Translations under genes and position numbers: made by a program | In this document: positions 1-64,000 of the stretch, piece after piece | Layout of the letters: every line of letters begins with the position of its first letter | Position numbering within the stretch: the stretch's first letter is position 1 | Notes under the pieces: generated by a model | Databases searched by the model: none | Told to the model about the DNA's origin: nothing | The model's input: only the letters and a program-made list of their open reading frames with translations | NCBI GenBank assembly: GCA_965219455.1 | Contig: OZ244744.1 | Coordinates: forward strand, 1,440,001-1,504,000 | Direction of reading: 5' to 3' | Source of the DNA: Candidatus Latescibacterota bacterium | GTDB taxonomy: Bacteria > Latescibacterota > UBA2968 > GCA-2709665 | Length of the DNA stretch: 64,000 nt

Positions 1-3000
1 AAAGACCAGGGGACCAACAACACCTACGTGGTGACGGTTCAGGCGACGAGCGGCATGGGGGAGCGGGTCAAGACGGCGACGCAGACGATCACGGTGACGG
101 TGACGGACGTGAACACCGAGGCGCCGGGCAAGCCGGGCGCGCCGATGGTGGCGCCGGCGTCGGTGTCGAGACTGACGGTGAACTGGTCGGTGCCGGCCAA
201 CGCGGGTCCGGCCATCACCGACTACGACGTGCAGTACCGGGAGGGCACGGGCGGCAGCTGGACGGACGGCAACCACACCGGCGCCGCCACCACGGCGACG
301 ATCGGGAGCCTGTCGGAGAACACGTCCTACGACGTGCAGGTGCGGGCGACCAACGCCGAGGGCACCGGCGCGTGGTCGGACGCGGGCACCGGCACGACGG
401 ACGCCAACGCGGCCCCGTCGTTCAGCTCCGCGGCGACGTTCAGCGCGGCGGAGAACCAGACCACGGTGGGCACGGTGGTGGCGGCGGACTCCGATGCGGA
501 TGACAGCATCACCGGCTACGCGCTCAGTGGCGGGGCGGACCGGGATTTCTTCTCGATCGTGGCGGCGTCGGGGGCACTTACGTTCCAGTCGGCGCCGAAC
601 TTCGAGGACGCCAAGGACCTTGTGAGTGTCGATCCGGCCAATGCCGCCGGCAACAACCAGTACGTGGTGGAGGTTACGGCAACCAGCGGCATGGGGGAGC
701 GGGAGAAGACGGCGACGCAGACGATCATGGTGAGAGTGACCGACTTGGACACCGAGGCCCCGGGCAAGCCGGGCGCGCCGACGGTGTCGGCGGCGTCGGT
801 GTCGAGCCTGACGGTGACGTGGACGGCGCCGTCCAACGCCGGCCCGGCAATCACCGACTACGACTATCGCTACCGGACGACCTCGCCGCAGGGCACGTGG
901 ACGGAGGTGACCGGCACGGCGATCACGGGGCTGTCGGCGACGATCGGGAGCCTGTCGGAGAACACGTCCTACGACGTGCAGGTGCGGGCGACCAACGCCG
1001 AGGGCACCGGCGACTGGTCGGACTCGGGCAGCGGCGCGACGGACGCCAACGCGGCGCCGGCGTTCAGCTCTTCGGCGACGTTCGACGCGGCGGAGAACCA
1101 GACGGCGGCGGGCACGGTGGTGGCGACGGACGGCGATGCGGGCGACGACATCACGGGCTACGCGATCACCGGCGGGACGGATGAGGCGCTGTTCGAGATC
1201 GGGATGACGGACGGCGCCCTGACGTTCAAGACGGCGCCGAACTTCGAGGACGCCAAAGACCAGGGCACGAACAACACCTACGTGGTCGAGGTGACGGCGA
1301 CCAGCGGCATGGGCGAGCGGGAGAAGACGGCGACGCAGACGATCACGGTGACGGTGACGGACGTGGCCGGCGAAGCGCCGGGCAAGCCGAATGCACCGGA
1401 CGTGGCGGCCGCCTCGGTGACGAGCCTGACGGTGAACTGGTCGGCGCCGTCCAACGCGGGTCCGGCGATCACCGACTACGACTACCGGCACCGGACGACC
1501 TCGCCGCAGGGCACATGGACGGAGGTGACCGGCACGGCGATCACGGGGCTGTCGGCGACGATCGGGAGCCTGGCGGAGAACACGTCCTACGACGTGCAGG
1601 TGCGGGCGACCAACGACGAGGGGACGGGCTCGTGGTCGGACTCGGGCAGCGGCGCGACGGACGCCAACGCGGCACCGACGTTCAGCTCGTCGGCGACGTT
1701 CGACGCGGCGGAGAACCAGACGGCGGCCGGCACAGTGCTGGCGACCGACAGCGATTCGGATGATGACATCACGGCCTACGCGATCACCGGCGGGGCGGAC
1801 CAGGCGTTCTTCTCGATCGGGGCGACGGACGGCGCGCTGACCTTCAAGACGGCGCCGAACTTCGAGGACGCCAAGGACGCGGACACCGATAACGAGTACG
1901 AAGTGACGGTACAGGCGACGAGCGGCACGGGCACGCGGGTAAAGACGGCGACCCAGACGATCACGGTGACGGTCACGGACGTGAGCGGCGAAGCGCCGGG
2001 CAAGCCGGCCGCGCCGACGGTGGTGCCGGCGTCGGTGACGAGCCTGACGGTGAACTGGTCGGCGCCGGCCAACGCGGGCCCGGCGATTACGGACTACGAC
2101 GTGCAATACCGGGCGGGCACGAGCGGCAGCTGGACGGACGGCAACCACACCGGCGCCGCCCTCACGGCGACGCTGTCGAGTCTGTCGGAGAACACGTCCT
2201 ATCAGGTACAGGTGCGGGCGACCAACGACGAGGGCACCGGCGACTGGTCGGACTCGGGAACCGGCGCGACGGACGCCAACGCGGCGCCGTCGTTCAGCTC
2301 GTCGGCGACGTTCGACGCGGCGGAGAACCAGACGGCGGCCGGCACGGTGCTGGCGACGGACGGCGACACGGACGACGACGTCACCGGCTACGCGATCACC
2401 GGCGGGGCGGACCAGGCGTTCTTCTCGATCGGGGCGACGTCGGGCGTGCTGACGTTCCAGTCGGCGCCGAACTTCGAGGACGCCAAGGACGCGGACACCG
2501 ACAACGAGTACGAAGTGACGGTACAGGCGACGAGCGGCACGGACACGCGGGTAAAGACGGCGACCCAGGCGATCACGGTGACGGTCACGGACGTGAGCGG
2601 CGAGAAGCCGGCCGCGCCGGCCGCGCCAACGGTGGCGGCCGCCTCGGTGACGAGCCTGACGGTGAACTGGTCGGCACCGGCCAACGCCGGTCCGGCCATC
2701 ACCGACTACGACGTGCAGTACCGGGCGGGCACGAGCGGGAGCTGGAGCGACGGGGGCCACAGCGGCACGGCCACCACGGCGACGCTGACGGGCCTCTCGG
2801 AGAACACGTCCTACCAGGTGCAGGTGCGGGCCACGAACGACGAGGGAACCGGCGACTGGTCGGACGCGGGCTCTGGCGCGACGGACGCCAACGTGGCGCC
2901 CGTGTTCAGTTCACCGGCGACGTTCAGCGCGGCGGAGAACCAGACGGCGGCGGGCACGGTGGTGGCGACGGACAGCGATTCGGATGATGACATCACGGCC

Positions 3001-4140
3001 TACGCGATCACCGGCGGGGCGGACCGGGCGTTCTTCTCGATCGTGCCGACGACGGGCGCGCTGAACTTCAAGACGGCGCCGAACTTCGAGGACGCCAAAG
3101 ACCAGGGCGCCAACAACACGTACGTGGTGACGGTGCAGGCGACGAGCGGCACGGGGGAGCGGGTCAAGACCGCCACGCAGACGATCACGGTCACGGTGAC
3201 CGACGTGAACACGGAGGCGCCGGGCAAGCCGGCCGCACCGACGGTGTCGGCGGCGTCGGCGACCAGCCTGACGGTGAACTGGTCGGCACCGGCCAACGCC
3301 GGTCCGGCCATCACCGACTACGACGTGCAGTACCGGGAGGGCGCGAGCGGCAGCTGGAGCGACGGGGGCCACAGTGGCACGGCCACCACGGCGACGCTGA
3401 CGGGCCTCTCGGAGAACACGTCCTACCAGGTGCAGGTGCGGGCGACGAACGCCGAGGGAACCGGCGACTGGTCGGACTCGGGCTCTGGCGCGACGGACAT
3501 CAACCAGCCCAGCGAGATCAAGGCCTACTGGACCGATTCCGACACTAAAGGCAGCAACGGTCAGGAGGAATGCGACAGCACCGAGCCTTTCCGCGCCTTC
3601 TGGAATCCGCCGAAAAGCAACGGCAGCTTCAAGGTAGCCGACGAGTGGGAGGCTGAGATTACGCCCAAGAACGGCGCCCGCAACGTGAGCTTCACCATAC
3701 AGAACACCGGCAGGAACCGTAAGGAACCCGAGCTGACCGGGACCGTCGAGATCGACGGCCGCAGTACGCTGAGCATACGGGTCCGCGGGCGTTTCGGCGA
3801 CGACGGATGGGGCGCGTGGTCGCCGATAACAGAGTTGTTTTGCAGGAACTCGGCGTCCAAGAAGCCGCCGGGCCTGGCGCCCAACGCGCCCAACCCCTTC
3901 AACGCCACCACTCTCATCCCATATCGCCTGGACACGGACGGACCGGTGCGCCTGGTCATTTACAACCTCCTCGGGCAGTCCATTCGCACCCTGGTGGACG
4001 AGGTGCAGGCCGCCGGCGCCTACCGGGTGTCCTGGGACGCCCGCGACGCAGCGGGGCGGCGCGTGTCCACGGGAATTTATTTCACGCGCCTGTACTATCC
4101 GGGCGGCGTGCAGACCCGGCGCATGCTCTACCTCGAGTAG
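1..4140 (+). CDS. Giant surface protein, alternating fibronectin type III and cadherin repeats, unique Cys-containing domain, C-terminal FlgD-Ig/T9SS-CTD-like domain (5' end outside window)
   Basis: Frame open from base 1 (KDQGTNNTYVVTVQ). Six FN3 units (EAPGKP..W..P...ITDYDVQYR...L.ENTSY.VQVRATN.EGTG.WS) alternate with five complete cadherin-like units (AP.F...AAENQT...D.D.DD...APNFEDAKD). Ends APNAPNPFNATTLIPYRL...IYNLLGQ.IRTLV...WDARD..GRRVSTGIYF. Confidence 0.9.
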   Translation, partial: KDQGTNNTYVVTVQATSGMGERVKTATQTITVTVTDVNTEAPGKPGAPMVAPASVSRLTVNWSVPANAGPAITDYDVQYREGTGGSWTDGNHTGAATTATIGSLSENTSYDVQVRATNAEGTGAWSDAGTGTTDANAAPSFSSAATFSAAENQTTVGTVVAADSDADDSITGYALSGGADRDFFSIVAASGALTFQSAPNFEDAKDLVSVDPANAAGNNQYVVEVTATSGMGEREKTATQTIMVRVTDLDTEAPGKPGAPTVSAASVSSLTVTWTAPSNAGPAITDYDYRYRTTSPQGTWTEVTGTAITGLSATIGSLSENTSYDVQVRATNAEGTGDWSDSGSGATDANAAPAFSSSATFDAAENQTAAGTVVATDGDAGDDITGYAITGGTDEALFEIGMTDGALTFKTAPNFEDAKDQGTNNTYVVEVTATSGMGEREKTATQTITVTVTDVAGEAPGKPNAPDVAAASVTSLTVNWSAPSNAGPAITDYDYRHRTTSPQGTWTEVTGTAITGLSATIGSLAENTSYDVQVRATNDEGTGSWSDSGSGATDANAAPTFSSSATFDAAENQTAAGTVLATDSDSDDDITAYAITGGADQAFFSIGATDGALTFKTAPNFEDAKDADTDNEYEVTVQATSGTGTRVKTATQTITVTVTDVSGEAPGKPAAPTVVPASVTSLTVNWSAPANAGPAITDYDVQYRAGTSGSWTDGNHTGAALTATLSSLSENTSYQVQVRATNDEGTGDWSDSGTGATDANAAPSFSSSATFDAAENQTAAGTVLATDGDTDDDVTGYAITGGADQAFFSIGATSGVLTFQSAPNFEDAKDADTDNEYEVTVQATSGTDTRVKTATQAITVTVTDVSGEKPAAPAAPTVAAASVTSLTVNWSAPANAGPAITDYDVQYRAGTSGSWSDGGHSGTATTATLTGLSENTSYQVQVRATNDEGTGDWSDAGSGATDANVAPVFSSPATFSAAENQTAAGTVVATDSDSDDDITAYAITGGADRAFFSIVPTTGALNFKTAPNFEDAKDQGANNTYVVTVQATSGTGERVKTATQTITVTVTDVNTEAPGKPAAPTVSAASATSLTVNWSAPANAGPAITDYDVQYREGASGSWSDGGHSGTATTATLTGLSENTSYQVQVRATNAEGTGDWSDSGSGATDINQPSEIKAYWTDSDTKGSNGQEECDSTEPFRAFWNPPKSNGSFKVADEWEAEITPKNGARNVSFTIQNTGRNRKEPELTGTVEIDGRSTLSIRVRGRFGDDGWGAWSPITELFCRNSASKKPPGLAPNAPNPFNATTLIPYRLDTDGPVRLVIYNLLGQSIRTLVDEVQAAGAYRVSWDARDAAGRRVSTGIYFTRLYYPGGVQTRRMLYLE

Positions 4141-4214
4141 GCCCGGCATGGAGATCGCCGCCGACCGCATCCTCTCGGCCGGAATCGAGCCGGCGGCGGT
4201 CCTCAACCGGCCTT
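3864..4214 (+). repeat. Copy 1 of the shared C-terminal sorting domain plus downstream spacer
   Basis: Near-identical DNA to about 6295-6645 and about 13642-13938 (GCCGCCGGGCCTGGCGCC...CTCGAGTAGGCCCGGCATGGAGATCGCCG). Confidence 0.9.
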
Positions 4215-4306
4215 AATGAAAGGAAAAGGAGACGTTTCCCATGCATTTGAAATCGACCAGCCACCGACCTGACGGGCAACCGACATCGGCACGTGATGAA
4301 GGAGCC

Positions 4307-6571
4307 ATGATGACTCGCACCGATAGACGACGATTCCCCATCCTGTTCGCCGCCATAGCGGCGCTGGCCCTGGCGATGGCCCTGCTGTTCTCTCCGGTCC
4401 AGGCCCAGGAGGGCTCGGCGCCCGACCAGCCCACGGGCCTCTCCGCCACGGCGACCCACGACCAGGTGGTCCTCACCTGGGACGACCCGGGCGACGCCAG
4501 CATCACCGGCTACGTCATCCTGCGGCGCGTGAACAATACCGGGGGCGAGTTCAGTGAGCTCGTGGCGGACACGGGGACGGCGGCGACCACCTACACCGAC
4601 GCTACCGTAAAGGCCAATACTACCTACACCTACCGCATCAAGGCGACCAACGAGCACGGGGTGAGCGAGCGTTCCCGCTGGTTCCACATCAACGTCCCGG
4701 CAGCCCCTGAGCCGGAGGAGGAGCAGGCCCCCGAACCGCCCGACCAGCCCACGGGCCTGGACGCCACGGCGACCCACGACCAGGTGGTCCTGACCTGGGA
4801 CGACCCTGACGACGACACCATCACCGGCTACGTCATCCTGCGGCGCGTCCGCGTGAACGATACCGGGGGCGAGTTCAGTGTGCTGGTGGCGGACACGGGG
4901 ACGGCGGCGACCACCTACACCGACGCTACCGTAAAGGCCAATACTACCTACACCTACCGCATCAAGGCCATCAACAAACACGGGGTGAGCGAGCGCTCCC
5001 GCTGGTTCCACATCGACACGCCGGCCGCGCCGGAGGCCGGCGAAGGCGACGACCAGGACGAGCAGGACGGCGGCGCGCCCGGCCATGCCACGCCGCCCGG
5101 TCCCGGCGGGCGGGCGAACGTCTCGGAGCCCGACGGCGAAGACCTGCCCGAAGGCATCACCACCACCGGTAGAGTTGAGGTCGGCGGTTCGGTCACGGGC
5201 GAAATCGCCCCAGCTCTCGACGTCGACTGGTTCGCGGTCGAGCTGAAGAAGGGCAAGCGATACCAGTTCGACGTGGAGGGGGCGGACACCGGCCGAGGCA
5301 ACTTGGCGGATCCGCATCTTTGGGGGTTGCAGGATGCGGAAGGACAGGCGATATCCGGTGCGAGGAGTAACGACGGCGGTGTGGGGAAGAACGGCCGGGT
5401 CATCAACACGCCCGACGCGGAAGGCACCTACTACATAGCTGTGTCCGGCGCAGCCAACACGACGGGCACCTACACGCTGTCGGTGATCGTGCTGGGCGCG
5501 AACGGCGTCTCGGAGGCCGACACGGACTTTCCCAGAACCACCGCCACCACAGGCCGGGTCGAGGTCGGGGCCTCGGCCACGGGCAACATCGACCCTGGCG
5601 ACGATTTGGACGGGTTCCGTGTCAATCTGGAGGCGGGCAAGCGATACCGGTTCGACCTGGAGGGCGCGGACACCGGCCGCGGCTCCCAGGCGGACCCGAT
5701 CCTGGCGCTCTACGGCGACTCCTTCAACGTCTCCCACTACATTGATGAGGACGACGACGGCGGCGAGGGACTTAACAGCCGACTGACCTACACGGCGACC
5801 GCGACCGGCGCCTACCACCTGGAAGTAGCGGGCTTGGACCCAGGCACCTACACGCTGTCGGTGCGTAGAATTTTGGTGGCAGTTGCCGTTCCGCCCGGCG
5901 GTCTGGGTCCCTCGGAGGTCCCGGGCGCGGTCCGCAATGTGCAGGTGTCCGGTACAGAACGAACGAGAGTCGTGTATTGGGACGCGCCGGACGAGACCCA
6001 AACCGGCGCGCAATGGATCACGGAGTTCCGCATCTACGCCTCAACCGGTGCGGGTTGCGATGGTTGGAAGGCGGCCGAATACGAGGTGGAGCACCCCGGA
6101 TTCACCACACCCCCAGAGCACCCCGACGGCACCCCGACGGGTTTCAGATACTTCAAGATCGTCGAGGTGGCAAGCGATGTAGCTGGTTCAGACGGTTTCT
6201 CAGTTCAATTCGGCGTGAGCGCGGTCAACGATCTCGGTGAAGGGCCATGCGTGGGTGAGCCCGCCCCGGCGTCCAAGCCGGCGCTCGCGGACGGGCCGCC
6301 GGGCCTGGCGCCCAACGCGCCCAACCCCTTCAACGCCACCACTCTCATCCCATATCGCCTGGACACGGACGGACCGGTGCGCCTGGAGATCTACAACCTC
6401 CTCGGGCAGTCCATTCGCACCCTGGTGGACGAGGTGCAGACCGCCGGCTCCTACCGGGTGTCCTGGGACGCCCGCGACGCAACGGGGCGGCGCGTGTCCA
6501 CGGGAATTTATTTCACGCGCCTGCACTATCCGGGCGGCGTGCAGACCCGGCGCATGCTTTACCTCGAGTAG
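4307..6571 (+). CDS. Secreted modular protein: signal peptide, 2x FN3, 2x PPC-like (pre-peptidase C-terminal) beta domains, unique FN3-like domain, C-terminal FlgD-Ig-like domain
   Basis: ATG at 4307 after GAAGGAG; Arg-rich n-region, hydrophobic h-region, VQA/QE cleavage; DVDWFAVEL..G.RYQFDVEG...GTYTLSV repeats; same PNPFN C-terminus as the upstream gene. Confidence 0.88.
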   Translation: MMTRTDRRRFPILFAAIAALALAMALLFSPVQAQEGSAPDQPTGLSATATHDQVVLTWDDPGDASITGYVILRRVNNTGGEFSELVADTGTAATTYTDATVKANTTYTYRIKATNEHGVSERSRWFHINVPAAPEPEEEQAPEPPDQPTGLDATATHDQVVLTWDDPDDDTITGYVILRRVRVNDTGGEFSVLVADTGTAATTYTDATVKANTTYTYRIKAINKHGVSERSRWFHIDTPAAPEAGEGDDQDEQDGGAPGHATPPGPGGRANVSEPDGEDLPEGITTTGRVEVGGSVTGEIAPALDVDWFAVELKKGKRYQFDVEGADTGRGNLADPHLWGLQDAEGQAISGARSNDGGVGKNGRVINTPDAEGTYYIAVSGAANTTGTYTLSVIVLGANGVSEADTDFPRTTATTGRVEVGASATGNIDPGDDLDGFRVNLEAGKRYRFDLEGADTGRGSQADPILALYGDSFNVSHYIDEDDDGGEGLNSRLTYTATATGAYHLEVAGLDPGTYTLSVRRILVAVAVPPGGLGPSEVPGAVRNVQVSGTERTRVVYWDAPDETQTGAQWITEFRIYASTGAGCDGWKAAEYEVEHPGFTTPPEHPDGTPTGFRYFKIVEVASDVAGSDGFSVQFGVSAVNDLGEGPCVGEPAPASKPALADGPPGLAPNAPNPFNATTLIPYRLDTDGPVRLEIYNLLGQSIRTLVDEVQTAGSYRVSWDARDATGRRVSTGIYFTRLHYPGGVQTRRMLYLE

Positions 6572-6645
6572 GCCCGGCATGGAGATCGCCGCCGACCGCA
6601 TCCTCTCGGCCGGAATCGAGCCGGCGGCGGTCCTCAACCGGCCTT
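6295..6645 (+). repeat. Copy 2 of the shared C-terminal sorting domain plus spacer
   Basis: Aligns by eye with 3864-4214 with few substitutions. Confidence 0.9.
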
Positions 6646-6736
6646 CATGAAAGTAATGGAGAAGTTGCCATGCATTTGAAATCGACCGACCACCGGCCGG
6701 AACGGGCAATCGCCATCGGCACGTGATGAAGGAGCC

Positions 6737-9700
6737 ATGATGATTCGCACCGGCAGACGACGATTCTCCATCCTGTTCGCGGCCATCGCGGCCCTGGCCC
6801 TGCTCTTCCCGGTCCAGGCCCAGGAGGGCTCGGCGCCGGCCAAGCCCAGGGGGCTCTCCGCCACGGCGTCCCATGACCAGGTGGTCCTCACCTGGGACGA
6901 CCCAGGTGACGACAGCATCACCGGCTACGTGATCCTGCGCCGCAACCGCCAGACCGACCGAAAGGGCGAGTTCAGAGAATTAGTGCCGGACACGGGCACC
7001 GCCGCGACCAGCTACACCGACGACAGGGTGGCGGCTGGCACTCCCTATACCTACCGCATCAAGGCCATCAACAAACACGGGGTGAGCGAGCGCTCCCGCT
7101 GGTTCCACGTCGACACGCCGGCGGCCCCCGAGCGGCCCGACAAGCCCAGGGGCCTGGACGCCACGGCGACCCACGACCAGGTGGTCCTCACCTGGGACGA
7201 CCCGGGCGACGACAGCATCACCGGCTACGTCATCCTGCGGCGCGTGCGCGTGAACAATACCGGGGGCGAGTTCAGTGAACTGGTGGAGGACACGGGGACA
7301 GCGGCGACCACCTACACCGACGCTACCGTAAAGGCCAATACTACCTACACCTACCGCATCAAGGCCATCAACAAACACGGGGTGAGCGAGCGCTCCCGCT
7401 GGTTCCACATCGACACGCCGGCCGCGCCGGAGGCCGTCGAAGGCGACGCCCCCGACGAGCAGGACGGCGGCGCGCCCGGCCATGCCACGCCGCCCGGTCC
7501 CGGCGGGCGGGCGAACGTCTCGGAGGGCAACACCGACCTGCCCGAAGGCACCACCACCACCGGCGAGGTGGACGTCGGTGGCTCGGTCACGGGGAACGTC
7601 GATAGGGACGCCGACGTCGACTGGTTCCGCGTCGAGTTGGAGGCGGACACGAGATACCAGTTCGACGTGGAGGGGGCGGATACCGGCCGCGGCAACTTGG
7701 CGGATCCGTTTCTTTGGGGGTTGTATGATGCGGGAGGACAGGCGATATCCGGTGCGAGGAGCAACGATGGCGGTGTGGGCAAAAACGGCCGTGTTATCTA
7801 CACGCCCACGGCGGACGGCACCTACTACATAGCTGTGTCCGGCACAGCCACCACGACCGGCACCTACACGCTGTCGGTGATCGTGCTGGGCGCGAACGGC
7901 GTCTCGGAGGCCGACACGGACTTTCCCGCCACCACCGCCACCACCGGCCGGGTCGACGTCGGGGCCTCGGTCACGGGCACCATCAGCAACGCAGACTACG
8001 ACTATTTCCGCGTCGATCTGGAGGCGGGCAAGACCTACCAGTTCGACCTGGAAGGGGCGGATTCCGGCCGCGGCACCTTGGTAGACCCGTTCCTGTCGCT
8101 CTATGACGGGTCCGCAACCTTCCTTCTCGCAGACGACGACAGCGGCACGAACCTCAACAGCCAGATGGTCTACAATGCGGCCTCGGCCGGCGCCCACTAC
8201 CTCAGGGCCACCACTGGTGCTGCCAACCTCACGGGCACCTACACGCTGTCGGTGGGCGGCGAGACGCCGATGCTCTCGACGGACGCGACGCTGAGCGGGC
8301 TGTCGCTGGGCACGGGGGTGACGCTGAGCCCGGCCTTCGCCTCGGGCACGGTCACCTACACGGCGTCGGTCGCCAACAGCGTCGACGAGGTGACGGTGAC
8401 GCCGACGACGAACCACGCCAGCGCGACGGTCGAGATTCTAGACACGGACGACATGGAGGACGACTTCCAGGTGGCGCTGTCGGTGGGCGACACCGTCATC
8501 AAGGTGAAGGTGACGGCCGAGGACGGCACCTCGACGCAGACCTACACGGTGACCGTGACGCGCGACGACTTTCCCAACGACAACAACACCACCGGCGAGG
8601 TCGAGGTGGGCGGCACAGTAACGGGCAACATCGGGACGGTCGGCGACTACGACCGGTTCAAAGTGGAACTGGAGGCGGGTACGCGATACCAGTTGGATCT
8701 GGAGGGCGCGGACACCGACCGGGGCACCCTGGCGGACCCGCACCTGGGCCTCTACGACGCGATCGGGAGCCACCTTCAGGGTGACAACGGCCAAAGGGGC
8801 GACGACAACAGCGGCGTGGGCGTCAACGCCCGGATGATCTACACCCCGGCCGCGTCCGGCGACTTCTACCCAGTGGTGACCGAAATCAATGACAATCGTA
8901 CCGGCACCTACACGCTGTCGGTGATCGTGCTGGGCGCGAACGGCGCCTCGGAGGCCGACACGGACTTTCCCGCCGACAACACGACCTCCGGCCGGGTCGA
9001 GGTCGGCGCATCGGCCACGGGCAACATCGGCATCGCCAATGACTATGACTGGTTCCGCGTCGATCTGGAGGCGGGCAAGACCTACCAGATCGACCTGAAG
9101 GGCATTGGTGGCGGCGGCGGCACCTTGGAAAACCCTTATCTGCTCAATATCCGCGACTCATCCGGCACCGAGATTGACGGCACCGAGAATGACGATGTCG
9201 ACCCCTCTAACGACATCTACGACAGCCAGACCGTCTACACGCCGACCGCGGCCGGCACCTACTACCTGGTAGCGGTTAGCGGGGTCACCGGGGGAACGGG
9301 CACCTACACGCTGTCGGTGCGTGACATCACGACGCCGCCATGCACGCTGAACACGGGCGACATCTGGTGCGGCGCGGTGACGGTGGCAGAGATCAAGACT
9401 GCCGACGACGCGCTTGTCGGACACGGTTTTGTTGATGGAGGTGGCCTCAGCGCGGGCAGCCTTGCCGGCTACCCTGACGAAACGGTGTTCTCGGTCGGGG
9501 ACAACGACTACACGATCCAAGGCGCTTACATCCAAGTCCCAACTGCGGAACACCTCACGGGCACCCTGTCCGTCGTGCTCACCGCCGATCTCACCGACGA
9601 TGACAAGGCGGGCCTGCTGCTCCCGGTCGACGGCACCACCACCCCATTCGAGTTCAGCGATGCCGCCAAAGGGGGCACCACCGGCCTCTACTCTTGGGGT

Positions 9701-12700
9701 CGGTCGGGCCTGAGCTGGTCTGCGGGGCAGACCGTCACGATTCGTGTGCGCCCGCGGACGCTGAGCGTCGCGGATGCCTCGGACGCCGAGAACGATGGGG
9801 AAGTGGAATTCACGGTGACGCTGTCGGAAGCGGCCGCAGAGGAGGTGACGGCGACCTGGACGGCCTCGATCAAGTTCGGCGACACGGCGGCCGCGGCGGA
9901 CCTCGGGTCGACGAAGACGGGGACGGTGACCGTCGCGATCGGCGACAGGACGCAAACGTTTACGGTGCCGGTGGTGAACGACGCCAGCGACGAGGGCGAC
10001 GAGACCTTCACGGTGACGCTGTCGAGCCCGTCGACGAACGCGAAGCTGGAGACGGACCCGACGGCGAAGGGAACCATCGAGGACGACGACCCGACGCCGA
10101 CCGTGACGGTGGCCAACGCGTCGGCGACCGAGGGTGACGCGGTGGAGTTCGTGGTGACGCTGTCGGCGGTGAGCGGCCGCGACGTGATGGTGGACTACGC
10201 GACGTCGGTGGCGACCGGAGACGACGCCACCGCGGGCGTGGACTTCACGACGAAGAGCGGCACGCTGACCATCGCGGCGGCCGACAATACCGCCACCGGG
10301 ACGATCGAGGTCCAGACGACGGACGACGACGCGAGCGAGAGCGCCGAGACCTTCACGCTGACGATTTCAAACCCGGATAACGCGACGCTGACCACGGACA
10401 CCACCGCGACGGGCACGATCAACAACCGGGCGACGGCGGCGGCGGAACTGGTCGGCAACACTACGCAAACCACTACCTTCGAGCAGACCACCGTTGGATC
10501 AATCAGCTTCGCTGTCGGTTTTCAGACTGGCGATGACACTGGCGGCTACGCGCTCACCGCGCTCGATTTGATGTTTAGCGCCAAGCCGGTCGTTCCCGTT
10601 ACGGTGTCTCTTTGGGACGGGTATCGACCAGGTGGTAATGATGCTGGAGATGATGATTGGCGACCGAATAATAAATATTTCGAGTTCGATAATCCAGCGG
10701 CATTCAAAGACGGTAACAACCAAATCAACAGCTTCACTCCGCCCGAGCCCTTTTACCTGCACGACGATCGGGTCTACTTCGTGGTCATCGAATCAGATGG
10801 CTCGGGCAGCACGGAATATTACATAACGAACACTGACGCGGACGGTCAAAGCCGCGTTGACAGCAACTGGTGGATCCTTAACTCAGCCGTGCGATACCAA
10901 GATCCAAGCAACCCCGACGACCCGTGGCCGGACTCCGTCACGCAAACCCCGACGCGGATTCCTGTCTTCACGATCCACGGCTACGATCTCGACCGGCTTA
11001 CCTACACCACCAGTGAGAGTGATCAGGACAACTTTAAGGTGGGTGAAGACAACTATAACTGGTGGGCTCAGAGTTTTAATGTCATCCAGGGGGCTGACAG
11101 CTTCATCGGCTTCAAACTGCACAGCGTTGCATTGGCCCTTGAATACATTGCATCCGCCGACTCAGGTATACCGGACAGCCCGGACGAAATCAGCGTGTCG
11201 CTTTACACCGGAAAACAAGAAGGAGGCCCATCAAGCGATCCGGTTCCCGACGAAAAATTGTTCGACTTTCGCGATCCACCGGCGTTCAGAGAAGGCCATG
11301 ACAACGCATTCACGGCGCCGGAAGGAACGACGCTCAGACCACAGGGGAGGTATGCGATCGTAATCCAACGTCACAGTGGCGGTTGGATACGACTCCGGAA
11401 CACAGCCAGCAACGACCAGGATGGGAACAGTAACATCTTTGTGGCCAATGAGTCACAGAAGTCCAGGGACGGAACAAACTGGAGTGGCGAGAATTGGGTG
11501 GTGAAGATGCTCGTTTACGGCAAACAGCGCACCGAAGCGATACCTCTCTCGACCGGCCCAACGACGCTGAGCGGGCTGTCGCTGGGCACGGGGGTGACGC
11601 TGAGCCCGGCCTTCGCCTCGGGCACGGTCACCTACACGGCGTCGGTCGCCAACAGCGTCGACGAGGTGACGGTGACGCCGACGACGAACCACGCCAGCGC
11701 GACGGTCGAGATTCTAGACACGGACGACAACGAGCTCGACGACGCGGACGACATGGAGGACGACTTCCAGGTGGCGCTGTCGGTGGGCGACACCGTCATC
11801 AAGGTGAAGGTGACGGCCGAGGGCAGCACCTCGACGCAGACCTACACGGTGACCGTGACGCGCGACGACTTTCCCAACGACAACAACACCACCGGCGAGG
11901 TCGAGGTGGGCGGCACAGTAACGGGCAACATCGGGACGGTCGGCGACTACGACCGGTTCAAAGTGGAACTGGAGGCGGGTACGCGATACCAGTTGGATCT
12001 GGAGGGCGCGGACACCGGCCGCGGCACCCTGGCGGACCCGCACCTGGGCCTCTACGACAATATCGGGAGCCACCTTCAGGGTGACAACGGCCAACAGGGC
12101 GACGACAACAGCGGCGTCGGCGCCAACGCCCGGATGATCTACACCCCGGACGCGTCCGGCGACTTCTACCCAGTGGTGACCGAAATCAATGACAATCTTA
12201 CAGGCACCTACACGCTGTCGGTGATCGTGCTGGGCGCGAACGGCGTCTCGGAGGCCGACACGGACTTTCCCGCCGGCAACACGACCTCTGGCCGCGTCGA
12301 GGTCGGCGCATCGGCCACGGGCAACATCGCCAGCACATCGGATCAAGACTGGTTCCGCGTCGATCTGGAGGCCGGCAAGGTCTACCAGATCGACCTGGAG
12401 GGTGCGGCGACCGGCCGCGGCAGCTTGTTAGACCCGTACCTGAGGCTCTTGGACGGGTCCGGAAACCTCATCGAGAACCACGACGACATCAGCACCGCGA
12501 ACCTAAACAGCCAGTTGGTCTTCACGCCGACCGCGGCCGGCACCTACTACCTGGTTGTCAAGACCTCCGGCCCCACTACTGGCACCTACACGCTGTCGGT
12601 GCGTGACACGGCGACGCCCGACGATCCCCCGGACGATTCCGGCAATGTCCCGGAGCCCGTCACCGACCTCCTGAGCAACCTCGGGCAAGCCACCAACACG

Positions 12701-13918
12701 AATTTTGCACTAGCCATTGGCACTTTTGAGAACGCCCAGGGGTTCACCACCGGCTCAGGTAGCCATGGATACTTCCTGGCCAGCATCAAATTGGATGTGA
12801 ACGCGGTCCCCAGAACCCCGGCCGACGTCACGGTCTCGCTGTGGTCCGCGACCAGCGACTCCCCACCGGAGCCCGACGCCGCGGTCGCCACGCTGACGCA
12901 TTCCACGGGTACCTGGGCCACCGGCGTCAACACGTTCAACGCCCCAGGGGGCACGGTACTGGACCCCGGCACGACGTACTTTGTGGTTGCGTCCTACAGC
13001 GGCGCTCGGGCGCATCTCGGCCTACGCCCAACGGCTTCAGGTTCCGCTGACGACAATTCGACGGGATGGAGCGTCGCCGGTGCGCGGCTAACCCGTAATC
13101 GCACCGACGTAGGCGATTGGTTGAGACGAGGCGGCGAGTATACAAAGTTCAGCGTCAGCGGCGCGGCCGTCCACGCGCAAGGGGTCGCCGAGGGCGCCAC
13201 CGACCTGCCCGCCGACACCTCCACCGGCGGCGTGGTCGAGGTGGACGGGTTCGGGGCCAGGGGCGCCATCTACAAACCGATCCATAGGCCAGATAACTAC
13301 CACGACTTCGACACCGACTGGTTCGCGGTGGAGCTGGAGGCGGGCAAGACCTACCGGATCGACATGAAGGGCGCGATTCTCGTCGCCCCCGGCACCTACG
13401 CCGACGACGAGCTCACCCTGTTCCTCCCGCAGATCAACGCGATCTACGATGCGGACGGGGGCTACCTGTTCAACACGTGGTCCCGCGACGAATCAAGCGC
13501 CCACCACCTGTTCCGTGTGACGTTTCACGCCCATGCCGGTGGCACCTATTACATCGCGGCGAGCGGCGAGTCGTTCGAGTGGGGCGGCTACGAGCTGACG
13601 GTGATACTCGCCCCGGGGTCCAAGCCGGCGCTCGCGGACGGGCCGCCGGGCCTGGCGCCGAATGCGCCCAACCCCTTCAACGCCAGCACCCTCATTCCCT
13701 ACCGCCTGGATGCGTCCGGACCGGTGCGCCTGGAGATCTACAACCTCCTCGGGCAGTCCATTCGCACCCTGGTGGACGAGGTGCAGGCCGCCGCCGCCTA
13801 CCGGGTGTCCTGGGACGCCCGCGACGCAGCGGGGCGGCGCGTGTCCTCGGGGGTGTACTTCATCCGCCTGCACTATCCGGGCGGCGTGCAGACCCGGCGC
13901 ATGCTCTACCTCGAGTAG
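6737..13918 (+). CDS. 2393-aa secreted modular protein: signal peptide, 2x FN3, multiple PPC-like domains, 2x cadherin-like beta sandwich, 2x Calx-beta, choice-of-anchor-R-like domains, C-terminal FlgD-Ig-like domain
   Basis: GAAGGAG-ATG; motifs DATLSGLSL...LSPAF...YTASV, EGDETFTVTLS, ASATEGDAVEFVVTLS, LLSNLGQ...AQGFTTGS..GYFLASI; PNPFN C-terminus. Confidence 0.88.
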   Translation: MMIRTGRRRFSILFAAIAALALLFPVQAQEGSAPAKPRGLSATASHDQVVLTWDDPGDDSITGYVILRRNRQTDRKGEFRELVPDTGTAATSYTDDRVAAGTPYTYRIKAINKHGVSERSRWFHVDTPAAPERPDKPRGLDATATHDQVVLTWDDPGDDSITGYVILRRVRVNNTGGEFSELVEDTGTAATTYTDATVKANTTYTYRIKAINKHGVSERSRWFHIDTPAAPEAVEGDAPDEQDGGAPGHATPPGPGGRANVSEGNTDLPEGTTTTGEVDVGGSVTGNVDRDADVDWFRVELEADTRYQFDVEGADTGRGNLADPFLWGLYDAGGQAISGARSNDGGVGKNGRVIYTPTADGTYYIAVSGTATTTGTYTLSVIVLGANGVSEADTDFPATTATTGRVDVGASVTGTISNADYDYFRVDLEAGKTYQFDLEGADSGRGTLVDPFLSLYDGSATFLLADDDSGTNLNSQMVYNAASAGAHYLRATTGAANLTGTYTLSVGGETPMLSTDATLSGLSLGTGVTLSPAFASGTVTYTASVANSVDEVTVTPTTNHASATVEILDTDDMEDDFQVALSVGDTVIKVKVTAEDGTSTQTYTVTVTRDDFPNDNNTTGEVEVGGTVTGNIGTVGDYDRFKVELEAGTRYQLDLEGADTDRGTLADPHLGLYDAIGSHLQGDNGQRGDDNSGVGVNARMIYTPAASGDFYPVVTEINDNRTGTYTLSVIVLGANGASEADTDFPADNTTSGRVEVGASATGNIGIANDYDWFRVDLEAGKTYQIDLKGIGGGGGTLENPYLLNIRDSSGTEIDGTENDDVDPSNDIYDSQTVYTPTAAGTYYLVAVSGVTGGTGTYTLSVRDITTPPCTLNTGDIWCGAVTVAEIKTADDALVGHGFVDGGGLSAGSLAGYPDETVFSVGDNDYTIQGAYIQVPTAEHLTGTLSVVLTADLTDDDKAGLLLPVDGTTTPFEFSDAAKGGTTGLYSWGRSGLSWSAGQTVTIRVRPRTLSVADASDAENDGEVEFTVTLSEAAAEEVTATWTASIKFGDTAAAADLGSTKTGTVTVAIGDRTQTFTVPVVNDASDEGDETFTVTLSSPSTNAKLETDPTAKGTIEDDDPTPTVTVANASATEGDAVEFVVTLSAVSGRDVMVDYATSVATGDDATAGVDFTTKSGTLTIAAADNTATGTIEVQTTDDDASESAETFTLTISNPDNATLTTDTTATGTINNRATAAAELVGNTTQTTTFEQTTVGSISFAVGFQTGDDTGGYALTALDLMFSAKPVVPVTVSLWDGYRPGGNDAGDDDWRPNNKYFEFDNPAAFKDGNNQINSFTPPEPFYLHDDRVYFVVIESDGSGSTEYYITNTDADGQSRVDSNWWILNSAVRYQDPSNPDDPWPDSVTQTPTRIPVFTIHGYDLDRLTYTTSESDQDNFKVGEDNYNWWAQSFNVIQGADSFIGFKLHSVALALEYIASADSGIPDSPDEISVSLYTGKQEGGPSSDPVPDEKLFDFRDPPAFREGHDNAFTAPEGTTLRPQGRYAIVIQRHSGGWIRLRNTASNDQDGNSNIFVANESQKSRDGTNWSGENWVVKMLVYGKQRTEAIPLSTGPTTLSGLSLGTGVTLSPAFASGTVTYTASVANSVDEVTVTPTTNHASATVEILDTDDNELDDADDMEDDFQVALSVGDTVIKVKVTAEGSTSTQTYTVTVTRDDFPNDNNTTGEVEVGGTVTGNIGTVGDYDRFKVELEAGTRYQLDLEGADTGRGTLADPHLGLYDNIGSHLQGDNGQQGDDNSGVGANARMIYTPDASGDFYPVVTEINDNLTGTYTLSVIVLGANGVSEADTDFPAGNTTSGRVEVGASATGNIASTSDQDWFRVDLEAGKVYQIDLEGAATGRGSLLDPYLRLLDGSGNLIENHDDISTANLNSQLVFTPTAAGTYYLVVKTSGPTTGTYTLSVRDTATPDDPPDDSGNVPEPVTDLLSNLGQATNTNFALAIGTFENAQGFTTGSGSHGYFLASIKLDVNAVPRTPADVTVSLWSATSDSPPEPDAAVATLTHSTGTWATGVNTFNAPGGTVLDPGTTYFVVASYSGARAHLGLRPTASGSADDNSTGWSVAGARLTRNRTDVGDWLRRGGEYTKFSVSGAAVHAQGVAEGATDLPADTSTGGVVEVDGFGARGAIYKPIHRPDNYHDFDTDWFAVELEAGKTYRIDMKGAILVAPGTYADDELTLFLPQINAIYDADGGYLFNTWSRDESSAHHLFRVTFHAHAGGTYYIAASGESFEWGGYELTVILAPGSKPALADGPPGLAPNAPNPFNASTLIPYRLDASGPVRLEIYNLLGQSIRTLVDEVQAAAAYRVSWDARDAAGRRVSSGVYFIRLHYPGGVQTRRMLYLE

Positions 13919-13938
13919 GCCCGGCATGGAGATCGCCG
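13642..13938 (+). repeat. Copy 3 of the shared C-terminal sorting domain
   Basis: Aligns with copies 1 and 2; diverges after ATGGAGATCGCCG. Confidence 0.88.
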
Positions 13939-14150
13939 GAGAAGCACCCGGTGTCTCCCCCGGCATCGGACGCCTTTTCATGCGCCCGTAGCGCACGGTA
14001 GGATGGGACTCGTGCGGAACAGAAAACTCGTTGCATCGCAATGATTTTTCCGGGAGCACCCATGTTTCGGGTTGTCTGACCGAGGCGTTTTGTTTTAATT
14101 CTGGCTGTTCTGAGAAATCCAATTTCACAGCCTTATCAAAGGAGCGTACA

Positions 14151-16676
14151 ATGCAACGCAAACATCGTCTTTTGTCTCTTTTACTCGGCACGGCCGCCAT
14201 GCTCGTTCCGTATGAACCCGCCGTGTCGCAGGAAACGCCGCGTTCCGAAAGCACGGATACGACGTCTGTCCTCGACCAGGTGATCGTCCTCGAAGAATTG
14301 GTGGTCATCGGCTCCCGGGCAAAACCGCGTTCCGTCATCGAATCGGCCGTTCCCGTCGACGTGGTCAGCGGCGCACAGATCGTCAAACAAGGCGAAGCCG
14401 ATCTGCAGAATCTGGTGAGAACGGTTGTGCCTTCCTTCAATGTCAACACCCAGCCCATCAGTGACGCCTCCACTCTCGTACGTCCTGCCAATCTGCGCGG
14501 CCTCGCGCCCGACCACACGCTGGTCCTCATCAACGGCAAACGCCGCCACCGCAGCTCTCTCGTCGTTTGGCACGGCAATGGCGTATCGGACGGCGCGCAA
14601 GGGGCCGACATATCGGTCATTCCGGCGATTGCCCTGAAACAGGTGGAAGTCCTGCGCGACGGCGCCTCCGCACAATACGGTTCCGACGCCATTGCCGGCG
14701 TGATGAGTTTCCAGCTCAAAGAACACTACCGGGGCGGCTCAATTGAAATCAAGCCCGGTATCTACCAGGCAGGCGATGGTCTTACGTACAGTTTCGCCGG
14801 CAATATCGGCCTGGGAAGAGAAAATGCGTGGGCAAACCTCAGCCTGGAATATGGCAACGCGGATGATACCGATCGATCTGCGCAACGCGACGACGCCAAG
14901 GCGCTCATTGCCGCCGGCAATACCGACGTGGCGGATCCCGCCCAGGTCTGGGGTTCGCCCATCATCAGGAATGACCTTAAATTCTTTGCCAACTACGGCG
15001 GAAACCTGTCGGAACACGCCAAATTCTACGGCTATGCCAACTATGCGAGCAAAGAAGTGGAAGGCGGATTCTTCTTCAGAAATCCCAATACGCGCGGGGG
15101 CGTCTTCAGTGCCGATGGCGGTGAGACATTGCTCGTGGGCAAATTGGACCCCGATGCGCCCGATCCTCCCGTAGTCGCCATAACCGACAACGTGGCGGAT
15201 CCGGACGCGCTCCAACAGGTTTTAGATAATAAAGACGACTATTTCACGTTCCGCGAACGCTTTCCCGGCGGTTTTACCCCCCGATTCGGCGGCACCGCCG
15301 CCGATCAGGCCCTTCTCGCGGGGGTTAAGGGCACCCATTTCGACCCGCTCTGGACATGGGACCTCAGTGCGTATTACGGGAGTCACGAAGCCGACTTCGT
15401 GATCAAGAACACGGTGAATGCCTCTTTGGGACGCAATACCCCCACGGAATTCGATCCCGGAGGCTATATCCAGAAAGACCTCAATTTTAACCTCGACCTT
15501 ACGTTTCCTGTAAGCGATCAGGTCTTCCTGGCTGCCGGTCTCGAATACAGAAATGAGAAATACGAAGTTGTGCGGGGACAACCCGAGTCCTATCAGATAG
15601 GCCCCCTGGCCCCTCAGGGATTCAGTGCTGCGTCCAATGGATTTTCCGGCTTCAGCGATATTGCCGCCGGCGACTGGAGCCGGTCCAATTACGCGGCTTA
15701 TGGGGATGCCGAAATTACCCCGTCGGACAATTGGCTGCTTGGTCTCGCGCTGCGCTATGAAAACTTCAGTGACTTCGGTTCGACCCTCAACTACAAGGCG
15801 GCTACCCACTTCGGCATCACGGAAGAGCTGAAATTGCGCGGCAGTTTCAGCACCTGCTTCAGAGCGCCCACGCCCGGTCAACAGAATTCTTTTAACGTAT
15901 CGACCCGATTCGATCCCGCGTTGAACGACCTGGTCAACATAGGCACCATTCCATCGACCCACGCCGCCTCGGAACTGGTGGGCGGCAAGCCTCTCGACCC
16001 TGAAAAGTCGAGCAACTTCACGGCCGGCTTCATCGTGGACAGGGCAAACTTCAGTTTGACCGTCGATTATTTTCAGATTCACCTGAAGGACCGCCTGGGT
16101 ATTTCAGCGGACTACTCTCTGACCGATGCCCAGCGCGACCCATTGATCGCTTCGGGCATTACCAGCGCCAGAAACATCCAGACCTTCCGTTTCTTCATCA
16201 ACGACTTCGAAACCAGAACCCGCGGCGTCGACGTCGTTTTTGTCGCACCCGCGGGCAATGGCGATGTCAGCCTTGTTTACAACTTCACGGACACGGAAGT
16301 AACCAGGCTCACCGAAACATTGAGCGAGACTCGCGTGCGGCAACTGGAGGAGGCACTTCCCGAAAGCCGTGCCAACGCGACCCTGACGCAGTCTTTCAAC
16401 GACATGTGGGATTCCCTGGTTCGCATGAGCTATTACGATTCCTGGTGGGACAGGGATAACGATCAGACCTATCCCGCCGTGTGGCCGTTGTTCGATATCG
16501 AAACCAGTATCGAACTGAATGCAGAAGTGCGGATCACGCTTGGCTCCCGCAATGTTCTCAATACCTTTCCCGAAGAGAACAAGAACAAAGGTTCCGTGGG
16601 TGAAAAGTACAGCGAGTACACCCCATTTGGTTTCAATGGGGCATTCTGGTACACAAAAGTCCGATACGCCTTTTGA
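14151..16676 (+). CDS. TonB-dependent outer membrane receptor
   Basis: AAAGGAG-ATG at 14151; signal peptide; LEELVVIGSR TonB-box region; plug motifs LRGL..DHTLVLINGKRRH and VEVLRDGASAQYGSDAIAGV; LDPEKS; C-terminal Phe. Confidence 0.92.
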   Translation: MQRKHRLLSLLLGTAAMLVPYEPAVSQETPRSESTDTTSVLDQVIVLEELVVIGSRAKPRSVIESAVPVDVVSGAQIVKQGEADLQNLVRTVVPSFNVNTQPISDASTLVRPANLRGLAPDHTLVLINGKRRHRSSLVVWHGNGVSDGAQGADISVIPAIALKQVEVLRDGASAQYGSDAIAGVMSFQLKEHYRGGSIEIKPGIYQAGDGLTYSFAGNIGLGRENAWANLSLEYGNADDTDRSAQRDDAKALIAAGNTDVADPAQVWGSPIIRNDLKFFANYGGNLSEHAKFYGYANYASKEVEGGFFFRNPNTRGGVFSADGGETLLVGKLDPDAPDPPVVAITDNVADPDALQQVLDNKDDYFTFRERFPGGFTPRFGGTAADQALLAGVKGTHFDPLWTWDLSAYYGSHEADFVIKNTVNASLGRNTPTEFDPGGYIQKDLNFNLDLTFPVSDQVFLAAGLEYRNEKYEVVRGQPESYQIGPLAPQGFSAASNGFSGFSDIAAGDWSRSNYAAYGDAEITPSDNWLLGLALRYENFSDFGSTLNYKAATHFGITEELKLRGSFSTCFRAPTPGQQNSFNVSTRFDPALNDLVNIGTIPSTHAASELVGGKPLDPEKSSNFTAGFIVDRANFSLTVDYFQIHLKDRLGISADYSLTDAQRDPLIASGITSARNIQTFRFFINDFETRTRGVDVVFVAPAGNGDVSLVYNFTDTEVTRLTETLSETRVRQLEEALPESRANATLTQSFNDMWDSLVRMSYYDSWWDRDNDQTYPAVWPLFDIETSIELNAEVRITLGSRNVLNTFPEENKNKGSVGEKYSEYTPFGFNGAFWYTKVRYAF

Positions 16677-16730
16677 CTCCCTGGTATAAACCCCACGTTG
16701 GGAGACTTCAGTGACAAGGCTGTTTGCCTT

Positions 16731-16810
16731 AGCAGCCCGTTGAAAAAGTCCATCCGGTCTGCGGCCGGCTCTTGTGGCCGAATTGATATCGCCGCTGTTT
16801 CCAGACTGCT
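16731..16810. repeat. Possible degenerate miniature inverted-repeat element
   Basis: AGCAGCCCGTTGAAAAAG ... CTGTTTCCAGACTGCT form imperfect inverted ends resembling IS-derived MITE termini. Confidence 0.35.
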
Positions 16811-16931
16811 TTTTCGGACGGGTTGTGGTGCGGCCTGTCTGTTTCCGCCCTTGCGATGGTCATCGAACGGCTCTTCCACATCCGATCTTATCATCGGCGG
16901 CCCCGGCGACCGGCGCCATGACTGCCGTAAT

Positions 16932-17558
16932 TCACCACACGGCCGGATGGCTGCCGGACAGGATGAGCGGCCGGCTGGATTCGGAACGGTACTGCGCCGG
17001 GGTAATCAGTTTGTCTTTCTGGAGATCCAGCAGGAGGCGGTTCCGAAGTTCCAGGGCTTGTTCCGGGTCGTTTACCGGTACCGGCGCATCGGGAAAACGG
17101 GCAAGATGGAAAAGCATGATCGCTTCTCCCGTGGTCAGCCGGCCCGGAGATACGCCGAAATAGGCGCGGGCGGCACGCTTAAAACCCCGCACGAAGGTAT
17201 TTCGAGGCAGGGCGAACGGAGTCCGGTCGAAAAAGAAAGCCAGCAGGCTTTCTTTTTCGTATTTAAGGGAGAGCAGGAGGGCGAAGCCGGTCCGCCTCAA
17301 TCCACCTGAAGGATCCGAACGGCCCGGCGGAACGAGTTGCTCTGCTAGCAAACCGGCCAGTTCGGAGGTGGATAACGAGTCCGCGACGCTGGTCAGGATG
17401 GACGGCAGATCGGATTTCGCGGGGTTCTCCGGCCGGGACCCGAGGAGCTGGTCCAGTTCCCGCGAATACCCGGTGAGGACGACGCCGATGAGCACGGCCA
17501 CGGCCGCCGCCGGAATCAGGACCCGCGGAACGGATCGGACAGAGAGTCCTGCCATCAT
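16932..17558 (-). CDS. Membrane-anchored protein with a partial, probably non-catalytic transglycosylase (GT51)-like domain
   Basis: ATG overlaps upstream TGA (ATGA); N-terminal TM helix; LSLKYEKESLL, GFKRAARAYFG...LTTGEAIML and RNRLL resemble later GT51 motifs; no EDxxF..H motif seen. Confidence 0.6.
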   Translation of the reverse strand: MMAGLSVRSVPRVLIPAAAVAVLIGVVLTGYSRELDQLLGSRPENPAKSDLPSILTSVADSLSTSELAGLLAEQLVPPGRSDPSGGLRRTGFALLLSLKYEKESLLAFFFDRTPFALPRNTFVRGFKRAARAYFGVSPGRLTTGEAIMLFHLARFPDAPVPVNDPEQALELRNRLLLDLQKDKLITPAQYRSESSRPLILSGSHPAVW

Positions 17559-18865
17559 CCCTGCTCCAGAATCCAGTCCGCCACGGCGGCGAGATCGTCC
17601 GCGACAAAGTCCACGGTACCGCGCGATATGGACGAGAGTGCATCCCGGCCGGAACCCGTCTTCACAAGGATGTTCGCGCGGCAGCCGGCGTTGCGCCCGG
17701 CATAGACGTCGCTTGTTCGATCGCCGACCATGAAACACGCGGACAGGTCGAGGTTGAGGTCGTCGGCCGCGGCAATCAACATCGCGGGATTGGGTTTGGT
17801 CTCCGGCGTGTCGGTTCGATGTTGCGGAAGCACGGCGCCTGGGCTGCCATATCGGCAGTAGACCCCGTCCAGTTCCACGCCGGAAGATCCGAGCAGGGCG
17901 GCCATGCGGTCGTTCACGGCGCCTACGGTTTCGGTGGTGACGTAACCCTGGCCTACGGCGGTCTGATTCGAAACAACGACGAGGGCGTAACCCGCACGCA
18001 TCAATTTCGAAAGGGATTCCGCCGCGCCGGGAAGCAGGCTGAATCCCTCCGGACCGGTGCGATAAGCGGGCTCGGGGCTGATCGTTCCGTCCCGGTCCAG
18101 AAACACGGCGCTGCCTTTACCCGCAACCGGCGAACGCAGGTCGTGTTCGGTTTGGGAAATACCGGTCTCATCCAGGGTGTAGATACGAAACGGATGGGGC
18201 GGTTCCCCGAACGCGGGGGCATTGGCGAAGTGGACGTGGCCTTCGCGGAAGAGGCTGTCGCCTTTGTGATAGTGTCCGCTCAGCACGAGGCGGACGCGGC
18301 TGTCGGCCAGAAGCGCCGCCTTGAGGCTTCCGGCCTCGCGGTAAGCGTGGGGATAGCCGCCCGTACGCCCGGGCGCAACGAGGTAGTGCTGGAGGTGGAT
18401 CTGCGGGCGCGGATCGTCGTCGTTCAGCGCGGCGAGAAACCGTTCGCGCTGCGCCCCCATGCGCTGTGGAAAGTGGTCTTCCACTTCGTCGTCTAAAAAG
18501 ATCAGGACCCGATGGACCCCGACATGGAAGTCCACGGGCAGGTCGCCGAAGACGCTGTGAAAGGATCCCGGATGGTCGTGGTTGCCGTAGAGCCAGGCGA
18601 CCGGACAGGTCAGCGGCGCGAAGCATTCCCGGACAAGATGGAGGTCCCTCACGCTGAGGGCGATAAGTTCCGGATCGTGCATCCCGTAAAAGGGATGGTC
18701 CACCAGGTCGCCGGTGACCACGACGAGATCGGGAGATTCCGCGCGAATGCGTTCCACCGCCTGTGATATGAGGCCAGGCATGCGCCGGCTCAGGCGTTGG
18801 GATATCGTGGAAGTACCCGGAAGATGATGGCGGAGATGGAAGTCGGAAATGTGGGCGATTTTCAT
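17555..18865 (-). CDS. Fusion of calcineurin-like metallophosphoesterase and GmhB/HisB-type HAD phosphatase
   Basis: N-terminal SDFH, TGDLVD, GNHD, SGHYH; C-terminal FLDRDGTI, VVSNQ, KPNPAM, MVGDRTSD, GRNAGC. Confidence 0.85.
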   Translation of the reverse strand: MKIAHISDFHLRHHLPGTSTISQRLSRRMPGLISQAVERIRAESPDLVVVTGDLVDHPFYGMHDPELIALSVRDLHLVRECFAPLTCPVAWLYGNHDHPGSFHSVFGDLPVDFHVGVHRVLIFLDDEVEDHFPQRMGAQRERFLAALNDDDPRPQIHLQHYLVAPGRTGGYPHAYREAGSLKAALLADSRVRLVLSGHYHKGDSLFREGHVHFANAPAFGEPPHPFRIYTLDETGISQTEHDLRSPVAGKGSAVFLDRDGTISPEPAYRTGPEGFSLLPGAAESLSKLMRAGYALVVVSNQTAVGQGYVTTETVGAVNDRMAALLGSSGVELDGVYCRYGSPGAVLPQHRTDTPETKPNPAMLIAAADDLNLDLSACFMVGDRTSDVYAGRNAGCRANILVKTGSGRDALSSISRGTVDFVADDLAAVADWILEQG

Positions 18866-18890
18866 TAAAACGTCCACGGGAAAAAAGTGA

Positions 18891-20870
18891 TCAGGCGTTC
18901 GTGAGCCACTCGTGCAACGCGGTTCGGTTGACCTGCCGACGCGAGACCGTCAGGGCTGAACCGGCCTGCGCGGCGCGGTAACACGTGCGAAATTCCTCTA
19001 CGCGGAAGTCTGTGCCCGCGTTGTGGATATATAGAGGCGCGGGCGCGATCAGCGCGGCGGCCGAGCGAAGGTCACCGGCGGCGCGGATGGCCGGGATGAA
19101 GAGGTGTTCGGCCCAATGGGCGTCGTCGCTGGCCCGGAACCGGTTACCGTTTACGACAGTGCGGCCGACACCGGGCGACAGGGCGCGCGCGAACAGGCAC
19201 CAGAGCCCTGCGGCGCCCATGCCCAGAAGTTGAACGGATGTCACGTCGGTGCGGGACCCGAGATAGGCCAGCGCTGTGAGGATGTCCTGTATTCTGCAGG
19301 ACGCATCGCCGGGGTTGTAGGTGTGGAAATGGGGCGCATCCGTGTCCCGGCGCCCCGTGTTTGAAGGAGAGGATCCAACGAGGAACGGGCTGATGGTCAG
19401 AACCCGGTGGCCCCGCCGGAGCAGGTCGGCGACCACGGGGCCGGGTGCGCCGTTATCGGGGTCGGACAGGGCGTCATTGCCGCCAGGGTGCACCAGGAGC
19501 GTGCCCGGAGACTTCTCCAGGCCGTTTCGCGACAGAAACAGCCGCGCGGGAACGCGGTCTCCGAAATCCCGCCGGCCAAGAAGCAGCCGCTGGATGATGT
19601 GCCGCCCGTTCCTGGTACGCCCCAGGTCCCTCGCGACAGGCGCCTTCGGGTACGTGGCGGCGATGGCGTGCCGGAGCGCCGGCGCCATCCGCTCCTTGAA
19701 CCGGCACAGGGAGGCCGGGTTATCCGGCAGTGCGTCTTTCAGGCGCGTCTCGGAACGGGCGATCAGGAATTGCGTGAGCCCGTCGGCATCCAGGGCGTGG
19801 GCGGGCGGCTTCCGGTTGTGGAAAACCAGCAGATCCTCGTCGGGTTCCACCGCAAAAGCCCGCTCCTTGAATGGTTCGTCCCTGCCGAGCAGCCACCTGC
19901 CGAACCATCCATATACGTATTCACGGCTCTTGCGATTGTAGTTGTGCCCGGCATCGACCTGCGCGGTGGCGACTCTGTCCGCGGCGTTGTACAGGTTGTA
20001 GATGTCCCGAATCGCAGGATATTCCAGTTCGGGCGTATTGCACGTCCAGTCGCCGGAGGCGGAGACGAGGAACAGCGGGCGCGGCGCCATTGCGGCCGCG
20101 ATCTCGACGTTGTTGACGTCCAGGCGGAGATGGGCCTGGTTTTCACAGTTGCAGCCGCCCTGCATGTGGGCCGAAATCATATTGACCGGCGCCGCAACTT
20201 TGACCCGGTCGTCCACCGCGGCAAGCATGAAGGTCTGGGTTCCTCCACCCGATGCGCCGGTGCAGCCGATCCGGTCCGGGTCCACGTCCGGAAGGGCCTG
20301 AAGGAAGTCGATAACGCGGATGCTGTTCCACAGCTGCAGCCCCATGACGCCGATGCCCCAGAGGTCTTCCACGCGTCCGCCGAATTCCCGATGCTCGATC
20401 TGGCTGCTGTCATTATACCCCGCCATGTCGTACGAAAAGACAACATGACCCTGGAGGGCCAGGTTGATACAACGACCCGGTATGGAAGCGAACGCCGTGT
20501 CGTCGTTCTCGAGCCGACCGCGACGGCAGTGGCCGTGGGGGCAGGCAACGCCGGGGTGGGGTCCACCATTCGACGGACGATACAGGTTGCCGCACACCAG
20601 AAACCCCGGTAGAGACTCTAAGAAGACTTTCTCCACGGAGTAGCCCCCGCGCTCCACGCGTCCGAACACGCGGGGTTCGAGGGGGCTCTTTTCGGGCAAT
20701 GGGTACAAACCAAGAACAACGAGGATGTGTTTCCTTATATGCGCGGCGCGGGCTTCCCATTCTTCAAGTGACGAACAGGCCGCCAGTGTCCACGGGGTGT
20801 GGACGTGACGGGACTCGGCAAGGCGGGCATCGGGCACGGCCTCGGAGATGTAATCTGCAACGGTAGCCAC
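18891..20870 (-). CDS. Alpha/beta hydrolase, acetylxylan-esterase-like, two-domain
   Basis: RIGCTGASGGGTQT nucleophile elbow, CPHGH, GGCNCEN, HNYN; AGGAGA upstream of the GTG start. Confidence 0.82.
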   Translation of the reverse strand: MATVADYISEAVPDARLAESRHVHTPWTLAACSSLEEWEARAAHIRKHILVVLGLYPLPEKSPLEPRVFGRVERGGYSVEKVFLESLPGFLVCGNLYRPSNGGPHPGVACPHGHCRRGRLENDDTAFASIPGRCINLALQGHVVFSYDMAGYNDSSQIEHREFGGRVEDLWGIGVMGLQLWNSIRVIDFLQALPDVDPDRIGCTGASGGGTQTFMLAAVDDRVKVAAPVNMISAHMQGGCNCENQAHLRLDVNNVEIAAAMAPRPLFLVSASGDWTCNTPELEYPAIRDIYNLYNAADRVATAQVDAGHNYNRKSREYVYGWFGRWLLGRDEPFKERAFAVEPDEDLLVFHNRKPPAHALDADGLTQFLIARSETRLKDALPDNPASLCRFKERMAPALRHAIAATYPKAPVARDLGRTRNGRHIIQRLLLGRRDFGDRVPARLFLSRNGLEKSPGTLLVHPGGNDALSDPDNGAPGPVVADLLRRGHRVLTISPFLVGSSPSNTGRRDTDAPHFHTYNPGDASCRIQDILTALAYLGSRTDVTSVQLLGMGAAGLWCLFARALSPGVGRTVVNGNRFRASDDAHWAEHLFIPAIRAAGDLRSAAALIAPAPLYIHNAGTDFRVEEFRTCYRAAQAGSALTVSRRQVNRTALHEWLTNA

Positions 20871-21175
20871 GTAGAGTTTCTCCTGAACGCCTGAAACGCG
20901 TGGCGCCTGGACCCTTCAGCGGGAAATTGAAACCGGGAACACCGCGCGTCCATCCGACCAGGCCCGCGGGTGGCGCCCGGACCGTGCGTTTCGATACCGG
21001 TTGAGGAAGACGTCCGTGCGGCGATAGATTGCGGGAAAGATAAAGCCCCGGACGGCGAAACGCAAGGTGCATCGCAGCAATGATCCGATACTCAGATCCG
21101 GCTGGATTGATACCGTGGAATTCACTATATTGACGCGTTAAAAATAGAGGAACTTTCTCCAAGGGAGGCCACACG

Positions 21176-21559
21176 ATGGACAAGCGGGAGATCAGACACC
21201 CGGATAAGCAGGTGGATACAGGGGCGTATTCGGCGGCGGTGGAAGTGGACGGCTGGGTTTACGTGAGTGGGCATGCATCGCTGGATATGGCCACTGGCGA
21301 CGTAATCGGCAACGATATCGAGACACAGACACGTACGACACTGGAGCATATCCGCAGGGTTCTGCAGGAAGCGGGCTGTTCCATGGACGACGTCGTAAAG
21401 TCGACGTGCCACCTGGCGGATATTGGCGATTTCGCGGCATTCAACGGGGCGTATTCGGAGTTCTTCACGGGTGTACGACCGGCCAGGACAACGGTGCAGT
21501 CCGTCCTGCCGGGCATCCTGGTGGAAATCGACGTGGTCGCCAGAAAACCGCAACAATAA
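21176..21559 (+). CDS. RidA/YjgF/UK114 family protein
   Basis: AYSAAV, VYVSG, DVVK, FAAFNGAYSEFF...RPARTTV, LVEIDVVA; GGGAGG RBS. Confidence 0.92.
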   Translation: MDKREIRHPDKQVDTGAYSAAVEVDGWVYVSGHASLDMATGDVIGNDIETQTRTTLEHIRRVLQEAGCSMDDVVKSTCHLADIGDFAAFNGAYSEFFTGVRPARTTVQSVLPGILVEIDVVARKPQQ

Positions 21560-21591
21560 CCCTGAACACCGTACCCTGAACGGCGGTGACA

Positions 21592-23556
21592 ATGGCTGTC
21601 ACGGAAAACGAGATTGTGTTTTTCAGATACCGCAACCGGTTGATGGCGGGCGTGTGCCTGTCTTCGCGCGGGGGAAAGGTGCGTTTCGCGACAGCGCGGA
21701 AGGAAACGGTGAATACGCCGGTTGAGAATGTGTTGCTCCGCACCGGCGAGAGCGCCGGAGACTGGACCGCGGCGGCCCGGTGGATGGCACGTGCTGAAGA
21801 GGAGAGCGAAGTCATAAATCTCGAGGATGCGTGGGAACTCGTGCGTGACGACGCGGATGTCTGGACCGTGGATGCATTGGCGGATCTCTATTTCGGAGGG
21901 GGCGTAACGCCGGATCAGCGCGCGGCGCTGCTGGTCCATCTCGAGCATAACTGCTATTTCGAGGCGGAGAGACGCGGGGGCGGGTACCGCGCGTTGAGCG
22001 ACGAGGAAGTTCATGATCGACAGGCCGCTGCCGGCCGTCAGGCGGCGCGCGCCGAGGAAAGGGCGCGGTTTCGGCAGTGGTTCGAGGAGAACCGGGAGGA
22101 ACCGCCGGAATATGTCTGCCGTTGGGTCGATCGGCTGAAGGATTACGTTTTGTACGGCGACAAGAGTATTCATCTTGGCTGGGTGGAACGCATGGCGGGC
22201 GCCAGGGTGGACGCGCGCATCGTCTTCAATCGACTTGTGCGCCACGGCGCCTGGGTTCCGGATGAACATCTGGACCTGATTCGATCCGAGGTGCCCGTCG
22301 AATTTCCGGCCGTTGTCAGCAAAGCGGCGGATGCGTTGCGCCTGCCTCCGCTGCTGGACGACGGCCGGCGCAGGGACCTGACGGATCTTGCGGTATACGC
22401 GGTCGACGACGCGACAACGACCGACATGGACGATGGCGTGTCGGTCCTGATACGAGCCGACAGGACCATGCAGGTGGGGGTACACATCACCGACGTGGCG
22501 GGGTTGATTCCCCTGGATTCCGAACCGGACCGGGAGGCGGCGGCGAGGATTTCCAGTCTTTACTTCCCGGACCGGAAGATTCCCATGTTTCCAGAGACGG
22601 TTTCAAGCGATCTGGGCAGTCTGCGACCGGGCGCGCCCCGGCTGGCGCTGAGTCAGCTGTTCGAGGTTTCGGCGGATGGAACGGTGGAAGGCGTTGATAT
22701 CGTTCCGTCCGTTATACGGTGCCGTGAGAAACTCTCGTATGAGGCCGTGGACGGGATTCTGGAGGATTCGTCCCATTCGCTGTACAACGACTTTTCGGCA
22801 TTGCACACCGTGGCGGAGTGGCACTGTATCGAGCGACTGCAGAACGGTGCAATCGACGTGGAACATCCGAATCGGCGAATCGGGATAACGGCAGACGGGG
22901 AAATCGAGTTTTCGATGCAGGACGGCAGATCCCCCGCCAATTTGCTCGTGAGCGAAATGATGGTGATGGCCAATGTGGCAGTAGCTCGATTTTGCAGGGA
23001 CCTGAACATTCCGGTGGTGTACCGGACCCAGACGGCGCCGGATCCGGCGGATTTCAGCGACGTGGAGAACGAAGTGTTGCGCCGGTACAACGTGTTGCGC
23101 AGAATGCGGCGGGCGTCGATGAGTGTGACGCCGGAATTGCATGGCGGGCTGGGTGTGGAGGCGTACTGCCAGACCTCTTCGCCGCTGCGCCGGTATACGG
23201 ACCTGGCGGTTCAACGTCAAGTGGCGGCGTATCTGCTGGATCAACCGCTGCCTTATGACGACGAGCGCATCCAGCGTGTGGTTTTCGAGGCCGAGGAACG
23301 GATGCGGACGTTGATCCGCATCGAGCGGCAGCGGGAGCGGTACTGGCTGTTCCGCTACCTGCAGGGTCGTATAGGCGACGTGTTCGATGCGGTGGCGCTG
23401 GAAGCGCGTGATCGGACACTGAACGTGGAAGTACTGGATTTCGCGTTCCAGACGGAAATCAGGCCGCCCGTGAACGTGCGGCCGGGAGACACCGTGTCCG
23501 TCCGATTGGGACGATGCGATCCCTGGCGGGGCGATATTTCCTTTTCTCCGGTATAG
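21592..23556 (+). CDS. Ribonuclease II/R (RNB domain) family exoribonuclease
   Basis: VDDATTTDMDDGVS, VHITDV, SLYFP...PMFP, LVSEMMVMAN, HGGLG...TSSPLRRYTDL. Confidence 0.88.
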   Translation: MAVTENEIVFFRYRNRLMAGVCLSSRGGKVRFATARKETVNTPVENVLLRTGESAGDWTAAARWMARAEEESEVINLEDAWELVRDDADVWTVDALADLYFGGGVTPDQRAALLVHLEHNCYFEAERRGGGYRALSDEEVHDRQAAAGRQAARAEERARFRQWFEENREEPPEYVCRWVDRLKDYVLYGDKSIHLGWVERMAGARVDARIVFNRLVRHGAWVPDEHLDLIRSEVPVEFPAVVSKAADALRLPPLLDDGRRRDLTDLAVYAVDDATTTDMDDGVSVLIRADRTMQVGVHITDVAGLIPLDSEPDREAAARISSLYFPDRKIPMFPETVSSDLGSLRPGAPRLALSQLFEVSADGTVEGVDIVPSVIRCREKLSYEAVDGILEDSSHSLYNDFSALHTVAEWHCIERLQNGAIDVEHPNRRIGITADGEIEFSMQDGRSPANLLVSEMMVMANVAVARFCRDLNIPVVYRTQTAPDPADFSDVENEVLRRYNVLRRMRRASMSVTPELHGGLGVEAYCQTSSPLRRYTDLAVQRQVAAYLLDQPLPYDDERIQRVVFEAEERMRTLIRIERQRERYWLFRYLQGRIGDVFDAVALEARDRTLNVEVLDFAFQTEIRPPVNVRPGDTVSVRLGRCDPWRGDISFSPV

Positions 23557-23589
23557 TGTCCTTTCCCGGAATTACGTCCCCATGCTTCC

Positions 23590-23614
23590 GCCTGTCCGGC
23601 GGACGCAGGCAGGC
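23590..23614. repeat. 25-bp GC-rich dispersed repeat
   Basis: GCCTGTCCGGCGGACGCAGGCAGGC; exact reverse complement at 34117-34141. Confidence 0.75.
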
Positions 23615-23820
23615 ATGCGTGAGACAGCACGCACAGGAAGGACGGATCATTCGGATTGCCTATTTGTTTCGTTGATTTCCTTCGAGATGGAAATTTCGAA
23701 TTTTTGCCGGCGGTCCGATAAATGCTCTGGAGGATTGCCCATTTGTTTCCTTTTTGTATATTACGTTCCGGGGAGGAGATGACGTCTCGATTCCCTGCCG
23801 GGCAACGGGTCTGTTGTTTG

Positions 23821-24005
23821 GAAGTTGTTTTAAAATTCCTGGTGAGTCCCGAGCGCGAGCGAAGAAGTGACGGTCAAGGCGGGAAAATCCGCCCAAGAGA
23901 GGCGAGCGAGCGCAGCCTCGACCTCTCAATACAGGTGGGTTTGACCAACGCCGACCGGCGCTTTTGCAGCCGCGCGAAGACCGCTGGGGATTTTAAGACA
24001 GCTTC
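23821..24005. mobile_element. MITE-like element, copy A
   Basis: Terminal inverted repeats GAAGTTGTTTTAAAATTCC / GGGATTTTAAGACAGCTTC; inverted homologue at 44441-44649; no coding capacity. Confidence 0.75.
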
Positions 24006-24021
24006 TTATGCGAGGGCATCC

Positions 24022-24726
24022 ATGAAAGACAATATTCTGGTGGTTGAAGACGAAGTCGATATTCAGGAAATCGTCTCTTACAATCTTGAGAAGGCGGGCT
24101 TTACGGTTTCCGCCGCCGAAACGGGCGAGGAGGCCCTCGATCAGATTCGGCAGGGGTGTCCGGACCTGGTCGTGCTGGACCTGATGTTGCCGGGAATAGA
24201 CGGCCTGGAAGTGTGCAGGTTGCTGAAGCAGGATGCGGCCACCCGCGATCTGCCAATTCTGATGCTGACGGCGCGCGCCGAGGAGGTGGACCGCGTCGTA
24301 GGGCTCGAACTGGGAGCGGACGACTATGTCGTAAAGCCGTTCTCGCCCCGCGAACTGGTGCTCCGTATCCAGGCCATTCTGAGGCGGCTGCCGGAGGGTC
24401 GGGACTCGGCGGCGACCGAGTCCGATCGGGACACGATAAGATTCGGGCCGCTCACGATCGATCGGACCGCCCACCGGGTAACCGTGAGCGGCGATGTGCT
24501 GACGTTGACATTCACCGAGTTCAGTTTGCTGGTTACACTGGCCGAGCGCAGGGGACGCGTGCAGTCCAGGGAGGAATTGTTGAATACGGTTTGGGGTTAC
24601 GACTACGCCGGTTATGGCCGGACCGTGGATACGCATATCCGGCGGTTGAGAGAGAAACTGGGCGGCGCGAGCGAAATGGTGGAGACGGTTCGGGGCGTTG
24701 GCTATCGATTCATGGGAGAAAGCTGA
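24022..24726 (+). CDS. phoB: OmpR/PhoB-family response regulator, phosphate regulon
   Basis: ILVVEDE, DLVVLDLMLPGIDG, LELGADDYVVKPFSPREL, RTVDTHIRRLREKLG, ETVRGVGY; context of phoR, pst and ppk. Confidence 0.85.
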   Translation: MKDNILVVEDEVDIQEIVSYNLEKAGFTVSAAETGEEALDQIRQGCPDLVVLDLMLPGIDGLEVCRLLKQDAATRDLPILMLTARAEEVDRVVGLELGADDYVVKPFSPRELVLRIQAILRRLPEGRDSAATESDRDTIRFGPLTIDRTAHRVTVSGDVLTLTFTEFSLLVTLAERRGRVQSREELLNTVWGYDYAGYGRTVDTHIRRLREKLGGASEMVETVRGVGYRFMGES

Positions 24727-24733
24727 GGAAAAG

Positions 24734-26182
24734 ATGTTTACAACGGCGCCCTCACCCGAAAGCCAGGGAATTCCGTCCCGCGCGATCCTGAATTTCCTGC
24801 AGCGGATCGACTCCGAGCGAATCTGCATGCACGGGTTCCTGCTGATGCGCCGCAACAGAATCGCCGCTGAGGGATACTGGGCCCCGTGGTCGGCTGAGCG
24901 CAAGCACCGGATGTATTCAGTCAGCAAGAGCTTTGTCGCGTTGGCGGTGGGGATGATGATCGACGAAGGCAGGCTCACGCTCGACGATCGGATCGCCGAA
25001 TACTTCCCGGACAAACTCCCGGAAAAACTCCATCCGTGGCTTGCCGCCTCAACCGTCAGGGACCTCCTGACGATGGCGACCCCCCATTCGAGAAACTCCT
25101 ATACGCGCAATAATCCGGACTGGGTCCGGACCTTCTTCAACCGGATCCCCTCACATCCTCCTGGAACGATCTTTTCGTACGACACCGCGGCAACCGTCGT
25201 GCTCACGGCCACGGTCGAACGGCTTTCCGGCATGCCCTTTCTGGATTACATGCGACCGAAATTTCTGGACCGGATCGGCTTTTCGACCGACGGATGGTGC
25301 ATCCGGACGCCCGAGGGAGTGTCGTGGGGCGGATCGGGGGTCATCTGTACGCTTCGCGATCTGGCCAGAGTCGCACTCACCTGCATGAACGGGGGCGTTT
25401 GGGGCGATGAAAGGGTTCTGCCGGAGGCGTACGTGCGCGCCGCGACCTCCAGCCGGATCGACAACGCCATCCGGGGGAACTGCGGGTACGGGTATCAGAT
25501 CTGGCGCGATAAAGAGAACGGATTTTCCTTCCGCGGGATGGGCAGTCAGTACGCCATCTGTTTTCCCGACAAGGCGTTTCTGTTCACATGCATCGCCGAC
25601 ACACAGGGAGCACCGGCCGGCAGCGCCATTCCTTCCGTGATGCGGGAGGAACTCTACCCCCACCTTTCAGATGCGCCGCTTCCGGAGAACCGCGAGGCCT
25701 ACGCGGAACTCTCCGATAAAATCGAGCGGCTGGCAGTCCTGCCGATCCCCGGGGATCCCGACGCAAGGGCGGCTTCGGAAGTCAATGGAGCCTGGTATGC
25801 TTTGGAAGACAACCCGATGGGGATCACGCGGATGCGCCTGTCGTTCAAGGAGGATGAGGGCGCCTGGGAGTACACCAACGGTCAGGGCGACAATGTGCTG
25901 CGGTTCGGTATCGGACGCGTGCTGCCGGGCAAGTTCCCTCAGCGCGGCTACTTCGGCGAACAGATCGGCTCGGTCCCCGGCATCGAATACGATTGCCTGG
26001 CATCGGCCGCGTGGATCGACGCACAGACGCTCAACATGGAAGTCTACATCACGGATATTTACCTGGGAGGGCTCAGGATATCTTTCGCCTTCAAGGGGGA
26101 AGAGATCGGCGTCTTTATGACAAAGCAAGCCGAGTGGTTCCTGGATGAATTCAATGGATTCGCCGGAGGAAAGCGCCTCTAA
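24734..26182 (+). CDS. Serine hydrolase, beta-lactamase-related family
   Basis: SxxK motif YSVSKSF, TVRDLLTM, PPGTIFSYD, GYGYQIW. Confidence 0.85.
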   Translation: MFTTAPSPESQGIPSRAILNFLQRIDSERICMHGFLLMRRNRIAAEGYWAPWSAERKHRMYSVSKSFVALAVGMMIDEGRLTLDDRIAEYFPDKLPEKLHPWLAASTVRDLLTMATPHSRNSYTRNNPDWVRTFFNRIPSHPPGTIFSYDTAATVVLTATVERLSGMPFLDYMRPKFLDRIGFSTDGWCIRTPEGVSWGGSGVICTLRDLARVALTCMNGGVWGDERVLPEAYVRAATSSRIDNAIRGNCGYGYQIWRDKENGFSFRGMGSQYAICFPDKAFLFTCIADTQGAPAGSAIPSVMREELYPHLSDAPLPENREAYAELSDKIERLAVLPIPGDPDARAASEVNGAWYALEDNPMGITRMRLSFKEDEGAWEYTNGQGDNVLRFGIGRVLPGKFPQRGYFGEQIGSVPGIEYDCLASAAWIDAQTLNMEVYITDIYLGGLRISFAFKGEEIGVFMTKQAEWFLDEFNGFAGGKRL

Positions 26183-26324
26183 GCTTGCACTGTGTTTGCG
26201 CCCGTTAAGGCCTTCGCCCTCTCCCTTCCTGCCGATTGACGCCAAGCCTTAAAATAGTGTCATGACGACTTTGTTTTTCTTATATTTATGACGAGTCAGT
26301 ACAGACTCTATTTGGATCTCGAAG

Positions 26325-26591
26325 ATGAATTGGCCTGATTGGTGGAATTGGGAACTGGAAATCACCCCGCACGTCGAAAAACGAATGGAGCAGAGAGATT
26401 TTACAGAGATTGCTCTGAGAGAGATGTTGAACCGTGCCCGTGGCCTTCGGCCGGATGAATATCACGGCCGATTTGTCGTGGAAAGTCGGTATCATCAGGA
26501 GGGTTGGGAGGTTATTGTCGAGCCGGATTTTGAGGAAGAATTGCTGGTGATCGTCACCGCGTATCCAGTCTGCGAGAGCGAAGAGCGATGA
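26325..26591 (+). CDS. DUF4258-like putative toxin
   Basis: TPHVEKRMEQRDF...EVIVEPD...LVIVTAY pattern; overlaps the next gene (ATGA). Confidence 0.7.
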   Translation: MNWPDWWNWELEITPHVEKRMEQRDFTEIALREMLNRARGLRPDEYHGRFVVESRYHQEGWEVIVEPDFEEELLVIVTAYPVCESEER

Positions 26592-26857
26592 GAGATCGAT
26601 ATTTGGAAATTACGTTTCGGAAGGGGCGGCCGCTGGCAGCGTATTTATATTTTCCCCGAAACGTCCGAGCCAGGAGTGTCAGGACTGACAAGATTCGGAA
26701 GGGTTTTCTGGTGGATTATGAGGCAGAAGGACACCCGATCGGACTGGAAATCACTGCTCCGACTCATGTGACGTCCGACCAGATCAACGAGGTGTTGAAG
26801 GAACTGAACGTTCCCCTGCTTGATCCTGAAGAGTTCGCACCATTACGGGCAGCATAG
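26588..26857 (+). CDS. DUF2283-like putative antitoxin
   Basis: AAYLYF...LVDY...PIGLEI pattern; coupled to the DUF4258-like gene. Confidence 0.7.
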   Translation: MRDRYLEITFRKGRPLAAYLYFPRNVRARSVRTDKIRKGFLVDYEAEGHPIGLEITAPTHVTSDQINEVLKELNVPLLDPEEFAPLRAA

Positions 26858-27117
26858 GCAGGTTTTCAATGGGCGGAAGCATCTAACGACAGTCTTTCAG
26901 ATCGGGTTGAAGTCCTGCATTCTTGGCTGTTCTTTATCAATGGCCTGTGTCCCATTTTTTTCGAGATGGCACGGGTCATTTTTGTCATTGAAATTGCGGG
27001 GAAATAGATGATCCATGGGAGGTATTATTGGCCGGCATTTTCATCTCCAAGGTTACGGTTTTCCATATATTAAAGTCAACAATAGCGTATTAGGACAGTG
27101 CGGTCAGGGGGCGTTAG

Positions 27118-28989
27118 ATGCGATTTCATTGGCGGTTGATGTTGATTTGTGTGGCGGTTGTCGCAATGGCCATGGCGGCCGTACATTTGTATTTGACCCA
27201 TACGATTCGGGATATCCTGCTGGCGCAACGCCGGGATACGCTCACGCAGGAGGTCCGGACGGCCGTCGCCCAATTTGCAGGCCAATGGGCGGAAGCCGCG
27301 GCTTCCGGTACCGTGAATGAGATCGTGAACCGGATCGGGCGGCGGTTGGACGTTCGTGCGACGGTTATTGACGGCGACGGGAAGGTGCTGTGGGATTCGG
27401 AGGTTCGGGTGGAGGATCTTGCACGGCTGGCGAATCAGGCAGACCGCCCGGAGGTCCGGTCCGCGTGGGAAGGCTCGGTTGGCCGACACCTGCGTTCCGG
27501 CGAATCGACGGAACGGGAAATGCAGTTTGTGGCCAAGACCATTCCAGGGCTGCGTGACGGGCGCGTGGTGATGCGGCTGGGCGCACCGCTGAATCACGTG
27601 GGACAACTCGAGGATCGCGTCAGTCGCGCGATGTGGGCGGCATCCGCGCTGGGGTTGGCCCTGGCTCTGCTGCTGTCCTACAACGTCTCGCAATATATCT
27701 CGCGTCCCATAGAAAAACTGACGCGCGTTGCGCGTTCGGTGGCCGCGGGTAACTTCGATGAGGAGGTGCCGTCCGTTGCTTCTTCCCGGGAATTTAGGGA
27801 TCTGGCAAGGGCTCTGGATTCAACGCGGCAGCAGGTCCGGGACCGGATTTCGGATATTGTCGGGGAAAAGTCCAGGCTGGAGACGATCCTGTCGGACATT
27901 ACCGTGGGCATCCTTGTCACGGGGCGCGACGGCCGCGTTCTGCTTACCAATCACACCTTCGAGCAGTTCTTCGGCGTGATGCCGCCCACGGAAGGCCGGC
28001 CGCCGGTGGAAATGATCCGTGACGTGCAGGTCCAGGAGGCAATCGAACACACCCTGAGAACCGGCGAAGCCCGAACGCAGGCAATGACAACGTCCGGTCT
28101 GCCCGAGCGCCATTTCGACGTGCACGTGGGACCCATTCGCCGGAAGGGCGCGGGAATGGGTGTGGTGGCGGTCTTCTACGATACGACCGAATTGCACCGG
28201 CTGGAGCGCGCGCGCAAGGATTTTGTGGCCAATGTATCCCACGAAATACGAACGCCGCTCACGGCCATCAAGGGGTGCGCGGATACGCTGGCCGAGGGCG
28301 CGCTTGACGACCGTGCAACCGCCGAGCGGTTCGTGCAAACCATACTCGCGCATTCAGACCGGCTCCAACTGCTGCTGGAAGATCTGCTCGATCTTTCGCG
28401 GCTGCAGTCCGACAGGCTGGCGATTGAAAAGGAAGACTTCTCAATCCGAAGGGTGGTGGACCGGGCGTACGATTCAATCCGGCAGCAGGCCGAAGACAAA
28501 GGTATTGCGGTTGCGGTTACGGTTCAGGATGAACTGACGGTCCGGGGCGACCCGAAGTTGATTGAGCAGGCCGTGGTCAACCTGCTCGACAATGCCGTGA
28601 AATATACACCGCAAAGCGGGCAGGTGCGGGTGGCTGCCAGACGGCTGGGTACGGATGAGGTATTCGCGGGAGAGGATGCGGAGAACACGCCGCGGTTTGT
28701 ACTGGCGGCGGATGCGGGCTATCCGGATGAGGATTCAAGACCGGTCGCGTCGGGCGAAAGCGTGGCCCTGGAAGTCGTGGATACCGGTATCGGGATCGCT
28801 TCGGATTCGCTGCCGCGGGTGTTCGAACGGTTTTACAGGGTGGACAAGGGACGCTCCAGGAGCCTGGGCGGAACCGGTCTGGGGCTTTCGATTGTCCGGC
28901 ACATCATCGAGGCCCACGGAGAACGGGTATACGTAAAGAGCGTACTCGGCGCCGGGGCGACGTTCGGCTTCACCCTACCGATCGCATAG
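27118..28989 (+). CDS. phoR: Phosphate regulon sensor histidine kinase (TM-HAMP-PAS-HisKA-HATPase)
   Basis: RKDFVANVSHEIRTPLT, NLLDNAVKYT, DTGIGI, FERFYRVDKGRSR..GGTGLGLSIV. Confidence 0.88.
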   Translation: MRFHWRLMLICVAVVAMAMAAVHLYLTHTIRDILLAQRRDTLTQEVRTAVAQFAGQWAEAAASGTVNEIVNRIGRRLDVRATVIDGDGKVLWDSEVRVEDLARLANQADRPEVRSAWEGSVGRHLRSGESTEREMQFVAKTIPGLRDGRVVMRLGAPLNHVGQLEDRVSRAMWAASALGLALALLLSYNVSQYISRPIEKLTRVARSVAAGNFDEEVPSVASSREFRDLARALDSTRQQVRDRISDIVGEKSRLETILSDITVGILVTGRDGRVLLTNHTFEQFFGVMPPTEGRPPVEMIRDVQVQEAIEHTLRTGEARTQAMTTSGLPERHFDVHVGPIRRKGAGMGVVAVFYDTTELHRLERARKDFVANVSHEIRTPLTAIKGCADTLAEGALDDRATAERFVQTILAHSDRLQLLLEDLLDLSRLQSDRLAIEKEDFSIRRVVDRAYDSIRQQAEDKGIAVAVTVQDELTVRGDPKLIEQAVVNLLDNAVKYTPQSGQVRVAARRLGTDEVFAGEDAENTPRFVLAADAGYPDEDSRPVASGESVALEVVDTGIGIASDSLPRVFERFYRVDKGRSRSLGGTGLGLSIVRHIIEAHGERVYVKSVLGAGATFGFTLPIA

Positions 28990-29018
28990 TCGTACGCCCT
29001 GGTTTCACGAAAGAATGG

Positions 29019-29057
29019 AAGACGGAGGATCGAAAGACTGCCCTCCGTCTTTTTTTT
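29019..29057 (+). terminator. Intrinsic terminator between convergent phoR and ppk1
   Basis: AAGACGGAGG-N13-CCTCCGTCTT stem followed by a T run. Confidence 0.7.
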
Positions 29058-29064
29058 CGGGGAT

Positions 29065-31176
29065 TCAATCGGGTGGAGGGAACGGGCCGTTGGCCGCGAA
29101 AAAATCCGGAACGTCGAATTGCTCTCCCCTGGCCAGCCCCATCAGGATCTCCTGTGACGAAATGGCAGTCCGTCCGTTCGAAGCCTCTACACCGCGATGG
29201 TCGCCGTCCGGAAGAAGCTCACGTGCCTTGATATTGTCCGCCATGCACGGAGAGAGAATCCGGGACTGGATTCTTCGGATAAGCACCGGGTCTTCAATGG
29301 GACAGAGGATTTCCACGCGTCGGCGGAGATTGCGGGGCATCCAGTCCGCGCTGCCGGTGTAAATCTCTGGCTTGGATCCGTTTTCGAACATGTAGATGCG
29401 GCTGTGCTCAAGGTAACGCCCGACGATGCTTCTCACGCGGATGCGATCGCTGACTCCGGGAATGCCCGGACGGATAGAGCAGATCCCGCGGACGATCAGG
29501 TCGACCTCCACGCCGCTTTGAGACGCTCTGTAGAGCGCTTTCACGACCTTTACATCCTGAAGCGAGTTCATTTTGCAGACAATACGGGCAGGTCGCCCGG
29601 CCCTGGCGTGTTCAATCTCCCGATCGATTTTCGCCAGAATGGAGTCCATCATATTGAAGGGCGCAACCAGCAGCTTCTTGACCTCGGGATGGTCGGACTG
29701 GGTGGTGAGCAGGTTGAACACCTCGGCCACGTCGCTGGTAATGTCTTCCCGGGCGGTCATCAGACCCAGGTCCGTATACACCCGCGCCGTCGTTGCATTG
29801 TAGTTTCCGGTACCAATGTGGGCGTAGCGGCGGAGGCCGCCGGCTTCGCGCCGGACCAGCATGGAGAGCTTGCAATGGGTCTTTAAGCCAACGACGCCAT
29901 AGGCGACGTACACGCCCGCATCCTGGAGTTGCCGCGCCCATCGGATGTTGGAGGCCTCGTCGAATCGGGCTTTGAGTTCCACAATCACGGTAACCTCTTT
30001 GCCCGCCTCCGCGGCTTTCAGCAGAGCATCCATGATGGGAGAGTCTTCGGTTGTGCGATACAGCGTCTGTTTAATGGCCAGTACGTCAGGGTCCCGCGCG
30101 GCTGACTGGACAAACTGGATGACCGGCTGGAAAGAGTCGTATGGATGATGCAACAGGATGTCCCGCTGGCGGATTTCGGCGAATAGCTGGTCGAGGTCTT
30201 CGGTGAAGGGGTACTCGGCCGGATGGTACGGCGCGTCCTTCAGGTCCGGACGCCGCGTCGCCCCGTAGAGCATCATCAGGCGATTGAGATTGACCGGACC
30301 GTTCACCCGGTAAACCTGTTTCTCACTCAGATGATAAATCGCCCGAAGCCGCCGTTCGATCTGCTTCGGCGCCGCCGCGTCGATTTCCAGCCGGACGGTA
30401 TCGCCCTTGCGCCTGCGTTTGAGTTCGTCCTCAATAGCCAGTAGCAGGTCGTCGGCTTCTTCTTCATCGAGGTAGAGGTCGCTGTTACGCGTGATACGAA
30501 AAGCGGCGGTACCCAGGATCTCGTACCCCCTGTACAGCTCCGGGATGTGCGCCCGCACAAGGTCGGCCAGAAATACGTAATCGACGCGCCGGCCCTCGTC
30601 TTCCCTGGGCAAGCGGATGAGACGCGGCAACAGGCGCGGAACCGTAACCACGCCGAATAAGGTGTCACCCCTACTGTCCTTGAGCAAAACGGCCAGGCAA
30701 AGCGACTTGTTAACCACGCGCGGAATGGGATGGGCCGGGTTGACGGTAAGGGGCGTCAGAACCGGATGGAGTTCCCGCAGCCAGTAGTCCCGGATAAATT
30801 CCTGTTCGGCGGGTTCGAGGTCTTGCGACGAACGGATATGCACCTCGGCCTTTTTCAGTGCGGGCAATAGCTCTTCGTTCCAGCAGGCATATTGTTCGTG
30901 GACCATGCGGTGGGTTTCAACGGAAACGGCTTCGAACACTTCTTCGGGCAACAGCCCGTCGGGGCCGGCATCGTGTACGCCGGCTTCCATCTGCTGAAGC
31001 AATCCTGCGACGCGGATTTCGAAGAACTCGTCCAGGTTGTTGGCGACGATCGCCAGGAATTTCACGCGCTCCAGCAGAGGATTATTCGGGTCCCGGGCTT
31101 CTTCGAGGACGCGTTCGTTAAAGCGAAGCCAGGAGATTTCCCTGTTGGTATAGAGCTTTGGATCGTCCAGGTTCAT
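29065..31176 (-). CDS. ppk1: Polyphosphate kinase 1
   Basis: NREISWLRFNERVL, NLDEFFEIRVAGL, ILLHHPYDSF, IKQTLYRT, ELKARFDE, GLKTHCK, GTGNYN, GSADWMPRNL; start could lie upstream (ORF open to 31308). Confidence 0.95.
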   Translation of the reverse strand: MNLDDPKLYTNREISWLRFNERVLEEARDPNNPLLERVKFLAIVANNLDEFFEIRVAGLLQQMEAGVHDAGPDGLLPEEVFEAVSVETHRMVHEQYACWNEELLPALKKAEVHIRSSQDLEPAEQEFIRDYWLRELHPVLTPLTVNPAHPIPRVVNKSLCLAVLLKDSRGDTLFGVVTVPRLLPRLIRLPREDEGRRVDYVFLADLVRAHIPELYRGYEILGTAAFRITRNSDLYLDEEEADDLLLAIEDELKRRRKGDTVRLEIDAAAPKQIERRLRAIYHLSEKQVYRVNGPVNLNRLMMLYGATRRPDLKDAPYHPAEYPFTEDLDQLFAEIRQRDILLHHPYDSFQPVIQFVQSAARDPDVLAIKQTLYRTTEDSPIMDALLKAAEAGKEVTVIVELKARFDEASNIRWARQLQDAGVYVAYGVVGLKTHCKLSMLVRREAGGLRRYAHIGTGNYNATTARVYTDLGLMTAREDITSDVAEVFNLLTTQSDHPEVKKLLVAPFNMMDSILAKIDREIEHARAGRPARIVCKMNSLQDVKVVKALYRASQSGVEVDLIVRGICSIRPGIPGVSDRIRVRSIVGRYLEHSRIYMFENGSKPEIYTGSADWMPRNLRRRVEILCPIEDPVLIRRIQSRILSPCMADNIKARELLPDGDHRGVEASNGRTAISSQEILMGLARGEQFDVPDFFAANGPFPPPD

Positions 31177-31314
31177 GCCGGGTTTCTCGTGGGTGACCGG
31201 AGCCATTGGTAATTGCATTTGGCTCAAGATAAACCGACACAAAGCATGAGTCAATCGGAATCGCGCTTGCAAGTCTTTATGGCGCGGGGGTTTGATGGAC
31301 TGCGTCATCGCCTG

Positions 31315-32064
31315 TCAACGTCTCGAAGCCATGGCCCTCAGTTCCTCCCAAAGATCCTGATACGCGTTTGCCGCAGGCGAACCCGGCGCGAAGCATGGCA
31401 CCGGCTTTCGGTGGATACCCATTTTTTCGACTTCCGACGCGTATGGAATCTGCGTCTCCAGAAACCGGTCTTCCCGATCTCTGCCGGTTGCCAGGTATTC
31501 GCTGTGCATGCGTTTCCGTTGCTCGACCATCGTGAAAAACGGGTGGATCCGGGAGACATCCAGGCGTCTGGAATGACAGAACCGCAGCAACTGATCGTAG
31601 GCACGCATGGACAACGTGGTCGGGATACACGGTACCAGGACGATGTCAGAGGCGAAAAGCATATTTTCAGACACCTGGCCGATGCCGGGCGGACAGTCGA
31701 TAAAAATGAAGTCGTACGTCTTGCTATACGGCGCCAGAATGCGATGGAGCCGCTTCGAGGAGCCTTTCAGTTTGCTCAGAATCGTGTCCAGGTTTCTGAA
31801 CGACAGGTTTGACGGCAGCAGATCCAGGTTTTCGTAGTCGGTACCTCTGATGCGCTTCTCTAGTCTTCGGCCACCGCGGAGGAACTTTCGACCCGGGAGT
31901 TTCCTGGAGGGATTGATGCGAAAATAGAACGCGGCCGATCCCTGAGGGTCCAGATCGAACAGAATGGTCCGCGCGCCCGCGCGCGCGGCGAGGTAGGCCA
32001 GATTTACCGCCGTGGCTGTCTTTCCCACCCCGCCTTTGATGTTGTACAGAGCGACTGTTGCCAT
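31315..32064 (-). CDS. ParA/MinD-family ATPase
   Basis: Deviant Walker A KGGVGKT, DLDPQGS, IDCPP; no parB nearby. Confidence 0.9.
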   Translation of the reverse strand: MATVALYNIKGGVGKTATAVNLAYLAARAGARTILFDLDPQGSAAFYFRINPSRKLPGRKFLRGGRRLEKRIRGTDYENLDLLPSNLSFRNLDTILSKLKGSSKRLHRILAPYSKTYDFIFIDCPPGIGQVSENMLFASDIVLVPCIPTTLSMRAYDQLLRFCHSRRLDVSRIHPFFTMVEQRKRMHSEYLATGRDREDRFLETQIPYASEVEKMGIHRKPVPCFAPGSPAANAYQDLWEELRAMASRR

Positions 32065-32082
32065 AGAATACGCTCTAAATGG

Positions 32083-33612
32083 TCAGACGAACAGACGTCG
32101 GAACGTGGCGGCGACGTCCGCCTGGTTGAATTGCACAAAAGACTCTGAAAAAGCCGCCCGGACGGTCTGCTGCTCGCGGTAAAGGCAGCCGATCAGACCG
32201 CCGATAGCGGCGAAGGTTTCCGGGTGAGTCCCCTCCGCCGGAAACGCTTCCAGGTACGTCTTGAGGTCGGCATGTTGAACGCAGAGGTCGTTGAAGTCGC
32301 CCAGGTTGTCCTGCAGGCTTTTCAGGTGCCCGACGATCAGCAGGATCTCTTCCGCGGGGAAAAGCGACGAAAAAAACTCCAGGAGGTAGCGCAGTTTCTT
32401 GCACTCAATCCGAAGGCGGTGCAGGCCGGCGTCGGGCGTGGACTCATCGATTGCGGTTCCCAATTCGATCACGCGACCGTATCTCTTTCCGATGAACCTT
32501 TTCGCAAGCCCAGCCGCCGGCACATCGGCGTTGTCGGGCGATTCGGACTCCGGCGGGCATGCCAGAAACGCCTCCCAGTCGGCGGCTATTTTCAGGTACA
32601 TGCCGCCATCCAGGGCGGCGGATAGACGCCGGTGTTCACCCGTACGTTCGTCCCGCAGGGATTCGAAGAGAGAGTCCAGTCGTGGCCGTAGATATCCCGG
32701 CAGGAGAAGGCGGTACGCGTCCTGCTTGAGCAAGGCGACGTCCAGGTCGCGCAGGCGGTTGGTGCGTTTGCCCAGAAAGGAAAAGTCCTTCCGGAAGCGG
32801 GCGACACGGGCTTCCGGAAAAACGGATTTGATCTGGCCGAGCGCCGACCGTGTACGCCGGATTCCCACCCTGAAATCGTGCAGAAACTCGGTATCGATGT
32901 CCTCCTTTATCCCCGCTTCATTGCGTCTTATGGTTCGGAACAGATGCCCCAGAATGCGCCTCGCGGCCTCTGCGCCGGTCAGGTCGGGTTCCAGCGCGAT
33001 ATTGAGTTTGGAGGTATAGTCTCCCGGTTTCCTGCCGGTCGTCCGTATAGCGGCGTGGAACAGGTCTTCTGTTTGGGGTTCGGCGCCCGCTTCGCGCAGG
33101 GACCGGTTCAGTCTGCGCAGATGTTTCTCATACCCTCGGACGGGCCGCAGAATGAGCGTGTTGAAAGGTTGATCGGAATCCGCCACCCTGGCCTGTTCGA
33201 GCGTTGCGATCAGGACGGTCTTTTCATTCCTGTTGAGGACGCGCATGGTCTGCCGGCGGGTCCTGGCGCGCGCGCGCGGTAACAGCGCCCGTACGCTCAA
33301 ATGTGCTTGCAGGGTCTTCTTCAACGGACCCTCGGGAAAATCCGCGCCGAATACCGGTTCGGTTCCGCGCGGCAGGCTGAGCGATGCGACGGTTTCACGG
33401 TTTGGCAGGCTGTAGAGAAGGTAGCGATCCTGTTCTTTCAACAGTACCAGGTTCCTGTTGAAGAGGCGCCAGTCGAAGGTGTCGAGAAAGGTCTGGACAT
33501 GCTCTGTATCGCCTATCAGTTTGCAGGTATGGGAACTGGCGGCCTCCTCCCATACGCTGTGTGAATCGACCGATGCCGGCAGGCGCAGTGCACGTACTTT
33601 GTTTTTCATCAT
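32083..33612 (-). CDS. CHAD-domain polyphosphate-binding protein with N-terminal CYTH-like region
   Basis: FLDTFDWRL N-terminal motif; CHAD motifs LHDFRVGIRRTRS, RLRDLDV, LHRLRIECKKLRY, LQDNLGDFND. Confidence 0.88.
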   Translation of the reverse strand: MMKNKVRALRLPASVDSHSVWEEAASSHTCKLIGDTEHVQTFLDTFDWRLFNRNLVLLKEQDRYLLYSLPNRETVASLSLPRGTEPVFGADFPEGPLKKTLQAHLSVRALLPRARARTRRQTMRVLNRNEKTVLIATLEQARVADSDQPFNTLILRPVRGYEKHLRRLNRSLREAGAEPQTEDLFHAAIRTTGRKPGDYTSKLNIALEPDLTGAEAARRILGHLFRTIRRNEAGIKEDIDTEFLHDFRVGIRRTRSALGQIKSVFPEARVARFRKDFSFLGKRTNRLRDLDVALLKQDAYRLLLPGYLRPRLDSLFESLRDERTGEHRRLSAALDGGMYLKIAADWEAFLACPPESESPDNADVPAAGLAKRFIGKRYGRVIELGTAIDESTPDAGLHRLRIECKKLRYLLEFFSSLFPAEEILLIVGHLKSLQDNLGDFNDLCVQHADLKTYLEAFPAEGTHPETFAAIGGLIGCLYREQQTVRAAFSESFVQFNQADVAATFRRLFV

Positions 33613-34027
33613 ATGACTTCCGTCAGAGTCCGCCGGGGATATGCGCCGCGGACCTCCTCGTCTGCCCGGACGGACGCGATGTCCGCAGCCTGAAGCTGGA
33701 GTACAGGCCCTATAAAAAGAAGGCCGATGCCCAGAGACATCAGCCTGTTTCGAGCTTCGCTGCGAGCATTTGGGTCAGTCGTCATAGCTCAGGAACTTGT
33801 ACCGGCCGACTCTCCGGATGACCGATCCGAGGATTCGCAGATCCACGTGCCTGCCTTTTTTGGTTTACACTTGCAACAGAGATTAAGATACTTTGCACGG
33901 ATTTTCTGGAGGCTGGTAAGTGCTTTGCGCCCACCTCGTAATGATACGTCGAATCGGTACAAAAAACAAGAAAGACCGAACAGGCGCTGAAGCATTGACG
34001 CTCCGGGCGAGCCTGTCCGGCCTCTGC

Positions 34028-34098
34028 GAAGCTGTTTTAAAATTTCTGTTGCGTTCCCGAGCGCGAGCGAAAGGGTGTCGGTTATGTGGCGAGACGGG
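34028..34098. mobile_element. Truncated copy of the MITE-like element
   Basis: GAAGCTGTTTTAAAATTTC...CCCGAGCGCGAGCGAAA...CGGTTATG matches one end of copies A and B. Confidence 0.65.
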
Positions 34099-34196
34099 AT
34101 GAACCGGCGCCTGTCTGCCTGCCTGCGTCCGCCGGACAGGCAGGCAGGCGGAAGAATGGCGCCATATTTCCGGGACAGGACACCATGCCAGGTATC

Positions 34197-34236
34197 GTAA
34201 CCTATTCGTCACACAATAGTGACCTGTTCGTCACAG
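34197..34236 (+). promoter_or_regulatory. Pho box, four direct-repeat half-sites at 11-bp period
   Basis: GTAACCT-ATTC-GTCACAC-AATA-GTGACCT-GTTC-GTCACAG upstream of the pst operon; matches PhoB GT(C/A)AY 11-bp periodicity. Confidence 0.8.
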
Positions 34237-34315
34237 ATGCCGAACATATTGTAGCAGTCTTATAGATACAGGAGGTGCCAGGCAGGTGAATTAACCGCCA
34301 CTATGGGGAGGAGCA

Positions 34316-34666
34316 ATGCTGTTTAAGTGGGCGATCCGGGGAAGCGTCGCGGTGTTGAGTTTTGGGGTTTTCGGCCCCGCCGAAGGCGCCGAAGGCAAGA
34401 TTGGAGGGCTGGCTTTCGGCGACTGCTATTTCGTCGCCACCGGAGCGAACAAGCATGAAAACGGTTTCAAATTCCGGCGGATATATATGACGTACGACCT
34501 GGAATGGAATGACCGCTGGTCCGGACGGGTGCGGTACGAAGCCAACGACTCGGGATTTGGCGTCGAGGACAAGATGCGGCGCCTGGAGCCCTCGCGCCAA
34601 AGTCGATCCCGGGATCGCCCGACCGGCGAAATTTCGACTCCCTCTCCTGCTGGCACACAAACGTAA
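34316..34666 (+). pseudogene. Probable truncated outer-membrane porin-like gene
   Basis: GGAGGAG RBS, signal peptide, then GFKFRRIYMTYD...GRVRYEAND beta-strand pattern, degenerating into low-complexity sequence after about 85 aa. Confidence 0.45.
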
Positions 34667-34735
34667 CGTTGGCGGTTTACATTGACCTCTGAATTTCTTC
34701 AGACAATCACCCTGAAAATCGAGAGGTGTAGACGG

Positions 34736-35713
34736 ATGATTCGAACAGTTGCCGGATTGATATTACTGATACTGGCCGCGGTTCCCGTTCGGTCGCAGAC
34801 GTTTGAGGTCGACCCGCGGATTCCGGCCTATAATAAGGCGCGGGGGATTTCAGGAAGCGCCAGCAGCATCGGATCGGATACGATGAATAACCTGATGGCG
34901 CTGTGGCTGGAGGGTTTTCGCAGATACTACCCGAACGTAAACGTGCAGATCGAAGGAAAGGGGTCCAGCACGGCGCCTCCGGCGCTGATCGAAGGCACGG
35001 CCCGGTTCGGTCCGATGTCCCGTTCAATGAAGGCAACGGAGGTTGACAAGTTCGAGAACGCGTTCGGGTACCCGCCCACGCCGCTGAGAACCGCTTTCGA
35101 TGCGCTGGCGGTTTTTGTGAATAAAGACAATCCTGCTAGAGGCTTGACGCTGGAACAGGTGGATGCGATTTTTTCCAAAACCCGCCGTGGTGGATTTCCT
35201 GAAAATATCGTCCGGTGGAGCCAGGTGGGATGGACGGGCGAGGCGGCAAGGGCGTTAATTAGTTTGTACGGTCGAAACTCGGCCTCAGGGACCTATGGCT
35301 TTTTCAAAAAAAACGCGCTGTTTAAGGGCGATTTCAAAGATGAAGTGAAGGAACAGCCGGGGTCGGCTTCGGTTGTACAGGGTGTAGCGGAAGACCGGTA
35401 CGGAATCGGATACAGTGGAATCGGATATAAGACGTCTGACGTGCGCGTGGTGCCGCTTGCGGAGAATCCGGAGGAAGGGTTCAGAGACGCCAGCATGGAT
35501 AATGTACTTGACGGCTCCTATCCGCTGGGCCGTTTTTTGTTCATCTACATCAACAAAACCCCGGGTAAGCCCCTTGACCCGATGGTGCGCGAATTCTGCA
35601 GGTATATTTTCTCGAAAGAGGGTCAGGAAATCGTAATCAAGGATGGATATATGCCTGTGCCCTACGAAGTCGTTGAAGAAGAACTGGCGAAGCTGGCAGC
35701 AGCGGGAATTTAG
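34736..35713 (+). CDS. pstS: Phosphate ABC transporter substrate-binding protein
   Basis: GSDTM, IEGKGSSTAPPAL, DALAVFVNKDNP, YGRNSASGTYGFF, YPLGRFLFIY. Confidence 0.93.
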   Translation: MIRTVAGLILLILAAVPVRSQTFEVDPRIPAYNKARGISGSASSIGSDTMNNLMALWLEGFRRYYPNVNVQIEGKGSSTAPPALIEGTARFGPMSRSMKATEVDKFENAFGYPPTPLRTAFDALAVFVNKDNPARGLTLEQVDAIFSKTRRGGFPENIVRWSQVGWTGEAARALISLYGRNSASGTYGFFKKNALFKGDFKDEVKEQPGSASVVQGVAEDRYGIGYSGIGYKTSDVRVVPLAENPEEGFRDASMDNVLDGSYPLGRFLFIYINKTPGKPLDPMVREFCRYIFSKEGQEIVIKDGYMPVPYEVVEEELAKLAAAGI

Positions 35714-35766
35714 TCTGCTGGCGAACCCCTCCTCATGTCCGGCGGGAGAAACTGCAAGGTTTGGCT

Positions 35767-38019
35767 ATGGCGCAACCGAAGAATACCGATCCAGGAAAAC
35801 CCCGGTCGCTTCCCGGCATCACGCCCGCGGCACGCACTATGGACCGTCTGGGCCGTTGGGTAATCGCCGTGGGCGGTGTGGGGGTGATCCTGGTGGTACT
35901 GGGCATTCTGGCTTTTGTGCTTCGCGAATCCTTTCCCCTTTTCCTGTCTCCCGCGCCGGCGGCGATTGTAAATAGCCACACGCTGCAAGGTAGCGACGGC
36001 CAGCGGGCGCTTGCGGCGGGCACCGATCGGTACCGCGATGTCGGATACGTCGTGCGACCGGAGGGAATCGATTTTATCCGATTGATCAATGGAGAAACGA
36101 TTCGCCGGGAACGTGGCGACGAATTTCGGGGCCGGCACGTGGTATCGGTCCATCCTTCGCTTACGGACGGGCACCTGAGTCTGGGAATGTCGGATGGCCG
36201 CATTGCTCTGGCGAAGGTGAATTTTCGGGTGGATTATCCGGACGGCAAGCGCAGGGTCACACCCGAGTTTCAGGTTCTGGATAACATGGCGCTGGACCGG
36301 GGAGGCGAACCCATCGCTCAGGTCGCATATGGTTCGGACGGGGCACGGCGCTCCACTGTGGCGGGGATCACTGCGTCCGGCCGGCTACTGGTGGCGGGCA
36401 GACAGAAAAAGAGGGGGCTGCTGGGCGCGGGTAAGCAGGAATCATTCGTTTACGAATTGACCGATGCGTTTGACTGCAGGCCAACGGCCGTGCTGGTTAA
36501 CGGGAACAGTCGTCAACTTCTGGCGGGGACGGACCGTGGAGAGGTGTATTTCTGGGACATATCCGACATCAAGACGCCTCCGACCCTCGTTCAGCGTTTT
36601 CGTGCTTCGGACCACGCGATTACAGCCCTTGCGTTTCTGCTTGGCGACGTATCGGTGGTCGTGGGTGACGCCCGTGGACACGTAAGTACGTGGTTTCCCG
36701 TGCGCGGACCACGCGGCAATGTCCGCGGGACGTTTCAAAAAATCCACGATTTTCGGCCACATCGCACGGCGGTGAACGCGATTTCCCCGTCTGCGCGTGA
36801 CAAACAGTTTTTGACCGGCAGCGTCGGTGGACACCTGATGTTGCACCACATGACGTCCGGCCAGACGTTTTTCGAACTGGCGGATGGATCGGAGGTGACC
36901 GATCTGACGTTCGCGCCCAAAGCAGACGGGTTCCTGAGCCTTCACGCCGACGGTCGTTTGAACCACTATGAGCTATCCAATCCGCATCCTGAAGTGACAC
37001 TGAAAACGCTGTTTGGCAAGGTGTGGTACGAAGGATACACCGAACCTGAGTTCGTCTGGCAGTCCACCGGCGGAACCGACGAATTCGAGCCCAAGATGAG
37101 CATCATTCCTCTAGCGTATGGCACCGCGAAAGGGACGTTTTATGCAATGTTTTTCGCTCTGCCGCTGGCGGTTCTCGCCGCCATCTACACGTCCGAGTTC
37201 GCTCACCCGCGCGTGCGCAACGTGGTGAAACCGACGGTGGAGTTGATGGCATCGCTGCCAAGCGTGATTCTAGGCTTTCTGGGCGGTCTATGGCTGGCGC
37301 CGTTGCTGGAACGCCAGGTGGTAGGCGTCTTGCTGCTGCTGCCAACGGTGGCTCTGACCGTTATCACGGCGTCCTGGGTCTGGTCCCGCCTGCCGGGGCG
37401 CGTGAAGAACCGGTTGCCGGGACCGGAAGCGTTCTACGTGGCGGTGTCCCTTCTGGGTATCTGGTTGGCGCTGGCGCTCGGGCCGTTGCTGGAGGGCGCA
37501 TTCTGGGGCGGTAATTTTCCGCGCTGGCTGGCGGATGCCGCCGGCACCCGCTACGACCAGAGGAATTGCCTGGTTGTGGGTTTCGCAATGGGTTTTGCGG
37601 TAATCCCGATCATCTATACGATTTGCGAAGACGCGCTCACAAGCGTACCGTCACACCTGAGGGCCGGATCCCTGGCGCTGGGCGCCACGCCGTGGCAGAC
37701 GGCCGTTCGCGTGGTGCTCCCCACCGCAAGCCCGGGCATTTTTTCGGCGACAATGATCGGATTCGGACGGGCGGTCGGCGAAACGATGATTGTCCTGATG
37801 GCCACCGGAAATACGCCCATTATGGACTGGAGTATCTTCAACGGGATGCGCACCCTGTCGGCCAATATTGCCGTGGAAATCCCCGAGGCGCCGCACGAGG
37901 GAACGCTCTACCGGGTCCTCTTTCTGACCGGTCTGCTACTTGCAGGAGTGACGTTCATCGTCAACACCCTGGCGGAAATCGTACGGCAGCGGCTTCGGGA
38001 GCGGTACAGCCGAATATAG
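35767..38019 (+). CDS. pstC: Phosphate ABC transporter permease PstC, long form with WD40-like periplasmic domain
   Basis: WQSTGGTDEFEPK, VKPTVELMASLPSVILG, SLALGATPWQT, GRAVGETMIVLMATGN. Confidence 0.92.
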   Translation: MAQPKNTDPGKPRSLPGITPAARTMDRLGRWVIAVGGVGVILVVLGILAFVLRESFPLFLSPAPAAIVNSHTLQGSDGQRALAAGTDRYRDVGYVVRPEGIDFIRLINGETIRRERGDEFRGRHVVSVHPSLTDGHLSLGMSDGRIALAKVNFRVDYPDGKRRVTPEFQVLDNMALDRGGEPIAQVAYGSDGARRSTVAGITASGRLLVAGRQKKRGLLGAGKQESFVYELTDAFDCRPTAVLVNGNSRQLLAGTDRGEVYFWDISDIKTPPTLVQRFRASDHAITALAFLLGDVSVVVGDARGHVSTWFPVRGPRGNVRGTFQKIHDFRPHRTAVNAISPSARDKQFLTGSVGGHLMLHHMTSGQTFFELADGSEVTDLTFAPKADGFLSLHADGRLNHYELSNPHPEVTLKTLFGKVWYEGYTEPEFVWQSTGGTDEFEPKMSIIPLAYGTAKGTFYAMFFALPLAVLAAIYTSEFAHPRVRNVVKPTVELMASLPSVILGFLGGLWLAPLLERQVVGVLLLLPTVALTVITASWVWSRLPGRVKNRLPGPEAFYVAVSLLGIWLALALGPLLEGAFWGGNFPRWLADAAGTRYDQRNCLVVGFAMGFAVIPIIYTICEDALTSVPSHLRAGSLALGATPWQTAVRVVLPTASPGIFSATMIGFGRAVGETMIVLMATGNTPIMDWSIFNGMRTLSANIAVEIPEAPHEGTLYRVLFLTGLLLAGVTFIVNTLAEIVRQRLRERYSRI

Positions 38020-38043
38020 GCCGCTGAGTCGACCGGCTGGCAT

Positions 38044-38173
38044 CCTTCGACAGGCTCAGGAACCAGCGGTTGCGAACTGAGCCGCTCCCTGAGCTTGTCG
38101 AAGGGTCGGCGAAGGTCGTTGAAGATTGCTAAAGAGGTTAGGAAACGCGGGCATTTCGACAAGCTCAATGACC
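38044..38173. repeat. Palindromic REP-like element (CCTTCGACAGGCTCAGG / CCTGAGCTTGTCGAAGG)
   Basis: Inverted pair at 38044-38105 plus a third half-site TTCGACAAGCTCA at 38155; a 29-bp stretch is shared with 50961-50989. Confidence 0.75.
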
Positions 38174-38289
38174 ACGTTTCATCACGCTAGCCGTCTCGAA
38201 TCCCGTGGCAAGGAATGCAACGGAGACGACACGATGGATTCTTGTTTTAGTGCCCGGATTGCCCGCATCGTACGTCTGGAGCCAATCGA

Positions 38290-39894
38290 ATGAACGGGTT
38301 CTGGAAGTCAGGCCAGGCGTATATCTGGCTCACAGGCGGCGCGCTCGCTTTCTGCGTCCTGATGATCGTAGGGTTGATCGGCCTGGTGATCTACAACGGC
38401 CTGGGCTTTTTCTGGCCCGCAAACCTGACCGTGTTTCGTCTCCATGGTCACGGGGTTGCGATGGGTCAGGTCTGGAATCGGCAGGAGATTCCGAACCGGC
38501 AAGGGGAATACCGGGTTCAAGTGAAAGTGGCGAACCGGGACGCTTACGGCGCTGACTTCCAATGGATTGACGAGTCACGGATTCTGGATCGAACTTTGCC
38601 GGACAGCGCGGTGGTGTTTGAGCGGCGGGAATGGGGACATCTGTACGGTTTCCTGGATGCCGTGTTCGAAGGTGAAGGCAAAGTGGCCGGAAGTGGCCCG
38701 GCCGGCTGGACCGCGTTTCAAAAGCAAATGCGGCGAACCGGCGCGGTCCTGGAGAAGGTCCGCGACATTGAGCACAACGCCATTTCCGATCTGAACCGGC
38801 GGATCGAGCAGCTACGCCTGAAAAAACGAAAACTTGAACTGGCGGCTGACGCACGGCAGGCGGAGATTTTTCAACTGGACGAGACAAACCGCCAATATTG
38901 GACACGTTTTGAATCTCTGGCCGCCGAACTGAAACGCCTCAGGGAAGAGAGCGAAGTACCGCAACTCGAGGTCCGTCTGATCGGCGGGGAGGTGCGGCGG
39001 CTCGCGGTGGCGGACGTTGTGCGCGCGTATCGGCCCAACCGGCTGGGCGTCTTCGGCAAGACAGGCGTATACCTGGATCGGGCCTGGGAGTTCCTGTCTG
39101 CGGAACCCCGCGAGTCCAACACCGAAGGCGGTGTGTTTCCGGCGATCTTCGGTACGGTAATGATGGTTATTCTGATGAGTCTGGCGGCGGTGCCGTTCGG
39201 AATTCTGGCGGCGCTGTATCTGCGTGAATATGCCAGGCAGGGTCCGCTTGTGGGAGCGATCCGGATCGCGGTGAACAATCTCGCTGGAGTGCCCTCAATC
39301 GTCTTTGGCATGTTCGGACTCGGATTTTTCGTCTACGGCGTGGGCGGCAGCCTGGACCTTCTCTTTTTCCCGGAGGCGTTACCGGCGCCCACGTTTGGCA
39401 CCGGCGGCATTCTCTGGGCGTCGTTGACACTTGCGCTGTTGACGGTGCCCGTAATGATCGTGGCCTCGGAGGAGGCCCTGGCGTCTGTGCCCGGCGAGGT
39501 ACGCGAGGGGTCGCTAGCGCTGGGGGCCACACAGTTTCAGACCATCTGGCGAGTCGTTCTTCCCGCGGCGCTCCCTGGAATTCTCACGGGGATCGTGCTT
39601 GTGGTGGCCAGAGGCGCGGGCGAAGTGGCGCCGCTGATGATAACCGGTGTGGTCAAGCTTGCGCCCACGTTGCCCGTGGACGGCGCCTGGCCGTTTTTTC
39701 ACCTGGAGCGCAAGTTCATGCATCTGGGATTTCATATTTATGACGTGGGTTTCCAGTCTCCCAACGTGGAGGCGGCCCGCCCGATGGTATATACGACAAC
39801 TCTGTTGCTGATGTTCATCGTACTCGCATTGAACCTGACGGCGATACAGGTCCGGTCCCGTTTGCGGAAGCGTTACCAGAAAATCGGATTCTAG
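38290..39894 (+). CDS. pstA: Phosphate ABC transporter permease PstA
   Basis: PRESNTEGGVFPAIFGT, YLREYA, NNLAGVPSIVFG, REGSLALGATQFQT, ARGAGEVAPL. Confidence 0.93.
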   Translation: MNGFWKSGQAYIWLTGGALAFCVLMIVGLIGLVIYNGLGFFWPANLTVFRLHGHGVAMGQVWNRQEIPNRQGEYRVQVKVANRDAYGADFQWIDESRILDRTLPDSAVVFERREWGHLYGFLDAVFEGEGKVAGSGPAGWTAFQKQMRRTGAVLEKVRDIEHNAISDLNRRIEQLRLKKRKLELAADARQAEIFQLDETNRQYWTRFESLAAELKRLREESEVPQLEVRLIGGEVRRLAVADVVRAYRPNRLGVFGKTGVYLDRAWEFLSAEPRESNTEGGVFPAIFGTVMMVILMSLAAVPFGILAALYLREYARQGPLVGAIRIAVNNLAGVPSIVFGMFGLGFFVYGVGGSLDLLFFPEALPAPTFGTGGILWASLTLALLTVPVMIVASEEALASVPGEVREGSLALGATQFQTIWRVVLPAALPGILTGIVLVVARGAGEVAPLMITGVVKLAPTLPVDGAWPFFHLERKFMHLGFHIYDVGFQSPNVEAARPMVYTTTLLLMFIVLALNLTAIQVRSRLRKRYQKIGF

Positions 39895-39978
39895 CGCCTT
39901 TTCGGCCGATAACAGGATCGCTGAAATACGACAATTCAATCGTCTTTGAGCGGCTTTTCCACTGAGGAGTCATACAGG

Positions 39979-40758
39979 ATGGGCGCGGAAACCGCGACGC
40001 CGGAACGTCCCGTAGTCGAAGTTGAAGCGTTGAGCCTGCATTACGGCGAAGCGCAGGCCCTGTACGATATCAGTCTGAACATACCTCGACACAACGTCAC
40101 CGCGTTTATCGGGCCGTCGGGTTGCGGGAAGTCGACACTGCTCCGATGTATGAACCGATTGAACGATTTGATCGACTCGGTGAGGATTCAAGGCGGGGTC
40201 CGGATCGAAGGCGAGGACATTTATGCCCACGGATATGATGTAATTTCACTCAGGCGGCTGGTGGGGATGGTGTTTCAGAATTCGAATCCCTTTCCCAAAT
40301 CGATCTTCGAAAACGTGGTGTACGGGTTACGGATTGCCGGGGAGAACCGGCGTGCCGTTCTGGATGGGGTGGCCGAGCGAAGCCTTCGGGCGGCGGCGCT
40401 TTGGGACGAGGTCAAGGATCGTCTTGAAGCGTCCGCGCTGGGACTCTCCGGTGGGCAGCAGCAGCGGCTCTGTATCGCACGGGCGATTGCGGTGGAACCT
40501 TCGGTGATTCTGATGGATGAGCCCTGTTCCGCTCTTGATCCGATTGCCACGGGTCATATTGAGGAGACGATCAATGAGTTGAAGAACCGGTATACCATTG
40601 CAATTGTTACCCACAATCTGCAGCAGGCTTCCCGAATATCGGACTGGACGGCTTTCTTTTATCTGGGAAAGCTGGTGGAGCATTCACGAACCGAGGAGAT
40701 GTTCACAAACCCGAGGTTGAAACAGACTGAGGATTACGTAACGGGCAGGTTTGGATAG
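39979..40758 (+). CDS. pstB: Phosphate ABC transporter ATP-binding protein
   Basis: [55 protein letters not shown]. Confidence 0.95.
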
Positions 40759-40807
40759 GCGGAACACCGCGCCGCCGATGTGCGGATTTTATCGAATGGG
40801 ATAAAGA

Positions 40808-41485
40808 ATGGAACGGACATTGGATCAACGGTTGGAACATCTGAAAAGCGAGTTGCTGAAGATGGGTGGGGCGGTGGAGGAATCCATCGCCCAGGCCGTG
40901 AAGTGTCTGGTGGACCGGGACAACGATCTGGCAGGAACCGTGATTTCCGGCGGGAAAACAATCGACGAGTGGGAAGTAAATATCGAGGACGAGTGTCTGA
41001 AGCTGCTGGCGGTGAGCCAACCGGTGGCCGGCGATTTGCGCTTGATCGCAACCGTGTTGAAGATCAACTACGACCTGGAACGGATCAACGATCAGGCGGT
41101 GAATATCGCGGAGCGGGCGCTTGTTTTGAACCGGGCCTCCCTGTTGAAGCCGCTTATCGATATCCCCAGAATGGCGGAACTCGCCCGGGGCATGGTCAAG
41201 GACGCGCTGGACGCGATTGTAAACCGAAACGTGGACCTGGCAAACGACGTTCGCCGTCGCGATGACGTCGTGGATGCATTGAGGGATCAGATTTTCAGGG
41301 AGTTGCTCACGTACCTGCACTATCGGGCCGAGGCGGATGCGGTTGATCGTGCGATTCACCTGATTCTGGTCTCCCGTCATCTGGAACGGATGGGCGACCA
41401 TGCCTCCAATATCGCCGAGAATGTGGTGTACCTCGTGCAGGGACGGATCGTGCGCCACCAGAAGGAGAATATCGGGGAAGAGTAG
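40808..41485 (+). CDS. phoU: Phosphate signalling protein PhoU
   Basis: QPVAGDLR, DLERINDQAVNIA, RHLERMGDHASNIAE. Confidence 0.94.
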   Translation: MERTLDQRLEHLKSELLKMGGAVEESIAQAVKCLVDRDNDLAGTVISGGKTIDEWEVNIEDECLKLLAVSQPVAGDLRLIATVLKINYDLERINDQAVNIAERALVLNRASLLKPLIDIPRMAELARGMVKDALDAIVNRNVDLANDVRRRDDVVDALRDQIFRELLTYLHYRAEADAVDRAIHLILVSRHLERMGDHASNIAENVVYLVQGRIVRHQKENIGEE

Positions 41486-41703
41486 AAGAATACGGATGGA
41501 TCCGAGAGCAGGAATAACCTCGGTTCCCTGACGGTGCCCGTGAATGTCCGCGACATCCGGATTGATGACCGCATGCCTGGGAAAAGGGTGCGGTTTTCTA
41601 TGTATGGCACAGGCCCGCATGGGCGCGAAAAAGGGCTTGTTATGCGGTTCCAAACCCGTATATTTAGACGATCGGGCTCATTTTTCGGGAGGGTTTCTTC
41701 TCG

Positions 41704-42258
41704 GTGGCGAGCGATCATACCGCGCATCACGTCGACGGCGCCCGCTTCTGCGAACGATGCAGCGCGGCGCTGGTACAAAAAAGGGTCGAAGGCCATAACC
41801 GCCCCGTTTGCCCGGCATGTGAGTTCGTGGTCTACCTGGATCCGAAAGTGGCGGCCGGCGTGATCGTTACGCTGAACGAACAGGTCGTGCTCCTGAAGCG
41901 GGGCATCGAACCCGGGATGGGAAAGTGGGTCTTTCCGGGCGGATACGTCGACCGTGGCGAACAGGTGGAAGCCGCGGCGTCGCGTGAAGCGAGGGAAGAG
42001 GTGGGGTTGGAGGTCGAGATTGAAGATCTGCTGGGCGTCTATTCATACCCGAACGTACCGACGGTCCTGGTCGTGTACACGGGCACGGTGGTCGGAGGCA
42101 ATCTGACGGGGAACTTCGAGGCGCTGGAGGTTCGGACCTACCCTCCAGGCCGGATTCCCTGGTCTGAACTGGCATTTCGCAGTACGGTCGAGGCGCTTCG
42201 CGCGTGGGTTGAGAGGTATGCCCGCCCCGACCGTTCAACGGGTCGGTCCCTCGGCTGA
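41704..42258 (+). CDS. Nudix hydrolase with N-terminal zinc ribbon
   Basis: CERC...CPAC; Nudix box GGYVDRGEQVEAAASREAREEVGL. Confidence 0.88.
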   Translation: MASDHTAHHVDGARFCERCSAALVQKRVEGHNRPVCPACEFVVYLDPKVAAGVIVTLNEQVVLLKRGIEPGMGKWVFPGGYVDRGEQVEAAASREAREEVGLEVEIEDLLGVYSYPNVPTVLVVYTGTVVGGNLTGNFEALEVRTYPPGRIPWSELAFRSTVEALRAWVERYARPDRSTGRSLG

Positions 42259-42279
42259 GAAAGGGGAGATACGGGTCGG

Positions 42280-43194
42280 ATGTTAAAGTCAATCGAGGAA
42301 GTCGAGGAGCGTTTTGGTGGTGAGGGGTATATCGCGGATCGGACCCTGGCGACAACGGTCTACCTGGCCGTGGCGCTGGACAAACCGATATTTCTGGAGG
42401 GCGAGCCGGGCGTAGGCAAGACAGAGGTTGCCAAGGTGATGGCGCAGATCCTGGAAACGGATCTGATCCGGCTGCAGTGTTACGAAGGCCTGGACGCCAA
42501 TACGGCGTTGTACGAGTGGAACTATCCCAGGCAGATGCTGGAGATGCGGTTGGAAGAGGCCAGGGGCATAGAAAAGCAGGAGATCGGCCGCAATATATTC
42601 AGCGAGGAATTTCTGCTGAAACGGCCGCTTCTGAAGGCCATTCAGGGCAGTGGCAACAACCCGCCGGTGCTGTTGATCGACGAGGTGGACCGGTCCGACG
42701 AAGAGTTCGAGGCCTTTCTTCTGGAAGTCCTTTCGGATTTCCAGATTACCATCCCCGAAATTGGAACGATTTCCGCTCAGAAGGTTCCTTTTGTGGTGCT
42801 CACGTCGAACCGCACGCGGGAGTTGCACGATGCCCTCAAACGACGCTGCCTTTACCTGTGGATCGACTATCCTACGTTCATGAAAGAAATGGACATCGTC
42901 GCGTCGCGGGTTCCAAATATTCAGGCGGGGCTGGCGCAGCAGGTGTGCGGGTTCATGCAACTGATGCGCACACGCGATTTTTACAAGCGGCCGGGCGTCG
43001 CTGAAACCATCGATTGGGCGCTGGCATTGATGCATATGGAAATTGATGAACTCGATTCCGACACCGTGAACGCCACACTGGGCTGCGTGCTGAAGTACAA
43101 GGAGGATATCGAGAAACTCCAGGAGGATGGCCTGCCTCAGATCATCGAAAAGGCACGGGCGCTGAAGGATCGGGCGGTGCGGCTGAAGAATTGA
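42280..43194 (+). CDS. MoxR-family AAA+ ATPase, CoxD-like
   Basis: LEGEPGVGKT, IRLQCYEGLD, YEWNY, LLIDEVDR.DEEFEAFLLE, TSNRTRE.HDALKRRC. Confidence 0.9.
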   Translation: MLKSIEEVEERFGGEGYIADRTLATTVYLAVALDKPIFLEGEPGVGKTEVAKVMAQILETDLIRLQCYEGLDANTALYEWNYPRQMLEMRLEEARGIEKQEIGRNIFSEEFLLKRPLLKAIQGSGNNPPVLLIDEVDRSDEEFEAFLLEVLSDFQITIPEIGTISAQKVPFVVLTSNRTRELHDALKRRCLYLWIDYPTFMKEMDIVASRVPNIQAGLAQQVCGFMQLMRTRDFYKRPGVAETIDWALALMHMEIDELDSDTVNATLGCVLKYKEDIEKLQEDGLPQIIEKARALKDRAVRLKN

Positions 43195-44390
43195 CGACAA
43201 GACAGAACCACAGACGTTCCTACGGGTTGGATCGCATGAATAGAGCAAGGGTTGAAGACAGGAGCTTGATGGGCCGGGTGGTGGCGTTTTCACGGGCATT
43301 GCACAGGGCCGGCGTGGAAGTGAATTCCGGCAATCTGATTGACTTCTGCCAGAGTTTCGGGTTCATCGATATCGGCAGACGCGGGGATTTCTATGCGGCC
43401 GCGCGTGCCACACTGGTTTCCCGTTTCGACGATCTGGAGACGTTCGACCGGGTATTTCATGCGTTCTGGAGTTCCCCGGTTCAGACCATGGATATGGAGG
43501 TCACCGACGAAGACGCCGACGATCAGAACCTCGAAGTGTCGGACCAGCTCGACGAGCCCGTCGATACGGTGACAGAGGAAGAAGACGACGCGGACGGTGA
43601 AGGGGATTCGGACGAGGTGGGGTACAGCCCCGAGGAAGCGTTGATGCGCAAGGATCTGGCCGCCATGAGCGATAAGGAGATTGAGCGTGCCCGGCAGGTC
43701 ATCGCGCAGATCGTGGACATCATCGCCAACAGGCGCAGCCGGCGGAGGGAGCCGCAGAAGCGGGGCGCGGAGATCGACTTCCGCAGAACCTGGCGGCGAA
43801 ACGCGCTCTACGGGCGTGACGGCGTGGCCCTGGCCAGGCGCCGGCGCCGGATCAAGAAAACGAAGCTGATGCTGCTGTGCGACGTGAGCGGATCGATGGA
43901 CTGCTACAGCCAGTTTCTGATTCAGTTCATCTACGCGCTGAAACGGGAAATTCGCGACGTGGAGGTAGGGGTGTTCTCCACGCGGATGACCCCGATCTCC
44001 AGGCTGCTGAAGAACAAGAGCGTGGAGGAATCGCTCCAGGAAGTGGCGGATACGGTGCACGACTGGGCCGGGGGAACGGATATCGGCGGCTGCCTGAGAG
44101 AGTTCAACGACCGGTTTGCCAGGGAGATGCTGAAGTCAAAAACAGTGATGATTATTGTAAGCGACGGGTGGGACCGCGGCGACGCGGAACTCATGCGGCG
44201 GGAGATGGAGCGGTTGCGCAGGCGGGTACACAAACTGATGTGGCTGAACCCCCTGCTGGGAAGCCCGGGGTATCAGCCGCTTTGTCTGGGGATGAAAACG
44301 GCCTTGCCCTACCTGGATCATTTCATGGCGGCGCACAACCTCGAAAGTCTCGTGCAACTGGCGAAAACGTTGCGTTCGGTCTGGAGATGA
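43191..44390 (+). CDS. VWA-domain protein, CoxE-like
   Basis: MIDAS DVSGSM, FSTR, WAGGTDIG, VSDGWDRGD, WLNPLLG; start uncertain (TTG 43191 or ATG 43236). Confidence 0.88.
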   Translation: MTTRQNHRRSYGLDRMNRARVEDRSLMGRVVAFSRALHRAGVEVNSGNLIDFCQSFGFIDIGRRGDFYAAARATLVSRFDDLETFDRVFHAFWSSPVQTMDMEVTDEDADDQNLEVSDQLDEPVDTVTEEEDDADGEGDSDEVGYSPEEALMRKDLAAMSDKEIERARQVIAQIVDIIANRRSRRREPQKRGAEIDFRRTWRRNALYGRDGVALARRRRRIKKTKLMLLCDVSGSMDCYSQFLIQFIYALKREIRDVEVGVFSTRMTPISRLLKNKSVEESLQEVADTVHDWAGGTDIGGCLREFNDRFAREMLKSKTVMIIVSDGWDRGDAELMRREMERLRRRVHKLMWLNPLLGSPGYQPLCLGMKTALPYLDHFMAAHNLESLVQLAKTLRSVWR

Positions 44391-44440
44391 GACCGCCGCG
44401 GATAGAGAACACGGGATCTTTTTCCGTCATCCGAAATTGA

Positions 44441-44649
44441 GAAGCTGTCTTAAAATCCCCAGCGGTCTTCGCGCGGCTGCAAAAGCGCCGGTCGGCGTTG
44501 GTCAAATCCACCCGTATCTTTAGTCGAGGCTGCGCGCCCCTCGCCTCTCATAGGCGGATTCTCCCGTCGGCGCTGCGCGCCCCTCGCGCCTCATAACCGA
44601 ACTTTTTCGCTCGCGCTCGGGAACTCACCGGGAATTTTAAAACACCTTC
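44441..44649. mobile_element. MITE-like element, copy B, inverted relative to copy A
   Basis: TIRs GAAGCTGTCTTAAAATCCC / GGGAATTTTAAAACACCTTC; about 60 bp essentially identical to the reverse complement of 23940-24005. Confidence 0.75.
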
Positions 44650-44668
44650 TTTGAAGGGGGTGGTTCTG

Positions 44669-45784
44669 ATGAAAGACATATTCTCAGAAGCCCTGGACCT
44701 GATTTCTTCGGGACAGAATGCGGCGATGTCGACCATCGTGTCCAGCAAGGGGTCGTTGCCGATGAGCAAGAAGGCAAAGATGCTGGTGCGACCCGACGGG
44801 CAGATTGTGGGGACGGTGGGTGGCGGCTGCCTCGAGGCGGATGTGTGGGCCGAAGCCCGGGAGGTGATGGAATCGGGTTTACCGACGCTTCAGCGTTTTA
44901 TTTTGACCGAAGAACACGCGGGCGAGAACGGATTGAACTGCGGTGGTAACGTGGAAATCTTCACGGAGCCCTTATACAAGGGGCGGTCCGAAGACGTGCT
45001 GGAAAACGTCGCGGAGGTCCGGAAGGCGAGGGACTCGGGGGTGCTGGCCACTCTCGTGTCCGGAGGGGACCCCGCGAAATGGAGCGCCAAGCTGCTGGTG
45101 CGGGCAGACGGAACCACCGTGGGGTCGCTGGGCTGGGCAGAGGCCGACGCGGCGATCCTTAGCGAAGTGGCTGAAATGGAAACGATTCCGGAGAATTTGC
45201 TGGAGGTGATGTCGCTGGACGTGAGCGATTCTGAGGGCCCGCTGAAGATCTTTATGGAGTCGATTTGTCCGGAGCCGACGCTCTATCTGTTCGGCGGCGG
45301 GCACGTTTCGTTCGCCATTGCGCGGGTCGCGGCCACGGTGGGCTTTCGTATTGTGGTGATCGACGACCGGCCGATGTTCGCCAACAAAGAGCGGTTTCCG
45401 ATGGCGGACGAGACGCTCACGCTGGAGATGGAAACGGCGCTCGAACACCTTGAGATCGACGACCTGTCCTATATTGTGGCGGTTACCCGAGGGCATCAGC
45501 ACGATAAGCCGGTGGTGGAACAGGCGGTATGGACAAACGCGGCCTATATCGGCATGATCGGAAGCAGGCGCAAGATTGCGTTGATGTGGAAGGAACTGGA
45601 GGCAAAGGGAATAAGCCGGCATCGCCTGGAAGAAATACATGCGCCCATCGGACTGGACATTGGCGCGGATTCCCCGGAGGAGATCGCCATAAGCGTGGTC
45701 TCCGAACTGATCCAGGCGCGCCGTTCCGGGGGCAAACCCTCGCACGGGGCCAGGTCACTGGCCGGAGCCCGCGCGGCATCCTGA
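44669..45784 (+). CDS. XdhC/CoxF-family molybdoenzyme maturation factor
   Basis: GTVGGGCLEA, GLNCGG, FGGGHV, VTRGHQHD, YIGMIGSRRK, APIGLDIGA.SPEEIA. Confidence 0.9.
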   Translation: MKDIFSEALDLISSGQNAAMSTIVSSKGSLPMSKKAKMLVRPDGQIVGTVGGGCLEADVWAEAREVMESGLPTLQRFILTEEHAGENGLNCGGNVEIFTEPLYKGRSEDVLENVAEVRKARDSGVLATLVSGGDPAKWSAKLLVRADGTTVGSLGWAEADAAILSEVAEMETIPENLLEVMSLDVSDSEGPLKIFMESICPEPTLYLFGGGHVSFAIARVAATVGFRIVVIDDRPMFANKERFPMADETLTLEMETALEHLEIDDLSYIVAVTRGHQHDKPVVEQAVWTNAAYIGMIGSRRKIALMWKELEAKGISRHRLEEIHAPIGLDIGADSPEEIAISVVSELIQARRSGGKPSHGARSLAGARAAS

Positions 45785-45884
45785 TCGGGCGACGTAAGTA
45801 GTGGTTGGTGGTCAGCGAAAGCTTTTTTTAGCGACAGGGCCTTCGCGATTCCATTCGCCGATGTCCGCGCACACGTTTGTATCT

Positions 45885-45909
45885 GTAGGGGCAACCCTTG
45901 TGGTTGCCC
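45885..45909 (+). repeat. GTAG-type REP
   Basis: GTAGGGGCAACCCTTGTGGTTGCCC; related copies at 46832 and 56077. Confidence 0.75.
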
Positions 45910-46033
45910 GTTCTCTCCAAGAGGTGAATTCGGCCGCCCGGGTTGGCGCATCACGCCAACATTCCGGGTGGTCTGTTTTTTTGTGTTTGCCATATATTAT
46001 TATAAAACAATAATTTAATTTCATATATAACTG

Positions 46034-46050
46034 TTGGCGCGGCGTTTGCT
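46034..46050 (+). promoter_or_regulatory. Sigma54 (-24/-12) promoter of the pspA-like gene
   Basis: TTGGCGCGGCGTTTGCT fits YTGGCACG-N4-TTGCW with one mismatch; preceded by an AT-rich tract (about 45990-46030) and palindrome GTTGGCG-N5-CGCCAAC (45942-45960). Confidence 0.75.
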
Positions 46051-46123
46051 TACTCCATGTGCAGGATGTAGAACGCACATCTGCGGAAAGAAACATCTCA
46101 CCCGTTTGTGAAAGGAGACCCAA

Positions 46124-46816
46124 ATGGCCGCGGGCACATTGTCGCGGGTTGCGAATATCATTCGGGCGGACATGGACGATCTGCTGTGCCGGATGGAAGA
46201 TCCGGACAAAATGGCGCGTCTGATGATGACGGAAATGGAGAACGCCGTGAACGATGCCGTTGCCGCTGTGGCGGACGCCATGGCCGGCCAGCGGCTGCTG
46301 GAACGCCGGGTGAAGGCGCGGCGGGCGGATGCGGCGGCCTGGGACGGGACGGCCGAGCGGGCCGTCTCACGGGGCGACGACGACCTCGCCCGCCTGGCGC
46401 TGGAGCGGAAGGCCGCGATAGAAGCGGAAGCCGAGGGGCTTGAGAAGGCGCTGGACGAAGCGGGGAAGGTGACCGCGCAACTCGAGCGGCAATGCGCGCG
46501 CCTGAAGGACCGGTTCCAGGAGGCGCGGGCGCGGCAGAGAACCCTTGTCGCCAGAAGCCGCGCGGCCGGGAGTTGCGTTTCAGCCGCAGGTTCTCCCGCT
46601 CGGATTCGCGAAGAGGCGTTCGAGCGGTTCGACGCGTTCTGCCAGCGGGTTGACCACGAGGAAGCCGTTGCCGAGGTTTACGAGGAAATCGCCGGCAACA
46701 CCCCGGACGTGGACGATCGCCTGGAGAAAATGGCGCGGAAGGAGCGGATTGACACGCAGTTGCGAGAGCTGAAACAGAAGCTGGCCGATGCGAAATCGGA
46801 ACAGGATCAAAAATAG
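46124..46816 (+). CDS. pspA: PspA/IM30 family protein
   Basis: LSRVANIIRA...MEDPDKM, AERAVSRGDDDLARLALERK, long coiled coil; AAAGGAG RBS. Confidence 0.85.
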   Translation: MAAGTLSRVANIIRADMDDLLCRMEDPDKMARLMMTEMENAVNDAVAAVADAMAGQRLLERRVKARRADAAAWDGTAERAVSRGDDDLARLALERKAAIEAEAEGLEKALDEAGKVTAQLERQCARLKDRFQEARARQRTLVARSRAAGSCVSAAGSPARIREEAFERFDAFCQRVDHEEAVAEVYEEIAGNTPDVDDRLEKMARKERIDTQLRELKQKLADAKSEQDQK

Positions 46817-46831
46817 GCTTAGCGGACAGGC

Positions 46832-46855
46832 GGGCGACCCATGGGTCGCCCCTAC
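46832..46855 (-). repeat. GTAG-type REP
   Basis: GGGCGACCCATGGGTCGCCCCTAC hairpin. Confidence 0.75.
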
Positions 46856-46953
46856 GAAAATCAGGCATCCGCGAATTGATATCACAAGGCCGTATCACAG
46901 ACCGCTTTTTGTTGTAAGCTGATAGCTGACAGCTTTCTTACCTGGAGGGAGAA

Positions 46954-47142
46954 ATGCTGGTAAAATTCCTTGGACTTTGCCTTTTGGCTGCCGGCGGACT
47001 CGCTGCATTAATTATGCTGGGTGGACTCATCGGATTCACGCTGGGGCTGATCTGGCTCGTCATCAAGTTCGCCGTACCGCTGTTGTTGATCTACGCAGGA
47101 TACCGGTTGCTGGTTCGCGACAAGCATCGAATCGCCTATTGA
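46954..47142 (+). CDS. Small two-TM membrane protein, possible PspA partner
   Basis: 62 aa, almost entirely hydrophobic, GGAGG RBS, directly downstream of pspA. Confidence 0.7.
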   Translation: MLVKFLGLCLLAAGGLAALIMLGGLIGFTLGLIWLVIKFAVPLLLIYAGYRLLVRDKHRIAY

Positions 47143-47186
47143 GACCGGGATAAATTCGGCCGGTCCTGAGCCTTTTCCCTCGTGCG

Positions 47187-47291
47187 ACCTCTCCCCCCGG
47201 CCCCTCTCCTAAAGGAAAGGGGGAGCAGAAGGAAACCCCCTCAGTAGGCGACAGTTCCCCCCTTCCTTCAGGAAGGGGGATAGGGGGTAGG
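47187..47291. repeat. C-rich/G-rich palindromic intergenic element
   Basis: ACCTCTCCCCCCGGCCCCTCTCC...GGAAGGGGGATAGGGGGTAGG with nested hairpins. Confidence 0.55.
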
Positions 47292-47692
47292 TCGCGCCGA
47301 ATCGCACGTTTTTCCCTTCGAGCGCACGGTCCGGGCGGAACGCAGTTCCAGAGGGTGATTTTCCGCAGACAATCGACCCGGTAAGACCCTTCGGGTAATC
47401 CGTGAGAGGACATGCCCACGGAAAATTTCCCTACGGAGCTGTGCCCTTCCTTACCATACACGGCATCGGAGGAAATTTCTCAGGTCGATTCTTCCTTTTG
47501 GATATCCCAAAAAACCGTTGGTACCGATGCTGAAGTTACGTATTTTAATGCATCGAGTTCCGGCGGTTTTTTTTATTGGAATTCGGCACAATGGCAAACG
47601 CACGTTGGTTCTCTTGTTGCGTATATTCGGTGCAGGTCTGTCAGAAAATTGGCGGATTTGCACAACTTGGCGCAATAAAAAAACGGACCTTC

Positions 47693-48037
47693 TCAGGTCC
47701 GGTTCCTGATTCGATACTTGATTTCACCAGCTATTTTGGATTCCGCTTTATTCTTCAAATATTCATACACGTCGTTTCGTTTGCCGGCAGCAAGCAATTC
47801 AATGGTGTTGTCATCGTGTTCTCGAAATGCCAAACGATACGATCTGTCAATCCGCACCGTGGAACAACGACAATCCTTGATATTTCTTCTCTTTCTGCCT
47901 CTGCCCAATGAGTTATCTTCCAGCTCGAAAACAACCCTTTCGAATTTCCTCTTTATTCGCTCCGGTAGACGATTGTACGTCTTCTTGAAATAATTACTAT
48001 AATCTCTAAATGCCTTCTTTTTCTGCTCATTCTCCAT
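47693..48037 (-). CDS. RelE/ParE-superfamily toxin-like protein
   Basis: Basic 114-aa protein; YFKKTYNRLPERIK...TVRIDRSYRLAF...ELLAAGKRNDVY resembles the RelE fold pattern. Confidence 0.65.
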   Translation of the reverse strand: MENEQKKKAFRDYSNYFKKTYNRLPERIKRKFERVVFELEDNSLGRGRKRRNIKDCRCSTVRIDRSYRLAFREHDDNTIELLAAGKRNDVYEYLKNKAESKIAGEIKYRIRNRT

Positions 48038-48044
48038 ACACGAT

Positions 48045-48590
48045 TTAACTCCGCAGCGCTGCGAGAAGATCCTCTGCCGATTCGTAAACCTTTCCTGACG
48101 TCGGCTGTCTCTCACTGTGGAGAATCATGAATTTCCAACGAATTTCTTGTAGCATGGCAATAATGTCATATAGATGATCAACCACTATGTTAATCTTCAA
48201 GTATGTAGCAGGAATATCCTGGTGTCGCTCCGCAATCGAGGAATATCGTTCCCATAGAGCCTTAGTCTTATCTTCGAAATTTTCAATTTGCTCTATTGTT
48301 GCCTCCGCCCCTTCTTTCATGCATAATTTCAGGTAATCATCCGGATTCTTTTCGAGTCTCTCCAGGACGTTATTCAACTTTGCGATCTCTGCAATCGCAA
48401 ACTCGTTGGTCTCGTCAGCGACGCGATTCAACAGAACAAGGCGGTCTTTTATTGCTATCTCATCCTTCTTCTCGGCATCGCTTGTTTCCAGGGGATCGGA
48501 CCGAGATATATTCAATGAGGTAGCGTAATGTTTTTCAATGCGTTTCTGAATGTCTCTAACCGGCATATCCAGAAGCAACTCGCCCATCAC
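48045..48590 (-). CDS. Hypothetical acidic helical protein, putative antitoxin
   Basis: Immediately upstream of the RelE-like gene, GAAGGAG RBS, C-terminal GKVYESAEDLLAAL resembling RelB/DinJ tails; low GC. Confidence 0.55.
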   Translation of the reverse strand: MMGELLLDMPVRDIQKRIEKHYATSLNISRSDPLETSDAEKKDEIAIKDRLVLLNRVADETNEFAIAEIAKLNNVLERLEKNPDDYLKLCMKEGAEATIEQIENFEDKTKALWERYSSIAERHQDIPATYLKINIVVDHLYDIIAMLQEIRWKFMILHSERQPTSGKVYESAEDLLAALRS

Positions 48591-48806
48591 ATGTCTCCTT
48601 CCGCGAGTAAAGAAGCGCGCTTCGGTACGCTGTGCATACTCATATACCGTACCTGTCGTACCATGTCAAGCAGAAATACAGATTGCCATGTAACTGATTT
48701 GTGCGTTGGCGTTGAGTACCGGCTCCTGGTTGTTGTTGAATAGTGCATGCTGTACTGAACAAAAGCCCGACGCTATCACCCGAAAAAAACATTCAATATG
48801 TAGCAC

Positions 48807-49085
48807 CACACCTGTCCAAAATCGGCTGCGTTCTTGGACAGCAGTGACATAAGGTTTAAAAGCTTTTTCCGTGAACGGCTGAATAGCTACGAAAAACGCC
48901 AATATTTCATACGGACTGCAGGCGTTTCTTCACCCACCGGTTGGCTTCCAGTCCTTCTGTGCTTTCTGTGCTTTTTGTGGCTATTGTCCCGCTCTACCGG
49001 TTTGGCGCGAAAAAACAGTTGCCACAAAAGGCACAAAAACACAAAAGGTCACACCTGTCCAAAATCGGCTGCGTTCTTGGACAGC
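48807..49085. repeat. Two identical 36-bp direct repeats (48807-48842, 49050-49085) enclosing an inverted repeat element
   Basis: CACACCTGTCCAAAATCGGCTGCGTTCTTGGACAGC twice; between them TTCTGTGCTTTTTGTGGC ... GCCACAAAAGGCACAAAA. Confidence 0.85.
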
Positions 49086-49280
49086 GGTGGCCTAAAGAAG
49101 GTGACCTGTATTGGCGCTACGTAACGACTTTCAAGAAAACCAGGTACTTACGCGTCCAAAATCGTCTTTTCCAAATTATCTTTGACAGCAGTGAGGTAGC
49201 ACAAAATAAGAGGTGTATAACGTGGTATGCATTGTCCTTTTCAAAACGACGGAACGGCTTTTCCATTCGAGGAGACAGGA

Positions 49281-50093
49281 ATGTCGGTGGAGGCAAAACA
49301 AAGCCCGGCGACTCCGGACGACGTGGCATTTTACCAGGAAAACGGATTTATCAGGTATCCCGAGTTTTTTTCCGGAGAAGAGGTGTCAGCGCTGAGGGAG
49401 GCCATCGACCGGGCCATCGAAGCCAACAGGGAGCGGATTATTGGCGCCCCCGGCGGCGGCAGGACTTCCGAGGCGTACGAGATGGTCTTTAACCAGATGG
49501 TAAACCTCTGGACGGATTTCCCGGACGTGAAAACATTTTCGTTCAACCACGCCCTGGCCGAAACCGCGCGGCGACTCACGGGCTGCCGCCACGTGCGGAT
49601 CTATCACGATCACGCCATGGTCAAACCGGGCGGGGCCGGCAGCCGCGCGACCAACTGGCATCAGGATTTGCCCTACTGGCCCATGGAGCCGGACGGGGCG
49701 CTCTCGGCCTGGGTGGCGGTGGACGACGTGACGGTCGAGAATGGCTGCCTCCACTTCGTGCCGGGCTCGCACAAGCTGGGTCCGCAGGAACCGATCGCGC
49801 TCGGGGTGGCGGGCGAAAGCATCGTCGACAAGATGGCGCAAGAGGGGCACGACGTGGCGGAACCCGTTGCAATGGAGATGGCCGCTGGCGGGGTGACCTT
49901 TCATCACGGCTGCAATTTTCATCACGCGGGCCCCAATCTGACCGATCGGCCGCGCCGGGCATTCGCTATAATTTATATTCCGGACACCGTCCGTTTCACG
50001 GGCGGAAAGGAAGCCGCCGGGGCCGGCGACGAGATGTCGGCCGGCGGGCCGTGGGAACACCCGCTGCATCCGGTCCTCGCGGGTTCCCCGTAG
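49281..50093 (+). CDS. Phytanoyl-CoA dioxygenase (PhyH) family Fe(II)/2OG enzyme
   Basis: FYQENGF, WHQD, SAWVAVDD.T.ENGCL.FVPGSH, FHHG..FH.AGPN....RRA. Confidence 0.9.
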   Translation: MSVEAKQSPATPDDVAFYQENGFIRYPEFFSGEEVSALREAIDRAIEANRERIIGAPGGGRTSEAYEMVFNQMVNLWTDFPDVKTFSFNHALAETARRLTGCRHVRIYHDHAMVKPGGAGSRATNWHQDLPYWPMEPDGALSAWVAVDDVTVENGCLHFVPGSHKLGPQEPIALGVAGESIVDKMAQEGHDVAEPVAMEMAAGGVTFHHGCNFHHAGPNLTDRPRRAFAIIYIPDTVRFTGGKEAAGAGDEMSAGGPWEHPLHPVLAGSP

Positions 50094-50134
50094 CCGGACT
50101 CATCTGATTTCTGACCCTGAAGGGACACAGACCG

Positions 50135-50917
50135 ATGTTGACCGACGCACAGATCTCCGATTTTCACGGGCGGGGGTTCCTCAACGGCGGACGCCTGCTG
50201 GACGACGGACAGGTGGAAACGCTTCGACGTGAACTGGATCGGGTGATTGCCGAACGGGACCGGCCGGACGTGCCGCAGCCGGTCCACCTGCGGAACCTGA
50301 ACCGGAACCCGGATACGCCGGTGTGGCAAATTGTCAATATCTGGGCCGCGAGCGCCCCGTTTCTCGAGCTGACGGGTATGCGCAAGGTCGTGGAGGAAGT
50401 GGCGCAACTGACCCGGGCGAAACGGTTACGCGTGTGGCACGATCAGATCCAGTACAAGCCCGCTGAACGGGGCGGTGTCACCATGTGGCATCAGGATGCG
50501 CCGCTATGGCCAATAATCGAACCGATGACGGAGGTGAGCGCGTGGGTGGCGCTGGACGACGTGGACGAGGCGAACGGATGTATGAGTATGGTACCGGGAT
50601 CCCACCTGTGGGGAAATCAGATCGACTTCATACGGTCGGTCAAGAACTACGAGGACATGCCCCCGGAGTGGAACGGGCGTTGCGTGGAAATCGTCCGGTG
50701 TCCGGTAGAGAAGGGCGAGGTGCACTACCACCACGCGCTGACCTGGCACGGGTCGCACGCCAACACGAGCAACCGCCCGCGGCGGGCTATTGCCATCCAC
50801 TATATGACCCACGAGACGCGGTACGTGGCCGCCGGACAACACGTCATGAAACCGTTCGTGGAGGTGCCGGACGGGGCGCTGATGGAGGGGGAACACTTCC
50901 CGGAGGTCTGGCCGTAG
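50135..50917 (+). CDS. Phytanoyl-CoA dioxygenase (PhyH) family Fe(II)/2OG enzyme
   Basis: WHQDAPLWP, SAWVALDD..EANGCM..VPGSH, HHALTWHGS..N....RRA. Confidence 0.9.
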   Translation: MLTDAQISDFHGRGFLNGGRLLDDGQVETLRRELDRVIAERDRPDVPQPVHLRNLNRNPDTPVWQIVNIWAASAPFLELTGMRKVVEEVAQLTRAKRLRVWHDQIQYKPAERGGVTMWHQDAPLWPIIEPMTEVSAWVALDDVDEANGCMSMVPGSHLWGNQIDFIRSVKNYEDMPPEWNGRCVEIVRCPVEKGEVHYHHALTWHGSHANTSNRPRRAIAIHYMTHETRYVAAGQHVMKPFVEVPDGALMEGEHFPEVWP

Positions 50918-50947
50918 TTCGGCGGCGTCGGATTTAATTAGCCGGTG

Positions 50948-50990
50948 CCCTGAGCTTTTACCCTGAGCTTGTCGAAGGGTCGGCGAAGGG
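50948..50990. repeat. Half copy of the CCTGAGCTTGTCGAAGG element
   Basis: CCCTGAGCTTGTCGAAGGGTCGGCGAAGG identical to 38087-38115. Confidence 0.7.
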
Positions 50991-51025
50991 ATCGAAATAC
51001 GTCGCATTAACGATAGGTTTTGACA

Positions 51026-51430
51026 ATGCACCTCGACGACCGCCTCGTCGAAGCGGCTGTTTCACAAGCAGAACGCCGGTTTCCAAATGGCCGCCGTGGA
51101 GCAGCCGCGCTCTATTTGTCCGACGGACGCATCCTCACCAGCGTCGCTTTCGACAGTCCAAACGATAAAGTGAATCTATGTCACGAAACAGGCGCAATCT
51201 GTGAAGCAAATCGTCTGAACCTGTCGGTAACCGCTTCGGTCTGCGTCGACAGACAATCGGAGAGCGATCCGTTCTACATCCTCACGCCGTGCGGCGTCTG
51301 CCAGGAACGCCTGGCGTTGTGGGGGCTCGACGTCGAAGTCGCCGTTCCAATGCCCGGCGCGCCTCACAAATGGCAGGCCATGAAACATCGGGACGTCCAG
51401 CCGTACTATTGGAGGAATGGGTTTGGTTAA
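51026..51430 (+). CDS. Cytidine-deaminase-like zinc deaminase
   Basis: LCHETGAICEA and TPCGVCQERL zinc-binding motifs. Confidence 0.85.
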   Translation: MHLDDRLVEAAVSQAERRFPNGRRGAAALYLSDGRILTSVAFDSPNDKVNLCHETGAICEANRLNLSVTASVCVDRQSESDPFYILTPCGVCQERLALWGLDVEVAVPMPGAPHKWQAMKHRDVQPYYWRNGFG

Positions 51431-51671
51431 GCCACGTGGCAGGTTTTACAGATCCGAAGCTCCAATCGAAAAAGCCCAACGGTATGGTGGCGGCCGTTGG
51501 GCTTCTTTGTATATGTCGATTTGCGAACCGTTTGGGTTTGCCGGGAATTCCAATTGTCGTCGGACCGGAATTTCAAAATGTCGCTAATCGGATTGACGAG
51601 AAGAGAAGGCGAACCGTCAGGTGCCTACAGATTTGGGGTCGATTATCCGATGATCGAACAGCCTTGAACGA

Positions 51672-52049
51672 TCATGGCCGGAAGGTTTTCAAGTCGAGTT
51701 CACTGATTGCGCGGTAGTGTTTGCGGTTGGCGGTGCAAAGTGTCAGATGACGTTCAACGGCAGTTGCCGTAATCAGGGCATCCGCCAGAGACAGTGCCGT
51801 CTTGAGCGTATATTCCTCCATATATACGGATGCTCTGTGACCGATGACTTCCGTGAGAGGCAAGGTCTGAAAGGCGTGATCTTTGAGGAAATACTTGATT
51901 TCCCTTAATTCCTGTCGGCTTCTCGCACCCTGAATCAGTTCCGCATACGTAACGAGCGATATCTGTCGGTCATCGTGCCTTTCTACAAGTTGAGCAGCCC
52001 CTTCATGGCCCCTGAAAACCCAGATCAAGACATCGGTATCAAAGATCAT
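51672..52049 (-). CDS. vapC: PIN-domain toxin
   Basis: MIFDTDVLI, ELIQGA, LADALITATA, TANRKHY. Confidence 0.9.
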   Translation of the reverse strand: MIFDTDVLIWVFRGHEGAAQLVERHDDRQISLVTYAELIQGARSRQELREIKYFLKDHAFQTLPLTEVIGHRASVYMEEYTLKTALSLADALITATAVERHLTLCTANRKHYRAISELDLKTFRP

Positions 52050-52284
52050 CCAGGCGGCCTTTTCTCAGATTGCGAACGAACGCGTCCACGTCCGCCATAT
52101 CTTTCCTGTCACGCCACATCCCGAACGCGGTATGGTCCGTTACTGATTTTTCCGTTCGCTGAAGGCTGGGTAACAGGATAGCCTTTTCCTTGCCTCGATA
52201 ATAGATGGTAACCGATTCGTTTCGGTCGAGCGCGAGCAATACGTCTTTCATGCGTCGTCTCAAGTCGAGAATGGTTGCTTTCAT
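52039..52284 (-). CDS. Phd/YefM-like antitoxin
   Basis: MKATILDLRRRMKDVLLALDRNESVTI..RGK; AAGGAGG RBS; overlaps vapC. Confidence 0.8.
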   Translation of the reverse strand: MKATILDLRRRMKDVLLALDRNESVTIYYRGKEKAILLPSLQRTEKSVTDHTAFGMWRDRKDMADVDAFVRNLRKGRLDDL

Positions 52285-52299
52285 AATTCCTCCTTGAAG

Positions 52300-52337
52300 T
52301 GCACACTTAATATGTGCAATTAAGGGAAGGATGTCAA
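52300..52337 (-). promoter_or_regulatory. Promoter/operator of the vapBC-type operon
   Basis: Minus strand TTGACA-N17-CATATT; palindrome TGCACA-N7-TGTGCA at 52300-52318. Confidence 0.6.
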
Positions 52338-52379
52338 GCTGCAAATTGGTTCAGGCACCGATATTGGGGTTTCTCCGTG

Positions 52380-52571
52380 CCAGACCCCATGGCCGCGCTG
52401 TGGAACGTACTCGTTGGACCTCACGACACTTCACCACCTATCGGAGTTCCAGTATCCACTTCACCGTGTATGTTGTCCTCGGTCACACGGGCCAAAAGGT
52501 CATCGAGATTCAAGTCGGACGGCCTCACAGGTTCAATGACCGGTTTCTTTCCTCGCAGCGATAATTCCACC
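52380..52571 (-). pseudogene. Remnant of mazE 3' half and mazF 5' end
   Basis: Translates VELSLRGKKPVIEPVRPSDLNLDDLLARVTEDNIHGEVDTGTPIGGEVS* then VRSNEYVPQRGHGVW, paralogous to the intact pair at 54190-54785. Confidence 0.85.
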
Positions 52572-52607
52572 GGAAAACTTGGTTTCATGCGGGTCAATTG
52601 ATGTGGT

Positions 52608-52760
52608 TCAGGCGCCGCAGCAGGATTCGTCGGGGGTGCCGTGCAGGGTTTGGCGCGTGGTTCGGGCGATGCGGTCGACTTCGGCGTCGCTCAGCGCGGT
52701 CACGTACGTTTCCGTTGGCTTGCGCACGACGGTATAGATCCGGTTATTCTTGAGTTGTCC
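52608..52760 (-). pseudogene. Duplicated 3' end (about 50 codons) of the radical SAM gene
   Basis: GQLKNNRIYTVVRKPTETYVTALSDAEVDRIARTTRQTLHGTPDESCCGA* versus GSLKNIQIYTVARDPAESYVTALSDAEVDHIARTTRQMLPGIPVESYYGA* at 54970-55122. Confidence 0.88.
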
Positions 52761-52826
52761 ATCATCGTTCGGATTGCCGGTAATAAAGCAAATGGGCGAG
52801 GATAACGTCGATTAACAGGTTTTTCG

Positions 52827-53807
52827 TCAATTCCAATGACTTAGTTCGTGCAGTGCGGGCATCAGATAGGCGATGACGATGCTGACCACCAGGCCGAAAG
52901 TAATCTTTCCAAAGTCAGAAAACACCAGCCGCAACACTTCCTGACGGCTGCGGTGCCTCTCATTCCAAACGACGGCAATCTCGCGTCCGGCCAGCAGACC
53001 AACGAAAACCCAGGTCGTGCTCATCGGGAGATGGCTGACCTCCTTGAACAGGTAAAGCACGATCCCGTAAATCAGATCTACGAACGTCGCCGAACGGATA
53101 TCAGTGGTATTTGTCTTCGTCAGCACCACCTTCTGGATCGCACCGCCATGGTTGTAAAAGATAACGGCTTGCATAGCCAGCATCATCGCGATGGACGCGA
53201 TAAACCAGCCCATGGATACGTCTGGCGTGCGACTGATCGGATTGCGCGGCAGGAAGACATAGATATTGGCCAGATCCTGTATCAGCCACTGGCTCCAGAG
53301 AAAACCGGTCGAGCACCACTGCGCAACCACCCACCACGAGTTTGTTGGGCCCTCAGTTTTCCTGAAGCGTGACTCCAGTACCCTCGTGACCCACCTGTAA
53401 ATGAGAACGGCAGCCACGAAGGCCGTCGCATACCCCATCAACGACTTGATGAGCATGCTCGGCAGTGCCTTCGGTGCAAACACCGTCAGAGTCAGGAATG
53501 TGGTACTGACTGGAATACCCCCGCGGGTCAGCAAGAGCAGTACGAAAGGCGGGACACAGTAAACCCAGCTGAAGTGATCTGGCACTTGAATCGACTGAAG
53601 TCTGCCATAGGAGACATCGCCGTCATAGACCACCCACCCATATACGAGGACGACAGTCAGTATGCCGCCGGTAAAGAGCCATAGCACCCACCATGGGCGG
53701 CGAGAGTTGGAACTGAGAAATGTCCCCAAAGTCTGGATTGCGTCGTTACCGACAATGGAATACGCCCCGAGCGAGAAGCCGATAACCATTAAAACTTCCA
53801 GACTCAT
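52827..53807 (-). CDS. Polytopic membrane protein, distantly PiT/PHO4-like
   Basis: Many TM segments; VGNDAIQTLG, GIPVSTT and LPMSTT echo PiT signature motifs (GxND, PxSTT twice). Confidence 0.6.
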   Translation of the reverse strand: MSLEVLMVIGFSLGAYSIVGNDAIQTLGTFLSSNSRRPWWVLWLFTGGILTVVLVYGWVVYDGDVSYGRLQSIQVPDHFSWVYCVPPFVLLLLTRGGIPVSTTFLTLTVFAPKALPSMLIKSLMGYATAFVAAVLIYRWVTRVLESRFRKTEGPTNSWWVVAQWCSTGFLWSQWLIQDLANIYVFLPRNPISRTPDVSMGWFIASIAMMLAMQAVIFYNHGGAIQKVVLTKTNTTDIRSATFVDLIYGIVLYLFKEVSHLPMSTTWVFVGLLAGREIAVVWNERHRSRQEVLRLVFSDFGKITFGLVVSIVIAYLMPALHELSHWN

Positions 53808-54068
53808 AGAGAATCCTCTCCAGGCAAAGTTGTGTTATGGCGATGGTCTGTGGCGATGCCGTTTCGCCGGAAGGTAGAAAAACCTGATCACAGAACAGTC
53901 GATTGGACGCTGGGAAACCGAGGGCCGGGCGTTGCGTCGCCGGGTAGGACAACAGGCAAAAAAAAACCCCGACGCGGTTCCGGAGTAACGTTCCTGTTCT
54001 TCGGTTATTCGTGTCCTGTTTCAAATGACGTTTTCCGAATCGTCAACTCACGCTTTCCTCTCCCCCCA

Positions 54069-54095
54069 ATTATACTACATAAAACCCGATGTCAA
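54069..54095 (-). promoter_or_regulatory. Possible sigma70 promoter for the PiT-like gene
   Basis: Minus strand TTGACA-N15-TATAAT; perfect hexamers but a short spacer. Confidence 0.4.
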
Positions 54096-54189
54096 ACTTT
54101 AAATTGGATTCAGGCCCGATCCGGATGGTGAGAAATCCGGGAATGGGAAGGGTTGATCTGCGGTACCTTATGACTCTGTTGGTTTTCCA

Positions 54190-54549
54190 TCACGACCCAT
54201 ATTCCCGTGCCAGGAGCGTACCAACTCTCTGTAAAACCGCATCCACTATCTCTGTAGGCAATGGACGAATCAAACCTGCGTTTCTCGCCCGCCAGTCCAG
54301 GCTCTTGACCTGATCTGACAGAATAACACCCGTCACATCCAAACCCGGTGGGATGGCGACCTCAAAGGGATACCCCTTCACCTGATTGGTAATTGGACAG
54401 AGTATTGCCAGACGGGTCTTGCTATTGTAAGCCCCGTTTGAGAGTACAACAGCGGGGCGACGTCCTCCTTGCTCATGTCCTGCCTGTGGATGGAAGTCAA
54501 TCCAGACCGCATCGCCGCATTGTGGTACGTACTCGCTCGACCTTACCAT
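54190..54549 (-). CDS. mazF: MazF/PemK endoribonuclease toxin
   Basis: GDAVWIDFHPQAGHEQGGRRPAVVLS, CPIT..VKGYPFEV, DQVKSLDWRAR. Confidence 0.93.
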   Translation of the reverse strand: MVRSSEYVPQCGDAVWIDFHPQAGHEQGGRRPAVVLSNGAYNSKTRLAILCPITNQVKGYPFEVAIPPGLDVTGVILSDQVKSLDWRARNAGLIRPLPTEIVDAVLQRVGTLLAREYGS

Positions 54550-54785
54550 ACTTCGCGGCCAATCGGAGGTCCGGTATCCACTTCACCGTGTATGTTGTCC
54601 CTGGTAACAAGGGCCAAAAGGTCGTCCAAATTCAAGTCGGACGGACTTACAGGTTCGATGACCAGTTCCTTACCACGCAGCGACAATTCGACCTGAGAAT
54701 TGGGTTGAAGTCCAATTTGAGCAGCGAGTGGCTTGGGAATACGCAGGGCTAGACTATTGCCCCATTTATGCACACGGGTTTCCAT
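54543..54785 (-). CDS. mazE: AbrB/MazE antitoxin
   Basis: METRVHKWGNSLALRIPK...LDDLL...NIHGEVDTG..GREVW; GGAGG RBS. Confidence 0.92.
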   Translation of the reverse strand: METRVHKWGNSLALRIPKPLAAQIGLQPNSQVELSLRGKELVIEPVSPSDLNLDDLLALVTRDNIHGEVDTGPPIGREVW

Positions 54786-54969
54786 ATCGTTCCTCCATGA
54801 TTTGGTAGATACAATGAAGATACATCGACAAACAGATAGATCAAGAAAAATCTCGAACAATAGCTGTCATACAGGCTGGGAATATGATTGCGGAACTGCG
54901 TGAAATATGGCTAGACTGAATTGAGACCACGCCGCATCAATCCTGTTCATCCATGTAAATTGACGTGGT

Positions 54970-55854
54970 TCAGGCGCCGTAGTAGGACTCGACGGGGATG
55001 CCGGGCAGCATCTGGCGCGTGGTTCGGGCGATGTGGTCCACTTCGGCGTCGCTCAGGGCGGTCACGTACGATTCCGCGGGATCCCGGGCGACCGTGTAGA
55101 TCTGGATATTTTTGAGGCTTCCACCCTGTTCCAGGACGTCGGAGAGGATGTTGCAGAAGGCGACGATTTCTTCGTCGGGCGGCGGTTGGCCGTGAACGCG
55201 CATGAACAGGCTCTGGATGACCAGGGGCCATCTTCGTGCAGCCAGTTTCAGATTGTCCACGATCCGTTCGAATGAGATGCGGGTGCGTTCCACCAGGTGG
55301 TAATACTCGGCGGTGCCGGCTTCCAGTTTCGCCCAGATCTCCCCGTTGTTCCCGTGCATGACGTCAAAAGCATCCAGAACCGCCGGGACGTGGAACCGGG
55401 TGCAGTTGGTGATGGCGGTGATTTTAACTTCGGGCAGGTCGAACGACCGCTTGACGTCCGCGGTTTTTTCGACGATCTCCCTGAAACGGGGATAGGTTGT
55501 AGGCTCGCCGTCGCCGGAAAAAGCGATGTCGTTGATCCGCTTGAGCCGATCGGGGATCTCCCGGAATGCCGGGTGCTGAAACAGGCGGCCTCCAATCGTG
55601 TCTCCAAGCAGGCCGTTGAGTTCGTCGATCAGTCGGTCTTCGTCCACGTCGCGCAGCACGGGTGCGACCGTGCGATCCACCTGGCAGTAAATGCAGTCGA
55701 AATTGCAGATCTTGTCCGGGTTCAGATTGATACCGACGGAGATGCCTCCGGAGCGCCGCGAGAGCACCGGATAGACGTACCGGTTGTTTTCGAAGAGCCT
55801 GGAGTGCGAGGTCACGGCCCGCCGTACGGCCGCCTCGGCGGATGGATTCGCCAT
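54970..55854 (-). CDS. Radical SAM protein
   Basis: CNFDCIYC (CxxxCxxC), SRRSGGISVGINL, FSGDGEPT; start uncertain. Confidence 0.9.
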   Translation of the reverse strand: MANPSAEAAVRRAVTSHSRLFENNRYVYPVLSRRSGGISVGINLNPDKICNFDCIYCQVDRTVAPVLRDVDEDRLIDELNGLLGDTIGGRLFQHPAFREIPDRLKRINDIAFSGDGEPTTYPRFREIVEKTADVKRSFDLPEVKITAITNCTRFHVPAVLDAFDVMHGNNGEIWAKLEAGTAEYYHLVERTRISFERIVDNLKLAARRWPLVIQSLFMRVHGQPPPDEEIVAFCNILSDVLEQGGSLKNIQIYTVARDPAESYVTALSDAEVDHIARTTRQMLPGIPVESYYGA

Positions 55855-56076
55855 ATATTCGCTTTCGTCAATCGGGATGGCGCCTGTCTGCCCTGCTTCG
55901 TTCCGCAGCGATCTGCCCGGATGGGGTTGACGCTCATTTCTATTGCAATATACCAAAGTTATCCATCTCGCGCACCGATTTCAAACCGTCTTTTTTTTGA
56001 ATCGCGTCAGGGCCGTTTTCCGCTTGTGTTCAGGGCAGAAAATCGATACCTTGTAGTCGGCAGGAAGTCGACACCT

Positions 56077-56101
56077 GGGCGACCACAAGGGTCGCCCCTA
56101 C
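56077..56101 (-). repeat. GTAG-type REP
   Basis: GGGCGACCACAAGGGTCGCCCCTAC. Confidence 0.75.
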
Positions 56102-56201
56102 GAAGCCAAACCTTCGCAATTGGACTTCGCCGGTCCGTAACGATAACCGGTGTTGGCTGACGGCTGATAGCTGTACGCTGACAGCTTTTTTAGAGGTTTT
56201 C

Positions 56202-56714
56202 ATGTCCACTTTTGTTGGCAGCCTGCCGGAACGCAAGAAGGTTTGCAAGGTTTCGTTCACGAACTGGGACAAAACGGTCGAGTGCAAACCGCACACCAAC
56301 CTTCGGCAACTGGCCATTGAAAACGATATCGGTCTCTACAACGGGATCTCCCGGTTCGCGAATTGCGAAGGCAACGGGTTGTGCGGAACCTGCACGGTCG
56401 AAGTTGTCCCGCAGGACGGCCTCACCGGAAAAGGCGCCAGGGAGAATCTACGCTTTCTGCTGCTGAAGGGAAATCTGCGCTTCGCCTGCCAGGTGGAGGT
56501 TACCGGAGACATACAGGTCACCAAACACGCGGGGTTGAAGGGGAACAAAAGGTACATACCCGGCATCGACCAGGCGGATGTGGTGCGCCTCTACCGGGAC
56601 GAGGGCAGGACAATAGCGGCGATCGCCGAGCAGAAGCAGTGTTCGGAGGCCAGGGTGGTTACCCTGCTCGAACGCGGTCGCGTCGAGTTACGCCGTCCGG
56701 GCTCGGCAGCATAG
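56202..56714 (+). CDS. 2Fe-2S ferredoxin with C-terminal helix-turn-helix-like extension
   Basis: CEGNGLCGTC...RFACQ; tail VVRLYRDEGRTIAAIAEQKQCSEARVVTLLERGRVELR. Confidence 0.8.
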   Translation: MSTFVGSLPERKKVCKVSFTNWDKTVECKPHTNLRQLAIENDIGLYNGISRFANCEGNGLCGTCTVEVVPQDGLTGKGARENLRFLLLKGNLRFACQVEVTGDIQVTKHAGLKGNKRYIPGIDQADVVRLYRDEGRTIAAIAEQKQCSEARVVTLLERGRVELRRPGSAA

Positions 56715-56748
56715 GCGCGGGACACCAGACGGAGCGGTGTATACAAGG

Positions 56749-56770
56749 GCGACTATAGGTCGCTTTTTTT
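56749..56770 (+). terminator. Probable intrinsic terminator
   Basis: GCGAC-TATAG-GTCGC followed by T7. Confidence 0.5.
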
Positions 56771-57006
56771 GTTAGCTGATGGGACGCGCGATCAGGGCCG
56801 AACGACACCATACCGGAGGTATCCATTCCGGTTGTCGCGATGCGGCCAAGCCCTGCGGGGGTTCCCGTCCGGCGTTCCAGTCCACCTTCATTTGATCAAA
56901 TACGGACATATTCCAGTTCAGTGCCTGCATCGAATGGTTTTACAAAATATAAAGTGATGCTTCAGTTCAGGTTCAACCCGCCACACCTGCCACGCCAGTA
57001 TACGCC

Positions 57007-60000
57007 ATGACCTGCCGCCATATCCAATCCCCGTTACGCACGCTGTCCCTTCTGCTACTGTCGATCGCCCTGATGTACCGCCCGGCGAGTGCGCAATCCC
57101 AGGCGACCACGGGTGTGATCCGGGGCTTTGTATGCGATCAGTTCAACAATCCCGTTGGAGGCGCCACCGTCATTCTCAGGGAGGCCGGTACCAATTACCG
57201 AAGAATCCTTGCGTCGTCCGAACTGGGTCTTTTCACCGCAACCCTGTTGCCTCTCGGTTTCTACGATGTGACGGTACGGGCGGAGGGATGGTCCGAAGCC
57301 CGTCAGACCGGGGTGCAGGTCCGGGTTGGCGAGACGGTCGAACTGATCATCAAGATGATTATTGAAATGGAGGAGTTCGTCGTTGTGGCCAGAAGGCCCG
57401 CCGTCGACGTGACCCGGACCGAGACGGCCACCCGCCTGCCCGAGGACGCGGTACAGGATCTGCCCAACAACGGGCGCAATTTTCTGAACCTTACGCTCCT
57501 GACTCCCGGCGTGAGCATCGTGCAGGGACCGGACGGAGACGAATTGACCATTGCCGGACAGCGCGGCATCCACAACAATATCTCGGTAGACGGCGCCGAT
57601 TTCAACAACCCGTTCTTCGGCGAGCAACGCGGGGGTCAGCGCCCGGCCTTTACCTTCAATCTGGACGCCGTCGCGGAAATCGTTGTGGTTCCCCAGGGAG
57701 CCAACGCGGAATTCGGGCGCTCCAGCGGCGGATTCGTCAACGTCATCACCAAGTCGGGCACCAACACACTGAGCGGATCGGCGCATTTCTTCGGCAAGCA
57801 CGATGCCCTGTCCGAAATCGCGAGGCACAGTGACACGGAACGCAGGCCCAGCTTCAGACAGGGTCAGTTCGGGTTCACGTTCGGCGGCCCGCTGATCCGG
57901 GACAAGGCATTCTTCTTCGCGGCGTACGACCAGCAGGTGCTGAGAGACACCCGGCAAAGCGACATCGAGCGGATGGACGACCGCTTGCGACGCTTTATGG
58001 ACACCGGGTTCAACGGGGCGTTGAGGGAAGACTACGGCCCCATCGACCGCACCAACGACGCCCGTGCGTTTCTGGCCAAGGCTGATCTTCACCTCTCGAA
58101 GAACCACTCCGCCACCTTCAAGTACAACTACACGTGGTCCGAGCAGGAAAACGGCACCTTCGACGTGGACTCATGGGGGCGAAGCGCCAATGCGATTGAA
58201 AGAGACTGGTCGCACGCCTTCAACGGCAGCCTGGTATCGCTTCTATCCCCCAACACCATCAATGAATTCCGATTCCAGGTCTCCCGCGAGGACCGGCCGC
58301 GCCGCTACGAGGGTCCGGGCAACCCCGATACCGGGCGCCCCTTCCCCGACACGGGCATGGACTATACACACGGCTATCGTTTCGGCATGCCATTCTTCAT
58401 ACCGGTGGAATACTACGACACCCGCGTCCAATTGCTCAACAATATCTCCCTGGCCAGGGGCGGCCACCTTTTCAAGGCCGGCGTCGAGTGGAACCGCGTC
58501 GAATCCGCGCAGACCTTTATCGGATTCGCCAACGGACGGTACATCTTCGACTCGGTGGACGGGTTTCTCAACTTTGTAGAAAAGGGCAACCGGTACGTCG
58601 AATGTTCCGACGGAAGTTTCAGCACTGACGGTGTATGCGCCGAGGGTGCGCGAATCACCGGACCGGTCCTGTTCTACCTGGAACAGGCCGGCGTGGGCGG
58701 GCTGACCGTGGAGGAATCGGGCACCCAGAAAATCCTCCAGCACGAATTGGCCCTGTTCGTGCAGGACAGTTGGCAGGTCTCCAACAGGTTGACGCTCAAC
58801 TACGGCTTGCGCTGGGAGGCGCAGATTCAGCCCGACCCCATCACCGATCCTTCCAGGGTCTTCTTCGCCGATTTCATCGGCAAGACCGTGACCAACGATG
58901 CGGGCGCCCACAGGTTCCCGTCCAACGGCAGAATCCCCTCCGACCCGGATATGTTCCAGCCGCGGATAGGCCTGGCCTACGACGCGTACGGCGACAACAA
59001 GACCCTCTTGCGCGCCAGCGCCGGGATCTACTACGCCCGCATACCCGGGTTGAACCTGGCCAGCACCCGCTCGACTAACGGCTCGCGCGGGCAATCCCTC
59101 TTCCGGTCCAGCGAGTTGACGCCGGTTTTGGGCCCGCCCCCGGCGTACGGCGAGCTGCTGCCCTCGCCCAAGGGCGACCCCTTCCGCCCCAACATCCATG
59201 TCTTCGATGAGAACTTCGAGAACCCGCGAACCCTCAGCCTGAACGCGGGTATCGAGCACGAGTTGCAAGCGTCGGGGCTTGTGGGCACGTTCGATTATAC
59301 CTACTCCCGTACCGAAAATCTCACGCGTTTCGTCAACCGAAACGACGCCGTGTTCGGTTCTCCATGGTCAACCGGCCTGGGTCCGGACGGCGACAACGGC
59401 GTGGGCAACCTGATCGTCACCGAAAGCACGGCGAGATCCCGCTACCACGGCCTCAGCCTGGGGCTTCGGCGTGTGGTGCGCGACGACCTGCAGTTCCAGA
59501 TCAACTACACGATGTCCTGGGACCGGTCCGATGACGACAACGAGCGCGACCCCTTCACCTTCCGCTACGTCGATCCCACCCGGCTGGATCGGGAATGGAG
59601 CTTTTCGGACCGCGACCAGCGCCACCGCTTCAACGCCTGGGCGCTGGCCGTACTGCCCGGCGACGTCTTGATGAACAATCGCGTGAGCTTCTATTCCCCG
59701 CAGCCGACCTCCGCCGCCTGCGGCGGCAACAACCGGGCGTCTACCCGGCCCACGACCAATCCCTGGGGGCCCACGTCCGACCGGATCTGCGCCGACGGCG
59801 CCATCGTCCAGCGCAACATCCTGCGCAAGGATCACGGGTTCTTCTCGTGGGACGTGCGCCTGACCCGACCCATTCCGATGGGAACGGGACGGCTGGAGGC
59901 CATTGTCGAGATCTTCAACCTGCTCAACACGGACAACTACCGAGACCCCTCCACCTCGGGCCTGCTGTTCAATTTCGACGGTACCGTCCAGTCCGGCCTC

Positions 60001-60045
60001 GGCGACCCGCGCGAAGTGCAGATCGGCATGCGGTACGTGTTTTGA
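57007..60045 (+). CDS. TonB-dependent receptor, Oar-like with N-terminal carboxypeptidase-regulatory-like domain
   Basis: Signal peptide; LPNNGRNFLNLTLLTPGV, AEFGRSSGGFVNVITKSGTN, GGPLIRDKAFFF, QDSWQV...LTLNYGLRWE, QPRIGLAYD; C-terminal Phe. Confidence 0.92.
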   Translation: MTCRHIQSPLRTLSLLLLSIALMYRPASAQSQATTGVIRGFVCDQFNNPVGGATVILREAGTNYRRILASSELGLFTATLLPLGFYDVTVRAEGWSEARQTGVQVRVGETVELIIKMIIEMEEFVVVARRPAVDVTRTETATRLPEDAVQDLPNNGRNFLNLTLLTPGVSIVQGPDGDELTIAGQRGIHNNISVDGADFNNPFFGEQRGGQRPAFTFNLDAVAEIVVVPQGANAEFGRSSGGFVNVITKSGTNTLSGSAHFFGKHDALSEIARHSDTERRPSFRQGQFGFTFGGPLIRDKAFFFAAYDQQVLRDTRQSDIERMDDRLRRFMDTGFNGALREDYGPIDRTNDARAFLAKADLHLSKNHSATFKYNYTWSEQENGTFDVDSWGRSANAIERDWSHAFNGSLVSLLSPNTINEFRFQVSREDRPRRYEGPGNPDTGRPFPDTGMDYTHGYRFGMPFFIPVEYYDTRVQLLNNISLARGGHLFKAGVEWNRVESAQTFIGFANGRYIFDSVDGFLNFVEKGNRYVECSDGSFSTDGVCAEGARITGPVLFYLEQAGVGGLTVEESGTQKILQHELALFVQDSWQVSNRLTLNYGLRWEAQIQPDPITDPSRVFFADFIGKTVTNDAGAHRFPSNGRIPSDPDMFQPRIGLAYDAYGDNKTLLRASAGIYYARIPGLNLASTRSTNGSRGQSLFRSSELTPVLGPPPAYGELLPSPKGDPFRPNIHVFDENFENPRTLSLNAGIEHELQASGLVGTFDYTYSRTENLTRFVNRNDAVFGSPWSTGLGPDGDNGVGNLIVTESTARSRYHGLSLGLRRVVRDDLQFQINYTMSWDRSDDDNERDPFTFRYVDPTRLDREWSFSDRDQRHRFNAWALAVLPGDVLMNNRVSFYSPQPTSAACGGNNRASTRPTTNPWGPTSDRICADGAIVQRNILRKDHGFFSWDVRLTRPIPMGTGRLEAIVEIFNLLNTDNYRDPSTSGLLFNFDGTVQSGLGDPREVQIGMRYVF

Positions 60046-60176
60046 GGGTGGAGAAAAGGTTTGAGGCGGGAAATCCGGTTTGAGAGAAAGGGAAATGTTC
60101 GACCTCGGCCAAACTTCCTGACTGCCGACACATCCATAGCCAGAGCCACTACTTCTGTTCCGTCACCAGGTAGGGT

Positions 60177-60205
60177 TTGACATCAATAACGCCATGCGTT
60201 ATTAT
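60177..60205 (+). promoter_or_regulatory. higBA promoter with embedded operator
   Basis: TTGACA-N17-TATTAT; palindrome AATAACGC-CAT-GCGTTATT (60185-60203) overlapping the spacer. Confidence 0.75.
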
Positions 60206-60218
60206 TCTTAATGCTAAA

Positions 60219-60500
60219 ATGATAGAATCGTTCCGCGACAGAGAGGCCGAAAAAGTTTTCCGTCGCAGGTGGTCGCGGAAATTCTCGGGGACGTTGGGGC
60301 GTCCAGCTCTGAAAAAGCTCCTTCTGTTGGACGCAGCTGTTTCGGTACAGGACTTGCGGTCGCCGCCAGGCAACAAAATGGAGAGACTCAAGGGTGATCG
60401 CCGCGGCCAATACAGTATTCGCATTAACGAGCAATAGCGAATTTGCTTCAATTGGAAGGCGGGGCGCGCAGTAAACGTAGAGATAGTTGATTACCATTAG
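60219..60500 (+). pseudogene. higB: HigB toxin interrupted by an in-frame TAG
   Basis: MIESFRDRE...LKGDRRGQYSIRINEQ*RICFNW...VEIVDYH*; TAG at 60435-60437 sits at the Trp of the SIRINxQWRICF motif. Confidence 0.85.
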
Positions 60501-60509
60501 GAGGTGTTT

Positions 60510-60815
60510 ATGCGTACCACCACGATGCCCCCGATTCACCCGGGAGAGATCCTGCTGGAGGAGTTCCTTAATCCCCTGGGTATCAGCCAATATCGTCTGG
60601 CGAAAGACATCTCAGTTCCTCCTCGCCGAATTAACGAGATTGTTCATGGCAAACGGGCTGTCACGGCGGACACCGCGCTTCGGCTGGCTCGTTACTTTGG
60701 AACAACAGACCAATTCTGGCTCAATCTCCAATCACGGTACGAACTGGAGTTGGAGAGAGACCGGCTCGGCGAGCGATTACAGGCTGAGGTGAGAGTCCGG
60801 GAGCGAGTTGAATAG
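60510..60815 (+). CDS. higA: HigA antitoxin
   Basis: PIHPGEILLEEFL.PLGISQYRLAK...RRINEIVHGKR...DTALRLARYFGT...FWLNLQ. Confidence 0.93.
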   Translation: MRTTTMPPIHPGEILLEEFLNPLGISQYRLAKDISVPPRRINEIVHGKRAVTADTALRLARYFGTTDQFWLNLQSRYELELERDRLGERLQAEVRVRERVE

Positions 60816-61077
60816 AATCTCAGCGGCAACAGACATGTCGGGCAGCCATAATGGATTTTAGTGAAGGCCCGATGCGCAGGAATGTATCTGGCAAGAGACA
60901 TCACAGCGTCCGATCCGGACAGCCGCATTCGCGGCACCACTCTCGTCGCCGTCGAAAAGCTGTCGCGCTAACCTGGCGTGAGGTTTCGCTGGACCGATAT
61001 CGAGCTTGGATTCAATGTCGACGGTGAACGGATATAATTCGCTGTGCGAATTGTTACAAAAACACTGGGAAACCTCT

Positions 61078-62178
61078 ATGACAACGCTGAAGAATGTCGA
61101 GATTAAGGGATTTCGGTCCATCAAAGAGATGAAATTGGAACTCAGACCGCTCAACGTCCTCATCGGCGCCAACGGAGTCGGCAAGAGCAATCTCATTGCC
61201 TTCTTCAAGCTGGTGAATGAATTGATGGGCGGACGCCTCCAGCAACACATCGGCGCGACCGGTCGGGCCACGGGAAATTTGCACTTCGGCCCGAGAGTGA
61301 CGCCTCAACTGGAAGCGAGAATGGTGTTTGAGGTGGCGAACGGAACGGACACCTACAATATGAGACTCTTCCACGCCGCCGGAGATTCCCTGATTTTTGC
61401 TGAAGAAACGCTTGCGTTCCATCAGCAAGGTTATCCCAGTCCGAAAACGGTACAACTGGGAGTCGGCCATCAGGAAACGAAAATTGGAGAAGTGGCAGAA
61501 ACAGGAGAGCCCACGGCGAAGACGCTGAGGGTTTTGCTGAATCGTTGTCGCGTCTATCATTTCCACGATACATCGCCGACTTCGAGAGTCCGGCAATATG
61601 GTTACATCGGAGACAACCGCTGGCTTAAGCCCGACGCGGGCAACCTGGCAGCTATACTTTGCGCGCTCAAGTCCAATAGTGAAACCGACTACCGGCGTAT
61701 TGTGACCGCCATCAGGCAGGTGGCGCCGTTCTTCGATGACTTCGATCTGGAGCCCGCCGATTCACGGGACGTCATTCTCAATTGGCGGCATCGCGAATCC
61801 GATCTTGTTTTCGGCCCTCATCAGCTTTCGGACGGTACATTGCGAGCTATCTGTCTGATTTCGCTACTGTTACAGCCTGTTGAGAAATTGCCGTCTCTGA
61901 TTGTGGTGGATGAACCGGAACTCGGACTGGACCCCTGTGCGGTTGATGTGATTGCCTCGCTGTTTCGTTCCGTAAGCCAGCACGCGCAGGTGCTCGTCAG
62001 CACGCAGTCCAGCGCATTCGTCGACAGCTTCGAGCCGGGCGATATCGTGGTCGTGGAACGAAACAAAGAAGCCACGGAGTTCGAGAGGCCCCAGGCCGAA
62101 GCGCTCGACTCATGGGTGGAGGAATACGCGCTCGGGGAAATCCGGGAAAAGAACACCGTCGGCGACGGGCCGGAATGA
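61078..62178 (+). CDS. ABC/AAA_21-type ATPase (COG4637-like)
   Basis: VLIGANGVGKSN, YHFHDTS, LSDGTLR, VVDEPELGL, STQS. Confidence 0.82.
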   Translation: MTTLKNVEIKGFRSIKEMKLELRPLNVLIGANGVGKSNLIAFFKLVNELMGGRLQQHIGATGRATGNLHFGPRVTPQLEARMVFEVANGTDTYNMRLFHAAGDSLIFAEETLAFHQQGYPSPKTVQLGVGHQETKIGEVAETGEPTAKTLRVLLNRCRVYHFHDTSPTSRVRQYGYIGDNRWLKPDAGNLAAILCALKSNSETDYRRIVTAIRQVAPFFDDFDLEPADSRDVILNWRHRESDLVFGPHQLSDGTLRAICLISLLLQPVEKLPSLIVVDEPELGLDPCAVDVIASLFRSVSQHAQVLVSTQSSAFVDSFEPGDIVVVERNKEATEFERPQAEALDSWVEEYALGEIREKNTVGDGPE

Positions 62179-62194
62179 GGGCTGGCAGTTCCTT

Positions 62195-62452
62195 GTGCCT
62201 GACGCCACGATGCTCCCGATTCATCCGGGAGGGTTACTGCTGCAGGAGCTTCTCAATCCCCTGGGTATCGGCCAATATCGTATGGCGAAAGAGGTCTCTA
62301 TTCCTCCTCGCCGAATTAACGAAATTGTTCCTGGCAAACGGGCCATTTCGGTGGACACTGCGCTTCGGCTGGCTCGTTACTTTGGAACAACGGACGATTT
62401 CATGCAGAAGATAAAATCCAAGTACAACCTTGATAAAAAGCCAACACAATAA
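62195..62452 (+). pseudogene. Degenerate second higA copy, 3' truncated
   Basis: PIHPGGLLLQELLNPLGIGQYRMAK...DTALRLARYFGTTD then unrelated AT-rich sequence; paralogous to 60510-60715. Confidence 0.78.
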
Positions 62453-62465
62453 TATACTTGTGTTG

Positions 62466-62903
62466 ATGCTGCCACAAATTAACCACACTACCGGTTATCT
62501 GCCGCCGGGCGTGCACAAAGCGCCATGGACGGAAGTTGCAGCCCGATTCGGCCTGATCGACCATCGTCGTCGGTTACTTGCGGGTTTATGTAATGCACTA
62601 ATAAACCTCGCTCTAGCCGGCTGTGGGGTTGTACTGCTCGACGGGAGCTTTGTTACCCTGAAGCCATTTCCCAATGATTATGACGTGGCATGGGAGCCGC
62701 ATGGTGTTGATCCCAATCTGGTCGACCCCGTCCCGTTCGATTTCGCCAATGACCGCGCAGCGATGAAGGCTAAGTTTGGAGGCGAGTTCTTCCCGGCGGT
62801 TTTCGACGCTGGAGGAGGGATTCTATACCGTGACTTCTTTCTAACGGATCGCAACGGCGTGCAGAAAGGGGTCGTTGAGATCGACCTTTGGAGCCTGCCA
62901 TGA
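62466..62903 (+). CDS. DUF6932-like minimal nucleotidyltransferase-fold protein
   Basis: GYLPPGVH, LDGSFVT.K..PNDYD (GS...DxD), DR.G..KG. Confidence 0.7.
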   Translation: MLPQINHTTGYLPPGVHKAPWTEVAARFGLIDHRRRLLAGLCNALINLALAGCGVVLLDGSFVTLKPFPNDYDVAWEPHGVDPNLVDPVPFDFANDRAAMKAKFGGEFFPAVFDAGGGILYRDFFLTDRNGVQKGVVEIDLWSLP

Positions 62904-64000
62904 TTGCAAATGAACGGCAGTATCGAATTACTCGATCGTGGGCCAGCCGGTTTCAGCAAGCGCTCGCTACATTCGATAGTGATTCACGCGACGGTGTTCA
63001 CCCAACTCTTATCAAGGCTGAGCGTGACGCACTTCTGAGTCAGCTAGAGAGTTTACATGCCGAAATTAAAGAATACGAACAATTAAAGTCGACTTCCATA
63101 TCGGTCATTTCAGTGTCATCATTCGACAAGTTAGCAGAGGGATTAATCAAAACGCGAATCGCCGCAGGGCTTAGCCAAAAGGAACTGGCGGAGAGACTGC
63201 GTCTAAAAGAACAGCAGATTCAGCGATACGAAGCGGATCGTTACAGGTCGGCTAGCTATCGGCGCTTGGTGGAAGTTGCGGACGCACTTGGTGTCCGCAT
63301 CCGCAACGAAATTCTTCTGCCAGTCGTGCCGACCAATTTACACGAACTGCTGAGTAAACTTAGCCAAGTCGGAATTGATCGAGACTTTCTCCTTACGCGT
63401 TTGCTGACGTCGGCCGACGCGGCACGAATTTCGGGAGATTCCCAAACCGAAGACGAAGAAGCTCTTTCCTTCACTATCGGAACAACCCTTAATCGTGTTT
63501 TCGGTTGGACAGCCGATAGTCTCTTCGGTGCTCATCCGCTAAGCCCTCCAACGATCGCAGCTGCTGAGGCTCGCTTCAAGCTGCCTGCACGACGTCGCCA
63601 ATCGACGACGACCATTTACGCCTCTTATGCTCGCTATCTAGCCCTGGTAGTCGTGAGTGGTTCGGAGAGCTTGCCCCGAGAAACCATTGCTTTGGATCCG
63701 CGTAAAATTCGTGACGACATTGTTGGACGATACGGCGACGTCACACTAGCAGCTACCCTTCGGTACGCCTGGGATCTCGGGATGCCAATTCTCCCATTGA
63801 GAGATCCGGGTTCATTCCACGGGGCCTGCTGGCGGTACTGGGGACGAAACGTCGTCGTCCTGAAGCAGACCTCCAGGCTCGAAGCCCGGTGGTTATTCGA
63901 CCTATTTCACGAAATATACCATGCGGGGCGGAAGCCAGAGACCGAGACGATGGAAGTCATTCTATCAGACCCTACAACTGCCGACAGACGGGGTTCAGAT
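62900..64000 (+). CDS. XRE-type HTH fused to ImmA/IrrE-like HExxH metalloprotease (runs off the window; absent from the ORF track)
   Basis: ATG overlaps upstream TGA; own translation gives MIANERQYRIT...LIKTRIAAGLSQKELAERLRLKEQQIQRYEA...FHGACWR...WLFDLFHEIYH; frame open to 64000. Confidence 0.82.
   Translation, partial: MIANERQYRITRSWASRFQQALATFDSDSRDGVHPTLIKAERDALLSQLESLHAEIKEYEQLKSTSISVISVSSFDKLAEGLIKTRIAAGLSQKELAERLRLKEQQIQRYEADRYRSASYRRLVEVADALGVRIRNEILLPVVPTNLHELLSKLSQVGIDRDFLLTRLLTSADAARISGDSQTEDEEALSFTIGTTLNRVFGWTADSLFGAHPLSPPTIAAAEARFKLPARRRQSTTTIYASYARYLALVVVSGSESLPRETIALDPRKIRDDIVGRYGDVTLAATLRYAWDLGMPILPLRDPGSFHGACWRYWGRNVVVLKQTSRLEARWLFDLFHEIYHAGRKPETETMEVILSDPTTADRRGSD

Follow-up and report, generated by a model that had tools for sequence, protein, structure and literature searches.

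At positions 29065..33612 of the window (the whole 64,000-nucleotide stretch of Candidatus Latescibacterota DNA analyzed here), a gene for a ParA/MinD-family ATPase lies between a CHAD gene and the polyphosphate kinase gene ppk1, which raises the question of what such an ATPase might do in the company of polyphosphate (polyP) genes. We propose that the CHAD protein coats polyP granules and that the ATPase spends ATP to keep these granules separate or fixed in position on the nucleoid, much as McdA does for carboxysomes, and from our analysis we put the probability of this reading at about one half. Reviews from 2025-2026 state that most bacteria have no known protein for positioning polyP granules and that it is an open question whether ATP is used in the process (PMC13052382, PMC13556221).

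The locus and its chromosomal context

The features of the locus and its surroundings are as follows.
27118..28989, plus strand: PhoR-like sensor kinase, convergent with ppk1 (ORF and profile matches)
29065..31176, minus strand: ppk1, polyphosphate kinase 1, 703 amino acids from its likely start (TIGR03705, 925.7 bits against a cut-off of 465.85; ORF open from 31308)
31315..32064, minus strand: ParA/MinD-family ATPase, 249 amino acids (AAA_31, E = 1.3e-35, 123 bits; motif YNIKGGVGKT)
32065..32082, minus strand: 18-nt intergenic gap between CHAD and parA (ORF coordinates)
32083..33612, minus strand: CHAD gene, 509 amino acids (Pfam PF05235 CHAD at residues 220-448, E = 1.9e-57)
33043..33594, minus strand: pseudo-TTM N-terminal domain of the CHAD protein (Foldseek fold match; motif table)
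34197..34234, no strand assigned: Pho-box-like array of four 11-bp-spaced units (pattern GT[ACG]AC), nearer the porin/pst side
34316..41485, plus strand: short porin-like ORF (116 amino acids), pstS, pstC, pstA, pstB and phoU, divergent from the CHAD unit

The original prediction described CHAD, a ParA-type ATPase and ppk1 as co-oriented and divergent from a Pho-box/pst operon, and this layout was recovered: all three genes are on the minus strand, the gap is exactly 18 nt, and the porin-like ORF and pstSCAB-phoU are on the plus strand. A 747-amino-acid ppk1 ORF from an upstream ATG was rejected in favor of the likelier start at 31176, as judged from relatives (L005, L006, L008 and L010), in which ppk1 ORFs of 702-703 amino acids start approximately 138 nt past the parA match; the parA-ppk1 spacing here is thus probably also about 138 nt. 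The Pho-box-like array is the sole four-unit array of this pattern in the 5.84-Mb genome and has visible counterparts in 5 of 7 aligned relatives; about 80 nt separate it from the porin-like ORF and about 580 nt from where CHAD begins. By the 11-bp repeat rule, the array is a candidate PhoB site. A promoter and terminator scan of the locus gave signal no better than the shuffled level, and four sponge-metagenome RNA runs from one study yielded short, low-depth contigs only, too sparse to demonstrate expression or co-transcription.

The window was also said to lack parB and any parS-like context, and neither was found there by tblastn with the genome's own ParB or by a scan with a parS consensus, which has four matches in the genome (with at most two mismatches) and none inside the window. 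The only tblastn match to this ParB in the genome adjoins a Soj-type parA at C1:850 kb, which places the chromosomal parAB 620 kb from the CHAD-ParA pair. The ATPase is 29% identical to this Soj, and it falls, with the weak match L212 omitted from the careful tree, in a distinct clade on a long stem, split from each genome's Soj with support of 100/99; it therefore does not group with Soj, as it would if it were an ordinary chromosomal ParA. MinD models scored the ATPase far below cut-off, and an ESM Atlas search with it returned unnamed ParA clusters only.

Linkage of the ATPase to CHAD genes

Linkage to CHAD beyond this genome was the second point on which the prediction could have failed. 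Among 754 sampled genomes, the survey centre genomes having been picked for carrying the pair and kin not being independent, 110 of 131 ATPase copies have a CHAD gene immediately upstream, an adjacency and co-inheritance of the partner gene that is also seen in McdAB-like systems. Conversely, 108 of the 112 genomes with the long CHAD subtype also carry the ATPase, the exceptions being three gammaproteobacterial genomes and one from Desulfobacterota in which no ATPase was detected. (G142 was omitted from all counts and G322 was not scored for CHAD; the larger searches scored 9-18 candidates per genome.) All 32 copies in the phylum of this organism adjoin a long CHAD gene, the ten other CHAD genes there have no such ATPase, and adjacency was likewise found for 32/42 copies in Gammaproteobacteria, 40/49 in Bacteroidota/Chlorobia and 6/8 in Desulfobacterota. 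CHAD is present at 75 of the best 80 genome loci and at 63 of 80 metagenome loci, where ten further ATPases are orphans and seven contigs were too short to judge.

The pair occurs in this genome and across about ten bacterial phyla, including named Chlorobium/Chlorobiales loci (L050, L028) and Paracoccus plasmids, on which the order is CHAD-parA-CYTH-Nudix and one of which adjoins pstB-phoU-phoB. Spacing is tight: 61 of 140 CHAD-ParA pairs overlap and 122 are separated by no more than 20 nt. A distant subtype made up of CHAD alone has the ATPase as its partner too (L150, L153, L156, L061), so the N-terminal domain of the CHAD protein is not required. Inter-protein mutual information, computed over 127 pairs (about 78 effective), did not rise above noise; the distance-matrix correlation, alike for both domains (0.76 and 0.79), reflects co-transfer. 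CHAD-ParA-PPK1 had been put forward as a single unit; its CHAD-ParA core withstood the survey, but ppk1 proved frequent yet optional (38 of 80 loci) and the divergent pst genes mostly local to this lineage.

Residues of the two proteins

The CHAD protein has two domains, an N-terminal CYTH/TTM-fold domain (approximately residues 7-190) and a long CHAD domain (approximately residues 200-508), and its AF2 model has a pLDDT of 93.8. The closest structural reference is CtCHAD of Chlorobium tepidum (PDB 6QV7/6QVA), a 522-amino-acid protein at full length and of the same CHAD subtype, which the window protein matches with E = 5e-62 by phmmer and with 41% identity and an rmsd of 1.6 Å over the CHAD domain by Foldseek. 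Only the isolated CHAD domain was used in the CtCHAD study, in which polyP was threaded through the pore; a term search of that paper gave no match for an ATPase or for the gene neighborhood (PMC6537752). Its polyP residues H253/R256/R260/R296/R418/Y419 correspond to H245/R248/R252/R288/R408/Y409 here, and these six central residues are 96-100% conserved in 79 sequences, so that the CHAD domain is predicted, by extension from CtCHAD, to bind polyP.

The N-terminal domain matches TTM enzymes by Foldseek and retains D44, R108, K131 and G160 (100% of 79 sequences) together with a DTFDWR motif. Active CYTH/TTM enzymes carry an acidic patch (ExE on the first and last strands) and a catalytic arginine (compared here with the catalytic residues in PMC4641920), whereas ExExK, the catalytic LRxR and the terminal ExE are absent from the window domain and are not conserved in the 79 sequences. 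It is a CYTH/TTM fold stripped of its catalytic residues.

The ATPase has the hallmarks of the deviant Walker A family (KGGxGKT, the signature lysine, the switch I aspartates and the Walker B aspartate), and K10, G11-T16, D37, D39 and D123 are invariant in 79 sequences. Its noted richness in basic residues is real: it has 39 K+R against 24 D+E, a pI of 9.9 and a net charge of +15, compared with medians of +10 for its own clade and -3 for Soj-like proteins. The chain ends in WEELRAMASRR at residue 249, with no extension that could hold a C-terminal membrane-targeting amphipathic helix such as MinD and FlhG carry. In B. subtilis Soj, R189 and R218 are the C-terminal basic residues for non-specific DNA binding (PMC3778016). 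By alignment with Soj-like proteins, the R189 equivalent is R183, retained in 88%, and R183/K184 are kept in nearly all clade members; the R218 equivalent is E211, the position being acidic (D/E) in about 57% of the ATPases encoded next to CHAD, a replacement that places nucleoid binding in doubt. The clade also has basic residues of its own (R49, R90, R154 and R219), R154 standing in place of a Soj glutamate. R49 is enriched in CHAD-linked over orphan ATPases (129/132 versus 17/31), as are L159, F48 and D76, but these enrichments failed independent-pair tests (median p of at least 0.125) and serve as a lead only.

In M. xanthus, an acidic pocket formed by Y81/E82/D110/E117 binds the arginine of ParB (PMC12462528). 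This pocket aligns to about R59/K60/S88/I95 in the ATPase, and residues 5-12 of the CHAD protein are unconserved, so that it has no N-terminal stretch conserved as in ParB or McdB; the standard activator peptide is thus missing. With the acidic pocket turned basic, the partner of the ATPase is likely anionic.

Proposed granule positioning and its alternatives

These observations suggest how the pair could work. ATP-bound ParA dimers would bind DNA through R183/K184 and the additional basic patches, and the granule-bound partner would contact the basic dimer surface by way of the pseudo-TTM domain, the polyP chain or both, rather than with a ParB-like basic peptide. Such contact could trigger hydrolysis and release, and the resulting gradient could space granules, limit their fusion or split them between daughter cells. 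The prediction of a CHAD adaptor with ParA-driven positioning is favored by the distinct clade, the CHAD linkage, the predicted polyP binding, the intact ATPase motifs, the retained R183 and basic charge of the ATPase, and its polyP and phosphate neighbors: at 48 of 69 distant loci, genes for PPK1, PPK2, Nudix, CYTH, SixA-like, metallophosphoesterase, Na/Pi transporter or PhoU proteins accompany it. Fusions favor it as well: among 120 long homologs, 78 join ParA to a CYTH-like domain, with ExExK present in just 11 of these, and one is an intact ParA-CYTH-CHAD protein in reverse order. The alignments of fusion P0218 were poor and were left out, and a replacement of CHAD by the ParA-CYTH fusions was rejected, as L235-L237 still have CHAD upstream. 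The prediction is weakened by the missing ParB/McdB-type peptide, the loss of one DNA-binding arginine, the pairing with CHAD-only proteins, the four genomes with a long CHAD and no ATPase detected, and the persistence of the clade without CHAD: ten of 15 genomes tested with orphan ATPases, single-contig genomes included, have no PF05235 match, and the orphans retain their catalytic residues. A wider reading, in which this is a widespread ATP-driven polyP-granule positioning machine built on a new ParA/MinD clade with an inorganic polymer as cargo, activated by an anionic surface (the dead TTM domain and/or polyP) rather than by a basic partner peptide, and possibly using polyP in place of DNA or membrane as a third kind of matrix, is offered tentatively, as somewhat short of an even chance.

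The ATPase could act in other ways. First, it might itself bind polyP, with the granule surface rather than the nucleoid as its matrix, and serve as an ATP sensor by which CHAD, CYTH, Nudix or PPK proteins are loaded or unloaded, thereby controlling granule size and turnover. The charge of the ATPase, its lost R218 equivalent and its clade-specific arginines are all consistent with this, as are ppk1-parA adjacency without CHAD (L076, L157, and G301, whose genome has no CHAD) and fusions with CYTH and HAD domains. In addition, ppk1 occurs in 5/5 CHAD-less orphan genomes tested, although also in 8/14 controls. We nevertheless consider this reading unlikely, since R183/K184 persist almost throughout, as in nucleoid-binding ParAs, and the tight coupling is specific to CHAD and not to the enzymes.

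Second, the pair could be a soluble FleN/FleQ-like regulatory module, in which the ATPase governs how active a partner is (PPK1, a CYTH enzyme or the Pho system) and plays no spatial role. The PhoU, SixA-like phosphatase and CYTH genes among its neighbors are consistent with such a module. Recurrent ParA fusions to the HAD phosphatase PF05116 and to PF00497 would fit a regulatory role, and the Acidithiobacillus CYTH-CHAD gene has been interpreted as encoding an adenylate cyclase that connects polyP with signaling (PMC6416229). Without catalytic residues, the TTM domain of the present subtype probably has neither cyclase nor phosphatase activity, and the pair also occurs bare, with no polyP enzyme nearby (L243, L259, L280, L301), which makes a purely regulatory role improbable. 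Finally, that the ATPase positions other cargo (DNA, the division site) with polyP granules as a mere landmark, or hitch-hikes in phosphate clusters, as its orphans in unrelated neighborhoods and the tracking of chromosome segregation by Caulobacter polyP granules (PMC13052382) might suggest, is very improbable given overlapping or near-abutting genes in about ten phyla, one intact reverse-order ParA-CYTH-CHAD fusion (most same-order CHAD-ParA fusions were rejected as apparent frameshifts) and no recurrent parB, parS or division genes near the pair at the loci surveyed.

Granule positioning by the pair has its nearest parallel in McdAB, likewise a small orphan deviant-Walker-A ATPase beside a candidate cargo-binding gene, with a nucleoid-associated body as cargo. 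The ATPase is of another clade, and McdA structures match it at only E of about 1e-9. In McdAB-like partners a conserved charged N-terminal peptide docks in an acidic/hydrophobic ATPase pocket, whereas the partner here is a globular TTM-CHAD protein without a conserved one; the McdAB cargo is the carboxysome, and the proposed cargo here is an inorganic polymer. With Soj/ParA of ParABS, among which its best PDB sequence matches lie, the ATPase shares the fold, the ATPase motifs and the R189 equivalent, but it lacks linked parB/parS, the R218 equivalent and the acidic ParB pocket and forms a separate clade. In H. neapolitanus, five A/D ATPases were put to the test, and the cargo of each was the one suggested by its gene neighborhood (PMC10241942). 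AlgP of P. aeruginosa and PhaM/PhaF/PhaH organize storage granules on the nucleoid as single DNA-binding proteins, and the ATP dependence of these tethers is listed as unknown (PMC13052382); in the cases where granule spacing has been studied, S. elongatus (PMC13556221) and P. aeruginosa with AlgP (PMC9239181), no ParA was needed, which counts against the proposed role.

The ppk-parA-CHAD synteny itself has already been published for Acidithiobacillus, as a folD-ppk-parA-CHAD cluster whose parA was annotated as a chromosome/plasmid partition gene and left unstudied (PMC6416229, PMC10892726); the granule-positioning reading is absent there. The gene types are adjacent as here, but the Acidithiobacillus CYTH domain is reported to keep the active-site residues that the window TTM domain lacks. 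A literature search found no functional study or deletion phenotype of the CHAD-ParA pair.

In summary, the pair supplies two genes and a set of residues (K15, D39, R183/K184, R49 and R154 in the ATPase; D44-W48, R108 and K131 in the CHAD protein) for a direct test, for which Paracoccus, with the pair on plasmids, is a cultured and harmless host. If correct, granule positioning by this pair would add a new class of cargo to the ParA/MinD family, give CHAD phosins a function beyond binding, and be relevant to how green sulfur bacteria, cable bacteria (L048) and bacteria of sponges or sediments store phosphate.

The CHAD–ATPase–ppk1 unit and its surroundings

The CHAD gene, the ParA-type ATPase gene and ppk1 are co-oriented at the positions originally noted:

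33612..32083, minus strand: CHAD protein gene, 509 aa
32064..31315, minus strand: ParA-type ATPase gene, 249 aa, after an 18-nt gap
31176 (probable start), minus strand: ppk1, 703 aa

The ppk1 start is considered probable because ORFs of 702–703 aa begin at the matching distance in four relatives. The divergent pst operon is present as pstSCAB-phoU, with phoR convergent, and a Pho-box-like array of four units with 11-bp spacing (34197–34234), closer to the pst side, is the sole match to its pattern in the genome. As also noted, the window holds no ParB match; a separate locus encoding ParB and Soj, the chromosomal ParA, lies at 850 kb of the genome. Judged by the ATPase, the closest named relatives are Ca. 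Latescibacterota/Gemmatimonadota MAGs (82–91% identity).

An element of about 160 bp in the CHAD–pst intergenic region (34028–34190), with about 20–29 matches in the genome, looks like a small interspersed repeat; the reads show loose ends there and near 38019–38060. The porin-like ORF preceding pstS (34316–34666) has just 116 aa and a weak Porin_O_P match, and may be truncated, since the CHAD–pstS distance is 350–880 bases greater in relatives L001 and L002. Upstream of the CHAD gene, a stretch that includes a hairpin (33710–33790) is also present in L001 and L012 and absent from the other aligned relatives.

Linkage and gene fusions across genomes

The predicted linkage of ATPase and CHAD recurs well beyond the window: among 754 surveyed genomes, which are not independent samples and whose centre genomes were picked because they carry the pair, 130 encode the ATPase, and 110 of 131 copies have CHAD directly upstream (own phylum, 32/32; Gammaproteobacteria, 32/42; Bacteroidota including Chlorobia, 40/49; Desulfobacterota, 6/8). 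Conversely, the long CHAD subtype, which bears the N-terminal domain described below, is accompanied by the ATPase in 108 of its 112 genomes, a count that leaves out the unpublished G142. CHAD is present at 75 of the 80 best genome loci, with 74 distinct upstream pairs in ten named phyla, and metagenomes contain the pair at 63 of 80 loci (10 orphans, 7 too short). The two genes overlap in 61 of 140 pairs and lie within 20 nt of each other in 122. The proposed extension of this linkage to ppk held only in part, PPK1 being near at 38 of the 80 loci, alongside SixA-like phosphatase (31), CYTH (24), PPK2 (19), metallophosphoesterase, Na/Pi transporter and Nudix genes; some soil-type loci have the bare pair. 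Plasmids of cultured Paracoccus carry CHAD-parA-CYTH-Nudix, one adjoining pstB-phoU-phoB; these operons also contain, ahead of CHAD, a hypothetical gene of 62 aa (L230:3299-3487, L233:3288-3476).

A CYTH-like domain is fused to the ATPase in 78 of 120 long homologues; just 11 of the 78 have ExExK, 35 reach the profile end, and CHAD is still upstream at three such loci. Of sixteen CHAD-then-ParA proteins, most resemble frameshifts. The intact reverse-order ParA-N-CHAD protein P0218 (771 aa), the same single sequence in two assemblies, is a single event, but one that an indel in genes of the usual order would not explain. Clade ATPases in several clusters carry a fused HAD phosphatase (PF05116) or solute-binding domain (PF00497) (P0002, P0181, P0193 and kin; P0214, P0215, P0253 and kin). 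At locus L061 (2905-6753), a unit of a CHAD-only gene (304 aa) plus ParA occurs twice in divergent orientation, an inverted duplication that may be an assembly artefact, and one same-genus genome has an ATPase match with two in-frame stops (G091:C34:84523-85263), possibly a broken gene or assembly error.

Features of the two proteins

All deviant-Walker-A motifs of the ATPase are intact. A phylogeny had been proposed as a check for a distinct clade; in trees with ParA-family proteins of five other genomes and its own genome as outgroup, the CHAD-linked ATPases form a single clade on a long stem (94-row tree, SH-aLRT 99; 27-row tree, 100/99). Compared with Soj-like proteins, the equivalent of B. 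subtilis Soj R189 is retained as R183, together with K184, whereas R218 corresponds to E211 (about 57% of the CHAD-adjacent members have D or E at this position) and EYYALEG is replaced by PTTLSxR. The noted richness in basic residues is borne out by a net charge of +15, where Soj proteins have a median of -3. In M. xanthus ParA, an acidic cluster is reported to bind the arginine of ParB (PMC12462528); the reported positions align with basic or neutral residues here, and the N-terminal residues of the CHAD protein are unconserved, so that the usual mode of activation, by a basic peptide entering an acidic pocket, does not apply. These residues suggest that the partner of the ATPase would be anionic.

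The C-terminal domain of the CHAD protein matches the CHAD structures of Chlorobium tepidum (E 5e-62, with 41% identity and an rmsd of 1.6 A), in which polyP is described as threading a central pore, and mutation of H253, R256, R260, R296 or R418/Y419 as weakening polyP binding (PMC6537752). The equivalents in the window, H245, R248, R252, R288, R408 and Y409, are 96–100% conserved among 79 paired sequences. The N-terminal domain has no Pfam match; in the AF2 model (pLDDT 93.8) it resembles TTM/CYTH enzymes, but it lacks the catalytic arginine and the acidic patch reported for those enzymes (PMC4641920). Its residues D44, R108, K131 and G160 do not vary. A pseudo-enzyme is the interpretation that fits best.

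Proposed granule positioning and its main alternative

The pair most likely, with a probability of roughly one half, serves to position granules, CHAD being the partner on the granule side. The original prediction cast CHAD as a cargo adaptor for a ParA that spaces or segregates polyP granules, and several observations count against so simple an adaptor model. First, CHAD is absent altogether from 10 of 15 orphan-ATPase genomes tested; orphan ATPases keep their catalytic residues, and ppk1 is present in 5/5 of the CHAD-less genomes checked. Second, distant CHAD-only proteins are likewise paired with the ATPase, and coevolution tests gave no signal. Finally, polyP spacing in S. elongatus is reported as independent of McdA, its sole ParA-family ATPase (PMC13556221), and in P. 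aeruginosa as the work of AlgP (PMC9239181). The main rival, that the ATPase works directly on the surface of polyP and so regulates the size or turnover of granules, appears less likely, at about half the weight of granule positioning.

In a Bacteroidota sub-clade of the ATPase (L067, L080, L206-L211), CHAD has been lost and the gene is often upstream of an esterase gene. Lysine-rich, histone-H1-like stretches, which recall AlgP, occur in 15 polyP-cluster loci, mostly Desulfobacterales, some as PPK2 N-terminal tails (L014, L016, L018, L020, L029, L032, L039-L041, L046, L049, L052, L056, L075, L079).

The ppk-parA-CHAD synteny is already in print for Acidithiobacillus, where the relevant passages label parA a partition gene and make no granule link (PMC10892726, PMC6416229). 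The terms polyphosphate, CHAD and granule do not occur in a ParA/MinD review (PMC11407121), nor polyphosphate in the main text of PMC10241942, nor CHAD, polyphosphate or ppk1 in its 7 supplements; passages of two further papers leave the mechanism open (PMC13052382, PMC11894788). Our literature search found no functional study of the pair, although the pair may have been mentioned earlier in subscription papers.

The pair is a real, widespread two-gene module, with a distinct ParA clade tied to polyphosphate. By analogy, it would work in the manner of McdAB; however, the activator-peptide feature of that system is lacking, and the pair would therefore represent a variant of the ParA/MinD cargo systems rather than a member of McdAB.

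Follow-up and report, generated by a model that had tools for sequence, protein, structure and literature searches.

The minus strand of the 64,000-nucleotide stretch analyzed here (the window, from a Candidatus Latescibacterota genome) carries what we read, with a probability of roughly 0.7, as a recombination scar in a genus-specific variable islet, formed by displacement of the 3' end of a gene without a dedicated recombinase or recombination site. The order is radical SAM gene, intact mazEF, a gene for a PiT-like membrane protein, a 3' remnant of the radical SAM gene, mazE'/mazF' remnants, and vapBC (Table 1). An earlier reading of the sequence alone (the sequence-only reading) had given this same order, and ORF calls, profile matches, and repeat comparison all bear it out. 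The topology that it described, an intact gene end, then cargo, then an older displaced gene end with older cargo, also fits, but a single displacement is all that is visible in the window, and "iterative," the word that it used, goes too far.

Table 1. Features of the islet in minus-strand order, with positions numbered within the window
Feature	Position	Strand	Content and evidence
Radical SAM gene (anchor)	54970-55956	-	Intact 328-aa ORF, true start uncertain; Pfam Radical_SAM
Repeat copy A, 178 nt	54946-55123	-	Live radical SAM 3' end, stop codon, and first intergenic bases; contains motif 54958-54975
mazE (A)	54543-54785	-	Intact 80-aa antitoxin; Pfam MazE_antitoxin 3e-12
mazF (A)	54190-54549	-	Intact 119-aa predicted endoribonuclease toxin; Pfam PemK_toxin 6e-25; NCBIfam MazF
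mazEF 3' flank, copy A	54088-54120	-	Motif 54102-54115, then TTGACA 54095-54090; TATAAT 54074-54069 after 15-nt spacer
Leader before PiT-like gene, ~225 nt	53864-54087	-	Terminator-like hairpin at 53966-53986
PiT-like membrane protein gene and short flanks	52809-53863	-	CDS 52827-53807; weak PHO4 match, below cutoff
Joint region, PiT segment/radical SAM remnant	52761-52815	-	Sequence comparison
Displaced radical SAM 3' remnant, copy B	52596-52760	-	50 codons, stop codon 52608-52610, and 12 nt intergenic; motif 52596-52613
mazE' codons 26-80 and about the first 19 codons of mazF', copy B	52380-52595 (coding remnant 52380-52588)	-	Repeat comparison
mazEF 3' flank, copy B	52330-52362	-	Motif 52344-52356; vapBC -35 box 52337-52332
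vapBC promoter spacer, palindromic operator, and vapB	52039-52329	-	vapB 52039-52284; operator conserved genus-wide
vapC, predicted PIN-domain toxin	51672-52049	-	Profile match
Hairpin between vapC and convergent cytidine deaminase gene	51469-51507	unstranded	Inverted repeat; distal islet end in this genome

The intact mazEF (copy A) is a predicted type II toxin-antitoxin module, composed of adjacent, overlapping small genes for an AbrB/MazE-fold antitoxin and a PemK/MazF toxin, the latter scoring 126 bits against NCBIfam MazF (cutoff, 120). An upstream region of its own precedes mazE and likewise the PiT-like gene, and sequence matches place a promoter-like element before each module; the TTGACA/-10 promoter-like sequence of vapBC and its operator are conserved across the genus. 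An Rfam search of positions 51000-56300 returned no match at E <= 1, and the leader before the PiT-like gene has no homologue in the fetched loci of relatives or elsewhere in the genome. Comparison of the joint region behind the PiT-like gene with the genome and the relatives' loci likewise yielded no parent sequence; some of this region may derive from radical SAM sequence that has diverged strongly.

Two adjacent repeats together reproduce the radical SAM 3' end and the 5' part of mazE/mazF. Repeat 1 pairs 52584-52761 with 54946-55123 at 81% identity, and repeat 2 pairs 52380-52584 with 54502-54706 at 82%; relative to copy A, copy B is missing a 240-bp stretch, and its sequence is rejoined at AATT(G), a microhomology. 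The 18% divergence between the copies supports the view that the remnants are not fresh duplicates. The radical SAM remnant starts at about codon 266 to 278 of the gene. Both the radical SAM remnant and the mazE'/mazF' remnants are in frame, as had been stated, but the many synonymous differences stated along with this are outnumbered by nonsynonymous ones in the radical SAM remnant (17.2 nonsynonymous versus 10.8 synonymous). The dN/dS between remnant and intact copies, which the sequence-only reading had suggested as a check, is 0.48 for the radical SAM remnant, as opposed to a mean of 0.19 over 105 pairs of intact genes, and 0.23 for mazE'. About nine remnant-specific replacements fall at positions that are invariant in 15 intact radical SAM genes, and the radical SAM remnant appears to be a decaying, dead copy.

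This arrangement is not an artifact of joining different strains into a chimeric assembly, which had been named beforehand as a possible undoing of the claim. Every joint in the window's form is crossed by contigs of sequencing runs X1 and X4; X4 (from another study than X1, the run that represents the sequence best) spans position 52325, the motif copy at 52596, and the joint between the PiT segment and the remnant. Short-sided joints (20 to 23 letters) inside the PiT-like gene and mazF were taken as homologues from other organisms and ignored. RNA runs contained only 0.09 to 0.11 of the sampled words. The radical SAM remnant is polymorphic within the species: runs X6 and X8 contain another allele, also present as a minor path in X1 (depth of 8.7 versus 16), in which the PiT flank (52816) leads to a diverged 60-nt piece of the mazE 5' region and then to the vapBC promoter, with remnant B absent.

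The two copies are direct, adjacent, and collinear, just as they would be after a local tandem duplication within this lineage that reached from the 3' end of the radical SAM gene past mazF, followed by long decay and deletions in the lower copy and by separate insertion of the PiT-like gene, and a tree of the radical SAM 3' ends, built on 159 columns, is compatible with remnant B joining the clade of copy A (AU P = 0.35 to 0.48), so that either radical SAM end may be the native one. The mazEF portions of the copies argue otherwise. The mazE/mazF pair of copy A groups with the allele of genome G009 (support, 94/96), the only one of 14 relatives with an intact mazF, and the AU test rejects putting it into the native clade (P = 0.0086). 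For the mazE/mazF' of copy B, placement with the native clade is not rejected (AU P = 0.095), and a sister relationship between A and B is borderline rejected (AU P = 0.056). In seven relatives, as in copy B, mazE is followed by a mazF' cut at the same point and then by vapBC; copy B would therefore be of the resident type, and because mazF is intact in A but has the genus-typical truncation in B, A cannot be a copy of B. Moreover, A and B differ by a dS of 0.36, roughly double the 0.17 that separates A from the sister species G011, from which the duplication is absent, and a foreign gene, the PiT-like one, sits exactly between the repeat copies. A tandem duplication is for these reasons distinctly unlikely.

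The PiT-like gene is 85 to 88% identical to its counterparts in genera g2 and g6, as opposed to 77 to 80% identical to the orthologues of its own genus, which occupy another locus. By these identities it is best regarded as a xenologue whose nearest relatives lie in g2 and g6. A donor with the order mazEF, flank, PiT-like gene was not found among 14 genus genomes and 80 metagenome loci. At its native place, this genus-core transporter-like gene has been lost and replaced by the foreign copy in the islet, which is now the only one in the genome.

The displacement that we favor would have started from the arrangement resident in most of the genus, namely, radical SAM gene, mazE, truncated mazF', flank, and vapBC. 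DNA from a related lineage, bearing an intact mazEF of the other allele type and a PiT-like gene from another genus, would have recombined into this arrangement, with one end anchored by homology within the radical SAM gene or immediately after it, and the other joined without homology; alternatively, the incoming DNA may have been a circle that entered by a single crossover. The outcome would be a live gene with a complete end and, stranded downstream, an older radical SAM end and the old mazE'/mazF', all decaying. Both the succession of steps and the route taken, be it homology-facilitated illegitimate recombination or a circular intermediate, are our inference. In the tree, copy A of the radical SAM 3' end, the live one, falls together with that of G011 (support, 87/89) and does not look imported, so the left crossover may lie behind the stop codon, or the donor may have been a close relative in this part. 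Sliding identity between the window's genome (G000) and G011 along the anchor gene ranges noisily from 0.83 to 1.00 and reveals no sharp breakpoint inside the radical SAM gene. Two breakpoints, at 54088 and about 52324, lie just behind a TTGACAT -35 box, a position that might reflect a preferred site or selection for promoter capture.

The variable arrangement that was to be sought among relatives is present, with no one fixed order. The radical SAM anchor gene is kept in all 14 other genomes of the genus, and the gap between it and the convergent PhyH gene (PhyH2, a PhyH-type oxygenase) varies among species, measuring 1.1 kb at its shortest and exceeding 9 kb at its longest; the 15 genus genomes show about nine architectures. 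Gap contents are toxin-antitoxin and defense genes and include mazEF, vapBC, HEPN/RES, Schlafen-like, and ubiquitin-like systems. The outgroup genus g5 and one metagenome contig have a gap of 125 nt with no cargo. A metagenome scan kept 80 loci of 288 relatives; only one is genus-level (resembling genome G007), and the distant loci, many of them on short contigs, lacked toxin-antitoxin cargo and gave no further radical SAM match to the window query.

Among the genus genomes, G013 carries a second radical SAM remnant. There, the radical SAM gene is followed by 490 bp, mazE, 11 codons of mazF', radical SAM codons 295 to 328 with about 65 nt of intergenic sequence, and finally a vapB-like gene. 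Within mazF, codon 11 meets radical SAM codon 295 at a joint that has a 4-nt microhomology, and the two radical SAM 3' copies differ at 8 of 145 nt. With a breakpoint other than that in the window, this remnant represents an independent second event, and a fixed breakpoint is not supported. Such remnants are present in 2 of the 15 genus genomes (G000 and G013), with different joints; a third candidate, in G009, was not significant (268 of 1,000 random windows). A genome-wide scan for local diverged direct repeats gave 1,264 merged candidates, mostly repeat-rich genes and paralogues.

The sequence-only reading had compared the locus to an integron, and in its site-specific form this would make the radical SAM stop region, marked by a motif, an attachment site at which each cassette brings a gene end, with the recombinase encoded elsewhere. 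A loosened version of the motif matches four times in the window (0.06 expected; four were reached in 0 of 100 shuffles), and these four copies, of 11 matches genome-wide, span 2.6 kb. The reported fourfold occurrence holds for this loosened version, but the literal pattern AATTG(N0-5)G(A)TTCAGGC matches only three times, and the copies are not independent. Both short copies are indeed followed by TTGACA and a new, different downstream gene, additions in the genus tend to adjoin the anchor gene, and newer units nearest the anchor with older ones pushed away are what an integron would display; toxin-antitoxin cassettes are typical of chromosomal integrons. Nevertheless, the motifs at 54958 and 52596 are two copies of the radical SAM stop region, and those at 54102 and 52344 are two copies of the mazEF 3' flank (33-nt repeat, 73%), a flank whose homologue in relatives lies ahead of the vapBC -35 box. 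The four copies are two homologous pairs that arose in one duplication-like event, and it is this duplication that explains their presence.

Likeness across the pairs, between the stop region and the flank, is at chance level, being equalled by 51 of 1,000 random genomic windows for the copy at 52344 and by 286 of 1,000 for that at 54102; for the same flank in eight relatives, the figures are 480 to 953 of 1,000. In relatives the flank varies and the likeness to the stop region is lost, so the motif is not conserved. The same likeness, considered as a trace of older rounds of accretion, was rejected as lying at chance level. Contigs of four sequencing runs contain no joint between motif copies, and the motif as a recombination site is not supported. 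Different from integrons, the locus has no adjacent IntI-type gene and no attI/attC-like conserved site bounding cassettes, the motif being its sole short sequence that recurs; sequence matches give each unit its own promoter instead of promoterless cassettes under a common one, and the junctions are irregular and lie inside genes, with remnant starts that differ between G000 and G013. We regard an integron-like cassette system as extremely improbable.

Recombinase genes are scarce. No integrase or resolvase family matched any of the 117 ORFs across the 14 variable gaps of relatives, transposase families matched 2 of them, and PF00589 (tyrosine recombinase) had no match in the window region, such that the description "integrase-free" is correct for the window and for the relatives' gaps alike. 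A tyrosine recombinase linked to the motif, which had been suggested as a search target, did not emerge: the genome's two full-length copies, at 2.42 and 4.00 Mb, are both far from the locus at 1.49 Mb. Three PF00589 fragments lie at 4.55 to 5.03 Mb, and serine recombinases number zero in the whole genome.

Genomic islands insert into the ends of tRNA or tmRNA genes, and a duplicated 3' gene end flanking cargo is their classic signature. That signature, together with toxin-antitoxin and defense genes (common island cargo) and the two transposase matches, would suit one or more small integrative elements put into the radical SAM 3' end by a tyrosine integrase whose gene was later lost. Yet no integrase gene lies at the end of the insert, and neither an integrase nor a fragment of one occurs in the 14 gaps. 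The repeat is long (178 plus 205 nt) and includes half a toxin-antitoxin operon, unlike a short att core; the crossover position is not the same in the two independent events, one of which joins inside mazF; and the insert is mosaic, combining a mazEF of the genus type with another genus's core gene. Insertion by such elements is therefore very improbable.

The displacement proposed here has precedents at other loci, and it is no new class of mechanism but a displacement of a known kind. Jackson et al. (2009, PMC2935791) proposed a mechanism of this type for C-terminal displacement in rhs, and Kirchberger et al. (2017, PMC5361080) proposed the same one for T6SS effector-immunity arrays. At the rhs, CDI, and T6SS loci of these papers, the conserved upstream part of a gene provides the homology for anchoring, a new end arrives with its cargo on incoming DNA, and the former end is pushed downstream along with its protective partner gene, both becoming orphans, with no integrase; independent events recur at one locus, and the routes proposed are a circle with a single crossover or homology-facilitated illegitimate recombination. 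In our locus, likewise, an intact gene precedes same-orientation cargo and an orphaned, diverged duplicate of the gene's 3' end, the new part (mazEF of copy A and the PiT-like gene) is of other phylogenetic origin, and independent events recur in 2 of 15 genomes. At the far joint, G013 shows a 4-nt microhomology, and comparison gave no parent sequence for the region in the window (52761-52815). In contrast to those loci, the anchor is an ordinary radical SAM enzyme gene and not a polymorphic toxin, so that the replaced end is collateral and not the selected variable part; the cargo consists of type II toxin-antitoxin modules and a transporter-like core gene; and one displacement is visible per genome, with no long arrays.

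Homology-facilitated illegitimate recombination (de Vries & Wackernagel 2002; Prudhomme et al. 2002; Meier & Wackernagel 2003, as cited in PMC5361080 and PMC3240628) resembles our case, in the summaries given by the citing papers, in having one end in conserved homology and the other joint with 4 nt or little homology (G013; the copy B deletion joint at AATT(G)). Its classic products in those summaries are an insertion plus a recipient deletion, whereas here part of the recipient is duplicated; a circle or a sister-strand variant therefore fits better. The islet also resembles the hotspots of gene turnover and of defense genes between core genes (Oliveira et al. 2017, PMC5635113; Johnson et al. 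2023, PMC10250203), where a single gap between two conserved genes gathers accessory genes, and most variants lack mobility genes. It differs in its small gap (1 to 10 kb), its restriction to one genus, and its readable scars of single events.

The locus thus offers a clean, dated example of small accessory modules entering a chromosome without mobile-element machinery, in which conserved genes act as landing pads and stranded gene ends record the events. For annotators it carries a warning: repeated gene ends around cargo need not imply an integrase system.

More speculatively, and in our estimation unlikely, the gap may be a stacking site for toxin-antitoxin modules, much as T6SS loci stack orphan immunity genes; the modules would enter by integrase-free displacement beside the anchor, with older antitoxins kept as orphan "anti-addiction" genes. 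On this reading, the islet copy of the genus-core transporter-like gene, being the genome's only one, would be a possible stabilizer. A limited literature search found nothing linking toxin-antitoxin modules, orphan antitoxins, and illegitimate recombination, which does not prove absence. Two observations favor the stacking site. The orphan mazE is kept across the genus, with an intact mazE beside a mazF cut at one common point in eight genomes (mean dN/dS, 0.31), and decay of the resident mazE began only in the genome that gained a complete mazEF.

Read on the minus strand, the locus has the order that had been proposed from the sequence alone (radical SAM gene, mazEF, PiT-like gene, radical SAM remnant, mazE'F' remnant and vapBC).

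Features of the radical SAM locus in the window
Feature	Position	Strand	Profile match
Radical SAM ORF, 328 aa	54970-55956	minus	
mazE	54543-54785	minus	
mazF	54190-54549	minus	NCBIfam MazF, score above cut-off
PiT-like membrane protein gene	52827-53807	minus	PHO4, weak, under Pfam cut-off
Radical SAM 3' end copy, 50 codons + stop codon	52608-52760	minus	
mazE' (last 55 codons) + mazF' (first ~19 codons)	52380-52588	minus	
vapB	52039-52284	minus	
vapC, PIN-domain	51672-52049	minus	

Two abutting direct repeats, both detected by repeat search and blastn, connect the upper copy (copy A, the live radical SAM 3' end with intact mazEF) to the lower, displaced copy (copy B). The first pairs 52584-52761 with 54946-55123 (81-82% identity) and the second pairs 52380-52584 with 54502-54706 (82% identity), and copy B lacks 240 bp that are present between the two repeats in copy A.

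This arrangement matches 3'-end displacement, a kind of event that is already known and to which we assign a probability of roughly 70%; its pathway and the sequence of events are inferred. The match lies in the combination of an intact end, foreign cargo, a stranded older end, no recombinase, irregular joints and recurrence in the genus. Incoming foreign cargo would land behind an intact gene end, leaving the older end and its older partner genes stranded downstream, either by one homologous crossover with a circular intermediate, as proposed for rhs genes (PMC2935791), or through homology-facilitated illegitimate recombination, as proposed for T6SS effector-immunity arrays (PMC5361080).

In seven relatives, mazF ends at one common point, beyond about codon 19, where the same flank and the vapBC promoter follow. 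Copy B has this truncation, and its flank has lineage-specific letters in common with the sister species, G011. Full-length mazF occurs in copy A and, among the relatives, only in G009, with which copy A groups in a tree of the shared mazE/mazF' part (94/96). AU tests rejected copy A as a member of the native clade of G011 and G013 (p 0.0086) but not copy B (p 0.095), indicating that the mazEF of copy A came from another lineage and that copy B represents the resident. A local tandem duplication followed by decay, a reading that the paired repeats might invite, is unlikely; a tree with A and B as sisters in the mazE/mazF' part was nearly rejected (p 0.056). The phylogenetic signal is weaker for the radical SAM end, where the live copy groups with G011 (87/89) and remnant B forms a long branch whose union with the clade of A was not rejected (AU p 0.35-0.48); either radical SAM end may be the native one. 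Because the live end groups with G011, and because a sliding comparison of the window genome with G011 found no sharp break in the radical SAM gene, the left crossover may lie at or behind the stop codon.

The cargo includes a PiT-like gene that is present once, at another locus, in all 14 relatives, with proteins 77-80% identical to that of the window. The window genome has no copy outside the islet, the variable gap that separates the radical SAM gene from PhyH2, a convergent PhyH-type oxygenase gene; the flanks of the native locus (C1:4957187-4957224) are 36 nt apart, versus 2084 nt in G011, leaving that locus empty. The islet protein is nearest to those of two other genera, g2 and g6 (85-88%), and nucleotide homology to their orthologues spans 52804-52819 to 53808-53863. 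A core gene that the genus keeps in single copy has therefore been replaced by a xenologue (52809-53863), which landed in the islet. Between it and the mazEF flank, about 225 nt (53864-54087, minus) had no relatives in the searches; this stretch contains a TATAAT with a 15-nt spacer to TTGACA, as well as a hairpin at 53966-53986 that resembles a terminator, and could be a leader or what is left of another module. Two breakpoints sit directly behind a TTGACAT box, for which promoter capture, with selection for such insertions, is a simple possibility.

The radical SAM remnant in copy B is a decaying fragment of a once-functional, genus-type allele. As the sequence-only reading held, it remains in frame and derives from a functional allele, but its differences are not chiefly synonymous, with 10.8 synonymous and 17.2 nonsynonymous differences from copy A (dS 0.36, dN 0.17, ratio 0.48, against a mean of 0.19 and a maximum of 0.46 in 105 pairs of intact genes). 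About nine of its replacements, including the terminal YY, fall at positions invariant in 15 intact genes, and its protein shares 72-76% identity with those from the genus and no more than 58% with others. The mazE' part (dN/dS 0.23) makes a 58-aa ORF spanning the C-terminal, toxin-binding half of MazE.

Across the genus, the radical SAM gene is present in all 14 other species genomes, and about 10 kb downstream of it were fetched from each for mapping of the window's proteins. An outgroup genus and one metagenome contig have an empty gap, with the oxygenase gene 125 nt after the radical SAM gene. Within the genus, there is no single fixed arrangement: gap lengths run from 1.1 kb to >9 kb, and about nine architectures occur, comprising vapBC alone (2 genomes) or with a further 5-6 kb of genes (2 genomes); mazE, a truncated mazF' and vapBC, extended by a short or long stretch (7 genomes, G011 among them); a mazE stub with vapBC (1 genome plus 1 metagenome contig); intact mazEF with a vapB-like gene (G009); mazE, 11 codons of mazF', a radical SAM remnant and a vapB-like gene (G013); and the window's own form. 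On the far side of the islet, the cytidine deaminase gene is intact in the window (51020-51430, plus; above the NCBIfam cut-off), and only its last 31-41 codons remain, adjoining PhyH2, in G011, G013, G008 and G012, indicating that this side also bears deletion scars. In two species (loci L032 and L034), a GC-rich palindromic insert (about 55 nt; REP- or MITE-like) lies at the same place just behind the radical SAM stop codon and is missing from the others.

Among 117 ORFs from 14 gaps, Pfam matches included mazE and PIN, HEPN/RES with an HTH protein, Schlafen AlbA_2 with HATPase_c_4, a DUF6527/ThiF/multiubiquitin set, an IrrE-like peptidase with HTH, two transposases and a few enzymes. Descent of the gap contents from decayed integrase-borne elements is improbable: no integrase or resolvase was among these ORFs, in keeping with the earlier description of the array as integrase-free in the window. 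The window genome has no serine recombinase, and its tyrosine recombinases (two full-length, at 2.42 and 4.00 Mb, and three fragments at 4.55-5.03 Mb) lie far from the locus at 1.49 Mb.

G013 underwent a second, independent event. Its radical SAM gene is followed by about 490 bp, mazE, 11 codons of mazF', radical SAM codons 295-328, about 65 nt of downstream DNA and the vapB-like gene, with 4-nt microhomology at the joint of mazF' and codon 295. The two radical SAM copies differ at 8 of 145 nt, indicating an event younger than that in the window. Its breakpoint is not that of the window and falls within a toxin gene, an outcome that a fixed recombination site would not yield.

A site-specific, integron-like cassette system had been proposed around the motif AATTG...TTCAGGC from the radical SAM stop region. 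The literal pattern matches three times in the window, and relaxing it slightly recovers all four named positions (0.06 expected from shuffling; 11 matches in the 5.84-Mb genome, 4 of them at the locus). Motif copies 54958 and 52596 correspond to the two radical SAM stop regions, inside the 178-nt repeat, and those at 54102 and 52344 lie within a separate 33-nt repeat (73% identity), the 3' flank of the mazEF module, which leads into the TTGACA box; the four copies are thus two sequences, each doubled by one and the same event. In local alignments, the likeness of flank to stop region was equaled by 51 of 1000 random windows of the same genome for the 52344 flank, by 286 for the 54102 flank and by 480 to 953 for the homologous flank in eight relatives. 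In relatives, the mazEF flank varies freely, with no correlation to changes in the stop region, so the motif is not a conserved site; the same evidence rules out the flank as an older radical SAM remnant. With the motif unconserved, breakpoints differing between the window and G013, and no joints between motif copies in contigs of four sequencing runs (contigs drop rare forms), a cassette system is highly improbable.

Nine of 23 listed runs contain at least half of the sampled words of the stretch, and contigs of four (X1, X4, X6 and X8, from four studies) were aligned to the window. In all four, contigs cover the upper part (radical SAM gene to PiT-like gene). X1 contigs agree with the window throughout, and in X4 (a different study; depth 2), two contigs (51991-52425 and 52425-52892) span the motif copies at 52344 and 52596 and the joint with the PiT segment with zero differences. 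Bins 52566-52739 are uncovered in X6 and X8, as is bin 52392-52565 in X6. These two runs carry an alternative allele, recovered in part, without the radical SAM and mazE'F' remnants, in which the PiT flank at 52816 joins a diverged 60-nt piece resembling mazE codons 2-21, followed by about 44 other letters and the vapBC promoter from about 52324; it is also a minor path in X1 (depth 8.7 versus 16). The joint-spanning contigs of X1 and X4 rule out a chimeric assembly, and the species is polymorphic for the remnant.

What this case adds to 3'-end displacement is toxin-antitoxin cargo, xenologous replacement of a core gene, two alleles co-existing in nature and an orphan mazE kept intact in eight genomes. 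In these genomes (loci L021, L022, L024, L028, L029, L031, L032 and L033), mazE, downstream of the radical SAM gene, has 80 intact codons; mazF is lacking or truncated, cut at one same point in six of eight. The mean dN/dS of the orphan mazE is 0.31 (28 pairs), suggesting selection for the antitoxin alone. One such gap, that of G003 (L028), contains a Multiubiquitin/DUF6791-ThiF/DUF6527 gene set (ORFs at about 6525-8387, locus coordinates) that looks like a ubiquitin-like defence system. Its neighbours are an AHJR-like nuclease match (under the Pfam cut-off for that family) and an IrrE-like peptidase accompanied by an HTH protein.
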